Part shown: piece after piece, positions 1 through 4,111 of the stretch
How the letters are laid out: each line of letters starts with the position of its first letter
Position numbering within the stretch: position 1 is the first letter of the stretch
IMG/VR virus record: IMGVR_UViG_2778261572_000015
DNA from: a virus
Taxonomy: Duplodnaviria; Heunggongvirae; Uroviricota; Caudoviricetes
Length of the DNA stretch: 4,111 nucleotides
Strand: one strand, 5' to 3'
The notes under the pieces: generated by a model
Seen by the model: only the letters and a program-made list of their open reading frames with translations
Database searches by the model: none
Told to the model about the DNA's origin: nothing
Position numbers and translations under genes: made by a program

Positions 1-1011
1 TTATAACGTCACTCCGCCTTTTAGAGGATTCAGCGCGACGGCATTTTGCAGGTAGTCAGGCGCAAGGTGCGCATAGGCCATCGTCTGCTGAATGCTCGCA
101 TGTCCCAGAATCTGTTGCAGTGCGATTATATTGCCCCCATTCATCATGAAATGGCTTGCGAATGTATGCCGCAGGATGTGGGTTGCCTGATTGGGTGGTA
201 TATCTGGCTTCACTCTGCGTAAAATCCCGCAAAACTTCTCATAATCAACTTTGAATAATTTAGCGCTGGCCTCCTCTTTAACTTTTTTCTCCAGTTCCTC
301 AGAAATCGGCACGGTTCGCTTTTTACCGTTTTTGGTTTTCAGGAAGGTAACCCTGCAATTTGTAATCTGTGCTGGTTTTAGCGTGGCAACTTCCGTCCAT
401 CTTCCTCCAGTGCTCAGACATAAAAGTGCGACAAGTAAGTCATCACCATCCAAAACATTTAACAGTTTTTCGATTTCTGCTTTTTCCAGGAACGTCATTT
501 CAGGGTTGGCCTCCGCCAGTGGCGGCAGTCCGTGAATTGGGTGTTGCCCGGAAAATTCATCCAATTGAATTAATTTTGTGAACATGCCGGATAATCGGTA
601 CATGTCACGGTTTATCGTTGCGGCACTGATACCATCACGTAGTCGCATGGAACGATAATCCATCAAAGCTCTTTTGCTCATCCGGCTCACTGGTATATCA
701 CCTATGCCGCTGATGGTTTTGAGCAGATGATTAAACTCTTTTGTTCCATGCTCGTGGTTTTGCCCGTGATATTTCCACCAGATGTTCAGCAACTCACTCA
801 AAGTTCTGCGATCTGCTCGCTGACCTGCCCATTCTTTCTGGCTGGCGTAGGCGATTGTGTATCGCTCAAATGCTACAGCCTCAGCTTTTCTTTCAAATTT
901 CCTGCGGATGCGTTTTCCGTCGCGACCGCGAGGTCTAATGTCCACTTCATAGCGTCCATCATCGAGCTTCTTAATTGACATAAGAAAGCCCTCTGACGCT
1001 GTATTCACCAT
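1..1011 (-). CDS. int: Tyrosine-type site-specific integrase (P2 Int-like). Longest ORF is 336 aa from the ATG at 1011; an alternative in-frame ATG at 981 (MSIKKLDDG..., 326 aa) has a much better Shine-Dalgarno (GAGGG 8 nt upstream).
   Basis: Translation carries the tyrosine recombinase catalytic signature: conserved Arg in LSTGGRWTEV, then HILRHTFASHF and LGHASIQQTMAYAHL (H-x-x-R-H ... Y). Size about 330 aa and position next to a small repressor match P2-type integrases. The window starts exactly at its stop codon (TAA, complement of 1..3). Confidence 0.93.
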   Translation of the reverse strand: MVNTASEGFLMSIKKLDDGRYEVDIRPRGRDGKRIRRKFERKAEAVAFERYTIAYASQKEWAGQRADRRTLSELLNIWWKYHGQNHEHGTKEFNHLLKTISGIGDIPVSRMSKRALMDYRSMRLRDGISAATINRDMYRLSGMFTKLIQLDEFSGQHPIHGLPPLAEANPEMTFLEKAEIEKLLNVLDGDDLLVALLCLSTGGRWTEVATLKPAQITNCRVTFLKTKNGKKRTVPISEELEKKVKEEASAKLFKVDYEKFCGILRRVKPDIPPNQATHILRHTFASHFMMNGGNIIALQQILGHASIQQTMAYAHLAPDYLQNAVALNPLKGGVTL

Positions 1012-1050
1012 CTTGGTAACAAATGGTGAAAATGTAATGTTTATAGAGTG

Positions 1051-1344
1051 TTAACCAGTCTGTTTTTCGGAGTGGTCTGATTCTGTTGGTTTTTGCCCAA
1101 TGTGTGCGAGAGCCGGCGCGATCTGACCAGCTTGTGGTGACGTATCACCAGTCATTAACCAGAGCGTATATTTTTTAAATAAAGGCGTATTTGTGACTCG
1201 CATAACGATGCTGAGACCAGGGTCTTTATGCCCACTTTCGTAATTTTTGACTGTTCCTAGAGCTATCCCGCTAATTTCGCTGAATTTCGCCTGTGTTAAG
1301 CCTTCTGCTTTCCTAATCGCTTTCAGTTTTTCGAATGTCTGCAT
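1051..1344 (-). CDS. C: Phage immunity repressor, P2 C-type (97 aa, small HTH repressor)
   Basis: 97-aa ORF immediately upstream of and co-oriented with int. The N-terminal part has an HTH-like segment (LTQAKFSEISGIALGTVKNYESG). The C-terminal motif KYTLWLMTG...GQIAPALAH matches what I recall of P2-family C repressors. It faces a rightward early promoter, as expected for a switch. Confidence 0.78.
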   Translation of the reverse strand: MQTFEKLKAIRKAEGLTQAKFSEISGIALGTVKNYESGHKDPGLSIVMRVTNTPLFKKYTLWLMTGDTSPQAGQIAPALAHIGQKPTESDHSEKQTG

Positions 1345-1373
1345 TTGACAGTAACCTATTGGTGACTTATATT
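1345..1373 (+). promoter_or_regulatory. Candidate early promoter (Pe-like), sigma70 type: -35 TTGACA (1345-1350), 17-bp spacer, -10 TATATT (1368-1373)
   Basis: Read directly from the sequence: exact consensus -35 hexamer, optimal 17-bp spacer, 4/6 match at -10. It is oriented toward the cox-like operon and begins at the nucleotide after the repressor start codon, so the repressor mRNA must originate further right and read across it (face-to-face arrangement). Confidence 0.55.
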
Positions 1374-1400
1374 CCCGTTAAAAGGTTGTGTATTGGTGAC
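1357..1400. repeat. Two perfect 10-bp direct repeats TATTGGTGAC (1357-1366 and 1391-1400), candidate repressor operator half-sites flanking the -10 element
   Basis: Exact 10/10 direct repeat, centre-to-centre 34 bp. One copy lies in the promoter spacer abutting the -10 hexamer, the other 18 bp downstream of it. P2-type repressors are known to bind direct (not inverted) repeats flanking the -10 of Pe. Confidence 0.45.
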
Positions 1401-1496
1401 CTTTTGAGTGTGTTAGCCAGTCCCTAGAAAGGACAGGTGCGACCTAGAAGGGACTGGATCTAATAAGGGTAACACGAAAGCAAAAAGGGCTAATCA

Positions 1497-1769
1497 ATGG
1501 AAGTCAATGACTATGTGATTCAGTACCCGATTGATGCGGTACATACGGTTAAGTTTGCAGAGTTACTTGGTAAGCCAGAAACGGCTGTAGTCAAGATGGT
1601 AAAAGAGAATAAGTTGCCAGTTATTGAGCTTCGTGATCCAAGTAAGCCGAACGCTCGTGTCGGTGAGAAGTGGGTTTTCATTCCAGAGTTTAATCGCGCT
1701 GTACGAGAGGCGTTTTATAACCGACCAGTTGAACAGCGTGATGCATGGCTTTTGTGGATGGGGTTGTGA
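1497..1769 (+). CDS. cox: Cox-like protein (excisionase / directionality factor and repressor of the lysogenic promoter), 90 aa
   Basis: First gene of the rightward operon, divergent from the repressor. Size (90 aa) and motifs KLPVIELRDP...GEKWVFIPEFN...RP.EQRDAWLLWMGL fit my recollection of P2 Cox. Good RBS (AAGGG, 7 nt upstream of ATG 1497). Confidence 0.68.
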   Translation: MEVNDYVIQYPIDAVHTVKFAELLGKPETAVVKMVKENKLPVIELRDPSKPNARVGEKWVFIPEFNRAVREAFYNRPVEQRDAWLLWMGL

Positions 1770-1771
1770 TT

Positions 1772-1942
1772 ATGAGTGAACCGCGTTGTATTGCTCAGTT
1801 ACTGCGTAACGAAAGCCCCAGGGCGATTGACTTCACCATCACCCACGGTAAGGGGCGTAAGGGAATCATTATCCGCACCAAAAAACAGAGTCCGTTAAAA
1901 AAGGCTCTGACCTTTCTGAAAAGCCGGAGGGTATGGAAATGA
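1772..1942 (+). CDS. Small, highly basic hypothetical protein (56 aa from ATG 1772; the ORF track's longer form starts at 1745 inside cox)
   Basis: ATG at 1772 lies 2 nt after the cox stop (TGA 1767-1769), with a G-rich stretch upstream. The product has about 15 Lys/Arg and 3 acidic residues. It sits where P2 carries a small ORF between cox and B. Function unknown. Confidence 0.5.
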   Translation: MSEPRCIAQLLRNESPRAIDFTITHGKGRKGIIIRTKKQSPLKKALTFLKSRRVWK

Positions 1943-2439
1943 CAGTGATGACGCTCAATCTCGTTGAAAAACAGCCAGCAACTATGCGCCGGATAATTGG
2001 TAAGCATCTGGCCGTCCCTCGCTGGCAGGAGACATGCGATTATTATAATCAGATGATGGAACGTGAACGGCTAACGGTTTGCTTCCATGCGCAGTTAAAA
2101 CAGCGTCACGCAACGATGCGTTTTGAAGAAATGAACGACGTCGAACGTGAACGACTGGTATGTGCAATTGATGAATTGCGTGGGGCATTCTCAAAACGCC
2201 GTCAGGTTGGTGCAAGTGAGTATGCATATATTAGTTTTTTAACAGTCAGTCAGCGTCGCACTTTATTTATGCACGCACGACTGACAGAAAAAGAATTTAA
2301 CCAGCCATACTGGCGAATTAATGAAGAATCATGTTACTGGCGTGATGCTTTATTCCGTGCATTACGTGAATTATTCAGTCTGTTTGAGTATGCACCGACA
2401 ATTCTGACGTCGGTAAAACCAGAGCAATATCTGCATTAA
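1939..2439 (+). CDS. B: gpB-like early replication protein (P2 B is needed for lagging-strand synthesis / DnaB helicase recruitment), 166 aa
   Basis: Assigned by synteny and size only: P2 B is 166 aa as I recall it. The preferred start is ATG 1939 (GGAGG at 1926-1930, 8-nt spacing), which overlaps the upstream stop as ATGA (1939-1942). The ATG at 1933 offered by the ORF track has only a 2-nt spacer. Confidence 0.5.
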   Translation: MTVMTLNLVEKQPATMRRIIGKHLAVPRWQETCDYYNQMMERERLTVCFHAQLKQRHATMRFEEMNDVERERLVCAIDELRGAFSKRRQVGASEYAYISFLTVSQRRTLFMHARLTEKEFNQPYWRINEESCYWRDALFRALRELFSLFEYAPTILTSVKPEQYLH

Positions 2440-2502
2440 GTAATTAACCAGAGTTTTTAACGCACTTAATTGTGCGGGGCTTCTTTTTGCCTGGAGAAAG
2501 TC

Positions 2503-2727
2503 ATGCATACAGTTTCTGAAAATCAGTGCGGTATATACGCATTACTGCTGCAACAGGCCAGAACCGAAGCACAGGCCGACGCTGCGACGCGCTTTTCTTC
2601 TCATCTTGACGCCATGATTCGCCACATCACAAAGGCGGAGTTATCCCGCGTGGAGATAGTCGAGCTGCTCAGTCAGGAGTCGGAAAAATTTCACAATATC
2701 GGATTGTCTCGTGGGGAGGTGCTTTGA
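2503..2727 (+). CDS. Hypothetical small early protein (74 aa from ATG 2503; the ORF track's start at 2470 is a TTG)
   Basis: GGAG at 2493-2496, 6 nt upstream of ATG 2503. Its stop (TGA 2725-2727) overlaps the next start. No motif I recognise. Confidence 0.5.
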
Positions 2728-3029
2728 TGTCCTGTTCTCATTCAGTTGTATTACTGAATAACGCCTTAAAAATCGCCGTTATGGAAAATGGCGATTTGTC
2801 TCTTATTCAACTTGGTCTTGATAAAGAAAAGCGCGACATAACTGAATCTGTTATCGCGATTTATCAGAGCGAATTAAACCTCCTGTCTGATGTGATCAAT
2901 TTACTTGTGAAACGCGCTGTATTTCACAAGCAAATTTCCTCAGTGGATGAACTGACAAAATTAACGACAGAACTCGCCAGCTATTGCGCTGATGAATTTA
3001 AGAAACTGAACGACAAAAGGAACTGGTAA
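2727..3029 (+). CDS. Hypothetical protein, 100 aa, AT-rich coding sequence
   Basis: Start ATG 2727 overlaps the upstream stop (TGATG). GGGAGG at 2714-2719 gives a strong RBS. Its stop (TAA 3027-3029) overlaps the next start. Local GC is about 38-40 percent from my hand count, clearly lower than the flanking genes. Confidence 0.55.
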   Translation: MSCSHSVVLLNNALKIAVMENGDLSLIQLGLDKEKRDITESVIAIYQSELNLLSDVINLLVKRAVFHKQISSVDELTKLTTELASYCADEFKKLNDKRNW

Positions 3030-3253
3030 TGCCGGACAACGTAGATTTCATTCAGGAACAACAGGCTGAATTACTGGAGCGCCAGATTAACGCGGCAAGG
3101 GTAAAACATTGCGGTGCTTCTGCGCTGGTTTGCGAAGAGTGTGACGCGCCAATACCTGCTGCCCGTCGTGCGGCTTATCCGTCAGCCACGCGTTGTGTTT
3201 CCTGTCAGTCAGTCTTTGAAGCAAAAAACAAACATTACCGGAGAACGGCATGA
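3029..3253 (+). CDS. TraR/DksA-family C4 zinc-finger protein (74 aa)
   Basis: C-terminal CEECDAPIPAARRAAYPSATRCVSCQ...KHY carries two CxxC pairs with the PIP-x-x-RR spacing typical of TraR / lambda Orf73-type RNA polymerase secondary-channel binders. Start ATG 3029 overlaps the upstream stop (TAATG). Confidence 0.8.
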   Translation: MPDNVDFIQEQQAELLERQINAARVKHCGASALVCEECDAPIPAARRAAYPSATRCVSCQSVFEAKNKHYRRTA

Positions 3254-3525
3254 GTATTCGTATTGAAATTGGCGAACGTTATGTCGTTACCAGTGACAGC
3301 TTCCAGTTTATTCTCCACGAGAAAAAGAGAGCGGAAAGCGGTAAAAACGCCGGTCAGGAATGGCTGGCGGTGGTTGGTTATTACCCGAAATTAAGCCAGC
3401 TCGTTTCCGGCCTGATGCATCACGATATTCTGACCGGAAGCGCAAAGTCTTTTGCTGATTTAAACGCGCAGGTTGAGCAACTCAGCAAGCGTTGTTCAGA
3501 GGCTTTTGGCTCATATGGCCGTTAA
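3250..3525 (+). CDS. Hypothetical small early protein (91 aa)
   Basis: ATG 3250 overlaps the upstream stop as ATGA (3250-3253). GGAGA lies 5 nt upstream. Its stop (TAA 3523-3525) overlaps the start of the next ORF. No recognisable motif. Confidence 0.5.
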   Translation: MSIRIEIGERYVVTSDSFQFILHEKKRAESGKNAGQEWLAVVGYYPKLSQLVSGLMHHDILTGSAKSFADLNAQVEQLSKRCSEAFGSYGR

Positions 3526-4111
3526 AGCCTCCGGGCGTTTTGTCCCTCCGTCAGCATTTGCTGCAGGCACCGGTAAGGCGTTTACCGGTGCTTATGCATG
3601 GAACGCGCCACGCGAGGCTGTCGAGCGCGAAAGACCCCTTACACGTGACGAGATGCGTCAGGTGCAAGGTGTTTTATCCACGATTAACCGCCTGCCTTAC
3701 TTTTTGCGCTCGCTGTTTACTTCACGCTATGACTACATCCGGCGCAATAAAAGCCCGGTGCACGGGTTTTATTTCCTCACATCCACTTTTCAGCGTCGTT
3801 TATGGCCGCGCATTGAGCGTGTGAATCAGCGCCATGAAATGAACACCGACGCGTCGTTGCTGTTTCTGGCAGAGCGCGACCAGTATGCGCGCCTGCCGGG
3901 GATGAATGACAAGGAGCTGAAAAAGTTTGCCGCCCGAATCTCATCGCAGCTTTTCATGATGTATGAGGAACTCTGCGATGCCTGGGTGGATGCGCATGGC
4001 GAAAAAGAATCGCTGTTTACGGATGAGGCGCAGGCACATCTGTATGGTCATGTTGCTGGCGCTGCACTGAGAGATCCCCTCATAATTTCCCCAAAGCGTA
4101 ACCATGTGTGA
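3515..4111 (+). CDS. A: N-terminal portion of a gpA-like replication initiation protein; the frame closes with TGA at 4109-4111 after about 198 codons (212 in the ORF track, which starts at a TTG at 3473)
   Basis: Last gene of the coupled early operon, at the position of gene A in P2-type genomes. The ATG at 3515 (MAVKASGRFVPP...) is the likely start. P2-family A proteins are roughly 700 aa or more as I recall, so this product is either truncated or a different protein. Identity rests on synteny and recollection of the N-terminal sequence. Confidence 0.45.
   Translation: MAVKASGRFVPPSAFAAGTGKAFTGAYAWNAPREAVERERPLTRDEMRQVQGVLSTINRLPYFLRSLFTSRYDYIRRNKSPVHGFYFLTSTFQRRLWPRIERVNQRHEMNTDASLLFLAERDQYARLPGMNDKELKKFAARISSQLFMMYEELCDAWVDAHGEKESLFTDEAQAHLYGHVAGAALRDPLIISPKRNHV

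Follow-up and report, generated by a model that had tools for sequence, protein, structure and literature searches.

Hairpins are known to set gene expression from within polycistronic messages. The REP sequence between malE and malF as well as the intercistronic hairpins of pap and puf establish differential mRNA stability in their operons. Integrase itself can be placed under post-transcriptional control by a phage RNA hairpin, as in the sib element of lambda, which is located downstream of int, forms a long RNase III substrate and is split from int by integration. In the P2 family the gene order ogr-attP-int-C-cox is common to Wphi (AY135739 / NC_005056) and P2 (AF063097). Since the P2 record annotates the promoter Pc upstream of C and nothing in the spacer between C and int, it is reasonable to propose that int is read from a C-int transcript. 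P2 Int has been cited (PMC11789052, referring to Yu et al. 1994, PMID 8207797) among the viral proteins that bind their own mRNA and thereby autoregulate.

Identity of the window and the start codon of int

The window, i.e. the whole stretch of 4,111 nucleotides that was analysed, is by homology the int-C-cox-B-A early region of a Wphi-type P2-family prophage. Positions 1-4067 share 98-99% identity with Wphi-type P2-family phages (megablast; Salmonella phage STYP1, Escherichia phage 899, Wphi and many prophages), the nucleotide identity with Wphi being 98.5%. The mismatches with Wphi are unevenly spread, with four in int and C (1-1344) and 56 in 1345-4067, which suggests that the int-C module is mosaic or has recently been exchanged. 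The deduced integrase carries the Pfam domains PF24624 (Int_N, 3e-28) and PF00589 (Phage_integrase, 1e-19) and thus possesses a tyrosine recombinase catalytic domain. The C-int spacer comprises 69 nt in the window and 115 nt in P2. The coordinates of the features are compiled in Table 1. The annotations differ in the start of orf78, and one record names this gene 'tail fiber protein'.

At the other end of the window, phage homology stops at 4067-4071, and the final ~45-50 bases (4062-4111) are a 100% match to the end of an IS10-family element; over 1,100 plasmids carry it under the annotation 'IS4-like element ISVsa5 family transposase'. Gene A is therefore interrupted, and the prophage is probably defective.

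Table 1. Features of the int-C region and flanking genes in window coordinates, and the unrelated spacer hairpin of P2
Feature	Position	Strand	Remarks
int CDS	1..981	minus	326 aa, tyrosine recombinase; layout from Wphi annotation
Hairpin over the int translation-initiation region (TIR hairpin)	957..998	minus	outer stem CGUCA/UGAUG; inner GGGCUU(U)CUUA / UAAG AAGCUC; AUG 981 in loop
True int start codon	979..981	minus	from N-terminal homology and annotations
int Shine-Dalgarno GAGGG	989..993	minus	GGAGGG in most relatives; conserved across genera
Spacer hairpin	1004..1030	minus	mRNA 5' arm 1030-1021, loop GUUACCA 1020-1014, 3' arm 1013-1004
Upstream in-frame AUG	1009..1011	minus	codon 1 of 336-aa ORF; incidental, not the int start
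A/U-rich spacer, C stop codon to hairpin	1031..1050	minus	mostly unpaired, mean P(unpaired) 0.65; block highly conserved in alignment A1
Gene C, immunity repressor	1051..1344	minus	ORF and Wphi annotation; upstream cistron of the C-int transcript
cox	1497-1769		Wphi annotation in window coordinates
orf78	1772-1942 (Wphi) or 1745-1942 (phage 899, STYP1, RefSeq E. coli)		start disputed; the longer form overlaps the end of cox
orf78, B, orf80-83	between cox and A		Wphi annotation
A (replication gene)	from 3515		Wphi annotation
P2 spacer hairpin	L204 1216-1250 = AF063097 about 25515-25549		unannotated; followed by an A run, not a U run

The longest open reading frame for int begins with the AUG at 1011, and AUG 981 is its codon 11. 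The sequence-only reading of this region had pointed out that the first AUG opens the 3' arm of an inverted repeat and lacks a Shine-Dalgarno (SD) sequence, and that the second AUG stands behind a strong one. The calculations bear out both observations. Upstream of AUG 1011 the best duplex with the anti-SD sequence reaches +0.5 kcal/mol, and the P(unpaired) is 0.014; the GAGGG element, 7 nt before AUG 981, forms an anti-SD duplex of -6.3 kcal/mol.

For a comparison of int starts we collected 80 loci with relatives of Int from species-representative genomes, from the Enterobacterales and beyond, and read the 110 nt preceding each match. At all 80 loci the relatives align from residue 1 of the 326-aa form, and the 10 extra residues of the 336-aa ORF (MVNTASEGFL) have a counterpart in no homologue aligned. 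The N-terminus of P2-type Int proteins, M[S/A/P/T]IKKLDDGR, directly follows cGGAGGGCTTnnnn-ATG. With M-x-IKKLDDGRYEVD as its N-terminus and a preceding GGAGGG SD, the window Int is a canonical P2-family (Wphi-type) integrase. The same canonical start was seen in Kosakonia, Citrobacter, Yokenella, Serratia, Yersinia, Morganella, Xenorhabdus, Photorhabdus, Rahnella, Erwinia and P2. The int CDS of Wphi begins at the position equivalent to window 981 and P2 Int begins MAIKKLDDGRYEVDI, so that the start site is the same in all three phages. A comparison of annotated starts across P2-family integrases, which had been put forward as a check, gave the same answer: Wphi, phage 899, STYP1 and the RefSeq E. 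coli prophage all use 981, and AUG 1011 is used by no public annotation examined. The earlier suggestion that int really starts at 981 thus agrees with the N-termini of the homologues, with the conserved GGAGGG and with the public annotations alike. On these comparisons, translation of int from AUG 981 behind GAGGG is settled, and was already known. The start of the longest ORF (336 aa) is wrong, which is of little practical consequence; curated and automatic annotations already give 326 aa.

One may ask whether AUG 1011 could be a genuine alternative start that is gated by the stem, so that a 336-aa Int would be made in certain conditions. The triplet shares the reading frame of int, no stop codon intervenes, and it lies inside a stable stem. 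On the other hand, it has no SD, the 10 added residues are matched in no homologue, no examined annotation uses it and, in most related phages, AUA takes the place of AUG though the stem is kept. Among 35 distinct related spacers the triplet is not AUG in 28, and in 21 of these it is AUA through a compensatory change from C-G to U-A, which turns AUGGUG into AUAGUG. Since AUG 1011 just reflects one of the states of a covarying pair and most relatives lack it, the masked alternative start was dropped; we consider it very improbable. The more specific idea that the upstream AUG is a start masked for translational control is likewise not supported, as AUG occurs in just 7 of the 35 spacers and the predicted accessibility of the true SD and AUG stays as it was when the stem is disrupted or restored in silico. 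From the aligned spacers, AUG 1011 is best understood as an accidental triplet that arises from one of two interchangeable pair states (C-G or U-A).

A hairpin in the spacer between C and int

The 7-bp inverted repeat noted at the outset, TCACCAT (1005-1011) and ATGGTGA (1023-1029), is exact, with a gap of 11 nt. The perfect repeat is in fact longer, comprising 8 bp (TTCACCAT at 1004-1011 and ATGGTGAA at 1023-1030). On the minus-strand RNA, two extra inner pairs, one of them U.G, extend it to a stem of 10 bp, closed by a loop of 7 nt. Beginning 21 nt after the C stop codon, the hairpin contains only three G-C pairs and has a minimum free energy of -11.8 kcal/mol (z = -4.3), which was equalled by none of 200 shuffles. 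When the 69-nt spacer was shuffled with its dinucleotides preserved, a perfect 8-bp repeat with a loop of 3-20 nt appeared in 0.98% and a perfect 7-bp repeat in 3.0% of the shuffles. Across the whole window, there are 8 perfect 8-mer inverted-repeat matches vs 1.4 expected.

Conservation was assessed with 35 distinct Wphi-type spacers, obtained as IMG/VR loop-sequence matches and from genome loci (alignment A1). Over the 10 stem pairs, 90.9% of the cells are paired, compared with 40-53% after the 3' partners have been slid. Covariation is seen in one pair, which occurs as C-G in 7 sequences, U-A in 21 and U.G in two, and 500 column shuffles never attained the observed covariation. In neighbour-joining trees built from either flank, the sequences with C-G and those with U-A do not form monophyletic groups. 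Such repeated switches may nevertheless go back to one event, because a gap of only 12 nt separates the arms and recombination would transfer both at once. The stem is not inviolable. Two variants contain an A-A mismatch (L092/L132), further types are weakened (L090, L097, L156, L183), and the Serratia relatives L007, L009, L019 and L190 have kept the 5' arm and the loop and lost the 3' arm. The block TTTATAAACATTACATTTTCAC-ATTTGTTACCAAGA (1014-1050), which covers the 5' part of the spacer, the 5' arm and the loop, is nearly invariant in alignment A1; it is kept even in those Serratia relatives, whose int is just 52-71% identical. Hypervariability is seen in the 10 nt that separate the hairpin from the SD. 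That the 5' arm and loop remain conserved in relatives without the stem hints at a constraint on sequence rather than on structure.

To see whether structure is a general property of this spacer we folded 32 distinct C-int spacers and found no general excess (mean z -0.67); by our own average of the computed z values, the mean is about -0.2 without the four Wphi-class sequences. The P2 spacer is different in that it contains an unrelated 8-bp hairpin rich in G+C, UGGUGGCU-AAAUUUC-AGCCACCA, with a spacer z of -3.9. Fifteen IMG/VR variants that differ from one another in the rest of the spacer all carry this hairpin unchanged. A strong spacer hairpin is thus predicted in two well-known members, Wphi and P2, but it is not family-defining.

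These data have to be weighed against the possibility that the palindrome is functionless, a chance or hitch-hiking repeat in a slowly diverging spacer block, with its paired states derived from one double change that recombination has spread. In favour of this are the natural variants that break the stem, the Serratia relatives that retain the block without the stem, the lack of a family-wide spacer structure, the confinement of covariation to one pair, and the abundance of inverted repeats throughout the window. What speaks for a function is that only about 1% of shuffled spacers hold a perfect 8-bp repeat and that the z value is as low as -4.3. Furthermore, the double change preserves pairing, a U.G intermediate exists, and P2 has an unrelated hairpin that is equally strong and invariant. 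On balance, we regard the absence of any function as unlikely, while taking it seriously. From its folding and its conservation, the spacer hairpin is a real, independently folding and locally conserved element of the bicistronic mRNA. It is annotated in none of the records examined, and the C-int spacer is described nowhere in the full-text literature searched, which did not comprise Yu et al. 1994 (PMC236345) and Liu and Haggard-Ljungquist 1999 (PMC113030). We therefore regard it as a small, lineage-restricted and so far undescribed element of an ordinary kind, with modest comparative support.

A palindrome may equally be read at the level of DNA, and the repeat could represent a binding site for a dimeric host or phage protein with half-sites TTCACCAT spaced 19 bp centre to centre. 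It offers an 8-bp perfect dyad, the compensatory change also preserves DNA symmetry, and the loop and 5' arm are conserved in sequence. The counts of variable non-Watson-Crick cells in the stem (G.U 10 vs A.C 7) favour neither strand and do not prove selection on the RNA strand. However, the inner two pairs, including the invariant U.G, exist only in the mRNA-sense RNA, and the palindrome does not track immunity specificity. The latter point also led us to reject an operator for the C repressor: TGGTGA occurs both in the arms and in the operator repeats TATTGGTGAC, yet L004 combines the identical hairpin with quite different, unrelated operators. Neither does the palindrome resemble the arm-type sites of Int. 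These are ATGTGGAC repeats in the arms of Wphi attP, and the spacer holds no TGTGGAC-type site. We know of no host regulator whose consensus the palindrome fits. A DNA-binding site of this kind therefore retains a slim chance.

The position of the hairpin, between C (needed in quantity) and int (needed sparingly), would also suit a site of transcription attenuation or termination, or of RNase III cleavage as in lambda sib. Rho-independent terminators share with it a stem-loop after a stop codon; the window hairpin, however, has three G-C pairs and no U tract, its 3' arm being followed by AAUACAGCG, and a scan of 900-1520 on both strands detected no terminator-like site. RNase III normally needs about 20 bp or more of nearly continuous double-stranded RNA, and the 10-bp stem provides about half of that. 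The likeness to sib would lie in the control of integrase by a phage RNA hairpin after transcription; the hairpin of the window is short, lies upstream of int and is unaffected by integration. The probability of either a terminator or an RNase III site is next to negligible. Two other roles were tried and rejected. An int-specific promoter has no candidate in the spacer, where the mRNA strand nowhere reaches 8/12 and only a weak antisense match (TTCACC-18-GAAAAT) is present. The hairpin is not a folding insulator or controller of the int translation-initiation region either, given that the predicted accessibility of the SD and of AUG 981 does not respond when either or both arms are complemented in silico. 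Finally, the covariance models of Rfam 15 gave only sub-threshold chance matches in 900-1500, none of them over 957-1030.

We favour the joint reading that int is translated from AUG 981, that AUG 1011 is accidental and that the spacer hairpin is an intercistronic mRNA element, and assign to it a probability of roughly 60%. The hairpin may act as an intercistronic stem-loop on the bicistronic C-int mRNA. It could halt 3'-to-5' exonucleolytic decay and in this way favour the C message over int; alternatively, it could block ribosomes that terminate at C from scanning into int. Either mechanism would hold Int low and uncoupled from C. What was found is a stable stem-loop a short way 3' of the upstream cistron on the same transcript, and the mRNA strand of the spacer holds nothing that resembles a promoter. 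As with intercistronic stability stem-loops, it is located in a polycistronic mRNA just 3' of the cistron that is needed more, and no U tract follows; it is, however, much shorter and weaker (-11.8 kcal/mol) than REP elements, which makes this an analogy only. That the hairpin has some selected function as RNA appears to us slightly short of an even chance, and each of the two specific mechanisms is rated lower. If the hairpin does tune the ratio of C to Int, it would add a detail to how P2-like phages keep integrase low in lysogeny.

A second hairpin over the int translation-initiation region

A further hairpin is predicted only 5 nt 3' of the spacer hairpin, with -17.0 kcal/mol and a z value of -4.0 (957-998). 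It pairs the GGG of the SD with the Leu-6 codon CUC, and the P(unpaired) of this GGG is 0.01. The inner 3' strand (UAAG-AAG-CUC) is made up of codons 3-6 and the outer one (UGAUG) of codons 7-9. An alignment of 30 diverse sequences including P2 (alignment A2) has 87% of the cells paired vs 26-56% in slid registers, and five pairs show compensatory changes. RNAalifold independently predicts the core of the hairpin. One pair occurs across 70 distinct variants as C-G (46), U-A (9), U.G (3) and C.A (4), and in L025/L030 the strands GGGCUU/AAGCUC are swapped for GGGCGC/GCGCUU. Among the non-Watson-Crick cells, there are 75 G.U vs 16 A.C. An additional indication comes from codon usage. In 24 divergent homologues the synonymous sites of int codons 3-14 (940-975) are near-fixed, the commonest codon reaching 0.83-1.0 vs 0.35-0.75 in codons 15-50, and the frozen codons include the non-preferred AAG AAG CUC. 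This pattern fits selection at the RNA level.

The hairpin at 957-998 thus has its SD paired and shows compensatory changes, and P2 has an equivalent. In these respects, namely the buried GGG of the SD, the AUG in the loop and the covariation, it is similar to SD-sequestering or autogenous operators such as the MS2 replicase operator. The spacer hairpin (1004-1030) differs from such operators, as both the true SD (993-989) and the AUG (981) lie outside of it and no effect on either is predicted. The comparative evidence is stronger for the TIR hairpin, which is conserved far more widely and covaries across genera, than for the spacer hairpin. As modelled, the TIR hairpin is plausible as a structural brake on Int synthesis, and it is a candidate for the target of the Int autoregulation that has been reported for P2. 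It gives that 1994 finding a concrete candidate RNA target and is the more interesting lead of the two hairpins. One could go further and imagine an undescribed cis-regulatory RNA module in the C-int leader of P2-like phages, in which the TIR hairpin, conserved with covariation in the Enterobacterales, as core and a lineage-specific spacer hairpin (Wphi, P2) together constitute the operator for Int self-repression, the spacer hairpin being an accessory Int-binding or stabilising element. We hold this extended proposal to be distinctly unlikely.

Sites upstream of C and other repeats

Upstream of C, a sigma-70-like promoter (TTGACA-17-TATATT, 11/12) is located at 1345-1373 on the plus strand. 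It is flanked by two exact direct repeats of TATTGGTGAC, at 1357-1366 and 1391-1400, which are 34 bp apart. By analogy with the P2 annotation, the promoter would correspond to Pe and the repeats to the C operators O1 and O2. Within the region 1417-1457, two 15-nt direct repeats, CCTAGAA[A/G]GGAC[A/T]GG, occupy 1423-1437 and 1443-1457. A 9-bp inverted repeat (CCAGTCCCT/AGGGACTGG) overlaps them, and the decamer AAGGGACTGG is found again in Wphi between the attP core and int (L001 about 537-546). The 15-nt repeats and the decamer are possible Cox boxes. A perfect 10-bp inverted repeat with a 5-nt loop, GCACCGGTAA/TTACCGGTGC, is present at 3567-3591, within the first 80 nt of gene A, and further inverted repeats of the window are found at 2770-2797, 2904-2930 and 3499-3531.

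Follow-up and report, generated by a model that had tools for sequence, protein, structure and literature searches.

The early promoter and bipartite C operator of a P2-like prophage match the published switch of coliphage WΦ

At the family level, a P2-like C/Cox switch comprises a helix-turn-helix C repressor of ~100 aa, a Cox partner, face-to-face promoters and direct-repeat operators, and the locus described here has all of these. The switch of coliphage WΦ was mapped by experiment between 1999 and 2007, and the primary mapping paper is that of Liu and Haggård-Ljungquist (1999, J Virol 73:9816). Two later studies, both published by the Haggård-Ljungquist laboratory in 2007, describe the operators concerned (PMC1904268, PMC1904263). 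WΦ C binds two 10-bp direct repeats that lie 34 bp apart, centre to centre, and flank the −10 hexamer of the early promoter Pe (PMC1904263, PMC1904268). P2 C binds two 8-bp direct repeats that are 22 bp apart, and the two repeats bound by P2 Hy dis C, also of 8 bp, are 26 bp apart and flank the −35 hexamer (PMC1904268). WΦ C and P2 C are heteroimmune (PMC1904268). P2 Hy dis belongs with WΦ to the family of ~100-aa C repressors acting on two direct repeats, but its C is, according to the published description, 44% identical to WΦ C.

The WΦ operator has been dissected in particular detail. WΦ C forms a strong dimer, with no higher oligomers off DNA, and bends its operator by ~60 degrees, the centre of the bend lying between the half-sites O1 and O2 (PMC1904263). 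Changing O1 from TATTGGTGAC to CGCCAACAGT abolishes repression in vivo, and point mutation of both half-sites derepresses Pe fully (PMC1904263). A single half-site is bound in vitro by WΦ C, but not by P2 C, a further difference between the two switches (PMC1904263). When 6 or 10 nt are deleted between the Pe start and O2, repression in vivo remains intact and the gel-shift complexes are altered (PMC1904263). Neither of the two repressors represses a hybrid P2/WΦ operator (PMC1904263); therefore, immunity specificity lies in the half-site sequence together with the cognate C.

Phage 186 is likewise P2-like, and the lytic and lysogenic promoters of its CI/Apl switch converge. Its repressor, however, is a 196-aa two-domain CI that acts as a large oligomer on inverted repeats and distal sites, and its establishment promoter depends on CII. 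The repressor of our locus has 97 aa, a single helix-turn-helix and direct repeats as its sites, and, as judged from its sequence, none of the features of 186 CI applies to it.

The window, by which we mean the whole stretch of 4111 bases analyzed here, is colinear with WΦ (AY135739) from position 1 to 4067, with 98.5% identity and no gaps. The gene order, int, C, cox, orf78, B, orf80-83 and A, is the same in both. The int gene (1..981, minus strand) encodes a 326-aa tyrosine integrase that is 99.4% identical to WΦ Int and carries the Pfam domains Int_N and Phage_integrase. Its start follows the WΦ record, which begins at the equivalent of 981; a mechanical ORF list runs on to an ATG at 1011, adding 982-1011 and giving 336 aa. 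The C gene (1051..1344, minus strand, start codon at 1342-1344) encodes a 97-aa helix-turn-helix repressor (Pfam HTH_3, E = 2e-8), which is identical to WΦ C in all 97 residues and about 43-44% identical to P2 C.

Beyond a spacer of 152 nt lies cox (1497..1769, plus strand), at the position equivalent to that in WΦ. The 90-aa product is identical to WΦ Cox in 90/90 residues, matches Pfam Phage_Cox (E = 9e-24) and is 40% identical to P2 Cox. Given these matches, we assign cox as the first gene of the early operon, with a product that would be both the repressor of the lysogenic promoter Pc and the excision factor. Further rightward come small early genes and then the first part of a large replication gene.

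Beyond 4067, the window no longer matches WΦ gene A or E. coli prophages. The final 44-45 bases (4067-4111, CTGAGAGATCCCCTCATAATTTCCCCAAAGCGTAACCATGTGTGA) are 100% identical to the end of an IS4-family ISVsa5/IS10-type element, which is found on more than 1100 plasmids. Homology breaks off where this IS10-type end begins, and therefore the replication initiator gene A is interrupted ~550 nt into its 2286 nt. The prophage is probably replication-defective through this interruption. The switch may thus sit in a defective prophage, without any change to what the element is.

We searched 1000-1800 with a promoter scan and obtained a single plus-strand site, Pe, with the −35 hexamer TTGACA (1345-1350) and the −10 hexamer TATATT (1368-1373). 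The hexamers are separated by a 17-nt spacer, and 11 of their 12 positions match. Because C starts on the minus strand with the ATG at 1344-1342, the −35 hexamer begins at the base adjoining C. The 10-mer TATTGGTGAC occurs in exactly two copies in the 4111-base window, on the same strand and 34 nt apart from start to start. The left copy (O1, 1357-1366, plus strand) has the O1 sequence named in PMC1904263, and the right copy (O2, 1391-1400, plus strand) is an exact repeat of it; the −10 hexamer sits between the two.

A first-pass annotation, made from the letters, had set the promoter right against the C start codon with the two exact 10-bp copies bracketing its −10 at 34 bp, and had read the arrangement as a P2-type Pe with direct-repeat C operators. 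The promoter scan and the ORF coordinates place the hexamers as it claimed, the two copies were confirmed, and the reading is supported by the identity with WΦ given below and by the published WΦ operator. The WΦ record AJ245959 carries a promoter feature for Pe that corresponds to 1343-1379 (plus strand) of the window and encloses the −35 hexamer. Carried over from WΦ, the Pe start site would be at about 1379/1380, which puts O2 at about +12 to +21. When the whole window was shuffled by mononucleotides, 7.9% of the shuffles had a sigma-70 match of at least 11/12, and an exact direct repeat of at least 10 nt within 60 nt arose in 118 of 20000 shuffles (~0.6%) of the 152-nt C-cox spacer. A chance origin of the Pe match and the TATTGGTGAC repeat is unlikely. 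No Rfam family reached its gathering score anywhere in the window.

To place the locus among described phages, we compared 1000-1800 with the phage collection by megablast and found 99.5% identity to WΦ (AJ245959, AY135739) and about twenty other P2-like phages. Over 1300-1520 (221 nt), the window and WΦ differ at two bases only, 1379 and 1438, and no hexamer or half-site is hit. Base 1379, which coincides with or adjoins the Pe start, is T in the window and C in WΦ; base 1438, between the putative Cox repeats, is T in the window and G in WΦ. The T at 1379 is absent from all six other aligned sequences, and the T at 1438 is also carried by E. coli ECCNB12-2. The T at 1379 may have an effect, though in the published work repression was unaffected when bases between the Pe start and O2 were deleted.

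The pEE938 oligonucleotide TTGACAGTAACCTATTGGTGACTTATATTCCCGTCAAAAGGTTGTGTATTGGTGAC, which served to build the wild-type WΦ Pe promoter/operator (PMC1904263), is the same as 1345-1400 of the window apart from base 1379. It includes the −35 hexamer and has O2 as its last element. Therefore, the coordinates of the observation are exactly those of a published reagent. Both promoter features annotated in WΦ are conserved in the window, base 1379 alone differing. The two switches agree fully in C, Cox, the −35 and −10 hexamers, both half-sites and their 34-nt spacing, and the stretch annotated as Pc, whereas the changes at 1379 and 1438 and the IS10-type element interrupting gene A set the window apart from WΦ.

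Judged from this identity, the prophage is almost certainly P2-like and of the WΦ immunity class, with 1345-1400 as its Pe and two-part C operator (O1, O2); we found nothing at odds with this assignment. The features that characterize this class are found here: a C of WΦ type (97/97 residues), two 10-bp TATTGGTGAC repeats at 34 bp flanking the Pe −10, and convergent Pe and Pc with Cox as the first early gene, the starts being carried over from WΦ. The first-pass annotation had suggested alignment with P2 and WΦ, which proved the right comparison, and its outcome was the WΦ operator. The switch element is therefore one that is already known.

With P2, the locus has in common a small helix-turn-helix C read leftward, convergent Pe and Pc, direct repeats flanking the Pe −10 and a −35 hexamer adjoining the C start. 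The mechanism, with dimers on direct repeats and DNA bending, is also shared. However, the marks of the P2 immunity class, namely 8-bp repeats of GTTTAGAT at 22 bp and a P2-type C, are not those of our locus. In the P2 record, O1 and O2 (GTTTAGAT) are annotated 22 nt apart; the first-pass annotation had given this value, correctly according to the record and PMC1904268. P2 differs further in having a Pc with a perfect TATAAT, a transcript overlap of ~35 nt (82 nt in WΦ) and a Cox that uses TTAAA(G/C)NC(A/C) boxes.

The lysogenic promoter required a different approach. The first-pass annotation had seen no convincing minus-strand promoter for C and had left its position open. Our scan of 1000-1800 likewise gave no canonical minus-strand sigma-70 site, but the position is fixed by the WΦ record, in which the Pc promoter (1875-1911 of AJ245959) has identical sequence to 1461-1497 (minus strand) of the window. 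Pc, which drives C, abuts the cox start codon. This lysogenic promoter escaped both the earlier reading and the consensus scan because it is weak, with a non-canonical −10.

We derived the start sites of Pe and Pc from the GenBank features and the distances quoted in PMC1904263. In WΦ, the transcripts from Pe and from Pc have 82 nt of overlap, and O2 is 60 nt from the Pc start (PMC1904263). As O2 ends at 1400, the 60-nt distance leads to a Pc start at ~1460/1461. A Pe start at ~1380 and a Pc start at ~1461 fit the published 82-nt overlap, and the starts taken from the published distances agree with the ends of both GenBank promoter features.

The block TGnTAnnCT-N5-GATCCAG, in the Pc sense, is kept in four heteroimmune phages, WΦ, SI7, ENT4 and FSL SP-004, among which the C operators and the remaining spacer sequence differ. 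In the window, it reads TGtTACCCT (1474-1466) and GATCCAG (1460-1454) on the minus strand. This conservation suggests that Pc is a weak extended −10 promoter with TACCCT as the −10 and a start that borders the conserved GATC. A candidate −35, TTGATT (1497-1492), is 20 nt from the −10, too far for a canonical promoter. We speculated that Pc in this clade may be an extended −10 promoter that starts on a conserved Dam site, GATC (1457-1460), in which case lysogenic transcription might sense methylation or replication; we regard this proposal as improbable. Alternatively, the conserved block may merely be part of a contact surface for Cox or RNA polymerase. We could not trace the block to the published WΦ accounts.

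WΦ Cox recognizes a 12-nucleotide direct repeat in the Pe-Pc region, not the P2 cox-boxes (PMC5009727). By repeat search, we found on the plus strand, a short way downstream of the Pc start, a direct repeat with copies 20 nt apart, CCTAGAAAGGACAGG (1423-1437) and CCTAGAAGGGACTGG (1443-1457). It is nested in a perfect 9-nt inverted repeat (CCAGTCCCT at 1417-1425 and AGGGACTGG at 1449-1457). The C-cox spacer has no other repeat of this kind besides O1/O2. It is probably the 12-nt repeat read by WΦ Cox, and we annotate it as a probable Cox operator.

To examine natural variation, we searched 5426 complete E. coli genomes for the switch region 1335-1505. It is present at 97.7% identity or more in 260 of them (~5%), always on the chromosome and in one copy per genome. 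We then chose six of the more divergent copies for alignment with the window. O1 reads CATTGGTGAC in one strain, and O2 reads AATTGGTGAC in Yersinia phage YpM_22. Across the six WΦ-class copies, only the first base of the half-site varies, and neither the 9-nt core ATTGGTGAC nor the 34-nt spacing changes; substitutions also occur between O1 and O2.

More distant relatives retain this arrangement but carry other half-sites, at similar spacings. The C of Enterobacter phage ENT4 and that of SI7 are each 73% identical to the C of the window; their half-sites are AATTAGTGAC / AATTTGTGAC at 35 nt and TTAGTGAC / TTTGTGAC at 32 nt, respectively. Salmonella phage FSL SP-004 (C 56% identical) has CCTATATAGG twice at 34 nt, SEN5 (57%) has TCTACCAT twice at 33 nt, and phiT5282H (60%) has ATCTCTACCAT twice, also at 33 nt. 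Spacings of 32-35 nt are thus found in several immunity classes; therefore, a distance of about three helical turns is common in the family and no peculiarity of the window. In 11W, P88, YpM_117 and ST16-OXA48phi5.4, whose C proteins are 43-52% identical, no exact direct repeat of at least 8 nt was found near Pe save a likely Cox-region repeat, in a scan that imperfect repeats would escape.

Two of these relatives show some symmetry in their operators. Each CCTATATAGG copy in FSL SP-004 is a perfect palindrome, whereas the repeats described for P2 and WΦ are non-palindromic. In ENT4, an inverted half-site core (TTCGTGAC, opposite strand) abuts O2, giving GTCACGAATTTGTGAC and a partly palindromic O2 region.

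We considered whether the TATTGGTGAC 10-mers might be a chance repeat, or might bind Cox, Int or IHF instead of C. Such a repeat does arise in the 152-nt spacer in the small fraction of shuffles given above, and Cox and Int of P2-like phages also read direct repeats. However, published mutagenesis and gel shifts tie these exact sequences to C, WΦ Cox is reported on a different, 12-nt repeat (PMC5009727), and the Int arm-site consensus tgTGGaCa is unrelated. Moreover, the half-site core is invariant in natural variants and tracks the divergence of C in relatives. This explanation is therefore very improbable, and C remains the protein to which we assign the half-sites.

The first-pass annotation had also taken the 34-bp spacing to imply a different repressor geometry and possibly a distinct immunity specificity. 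The immunity class does differ from that of P2, but the geometry had already been published for WΦ. That the spacing marks a new geometry or specificity, apart from all characterized P2-family switches, gains some appeal from the other spacings in P2 (22 bp) and in P2 Hy dis (26 bp). Against it, C has 100% identity with its WΦ counterpart, the half-sites and their spacing are exactly as published for WΦ, and several other immunity classes also have spacings of 32-35 nt. Nor does the spacing serve as the source of specificity, as the WΦ spacing can be cut by 6 or 10 nt with repression in vivo unimpaired. We consider a new geometry or specificity scarcely credible, and retain the assignment to the WΦ class.

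Finally, the 10-mer TATTTGTGAC (1188-1197) lies on the same strand inside the C gene, 169 nt from O1, and has one mismatch to TATTGGTGAC; it could be a distal C site that loops to O1/O2 in a tripartite operator. The mismatched position is one at which the half-sites of ENT4 and SI7 vary as well, and phage flanking DNA alters the WΦ gel-shift pattern and lowers Pe activity ~100-fold (PMC1904263). Conservation of TATTTGTGAC within the class is uninformative because the site encodes V-T-N of C. A tripartite operator nevertheless has next to no likelihood: ~0.24 near-copies are expected by chance in the window by our arithmetic, no third half-site copy is present in SI7, ENT4 or FSL SP-004 (C plus ~600 nt on each side), and the authors of the WΦ study judged secondary sites very unlikely because one half-site with phage flanks gives a single shifted band (PMC1904263). 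We rejected TATTTGTGAC as a third half-site; it is probably chance or coding sequence, and relatives are without an equivalent.

Taken together, the bipartite operator would work as follows, identity and conservation being taken from sequence, and binding, bending, the mutational requirement and the start sites from the published WΦ experiments. In a lysogen, the 97-aa C would be expressed from Pc (about 1461-1497), which is weak and reads leftward. C, a dimer in solution, would bind the TATTGGTGAC half-sites on either side of the Pe −10 and bend the DNA by ~60 degrees, and this binding would block rightward transcription of cox and the replication genes. The crystal-structure paper on P2 C models one symmetric dimer per half-site, in which the repeat is read by one of the two recognition helices and the contacts of the second are less specific. 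By analogy, one C dimer would most likely occupy each half-site here. Both half-sites would be required for repression in vivo, despite the in vitro occupancy of single sites by WΦ C. Pe and Pc would face each other with transcripts that overlap by ~82 nt, and an active Pe would interfere with Pc. Cox would repress Pc, presumably through the 12-nt direct repeats at about 1423-1457.

As a discovery, the locus carries little weight, since its operator has already been dissected experimentally and is textbook-level material. The comparative results add modest detail on how a symmetric helix-turn-helix dimer reads direct repeats. For annotation, the analysis assigns the prophage to the WΦ immunity class and fixes the coordinates of Pe, O1, O2 and Pc in the window. 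The prophage is predicted to be immune to superinfection by phages of the WΦ class, but not by P2.

Follow-up and report, generated by a model that had tools for sequence, protein, structure and literature searches.

A probable Cox operator and a possible conserved stem-loop overlapping it between the convergent promoters of a WPhi-type P2-like phage

Genes and promoters of the early region

The analyzed stretch of 4,111 nucleotides (IMG/VR virus record IMGVR_UViG_2778261572_000015; hereafter, the window) comes from a P2-like phage, covers its int-C-cox-B early region and is 99.5% identical to coliphage WPhi. A megablast search with positions 1000-1800 returned the WPhi records AJ245959 and NC_005056 at 99.5% identity, together with many matching 'Peduovirus' prophages. 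The window differs from the WPhi record at position 1438, which is T instead of G and falls in the loop of the palindrome described below, and at one base at position 1379. The genes and regulatory features of the region are listed in Table 1. The spacer between the divergently oriented C and cox genes is 152 nt long. The product of cox is identical to the Cox proteins of many WPhi-type prophages, and P2-type early genes are located downstream of it. In phage fiAA91-ss (L005), which has the WPhi immunity, an IS21 element (istA/istB) occupies approximately positions 2094-3593 of the locus, about 100 bp beyond the break in the cox homology, and this element accounts for the stop of homology near window position 1592.

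The depositors of AJ245959 annotated two promoters, which map in the window to positions 1343-1379 (Pe, plus strand) and 1461-1497 (Pc, minus strand). On the minus strand, the Pc elements include the -35 hexamer TTGATT (1497-1492) and the extended -10 element TGTTACCCT (1474-1466), with the transcription start near 1461; the extended -10 pattern TGnTAnnnT is invariant across 40 family sequences. According to the published WPhi distances, the Pe and Pc transcripts share an 82-nt overlap, and the Pc start is 60 nt away from the operator half-site O2. Taken together, the overlap and the O2 distance place the +1 position of Pe at approximately 1380 and that of Pc at approximately 1461. The C operator of WPhi is described in the literature as two 10-bp half-sites, 34 bp apart, with the printed sequence TATTGGTGAC; in the window, a repeat scan of the spacer region detected two copies of TATTGGTGAC with 34-bp spacing, which flank the -10 element of Pe.

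The block under study (positions 1417-1457) is located between the convergent promoters, at +38..+78 relative to Pe and +5..+45 relative to Pc, and is transcribed from both; the C gene is transcribed from Pc through this block. An earlier reading of the DNA, made from the sequence only, had placed the block in the cox leader, within the region of convergent-transcription control and 40-80 nt upstream of cox. The mapped promoters and transcript starts bear out the former placement, and the position of the cox ATG (1497) confirms the latter. The same reading had expected the leftward repressor promoter to be within the block. Instead, Pc lies immediately to the right, at 1461-1497, and the block is therefore not the Pc promoter itself.

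Table 1. Genes, promoters and repeats of the C-cox region. Coordinates refer to the window.
Feature	Coordinates	Strand	Basis or remarks
Tyrosine integrase ORF	1..1011	-	ORF map
C immunity repressor gene, 97 aa	1051..1344	-	ORF map, AJ245959 annotation, Pfam HTH_3
Pe early promoter	1345..1373	+	TTGACA-17-TATATT, consensus scan; start ~1380
C operator half-site O1, TATTGGTGAC	1357..1366	+	Repeat scan and literature
C operator half-site O2, TATTGGTGAC	1391..1400	+	Repeat scan and literature
Palindrome left arm, CCAGTCCCT	1417..1425		First 6 nt outside Cox box 1
Putative Cox box 1, 12-mer CCTAGAAAGGAC	1423..1434	+	Pc +28..+39, Pe +44..+55; 15-mer to 1437
Putative Cox box 2, 12-mer CCTAGAAGGGAC	1443..1454	+	Pc +8..+19, Pe +64..+75; 15-mer to 1457
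Palindrome right arm, AGGGACTGG	1449..1457		Overlaps the 3' part of box 2; ends 4 nt from the Pc start
Pc, C repressor promoter	1461..1497	-	AJ245959 feature, published distances, hexamers
cox gene, 90 aa	1497..1769	+	Pfam Phage_Cox, E = 9e-24

A probable Cox operator in the C-cox spacer

The repeat scan of the spacer region detected two families of direct repeats, the pair of TATTGGTGAC half-sites and a pair of 12-mers (Table 1). The 12-mers differ by one mismatch, are 20 bp apart from start to start, and can be extended to 15-mers with 87% identity; given the position of Pc, they occupy Pc +8..+39. The sequence-only reading had recognized them as nested direct repeats at 1424-1432 and 1444-1452, which are real, and had understated their length. 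No other 12-mer direct repeat in the window combines a spacing of 10-30 bp with a maximum of one mismatch. We estimated chance expectations using dinucleotide shuffles of the whole 4.1-kb window and of the 152-nt C-cox spacer, and a repeat of this kind appeared in 19% of the former and 0.6% of the latter. Substitutions within the WPhi class are found at 1436 and 1438, in the spacer between the repeats, and at a single position within a repeat, 1453.

The Cox site of WPhi has been described as "a direct repeat of 12 nucleotides in the Pe-Pc region" (Ahlgren-Berg et al. 2009, Virology 385:303, as cited in PMC5009727 and PMC7498355). Since the other repeat of the spacer is the known C operator, the 12-mer pair at 1423 and 1443 would by elimination be the published Cox repeat. 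The abstract of the original study reportedly speaks of an 'imperfect direct repeat of 12 nucleotides', and the removal of one repeat is said to have drastically reduced binding. Elimination and this description both suggest that 1423-1434 and 1443-1454 correspond to the published 12-nt repeat. The 12-mer sequences themselves are not printed in any paper retrieved by a full-text literature search. In phage type, spacer, 12-nt imperfect repeat and identical adjacent Cox, the element in the window repeats the WPhi Cox operator without difference, as far as the passages describing that operator go (PMC5009727, PMC7498355). The direct-repeat operator is thus a known element, already published for WPhi.

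A further copy of the box is present in the attP region of WPhi, which is located to the left of int, outside the window. In the WPhi record (L001), the sequence CCTATAAGGGACTGG at positions 345-359 matches Cox box 2 in 14 of 15 positions and lies between the Int arm-type repeats TGTGGACA (186-206 and 382-402). In the surrounding segment (321-364), two copies of the 9-bp direct repeat TAAGAAAAC precede CCTATAAGGGACTGG, and AAGGGCT occurs 10 bp after it. The calculated expectation for a 12-mer match with no more than one mismatch in ~273 bp is about 0.002. As Cox also serves as the excisionase, a site between the Int arm sites of attP is expected, and the attP copy supports the assignment of the 1423/1443 repeats as a putative Cox operator.

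Cox recognition helices and box classes

To compare the repeats with the DNA-binding specificity of Cox, we used a set of 164 loci encoding Cox relatives; a scan of genome contigs with Cox contributed two loci, and scans of IMG/VR contributed far more. The pattern ARGGAC-N13-15-ARGGAC was present upstream of cox in 32 of the 36 loci encoding a Cox protein with the recognition helix xKMVKEN, and was lacking in all 128 loci whose Cox has a different helix. The pattern-bearing loci represent five heteroimmune switch types, namely WPhi and four types with different C operators. Across all five immunity types, the conservation within this class is limited to the 3' half of the 12-mer, ARGGAC. The four exceptions among the xKMVKEN loci have the single-base variant GGGGC.

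The phages with the xEMxKAxK helix possess, in the same place and inside the conserved stem, two RRRCGNTTT boxes exactly 10 bp apart. These boxes were observed 30-50 nt upstream of the Pc -10 element in L002, L003, L038, L041, L042, L093 and other loci, for example as AAACGGTTT/GAGTGGTTT and GAACGTTTT/AAACGGTTT. We suggest that the RRRCGNTTT pairs may be the Cox boxes of another specificity class. As to the occurrence of the repeat in homologous switch regions, which the sequence-only reading had raised, the two parts of the block behave differently: relatives whose Cox carries another helix lack the direct repeat, as would be predicted for a site that determines specificity, and retain the outer stem of the palindrome.

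Altogether, the proposal of a Cox-binding array is borne out by the published operator, by the copy in attP and by the way in which the boxes co-vary with the recognition helix of Cox; we consider it highly probable that the block serves as the Cox operator in the lysis/lysogeny switch of a P2-like phage of the WPhi type. Some observations speak against this assignment: the 20-bp spacing of the boxes, where proteins of this kind usually bind sites one turn apart; the location of the boxes downstream of the -10 and -35 elements of Pc, from which the mode of repression is not obvious; and the presence of GGGGC in box 2 of four L020-variant loci despite an unchanged Cox.

A possible mode of Pc repression

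According to the passages on WPhi in PMC5009727 and PMC7498355, the WPhi Cox represses Pc, promotes excision, bends DNA strongly and binds cooperatively; it also protects long stretches of DNA from DNase and probably forms a filament like the P2 Cox. The two boxes in the window are separated by 20 bp, or about two helical turns, and would thus be exposed on roughly one face of the DNA. In the mechanism that we propose, Cox, a small winged-helix protein that oligomerizes, bends DNA and is made from the convergent promoter Pe, binds cooperatively to the two boxes with the ARGGAC core just downstream of the Pc start (+8..+19 and +28..+39). Cox nucleated on these boxes would overlap the downstream footprint of RNA polymerase, which reaches to about +20, and would bend or wrap Pc. 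Initiation or escape at Pc would be blocked in this way, the synthesis of C would stop, and the phage would be committed to the lytic pathway. Cox bound to the boxes may also impede the polymerases initiated at Pe, resulting in autoregulation, and the copy of the box in attP would let Cox serve as the excisionase. Cox would in this way repress Pc by a steric or roadblock mode.

A related known system is that of P2 itself, in which a homologous Phage_Cox protein does the same job (repression of Pc and excision) and binds cooperatively with bending or wrapping of DNA. P2 has at least six cox-boxes with the consensus TTAAA(G/C)NC(A/C), approximately 10-11 bp apart, which cover the -10 and -35 elements of Pc. 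In contrast, WPhi has a different box sequence and only two boxes, with 20-bp spacing, downstream of the Pc start. We found no match to the P2 consensus with up to one mismatch in 1345-1496, and the number of matches over the whole window was at the chance level; a P2-type cox-box array was therefore rejected. Apl of phage 186 and Xis of lambda are likewise small recombination directionality factors that act on head-to-tail direct repeats, and in 186 such repeats occur at att as well as between the promoters of the switch. Unlike the WPhi boxes, the sites of Apl and Xis follow one another at intervals of one helical turn and are present in larger numbers (seven in the case of Apl), and Apl and Cox are not closely related.

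Several other identities were considered for the block. IHF acts in the P2 switch, and the sequence-only reading had named an IHF-type site as one option; no match to the IHF consensus WATCAANNNNTTR within one mismatch was found in 1300-1560, and the sole match in the whole window under this threshold is outside the block, at 2072-2084. An intrinsic terminator was rejected as well, since the stem encloses a 23-nt loop and is not followed by a run of T/U on either strand, and no terminator-like site was detected in 1000-1800. Combined with the position of Pc to the right of the block, these results make it very improbable that the block is a site for IHF or another host factor, an intrinsic terminator, or Pc itself. 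Comparison with known RNA families likewise gave no candidate, as the best matches in Rfam 15 had E > 1 and reached 16-18 bits, compared with a gathering cutoff of 55. Degenerate versions of the box core are present at 1463-1469 (ATAAGGG) and 1483-1489 (AAAAGGG), over the Pc -10 element and the Shine-Dalgarno sequence of cox, respectively. These copies could be weak additional Cox sites or a coincidence, the motif ARAAGGG being of low information.

Structure and conservation of the palindrome

The arms CCAGTCCCT and AGGGACTGG form, as the sequence-only reading had it, perfect 9-bp reverse complements, with a loop of 23 nt. The first six bases of the left arm are outside box 1, and the arms are thus not simply a part of the direct repeat. 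The stem is predicted upon folding of both strands, with approximately -20.5 kcal/mol (z = -3.4) for the minus strand and -21.0 kcal/mol (z = -3.2) for the plus strand, and the mean z over 37 distinct relatives is -2.4 (plus) and -2.3 (minus). A GATC (Dam) site directly follows the right arm at 1457-1460 (Pc +2..+5); TGGATC is kept in most family members, with the exception of L039, L040, L081 and L162. In L089 (positions 401-983), as well as in L091, L094 and L101, an insert of ~500 bp separates the hairpin and Pc element from cox, and the L089-type insert includes two small opposed ORFs of 61 aa (plus strand) and 68 aa (minus strand).

The outer stem CCAGYC...GRCTGG is kept in heteroimmune relatives that have different inner sequences, and its distance to the TGnTAnnnT element of Pc is fixed across the relatives. 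For the analysis of individual pairs, we used a covariance model seeded on 12 sequences and aligned 47 loci, 37 of them distinct. In this alignment, the outer six pairs are paired in 89-100% of sequences, and changes on both sides of a pair are observed at pair 4 (G-C to A-U five times and to U-A once), pair 5 (C-G to U-A seven times) and pair 6 (C-G to U-A twice). The covariation score of 0.188, compared with 0.118 for shuffled alignments, was reached by none of 500 shuffles, in an alignment that is fitted to the model and contains few independent events. The proportion of paired cells was 81.5%, versus at most 52% in slid controls, and RNAalifold independently found the same 6-bp outer stem. 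In plain MAFFT alignments of the hairpin region, indels in the loop shift one arm out of register; RNAalifold predicted no pairs on the plain minus-strand MAFFT alignment, a result that represents an alignment artefact rather than counter-evidence.

The variation of the arms can be followed among phages that share a Cox recognition helix. With the identical helix TAVAEMVKANK, the arms are CCAGCC/GGCTGG in L042, CCAACC/GGTTGG in L041 and L044, and a single-step mixed intermediate in L054, and the other arm intermediate is carried by L038, which has the near-identical helix TAVVEMVKANK. Since the arms covary among phages with the same Cox helix, Cox specificity does not account for their covariation. 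Covariation between the types is likewise seen in the inner stems (TCTAAAC/GTTTAGA, AGAAAC/GTTTCT and CCAAAAC/GTTTTGG). Pairs 7-9 are restricted to the WPhi class, and the excess of C.A at pairs 8-9 derives from one lineage. Over the outer six pairs, the G.U and A.C intermediates number four and three, respectively, a ratio that does not decide which strand is the transcribed one. Judging from these sequence comparisons, the conservation suggests that the palindrome is best read as a second, superimposed feature of the block, a conserved stem-loop.

Possible roles of the stem-loop in the transcripts

We tentatively propose that the DNA of the Cox operator may double as a conserved RNA stem-loop. 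In the C mRNA, this stem-loop would occupy the very 5' end, and in the early transcript it would lie about 10 nt ahead of the Pc -10 element. On the Pc transcript, the stem would begin at +5 (5'-AGAU-CCAGUCCCU...AGGGACUGG) and could protect the C mRNA from 5'-end-dependent decay. Based on the published Pc start, the beginning of the stem at 1457 (Pc +5) falls within the ~0-4 nt from the 5' end that characterize stabilizing hairpins. The 5'-terminal stem-loops of E. coli mRNAs of the ompA type stabilize the message, and four unpaired 5' nucleotides are borderline for such protection in Belasco-type experiments. The predicted C mRNA resembles the ompA type in having a hairpin within a few nucleotides of the 5' end, and differs from it in the borderline number of unpaired nucleotides and in that the encoding DNA also serves as an operator for a protein.

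On the Pe transcript, the hairpin would be completed about 10 nt before the Pc -10 element, where it could cause polymerase to pause over Pc and strengthen transcriptional interference. Pausing reportedly enhances the interference between pR and pRE of lambda. The likeness to this system consists in the face-to-face arrangement of the promoters, the interference of a strong promoter with a weak one, and a WPhi hairpin that could pause polymerase; the difference is that the WPhi pause is hypothetical, with no consensus pause sequence identified. The Pe-transcript hairpin could also modulate the expression of cox, and the two complementary hairpins could mediate contacts between sense and antisense transcripts. 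The sequence-only reading had suggested a leader hairpin that affects cox translation. The stem itself is conserved with compensatory changes, and an effect on cox translation is not indicated, given the distance of 28 nt from the stem to the downstream Shine-Dalgarno sequence of cox (~1485-1489); an assignment of the hairpin to the 5' end of the C mRNA would be equally good, or better.

Additional hairpins were observed near the promoters of this and other phages. The Pe transcript starts directly with a second hairpin (AAAAGGT at 1380-1386 and ACCTTTT at 1399-1405 in the window), with most of O2 in the loop and the last two bases of O2 in the right arm. Other immunity types have Pe hairpins in the same place with unrelated sequences (CCGAAAAGGT..AACCTTTTCGG, CAAGGTTC..GAACCTTG and CCTCAATGGTTTT..AAAACCATTGAGG). 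P2 (L087, positions 1433-1458) has the arms TTTAGTGC and GCACTAAA of an 8-bp inverted repeat around a loop of 10 nt; the distance from its end to the annotated Pc -10 element is 5 nt, which places the repeat at approximately the 5' terminus of the C mRNA of this phage. A published experiment with WPhi is also of interest here: when the DNA flanking Pe, O1 and O2 was swapped for vector, expression of a Pe-cat fusion rose almost 100-fold, for which the authors' account of the experiment gives no explanation (PMC1904263). The vector replacement in PMC1904263 removes positions 1401-1497, that is, the block together with Pc.

One explanation of the palindrome would be a chance by-product that has no function of its own, with only the direct repeats being important. 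At the scale of the whole window, a 9-bp palindrome alone is unremarkable, since 45% of the shuffled windows contain a perfect inverted repeat of 9 bp with a loop of 3-40 nt, and the window itself has three further ones, all within genes. Among the perfect inverted repeats of the coding regions are CTTGTGAAA/TTTCACAAG (2904-2930, 9-nt loop) and GCACCGGTAA/TTACCGGTGC (3567-3591, 5-nt loop). Within the spacer, however, such a repeat appears in only 1.6% of shuffles, and the compensatory changes extend across heteroimmune relatives, so that a chance origin appears quite unlikely to us. A role at the DNA level only would follow if the left arm CCAGTCCCT were an inverted third copy of the box part AGGGACTGG, giving three Cox sites for which RNA structure is irrelevant. 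The cox-boxes of P2 are indeed found in both orientations within their targets, GGGACTGG follows the box in attP too, and the change of pair 5 from T-A to C-G coincides with the change of the Cox helix class. Nevertheless, the outer arms CCAGCC/GGCTGG are kept in phages that differ in both the Cox helix and the inner boxes, covariation of the arms is also seen where the Cox helices are identical, and the published description of the operator, in the passages cited above, mentions a direct repeat only; we regard an inverted third box as unlikely.

The remaining reading, a conserved RNA stem-loop that is added to the operator rather than excluding it, is in our view a real possibility that falls somewhat short of probable. 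It agrees with the prediction of the stem on both strands and the negative mean z of the relatives, with the retention of the outer pairs through compensatory changes and the concordant RNAalifold result, and with the covariation of the arms among phages sharing a Cox helix as well as of the inner stems. The fixed distance between the stem and the Pc -10 element, the inverted repeat near the Pc start of P2 and the conserved hairpin with which the Pe transcript likewise begins point in the same direction, and the rise in Pe-cat expression upon removal of the flanking DNA is compatible with it. On the other side, the alignment was itself fitted to this structure, and the changes go back to a small number of independent events (roughly 4-6); the wobble intermediates favor neither strand, and the innermost three pairs are specific to the WPhi class. 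Moreover, the right arm belongs to a Cox box and is retained in attP too, a location in which a role at the RNA level would not be expected, and the four unpaired nucleotides are at the limit for protection by a 5' hairpin. That the conserved stem-loop is functional seems to us to have rather less than an even chance.

Conclusions

The main element of the block, the Cox operator, needs no new explanation, and its recovery shows that a reading of the sequence only can spot a real regulatory site. The pairing of boxes and helices (ARGGAC with xKMVKEN, and RRRCGNTTT with xEMxKAxK) provides a simple predictor of the Cox specificity classes of prophages. The conservation of the stem is a modest lead that may be new. 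In the passages on the WPhi operator in the literature found, a stem at the start of the repressor mRNA is unmentioned, and this feature may be undescribed. If the stem and the hairpin at the Pe start are functional, the 'two promoters, two repressors' switch of the P2 family would gain a post-transcriptional or pausing component, an undescribed RNA layer over the protein operators that would act through mRNA stabilization, hairpin pausing, or sense/antisense pairing. Such a layer would also explain the ~100-fold cis effect on Pe, as reported in the account of that experiment (PMC1904263), and would make this effect testable.

Follow-up and report, generated by a model that had tools for sequence, protein, structure and literature searches.

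Low GC content of the orf80/orf81 region in a P2/Wphi-type prophage is probably an inherited trait tied mainly to Orf81 amino-acid composition

The AT-rich stretch between positions 2220 and 3030 of the window, as we will refer to the whole 4,111-nucleotide stretch of DNA analyzed here, belongs to the known Pe early operon of a P2/Wphi-type prophage, and its low GC content is probably inherited, reflecting mainly the amino-acid composition of Orf81 and not a recent import. An earlier note on this DNA had read the same drop as mosaic acquisition of a segment carrying small genes of foreign composition. In the explanation proposed here, the low GC would be a vertically inherited, lineage-wide trait of two coding stretches, with no recently imported segment involved.

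Bases 1-4067 share 98.5-98.9% identity with Salmonella phage STYP1, Escherichia phage Wphi and other Peduovirus (P2-like) genomes by megablast, and the window is identified by these matches as the early region of a P2/Wphi-type Peduovirus prophage. Gene names were transferred from the Wphi and P2 annotations and checked against Pfam and PHROGs (Table 1); the synteny int-C-cox-orf78-B-orf80-orf81-orf82-orf83-A, with its gene-for-gene match and high DNA identity, is that of the Peduovirus early replication operon. The segment 2220-3030 begins in the 3' half of B, the helicase-loader gene, and takes in the spacer after it together with orf80 and orf81. Both orf80 and orf81 are already known, as they have been annotated as ORFs since the deposition of the P2 genome. 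Overlapping stop/start codons (TGATG, TAATG, ATGA) link the genes from orf80 through to A. Further downstream, orf82 matches PF01258 (Pfam, E 3e-11) and the TraR family TIGR02419 (NCBIfam, 78 bits versus a cut-off of 59.7), and orf83 matches PF17399 (Pfam, E 2e-13). Phage homology ends at 4067-4071 (megablast), and bases 4060-4111 are 98-100% identical to the "IS4-like element ISVsa5 family transposase" of 1163 plasmid records; since the last bases of the window are an IS10/ISVsa5 end, gene A is interrupted.

Table 1. Genes and sequence elements located in the window (positions counted from its first base).
Feature	Position	Strand	Remark
int	1-1011	minus	
Immunity repressor C	1051-1344	minus	
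cox	1497-1769		
orf78	1772-1942		
Replication gene B	1939-2439	+	3' half = 2220-2439
Putative rho-independent terminator	2461-2488	+	B-orf80 spacer
orf80	2503-2727	+	74 aa, DUF2732
orf81	2727-3029	+	100 aa, DUF5405
Hairpin within orf81	2770-2797	+	11-bp stem
orf82	3029-3253	+	TraR/DksA-type C4 zinc finger
orf83	3250-3525	+	DUF5405
Nickase gene A, 5' part	3515-4066		interrupted by IS10
IS10/ISVsa5 end	4067-4111		last 45 bases of window

The window has a mean GC content of 0.469, and the segment 2220-3030 has 0.420, versus 0.461 in the left flank (1-2219) and 0.52 in the right one. The block delimited by the earlier note nearly coincides with the lowest-GC 811-nt interval of the entire sequence (2214-3024), but it is not uniform: there is no continuous AT-rich block, and two dips, in the 3' half of B (0.386) and in orf81 (0.383), are separated by orf80, with 0.507 (GC of 2341-2759, 0.456). 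Most of the hand counts were reproduced on computation, namely 37-40% GC at 2220-2340 and 2760-2940 (0.372 and 0.381) and about 57% at the start of A (0.575 for 3515-3700); the value of about 50% given for int was too high (0.468). The 100-aa ORF at 2727..3029, singled out as the most deviant, is indeed the most GC-poor gene. The statistical side of the sliding-window analysis is less favorable. Using 2000 permutations of the window, and asking how often any interval of the same length is as low, the 811-nt block gave a P of 0.06 and orf81 one of 0.13, while P reached 0.78-0.98 in the two sub-blocks counted by hand. From this window alone the GC observation is therefore marginal, and the dips are non-significant after correction for scanning.

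These family-wise values of 0.06 to 0.98 would fit the idea that the dips are ordinary sampling noise of a 4-kb window, an explanation that is scarcely credible once relatives are considered. The orf81 dip is reproducible across lineages, hence real, because, of the genes from orf78 to A, it is always orf81 that has the lowest GC, in 105 of 105 distinct haplotypes (all loci gathered) and in distant relatives. Across 46 distinct alleles, drawn from 80 IMG/VR prophage loci together with P2 and Wphi, orf81 GC ranges only from 0.363 to 0.386. P2 orf81 (0.373) is the fifth-lowest gene of that phage, only the morons fun(Z), tin, orf30 and old (0.33-0.35) lying below it. Besides these close relatives, a profile search of genome contigs with a 5-sequence Orf81 alignment recovered prophages of Scandinavium, Pseudescherichia and Enterobacteriaceae strain LSJC7, in which Orf81 identity falls to just 52-58%, gene order is unchanged and the dip recurs (0.38-0.44 versus 0.49-0.59 in the neighbors). 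Such consistency, extending to relatives with saturated synonymous divergence, contradicts noise.

The cause of the orf81 dip was sought in its codon positions and protein sequence. In the window, GC1, GC2 and GC3 of orf81 are 0.47, 0.28 and 0.41, and Leu, Ser, Lys, Val, Asn, Ile, Glu and Asp make up 71% of Orf81. GC2 stays at 0.26-0.31 in every lineage, while GC3 is 0.51-0.54 in Scandinavium-type relatives, the level of the neighboring genes. When an expected GC was derived by combining each protein's amino-acid sequence with codon usage in the remaining early genes of P2, orf81 of the window gave 0.416 expected versus 0.387 observed (z -1.6) and P2 orf81 a z of -2.1; the same amino-acid-corrected test gave -7 to -10 for fun(Z), tin and old. 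The codon-usage check proposed in the earlier note thus speaks against foreign composition in orf81. The signature extends to other members of the family: in ENT4-like loci, which do not carry orf81, orf83 is the lowest-GC gene in 42 of 42 haplotypes (GC2 0.305), and DUF5405 genes from two further phages, the 186-like SW9 and the P22-like Sf6, show a GC of 0.44 and 0.41, respectively, with GC2 of 0.31-0.32 and ordinary GC3. P2 early genes as a group have 0.44-0.53 GC, versus 0.53-0.63 for most late structural and lysis genes. Since GC2 is low everywhere, z is small and other DUF5405 genes behave in the same way, the orf81 dip is largely a signature of the DUF5405 family on top of an AT-leaning early region. 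Some three quarters of the orf81 deficit resides at codon positions 1 and 2, as a consequence of a Leu/Ser/Lys/Val/Asn/Ile/Glu/Asp-rich composition that is common to every DUF5405 gene examined, including those of unrelated phage genomes, and the remainder corresponds to the mildly AT-leaning codon usage of the whole P2 early region. The residual codon-level AT excess (z -2.1 for P2 orf81, z -3.3 for the 3' half of B) counts against this explanation, as do the ENT4-like and 186-like operons that lack orf81 and the extra ORF of Yersinia phage vB_YpM_117 described below, and an ancient AT-rich donor is conceivable. More generally, raw GC dips of short phage genes can stem from amino-acid composition, and comparison with a protein-derived expected GC is advisable before such DNA is called foreign.

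A moron-type import, by which orf81 or the whole block would have been received from an AT-rich donor together with an anti-defence, exclusion or host-takeover function, is improbable, although several observations could be quoted in its favor. In the P2 ranking orf81 comes directly after four known morons, and its distribution is narrow: among 50,697 phage records it is restricted to Peduovirus, and only 22 clusters of relatives exist among 1.84 billion representative proteins. Furthermore, ENT4-like and 186-like operons do not carry the gene, and Orf81 is the most divergent protein of the operon, with the highest pN. Against import, the segment 2220-3030 is found full-length at 95-99% identity in 75 of the 76 matching phage records, P2 and Wphi included, and two of the features of a moron are not seen in orf81. 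By sequence it has neither its own promoter nor its own terminator (no promoter-like site occurs in 2220-3030), its start and stop codons overlap those of its neighbors, and amino-acid-corrected foreign codon composition is not seen, the deviation (z -1.6 to -2.1) being small beside that of fun(Z), tin and old. Scandinavium-type relatives combine an ordinary GC3 with a GC2 that is still low, and both the orf83 paralog and other DUF5405 genes have the same composition. In addition, the variable, defence-carrying hotspot of P2-like phages is located elsewhere, between A and Q (PMC9122126), and orf81 gave no PADLOC match.

The variation observed among Peduoviruses is ordinary homologous-recombination mosaicism. 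Three IMG/VR prophages are identical to the window over 2220-3514 yet have a different immunity region; other prophages share the immunity region of the window, but differ from it at 14-15 positions in orf81. Among close relatives, recombination blocks span about 1943 to 3514, with limits that do not coincide with the GC boundaries; the GC block as a recombination unit was discarded on the basis of these mismatch maps. For the block as a whole, mosaic acquisition is not sustained: it is present in 75 of 76 records, relatives have the same composition, recombination blocks are off the GC boundaries, orf80 is not AT-rich, and the deficit is mostly a matter of amino acids. Across the genus these are conserved genes of the same composition in all relatives, the outcome that the earlier note itself had named as refuting its reading. 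What is left of the mosaic proposal is a weak version for orf81, as an ancient optional cassette: the comparison of presence and absence among relatives did reveal its absence from ENT4-like phages and from the 186-like SW9, albeit not for the block in the matching records.

The relationship of orf81 with orf83 bears on the origin of this cassette. BLASTP detects no similarity between Orf81 and Orf83; since both match PF17399 and hhalign aligns the two families with 85% probability (E 5.8e-6), orf81 can be regarded, by profile comparison, as a remote, old diverged paralog of orf83. The latter is far more widespread, with tblastn homologues in 191 phage records that include Sf6 gene 24, N4-like phages and Bacillus phages. 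Four versions of the orf80-orf83 interval have been found: 80-81-82-83 in P2-type phages, 80-81-83 (no orf82) in seven loci, 80-83 (neither orf81 nor orf82) in 42 distinct ENT4-like haplotypes with the order B-orf80-orf83-A, and 80-82-83 (no orf81) in the 186-like phage SW9, as orf80-orf82-orf83-A. Yersinia phage vB_YpM_117 contains an additional 81-aa ORF at the orf80/orf81 junction. Judging from these gene orders, orf81 and orf82 appear to be old, independently optional cassettes; the ENT4-like and 186-like phages without orf81 argue that it is an old optional cassette and not a recent acquisition; the P2 branch alone would have taken it up, with orf80 on one side and orf82/orf83 on the other. 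A more specific proposal goes beyond inheritance: Orf81 would be a lineage-specific, fast-evolving duplicate of Orf83, inserted by the P2 branch as an optional host-takeover or counter-defence factor, and orf81 together with the TraR-like orf82 would form a small, previously unremarked variable spot in the otherwise conserved Peduoviridae replication operon. We consider this reading rather unlikely. In any case, the four gene-content versions present in Peduoviridae constitute natural deletion variants for the study of orf81 and orf82 function.

The second dip, in the 3' half of B, has a different composition. Its GC is 0.386 with GC3 0.31, versus 0.486 and 0.46 in the 5' half, and the observed GC of 0.389 compares with 0.458 expected from the protein (z -3.3). 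The deficit thus lies at synonymous sites, and it is conserved across lineages, since the 5'/3' step recurs in prophages with B proteins of 72-82% identity (all distant relatives). The step, near residue 94, falls where the PHROG matches change: the N-terminal region is matched by other families too, with the best stretches lying in residues 5-85, and the C-terminal region by P2-type families only, a pattern that fits a two-module protein. The pN/pS of the 3' half is 0.029, and its pS is not reduced (0.137 versus 0.135 in the 5' half), which argues against an overlapping DNA or RNA element.

Beyond B, a broader nucleic-acid explanation can be formulated, in which the AT-rich stretches are kept for H-NS binding or silencing in the prophage, as an internal promoter or unwinding element, or for an attenuator hairpin in orf81. 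We regard it as very improbable. It could invoke two hairpins and the fact that GC3 is low in the 3' half of B in all lineages. The first one lies at 2461..2488 (+), where CGCAC-N6-GTGCG and a U-tract are followed by the orf80 ribosome-binding site; the terminator scan places the site at 2461-2476, the homologous P2 site (26980-27007) is annotated as "putative rho-independent terminator", and hairpin and U-tract are kept in Scandinavium, Pseudescherichia and ENT4-type relatives. It would be a putative partial, weak rho-independent terminator. The second, revealed by the scan at 2770..2797 (+), is AAATCGCCGTT-N6-AATGGCGATTT, with an 11-bp stem and a T-rich tail. This orf81 hairpin is kept, with G-U wobbles, in 83 of 83 P2-type sequences (82 loci plus the window; five sequence variants), and Scandinavium-type relatives have it too, one of its pairs being compensatory; a further common allele group, however, has a stem broken at two or more positions. 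It was dropped as a conserved RNA element on account of these broken alleles, and probably just reflects the peptide motif K-I-A-V..N-G-D-L. Moreover, neither dip shows lowered synonymous divergence: pS reaches 0.124 in orf81 and 0.137 in the 3' half of B, values that rank with the highest of the operon, and thus neither is under extra DNA-level constraint. The scans gave no promoter-like site in 2220-3030 and no enrichment of terminator-like sites (7 versus 4.6 expected), Rfam gave no match in the window, and the P2 origin is annotated inside A, far downstream of 2220-3030.

Inherited composition being the preferred explanation, the question of what the two small genes do is a separate one. 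Both orf80 and orf81 are real genes under purifying selection. Orf80 matches Pfam PF10809 (DUF2732; E 4e-10, 40 bits versus a gathering cut-off of 25, profile positions 18-70 of 75) and belongs to phrog_128, labeled as function unknown; it has homologues spread across Enterobacterales, and its gene has a GC of 0.507 and a pN/pS of 0.11. Orf81 matches PF17399 (DUF5405) over profile positions 1-88 of 88 (E 4.7e-33, 113.9 bits versus a cut-off of 21.6). At either end the gene overlaps its neighbor by a single base, its start codon with the orf80 stop (TGATG) and its stop codon with the orf82 start (TAATG). Over 46 alleles, pN/pS of orf81 is 0.14, with the highest pN in the operon (pN/pS of neighboring genes, 0.035 to 0.215), and among distant relatives Orf81 is the fastest-diverging protein of the replication operon. 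A pN/pS near 1, hinted at by protein identity being lower than DNA identity, was discarded by this computed value, which together with a confidently predicted fold supports orf81 as a real gene.

The structure prediction suggested for the 74-aa and 100-aa proteins yielded confident models, but no counterpart in the PDB. The AlphaFold model of Orf80 (pLDDT 83.4; helices 3-45 and 49-72) predicts a two-helix hairpin, and a comparison with the PDB gave no fold match (Foldseek, best E 5.5) and no sequence match. That of Orf81 (pLDDT 86.6, pTM 0.73) predicts a four-strand beta-meander followed by two long helices, with no significant fold match (Foldseek, best E 0.08) or sequence match in the PDB. 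A likeness of Orf81 to integrase arm-binding domains (3ju0, 3rmp) was rejected as insignificant (TM 0.40-0.42, E 0.4-0.8). In BFVD, Orf81 matched only DUF5405 or uncharacterised phage proteins of Salmonella, Morganella and Lactobacillus phages (TM 0.55-0.63).

Searches for known activities were equally sparing. NCBIfam and PADLOC (E <= 0.1) gave no match for Orf80 or Orf81, so that, PDB searches included, nothing was found for or against the host-takeover, anti-defence or exclusion roles; no homologue with a tested function appeared in PDB, BFVD, NCBIfam or PADLOC. Literature searches on orf80-83, DUF5405 and DUF2732 turned up nothing beyond gene tables in which function is given as "unknown". 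The DUF5405 families phrog_265 and phrog_154 bear the PHROG/RefSeq label "replication initiation protein", for which no backing was found in Pfam, NCBIfam, PDB or the literature. The Orf83-type gene adjoins recombination and anti-RecBCD genes in Sf6 and adjoins A in Peduoviridae, and this neighborhood would place the DUF5405 family, by analogy, among early DNA-metabolism and host-takeover functions. As orf80 and orf81 lie downstream of the weak terminator and have overlapping stop/start codons, they may be co-made with the replication proteins, at a reduced level, soon after infection or induction. Their small size, simple folds and absence of catalytic motifs suggest small, non-enzymatic binding or adaptor proteins, made early in lytic growth, which might, alongside the TraR-like Orf82, modulate the early programme (replication, or the host DNA or transcription machinery) while being dispensable. 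This functional reading is inferred from operon position, size and fold. DUF5405 and DUF2732 are, in this sense, conserved early proteins with no assigned function, although their phage is among the most thoroughly studied temperate ones.

The comparison with named systems gives the region little value for discovery: it is the annotated orf80/orf81 region of P2-type phages, with a composition of ordinary cause. The early operons of P2 (AF063097) and Wphi (AY135739) agree with the window in gene order, gene lengths, start/stop overlaps and the terminator after B, and DNA identity over 2220-3030 is 96.9% to P2 and 97.5% to Wphi. Compared with P2, the immunity region is Wphi-type and not P2-type, and the Orf81 allele differs at 7% of residues; gene A, unlike that of either phage, is interrupted by IS10. 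The P2 morons old, tin, fun(Z) and orf30 share with orf81 a GC below the genome mean, but they differ from it in degree (GC 0.33-0.35, GC3 0.27-0.36 and z -3.5 to -10, versus z -1.6 to -2.1) and in setting, as they occupy variable hotspots with their own transcription signals, whereas orf81 sits in a translationally coupled operon and is itself conserved across the genus. The DUF5405 family (PF17399), which includes P2 Orf83 and Sf6 gene 24, has the full-length profile match and the low GC2 in common with Orf81, and the BFVD models of the family show the same predicted fold of a beta-meander plus two helices. Within it, Orf81 forms a small divergent branch, tied to Orf83 by profile methods only; Orf83-type members are far commoner (191 versus 75 phage records). 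Finally, the 186-like (Eganvirus) Salmonella phage SW9 resembles the window in carrying DUF2732, TraR-like zinc finger, DUF5405 and A nickase genes in the same order, and departs from it in having neither orf81 nor a P2-type B, and in an extra tgt-like gene before A.

Near residue 94 of gene B, GC3 falls from 0.46 to 0.31. A comparable step is found in B of all the distant relatives, and its position has on one side the N-terminal region, which other PHROG families also match, and on the other the P2-specific C-terminal region; beyond the step, the AT bias is synonymous. Among Peduovirus alleles (window 1772-4066), pS is 0.12-0.14 in orf78, B and orf81, and 0.05-0.07 in orf80, orf82, orf83 and A (5' part), synonymous diversity being thus about twofold higher in the former group. 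This patchwork suggests that adjacent genes differ in their recombination or coalescence histories.

An inverted repeat lies inside orf81, with 8 bp perfect and 11 pairs if wobbles are counted, and the peptide encoded there (K-I-A-V...N-G-D-L) resembles the translation of its own reverse complement. The repeat is present throughout the P2-type alleles; Scandinavium-type relatives retain it with a single compensatory pair, and it is disrupted in another group of orf81 alleles. Further downstream, replication gene A is truncated after about 184 codons by an IS10/ISVsa5 end, which should leave the prophage incapable of replication; in none of the best 10 of 2670 matching records (complete E. coli genomes) was an extension beyond 4067 found.

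Coordinates of the features discussed
Feature	Location	Remarks
Gene B	window 1939-2439
Inverted repeat	window 2770-2797	inside orf81
Gene A, truncated	window 3515-4066
IS10/ISVsa5 end	window 4067-4111
Extra ORF	L093 3011-3256 (Yersinia phage vB_YpM_117)	81 aa, GC 0.407; exactly at orf80/orf81 junction
Additional sequence	L087 6778-7803 (Enterobacteriaceae bacterium LSJC7 prophage)	between orf83 and A; about 1 kb
tgt-like gene	L176 3283-4113 (186-like phage SW9)	orf83/A junction

Across the Peduoviridae (window 2727-3525 together with loci L092, L094-L173 and L176), four gene-content versions occur between orf80 and orf83: both genes alone, with orf82, with orf81, or with orf81 and orf82. Therefore, orf81 and the TraR-like orf82 are optional independently of each other. 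In the Yersinia phage, the N-terminus of Orf81 is swapped alongside the extra ORF. The orf83/A junction may be a further insertion spot; additional sequence is observed there in the LSJC7 prophage, and a tgt-like gene in SW9. The version lacking both optional genes is that of ENT4-like loci, the one with orf82 only that of SW9, and the complete one is P2-type.

Follow-up and report, generated by a model that had tools for sequence, protein, structure and literature searches.

What does the small four-cysteine protein encoded in the early region of a P2-like phage do, and does it act on the host transcription machinery? We addressed this for orf82 in the 4,111-nt stretch of DNA analysed here, the whole of which is called the window. 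Positions 1–4067 of the window align in one piece, at 98–99% identity, to Peduovirus genomes including STYP1, Wphi, fiAA91-ss and several records named 'Peduovirus P2', and the gene map was obtained by carrying over the Wphi annotation (Table 1). A preliminary description of the locus had placed the gene within the phage early operon, and this location is borne out by the map: orf82 is on the strand served by a Pe-like promoter, is flanked by orf81 and orf83, and lies upstream of the replication gene A. Between B and orf80 the window contains a terminator-like hairpin, CGCACTTAATTGTGCG, followed by GGGCTTCTTT, implying that the genes from orf80 to A, orf82 included, are expressed by read-through and at a lower level than those from cox to B.

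Table 1. Positions in the window of genes, expression signals and protein motifs discussed in the text.
Feature	Position	Strand	Basis or remark
int	1–981	-	Wphi annotation
C repressor	1051–1344	-	Wphi annotation
Pe-like early promoter, TTGACA-17-TATATT	1345–1373	+	11/12 consensus matches; Pe annotated at the equivalent place in P2
cox	1497–1769	+	Wphi annotation
orf78	1772–1942	+	Wphi annotation
B	1939–2439	+	Wphi annotation
Terminator-like hairpin with T-rich tail, between B and orf80	2461–2486	+	Putative rho-independent terminator annotated at the equivalent position in P2
orf80 (DUF2732)	2503–2727	+	Pfam; Wphi annotation
orf81 (DUF5405), stop overlapping orf82 start	2727–3029	+	Pfam; Wphi annotation; read from sequence
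Shine-Dalgarno-like AAGGA, within orf81 3' end	3017–3021	+	Read from sequence; 7 nt to orf82 ATG
orf82 (74 aa plus stop), TraR-family C4 zinc-finger protein	3029–3253	+	ORF list; Pfam, NCBIfam and PHROG matches
DxxDxA-type N-terminal motif (D-N-V-D-F-I), codons 3–8	3035–3052	+	Alignment to F TraR
Zinc ribbon C35-x2-C38-x17-C56-x2-C59, codons 35–59	3131–3205	+	Alignment to TraR; invariant in two alignments (A3, A4)
R46 and R47	3164–3169	+	Invariant in both alignments (A3, A4)
Predicted C-terminal helix, codons 59–74	3203–3250	+	AlphaFold helix 57–73; aligns to TraR residues 61–72
orf83 (DUF5405), start overlapping orf82 stop	3250–3525	+	Pfam; Wphi annotation; read from sequence
Replication gene A, 5' part (about 184 codons), IS-truncated	3515–4066	+	Phage alignment; phrog_91

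The ORF listing of the window contains orf82 as an intact reading frame running from ATG at 3029 to a TGA ending at 3253, exactly the coordinates given previously. Its ATG has A3029 in common with the TAA stop of orf81 (TAATG) and its TGA overlaps the ATG of orf83 (ATGA, 3250–3253), both as read from the sequence, and together with the upstream AAGGA these are the features of a translationally coupled gene. An antisense ORF of 54 aa and an overlapping +3-frame ORF of 50 aa at the same place found no support, and a minus-strand terminator-like match at 3250–3236 was at chance level (7 such matches found versus 4.6 ± 2.3 expected). An Rfam search of the orf82 region returned zero matches.

The product was assigned to the TraR family by several independent profiles. 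It matches Pfam PF01258 (zf-dskA_traR; E = 3e-11, 43.6 bits, cut-off 24.9) and, along profile positions 1–64 of 64, NCBIfam TIGR02419, the 'phage/conjugal plasmid C-4 type zinc finger protein, TraR family' (E = 4.7e-22, 78.3 bits, cut-off 59.7). PHROG 54 ('DksA-like zinc-finger protein') is matched over the full length with E = 1.5e-32. On these scores orf82 is a real gene and its cysteine motif did not arise by chance. The Wphi annotation likewise calls the gene 'DksA-like zinc-finger protein; similar to P2 orf 82; putative C4 zinc-binding protein highly conserved among P2-related phages'. In a sequence search of the PDB the top matches were TraR chains from TraR-RNA polymerase (RNAP) complexes (5w1s_M, E = 8.9e-10; 6n57_M, E = 1.6e-9), followed by E. 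coli YbiI (2kgo, E = 1.4e-7) and then by weakly scoring chains of the DksA family. The more restrictive equivalog models place the protein within the family: the F TraR equivalog NF010268 scores 43.2 bits against the 108 required, such that Orf82 is a family member and not an ortholog of F TraR, and the DksA equivalogs TIGR02420 (20 bits versus 115.5) and NF033459 (27.7 versus 105) are likewise far below their cut-offs, and Orf82 has a length of only 74 aa.

P2-like phages encode another small C4 zinc protein, the DNA-binding activator of the Ogr/Delta type, and a reading of Orf82 as a protein of that kind can draw on its similar size, its four cysteines and the presence of Ogr in the same phage genomes. 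This reading is disfavoured and extremely improbable. The Pfam scan gave no Ogr_Delta match at E ≤ 0.01, whereas the PF01258 and TIGR02419 cut-offs are both passed, and the spacing of the cysteines and the residues flanking them are TraR-like. Moreover, TraR-family proteins are reported to work without binding DNA (Gopalkrishnan et al. 2022, mBio 13:e00952-22, PMC9239242).

Assignment to the TraR family is also consistent with individual residues. F TraR and Orf82 are 38% identical over about 70–72 residues (BLASTP), with D3, D6, the paired arginines and the four cysteines aligned. A multiple alignment with F TraR, which also took in Orf61 of VP882 and homologs from Salmonella phage SEN8, Erwinia phage EtG, a Klebsiella phage, Serratia and a Xanthomonadales genome, has invariant columns at M1, D3, C35, C38, I42, P43, A45, R46, R47, P51, C56 and C59. 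Orf82 contains cysteines at residues 28, 35, 38, 56 and 59, the first of which is a fifth cysteine outside the motif, while C35, C38, C56 and C59 align with the F TraR zinc ligands C37, C40, C58 and C61. The four-cysteine motif with TraR-like spacing noted in the preliminary description is therefore the one that aligns to these ligands. The arrangement CxxC-x17-CxxC is found here in a protein of a length typical of the class (~70–75 residues), and the coiled-coil N-terminal half of DksA is absent.

Both aspartates of the DxxDxA motif that are needed for function in TraR, D3 and D6, are present in Orf82, but the alanine at position 8 is replaced by isoleucine (valine in one allele). Gopalkrishnan et al. 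remark on 'a missing A8 in Orf82' and suggest that it may contribute to the lower activity of this protein (PMC9239242). Since Orf82 is active despite I8, the alanine is not strictly defining for the TraR family. R46 and R47 are the equivalents of TraR R48, which contacts the rim helices, and R49, which contacts β′ Si3; the TraR helix corresponding to the predicted C-terminal helix of Orf82 contacts the β Si1 lobe insertion (PMC9239242).

The fold was predicted with AlphaFold using an alignment of 17 sequences from which frameshifted database entries had been removed. The resulting model (pLDDT 74) has two helices, residues 3–25 and 57–73, arranged around a ribbon of short strands, as in TraR. 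A single-sequence model was poor (pLDDT 61) and was kept out of the fold search. Against the PDB, the top eleven Foldseek matches of the alignment-based model were all TraR, YbiI or DksA-family chains, the first being TraR bound to RNAP (6n57_M, E = 4.9e-4) and the next 5w1s_M. Global superposition of the model on bound TraR is loose, with a TM-score of about 0.5 and an rmsd of about 13 Å, so that the model, predicted with moderate confidence, agrees with TraR in fold class but is not a precise model. Because of this loose superposition and moderate confidence, residue-level contacts with RNAP rest on homology. The TraR/DksA-type assignment made earlier from the letters is thus upheld by sequence, by curated family cut-offs and by a predicted zinc-ribbon fold for which a TraR-RNAP chain is the closest structural match.

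The encoded protein turned out to be identical to Orf82 of phage P2 over all 74 residues (tblastn against the phage collection; AF063097 27548–27772, AAD03304.1), and the two genes differ by only two synonymous substitutions, in codons 7 and 50. Experiments with P2 Orf82, one of five TraR homologs picked for testing by Gopalkrishnan et al., are therefore experiments with this same protein. When expressed from pTrc with IPTG, P2 Orf82 gave full complementation of a dksA deletion, as judged by growth on minimal medium (PMC9239242). Without ppGpp, the purified, untagged protein inhibited rrnB P1 with an IC50 of 250 nM, about five-fold weaker than TraR and lambda Orf73 (about 50 nM), while the RNA-1 control promoter was not inhibited (PMC9239242). 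Orf82 and TraR were about equally good competitors of labelled DksA for binding to E. coli RNAP, with half-maximal competition by Orf82 at 0.65–1 µM, which the authors read as use of the same site on RNAP, and Orf82 activated thrABC and argI by about 2–4 fold (PMC9239242). An older study, cited in the same paper, found that overexpression of Orf82 stops cell growth (Liu, Saha and Haggard-Ljungquist 1993, J Mol Biol 231:361).

These published results bear directly on what the preliminary description proposed for the gene. It had attributed to TraR-like proteins the binding of RNAP and the reprogramming of rRNA and amino-acid promoters, and both activities have been reported for the identical P2 protein; the assays it suggested on rrnB P1, on amino-acid promoters and for RNAP binding were already in print, with positive outcomes (PMC9239242). 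Its remark that what this family does in P2-like phages is poorly understood is, at the biochemical level, out of date given that report. The finding is correct but already known from the earlier purification and characterisation of the same protein. It carries little weight as a discovery, an identical protein having been shown to be TraR-like on E. coli RNAP.

Variation among close relatives was examined in 82 close copies of orf82 drawn from phage records and IMG/VR contigs, comprising 44 distinct nucleotide alleles. A viral-contig search with the TraR alignment returned only copies that are 97–100% identical, which were of no use for gene-order diversity and were used for variant counts. 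There were 28 distinct synonymous variants over 51.3 synonymous sites and 10 non-synonymous variants over 170.7 sites, a per-site ratio of about 0.11. The reading frame is intact in all 82 copies, with D3, D6, R46, R47 and the four zinc cysteines unchanged. The gene is under purifying selection.

The whole account that we favour, and which is very probably right, is that Orf82 is expressed early, binds host RNAP in the manner of TraR and independently of ppGpp, and shifts the activity of rRNA and amino-acid promoters in a way that aids phage production. Orf82 would be made from the early Pe transcript, by translation coupled to that of orf81 and orf83, once the C repressor no longer silences the prophage or the infecting phage. 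It then occupies the secondary channel of RNAP, where DksA also binds; binding at that site and the promoter effects have been shown with the identical P2 protein. On the model of TraR, the N-terminal helix with its D3 and D6 is expected to point at the active site of RNAP; the zinc ribbon (C35, C38, C56 and C59), together with R46 and R47, would lie on the rim helices and contact β′ Si3; and the C-terminal helix would touch the β Si1 lobe insertion. These residue-level contacts are modelled on the TraR structures. Binding would alter the conformation of RNAP allosterically, with neither ppGpp nor protein-DNA contact, and destabilise open complexes. Promoters whose open complexes are short-lived, those for rRNA and ribosomal proteins, are thereby inhibited, while those limited at a later step, such as thrABC and argI, are activated.

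During lytic growth of P2 this would slow host ribosome synthesis and free RNAP and other resources for phage production, as suggested by lambda Orf73, which is reported to slow host growth and to raise phage yield 3–4 fold in a manner that depends on D3 and D6. A host-takeover role for Orf82 is also suggested by its expression from Pe beside the replication genes and by the growth arrest reported in 1993. A search of the accessible literature for orf82 tested inside P2 found no deletion, burst-size or expression data, and the in-phage data on yield and host growth concern lambda Orf73 only.

Comparison with characterised relatives helps to define what is shared and what is particular to Orf82. 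P2 itself has the same neighbours (orf81, orf83 and A) and the same start and stop overlaps as the window, the differences being the two synonymous changes, the Wphi-like C and cox genes and the interruption of gene A by IS10/ISVsa5 in the window. F-plasmid TraR (5W1S_M and 6N57_M) is of nearly the same length (73 versus 74 aa) and resembles Orf82 in its D3 and D6, identical C4 spacing, RR pair and C-terminal KHY; it too occupies the DksA site on RNAP and is independent of ppGpp (PMC9239242). Unlike F TraR, which has A8 and belongs to a conjugation operon, Orf82 has I8, is some five-fold weaker on rrnB P1 and is encoded in a phage early operon. Lambda Orf73 is, like Orf82, a phage-encoded TraR homolog with early lytic expression that inhibits rrnB P1, but it is reported to be the stronger inhibitor and to give little or no activation of thrABC or argI, both of which Orf82 activates. 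E. coli DksA uses the same RNAP site and has a homologous zinc-finger domain, but at 151 aa it is a larger protein that includes a long coiled coil, and its full activity depends on ppGpp.

A further relative, the phage TraR homolog TraR_VP882 (Orf61), raises the possibility that Orf82 functions mainly as a subunit of a complex with Orf80 (DUF2732), Orf81 or Orf83 (DUF5405), in which the partner tunes the strength or the targets of RNAP control; what free Orf82 does would then be just one part of its activity. In VP882 the TraR homolog is co-transcribed with a small upstream gene and growth arrest needs RNAP binding; the TraR homolog and the product of that upstream gene, QisA, are reported to form a complex that causes a far stronger growth arrest than TraR alone (preprint 10.64898/2026.07.27.740977). 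The overlaps of orf82 with orf81 and orf83 would suit such an arrangement, as would the relatively weak activity of free Orf82 (PMC9239242). Orf82 does not need a partner, however, since the purified protein by itself both binds RNAP and regulates transcription (PMC9239242), and F TraR and lambda Orf73 function without such neighbours. QisA, a protein of 199 aa with no Pfam match and a CII-like annotation, has no detectable relation to Orf80, Orf81 or Orf83 and could be ruled out as a relative of these DUF2732 and DUF5405 proteins.

Gene order was surveyed by searching with a DUF2732 alignment a collection holding one genome per species, which yielded 28 loci in P2/186-like prophages of many Enterobacterales species. 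A TraR-like ORF lies downstream of the DUF2732 gene and on the same strand in all 28. The two genes overlap by 1 nt at 23 of these loci, by 44 nt as predicted ORFs at one, and are separated by 217–301 nt at the remaining four; in the P2 group this gap holds an orf81-like gene. The TraR gene begins at the end of the DUF2732 gene in SEN8 (Felsduovirus), EtG (Eganvirus) and a Klebsiella Gegavirus. All 28 loci belong to related prophages, however, and the linkage may be inherited gene order. On this balance we consider it unlikely that Orf82 works mainly through a partner. It is similarly doubtful that the TraR homolog of P2/186-like phages and its co-translated small proteins (the DUF2732 protein as the lead and, in the P2 group, also the DUF5405 proteins Orf81 and Orf83) form an RNAP-targeting module, analogous to QisA-TraR of VP882 while unrelated to it in sequence; if they did, DUF2732 and/or DUF5405 would gain a function.

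The two DUF5405 neighbours were also compared with one another. Orf81 and Orf83 match this Pfam family with E = 4.7e-33 and 2e-13, respectively, and both carry the PHROG and RefSeq label 'replication initiation protein'. They give no pairwise BLASTP alignment despite the family in common; they are not close paralogs but very distant ones.

Finally, Orf82 might serve mainly P2 rolling-circle replication or the control of phage promoters, for instance by clearing RNAP that conflicts with the replication fork or by tuning Pe, Pc or the late promoters. Clearing or destabilising RNAP in conflict with a replication fork is a role described for DksA. The gene lies within the replication block (B, then orf80 to orf83, then A) and its position beside A is kept in 186-like phages. 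DksA is reported to promote DNA replication, a function not studied for TraR proteins according to the same source (preprint 10.64898/2026.07.27.740977), and Gopalkrishnan et al. allow for some homologs acting on promoters of the phage that encodes them (PMC9239242). The activities demonstrated for Orf82 concern host rRNA and amino-acid promoters (PMC9239242). We regard a main role in replication or phage-promoter control as a distinctly remote prospect and retain RNAP-directed control of host promoters as the favoured function of Orf82.

In this particular prophage the match to P2-like phages ends at 4067, and positions 4067–4111 are the terminal 45 nt of the IS4-family element ISVsa5/IS10 (CTGAGAGATCCCCTCATAATTTCCCC...), from the side where the transposase gene ends. 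Gene A is thereby interrupted after about codon 184, so that Orf82 cannot serve productive replication here, and the prophage is probably replication-defective. The junction between the IS and gene A was found in no complete E. coli genome of the collection, where the best coverage of a junction probe was 86–87%, and the end of the window is probably a contig break induced by the repeat.

Several database relatives of the gene (P0012, P0014, P0026, P0029 and P0096) are orf82 with a frameshift; in P0096, for example, the C-terminal part is the +3-frame translation of positions 3114–3266 of the window. Such entries reflect either errors of assembly or decay of the prophage copy, and an alignment built without screening would be contaminated by them. 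The immunity region at 1051–1769, comprising cox and a 97-aa C repressor, is Wphi-like and not that of the P2 reference, in which C has 99 aa. Since Orf82 is nevertheless the same as in P2, this combination suggests mosaicism among P2-like phages.

Follow-up and report, generated by a model that had tools for sequence, protein, structure and literature searches.

Why does an open reading frame (ORF) that sits where P2-like phages carry gene A close so early? The DNA analyzed here, a stretch of 4,111 nucleotides that we call the window, ends with such a frame. It runs from ATG 3515 to TGA 4109-4111, a length of 198 codons. The list of ORFs extends the same frame upstream to TTG 3473, which would give 212 aa; the alignment with the replication endonuclease gpA begins at residue 1, which corresponds to ATG 3515. 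The first-pass annotation, made from the letters of the window alone, had noticed that the frame closes after about 200 codons and that the other two frames also stop within the last 60 nt. Both observations are correct, the additional stops being TGA 4068-4070 and TAA 4099-4101. As causes it considered a replication-defective prophage, a disrupted gene, for example by an insertion just past the window, and a sequencing error. It also named the alternatives that full-length homologues are only about 200 aa long and that the frame continues downstream after a correctable frameshift. We find it very probable that IS10-right has interrupted the gene A which a P2-like prophage carries here and that the 198-aa product is that of a fusion pseudogene.

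The window covers the early region of a P2-like prophage of the Peduovirus type. When aligned to two intact relatives, Escherichia phage 899 and the prophage of E. coli D10, bases 1-4066 show 98.7% identity and not a single gap. All nine genes upstream of gene A are intact (Table 1). The window was taken from contig NLMV01000073.1 (22,125 bp) of assembly GCA_002229415.1; a literature search for this assembly found no mention of it. The prophage lies directly downstream of cpxP, and the D10 prophage occupies the same position as that of the source contig. This P2-like lineage seems to use the site beside cpxP repeatedly for attachment. The edges of the window are the edges of gene calls: position 1 belongs to the integrase stop codon, and position 4111 to the stop of the shortened gene A ORF.

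Table 1. Features of the window, in order of position. Cells are empty where no value is given.
Feature	Position	Strand	Remark
Integrase	1-981	minus	
C-type HTH repressor	1051-1344	minus	
Cox	1497-1769		
65-aa ORF	1745-1942		
B	1939-2439		
DUF2732			after B, before the first DUF5405 gene
DUF5405, first copy	2727-3029		
TraR/DksA zinc-finger protein			between the two DUF5405 genes
DUF5405, second copy	3250-3525		directly before gene A
P2-family gene A (gpA, a replication endonuclease), 5' part with codons 1-184 of about 758-761	3515-4066	+	BLASTP and DNA matches
9-bp IS10 target site GGCGCTGCA, copy left of the element	4058-4066		directly precedes the first IS base
IS10-right inside end, first 45 bp, next to the transposase C-terminus	4067-4111	-	identity to R100 IS10-right; continues past the window
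IS-encoded ORF tail, 14 codons LRDPLIISPKRNHV and TGA 4109-4111	4067-4111	+	translation; gpA alignment ends at residue 184
3' end of the IS10 transposase gene, last 9 codons THGYALGKL and stop 4080-4082	4080-4109	-	translation

Three details of the upstream region concern starts, names and repeats. The integrase frame is open upstream to ATG 1011 (336 aa), and the gene calls of the source contig and of the relatives start at 981 (326 aa). The phage 899 record names the 65-aa ORF 'tail fiber protein' and lists the two DUF5405 paralogues under 'replication initiation protein'. For the same ORFs the RefSeq record of D10 and precomputed Pfam hits give hypothetical protein and DUF5405, and the names in the phage 899 record are probably annotation noise. 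Finally, the switch region between C and cox contains two kinds of direct repeat, TATTGGTGAC (two copies, 1357-1366 and 1391-1400, 34 bp apart) and CCTAGAARGGACNGG (two copies, 1423-1437 and 1443-1457, 20 bp apart), together with a 9-bp inverted repeat (1417-1425/1449-1457). By analogy with P2, these repeats are probably operator sites, putatively bound by the repressor and by Cox.

The last ORF had been assigned to gene A by synteny, and this assignment is sound. The order int-C-cox-B-...-A is the same in phage 899 and in the D10 prophage, and the protein sequence agrees with it: in a BLASTP alignment with the 758-aa gpA from Escherichia phage 899, 183 of the first 184 residues are identical (E = 9e-134). 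Nothing aligns beyond residue 184. The same limit is found at the DNA level. Megablast matches 75 P2-like phages at 95-99% identity, and every one of these matches ends at query position 553-557, which is 4067-4071 in the window. Matches to genes annotated as 'replication endonuclease', listed among the best E. coli hits, end at this point as well. The boundary of gene A homology lies exactly at 4066, and past it no likeness to gpA is found in any frame.

A side observation concerns the numbering of chromosomes. Of the 25 best complete E. coli chromosome records, 13 match window positions 3900-4067 at record positions 386-553. These 13 records therefore open, at base 1, with the ATG of prophage gene A. 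Apparently, assembly-rotation software chose the replication gene of a prophage as the start of the chromosome, which would make this numbering an artefact.

What, then, follows position 4066? The sequence from 4060 to 4111 matches more than 1100 plasmids, where it is annotated as 'IS4-like element ISVsa5 family transposase'. Compared to IS10-right of Tn10 (R100, NC_002134.1), all 45 bases in the window are identical, as are all 139 bases up to the end of the contig. IS10-left has 6 mismatches in the same 139 bp. The IS sequence at 4067 starts with the terminal nucleotide of the element, and bases 4067-4111 form its terminal inverted-repeat end. Of the 1329 bp of IS10, 45 bp are present in the window and 139 bp on the contig. 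Read on the opposite strand, the translation THGYALGKL* agrees fully with the C-terminal end of the IS10-right transposase from R100 (...FTHGYALGKL*). The stops that close the three frames, TGA 4068-4070, TAA 4099-4101 and TGA 4109-4111, all lie in the IS10 bases 4067-4111.

Downstream of 4111 the contig runs for another 94 bp, all of it further IS10-right, and then ends. An insertion does disrupt the gene, as had been proposed, but it does not begin just past the window; it starts inside, at 4067.

The frame could also close early through a frameshift or a sequencing error, or because the gpA-like protein is naturally about 200 aa long. A short ORF, taken alone, is what each of these predicts. 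Yet the sequence after 4066 is not gpA-like in any frame; it is IS10-right, identical at 139 of 139 positions, which rules out a sequencing error or correctable frameshift. A naturally short gpA is ruled out by the size of its homologues, since nearly all of the best 120, from across the Enterobacteriaceae, measure 730-780 aa. Taken together, these explanations have a negligible probability.

At the junction between gene A and IS10, the nine bases directly in front of the element are GGCGCTGCA. Phage 899 and E. coli D10 carry the empty site, ...gttgctGGCGCTGCA|cgtgctttcaat..., with a single GGCGCTGCA. The target consensus of IS10 is 5'-NPuCNNNGPyN-3' (quoted in PMC2758499), and its preferred target core is GCTNAGC (PMC2744996). 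GGCGCTGCA fits the consensus, but of the 6 bases that the preferred core specifies it shares only 4. It is nearly identical to GGCGCTGCT, the 9-bp duplication that flanks an IS10-family copy on plasmid p.CT30-P1, a copy bounded by ctgagagatcccc... and ...ggggattcatcag. A break at the exact terminus of IS10, next to a target that is compatible with the consensus, is the expected outcome of transposition; neither a chimera nor a sequencing error would give it.

Such a chimera could arise during assembly. In this case the path through gene A would have been joined to an IS10 copy from elsewhere in the genome, and the real gene would be intact. That the contig ends in a repeat is in line with this scenario. 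A random chimera, however, would not give both a switch at precisely the terminal base of IS10 and a 9-mer in front of it that fits the consensus, and the contig continues for 139 bp into the element at 100% identity. We therefore consider an assembly artefact highly improbable.

Transposition of IS10-right into gene A would account for the locus as follows. The element, which belongs to the IS4 family and is the active IS of Tn10, would have transposed into gene A of the prophage that lies beside cpxP on a chromosome of the E. coli type. The insertion point lies between 4066 and 4067, after codon 184, with GGCGCTGCA as the target. Translation from the start of gene A now enters the inside end of the IS, proceeds for 14 codons and stops at TGA 4109-4111, yielding 198 aa. 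The contig stops 139 bp into the element because short-read assembly failed to resolve an IS that is present in multiple copies.

If the insertion was simple, as we infer, it would have duplicated 9 bp and left the 3' remainder of gene A in the genome. The remainder would then be expected on another contig, behind the outside end of IS10 and a second GGCGCTGCA. More precisely, a simple insertion predicts the outside end ...GGGGATTCATCAG, followed by GGCGCTGCA and by cgtgctttcaat... (gene A from codon 185 onward), and the right junction should read ...CATTAGGGGATTCATCAG GGCGCTGCA CGTGCTTTCAATATTTCCCCG...

Searches of genome collections did not return either junction. The exact left junction between gene A and IS10 occurs in 0 of 5,426 complete E. 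coli genomes; where matches in these genomes reach partway into the flank, they belong to other IS10 copies at similar targets. Among the GTDB representative genomes there are 0 matches to the left junction and 0 matches to the predicted right junction, AGGGGATTCATCAG followed by GGCGCTGCA and CG. A protein search with residues 202-758 of the phage 899 gpA leads to a single 90% cluster of 21,920 members (P0001), which contains all E. coli-type sequences, fragments included, and so does not set the fragment of this assembly apart.

Instead of a simple insertion, a rearrangement promoted by IS10 or Tn10 (an adjacent deletion, an inversion or an 'inside-out' event) could have brought the IS10 end to gene A. 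Such an event would have deleted or moved the 3' part of the gene, possibly along with more of the prophage. The end that is joined to gene A is of the inside-end type, and inside ends are those used in the inside-out rearrangements of Tn10. A lone IS10, however, also has one inside and one outside end, and hence the type of the end does not discriminate between the two possibilities. Similarly, the other junction was not recovered from the searched collections and the contig ends inside the IS, but a contig break in a multi-copy IS is the usual outcome of short-read sequencing and requires no rearrangement. Moreover, solitary copies of IS10/ISVsa5 are very common and occupy thousands of sites across E. 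coli genomes. A rearrangement is therefore an unlikely explanation for the locus, and a simple insertion is much the most parsimonious one.

The insertion of IS10-right separates the ORF from the catalytic region of gpA. In the full-length protein the Pfam domain Phage_GPA (PF05840) spans residues 133-462, with a score of 412.8 bits over profile positions 1-321. The product encoded in the window scores 18.3 bits, which is below the Pfam gathering score of 31.4 bits, and it covers only profile positions 1-54 of 321. Thus the window ORF does not contain a complete Phage_GPA domain, and with a score below the cut-off and a partial profile it is a gene fragment and not a functional member of the family. 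The motifs of the catalytic region are affected in the same way. Intact relatives carry HWH at residues 399-401 and YIAKY at residues 450-454, which includes Tyr450 and Tyr454; both motifs lie past the break at residue 184. Following the P2 literature, we take HWH to be the HUH-type metal-binding motif and Tyr450/Tyr454 to be the catalytic pair. The expectation that a product this short would lack the nicking domain was thus borne out.

In P2, gpA nicks the origin and so starts rolling-circle replication; it is reported to act in cis. The 198-aa product lacks most of Phage_GPA, the HUH-type motif and the two catalytic tyrosines, and the prophage would not be able to start rolling-circle replication by itself unless the IS is precisely excised. 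Because HWH and Tyr450/Tyr454 lie far past the break, the prophage is, judging from its domain content, probably replication-dead. A replication-defective prophage was among the causes listed at the outset; here it would follow from the insertion.

Both gene A of the P2 family and IS10-right are textbook entities, and a prophage gene interrupted by an IS is commonplace. The locus has little importance except for how it is annotated: the right entry for the 198-aa ORF is a gene A fragment, a pseudogene joined to the end of IS10, and not a short replication protein. There are nevertheless two practical points. Gene content alone is no basis for calling this prophage intact or inducible, and where an ORF closes abruptly in all three frames near the end of a contig, this is typical of an IS terminus.

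The orientation of the element allows some speculation. The outward promoter of IS10, POUT, is located near the outside end. Its existence and direction have been described (PMC2744996). If the orientation inferred for this copy is right, POUT would read in the sense direction towards what is left of gene A on its 3' side and towards the accessory genes that follow. The insertion could then lock the prophage, by killing its replication, and at the same time express the downstream cargo constitutively, a domestication in one step. We regard this scenario as decidedly doubtful. A simple sigma-70 scan of the outside-end region of IS10 gave no consensus match, a result that is uninformative about a promoter that is already known.

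How does the locus compare to known systems? Its closest counterpart is the 758-aa 'replication endonuclease' of phage 899 and Yersinia phage GMG73 (P2 gpA; PF05840; an HUH-type initiator), with which it shares the first 184 residues at 99% identity. As in phage 899, gene A follows int, C, cox, B, DUF2732, DUF5405, the TraR/DksA zinc-finger gene and a second DUF5405 gene. Unlike the gpA of phage 899, the window ORF is without residues 185 to about 758 and carries 14 unrelated residues encoded by the IS in their place. The other half of the fusion resembles IS10-right of Tn10 on R100, which carries the NCBI annotation name 'ISVsa5 family' (IS4 family): the two agree at 139 of 139 positions from the inside-end terminus inward, the transposase ends in THGYALGKL*, and the 9-mer at the target fits the consensus. 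In contrast to Tn10 in R100, the end of IS10 abuts a prophage gene here and not tetD. Hence the element is most simply understood as a solitary copy of IS10.
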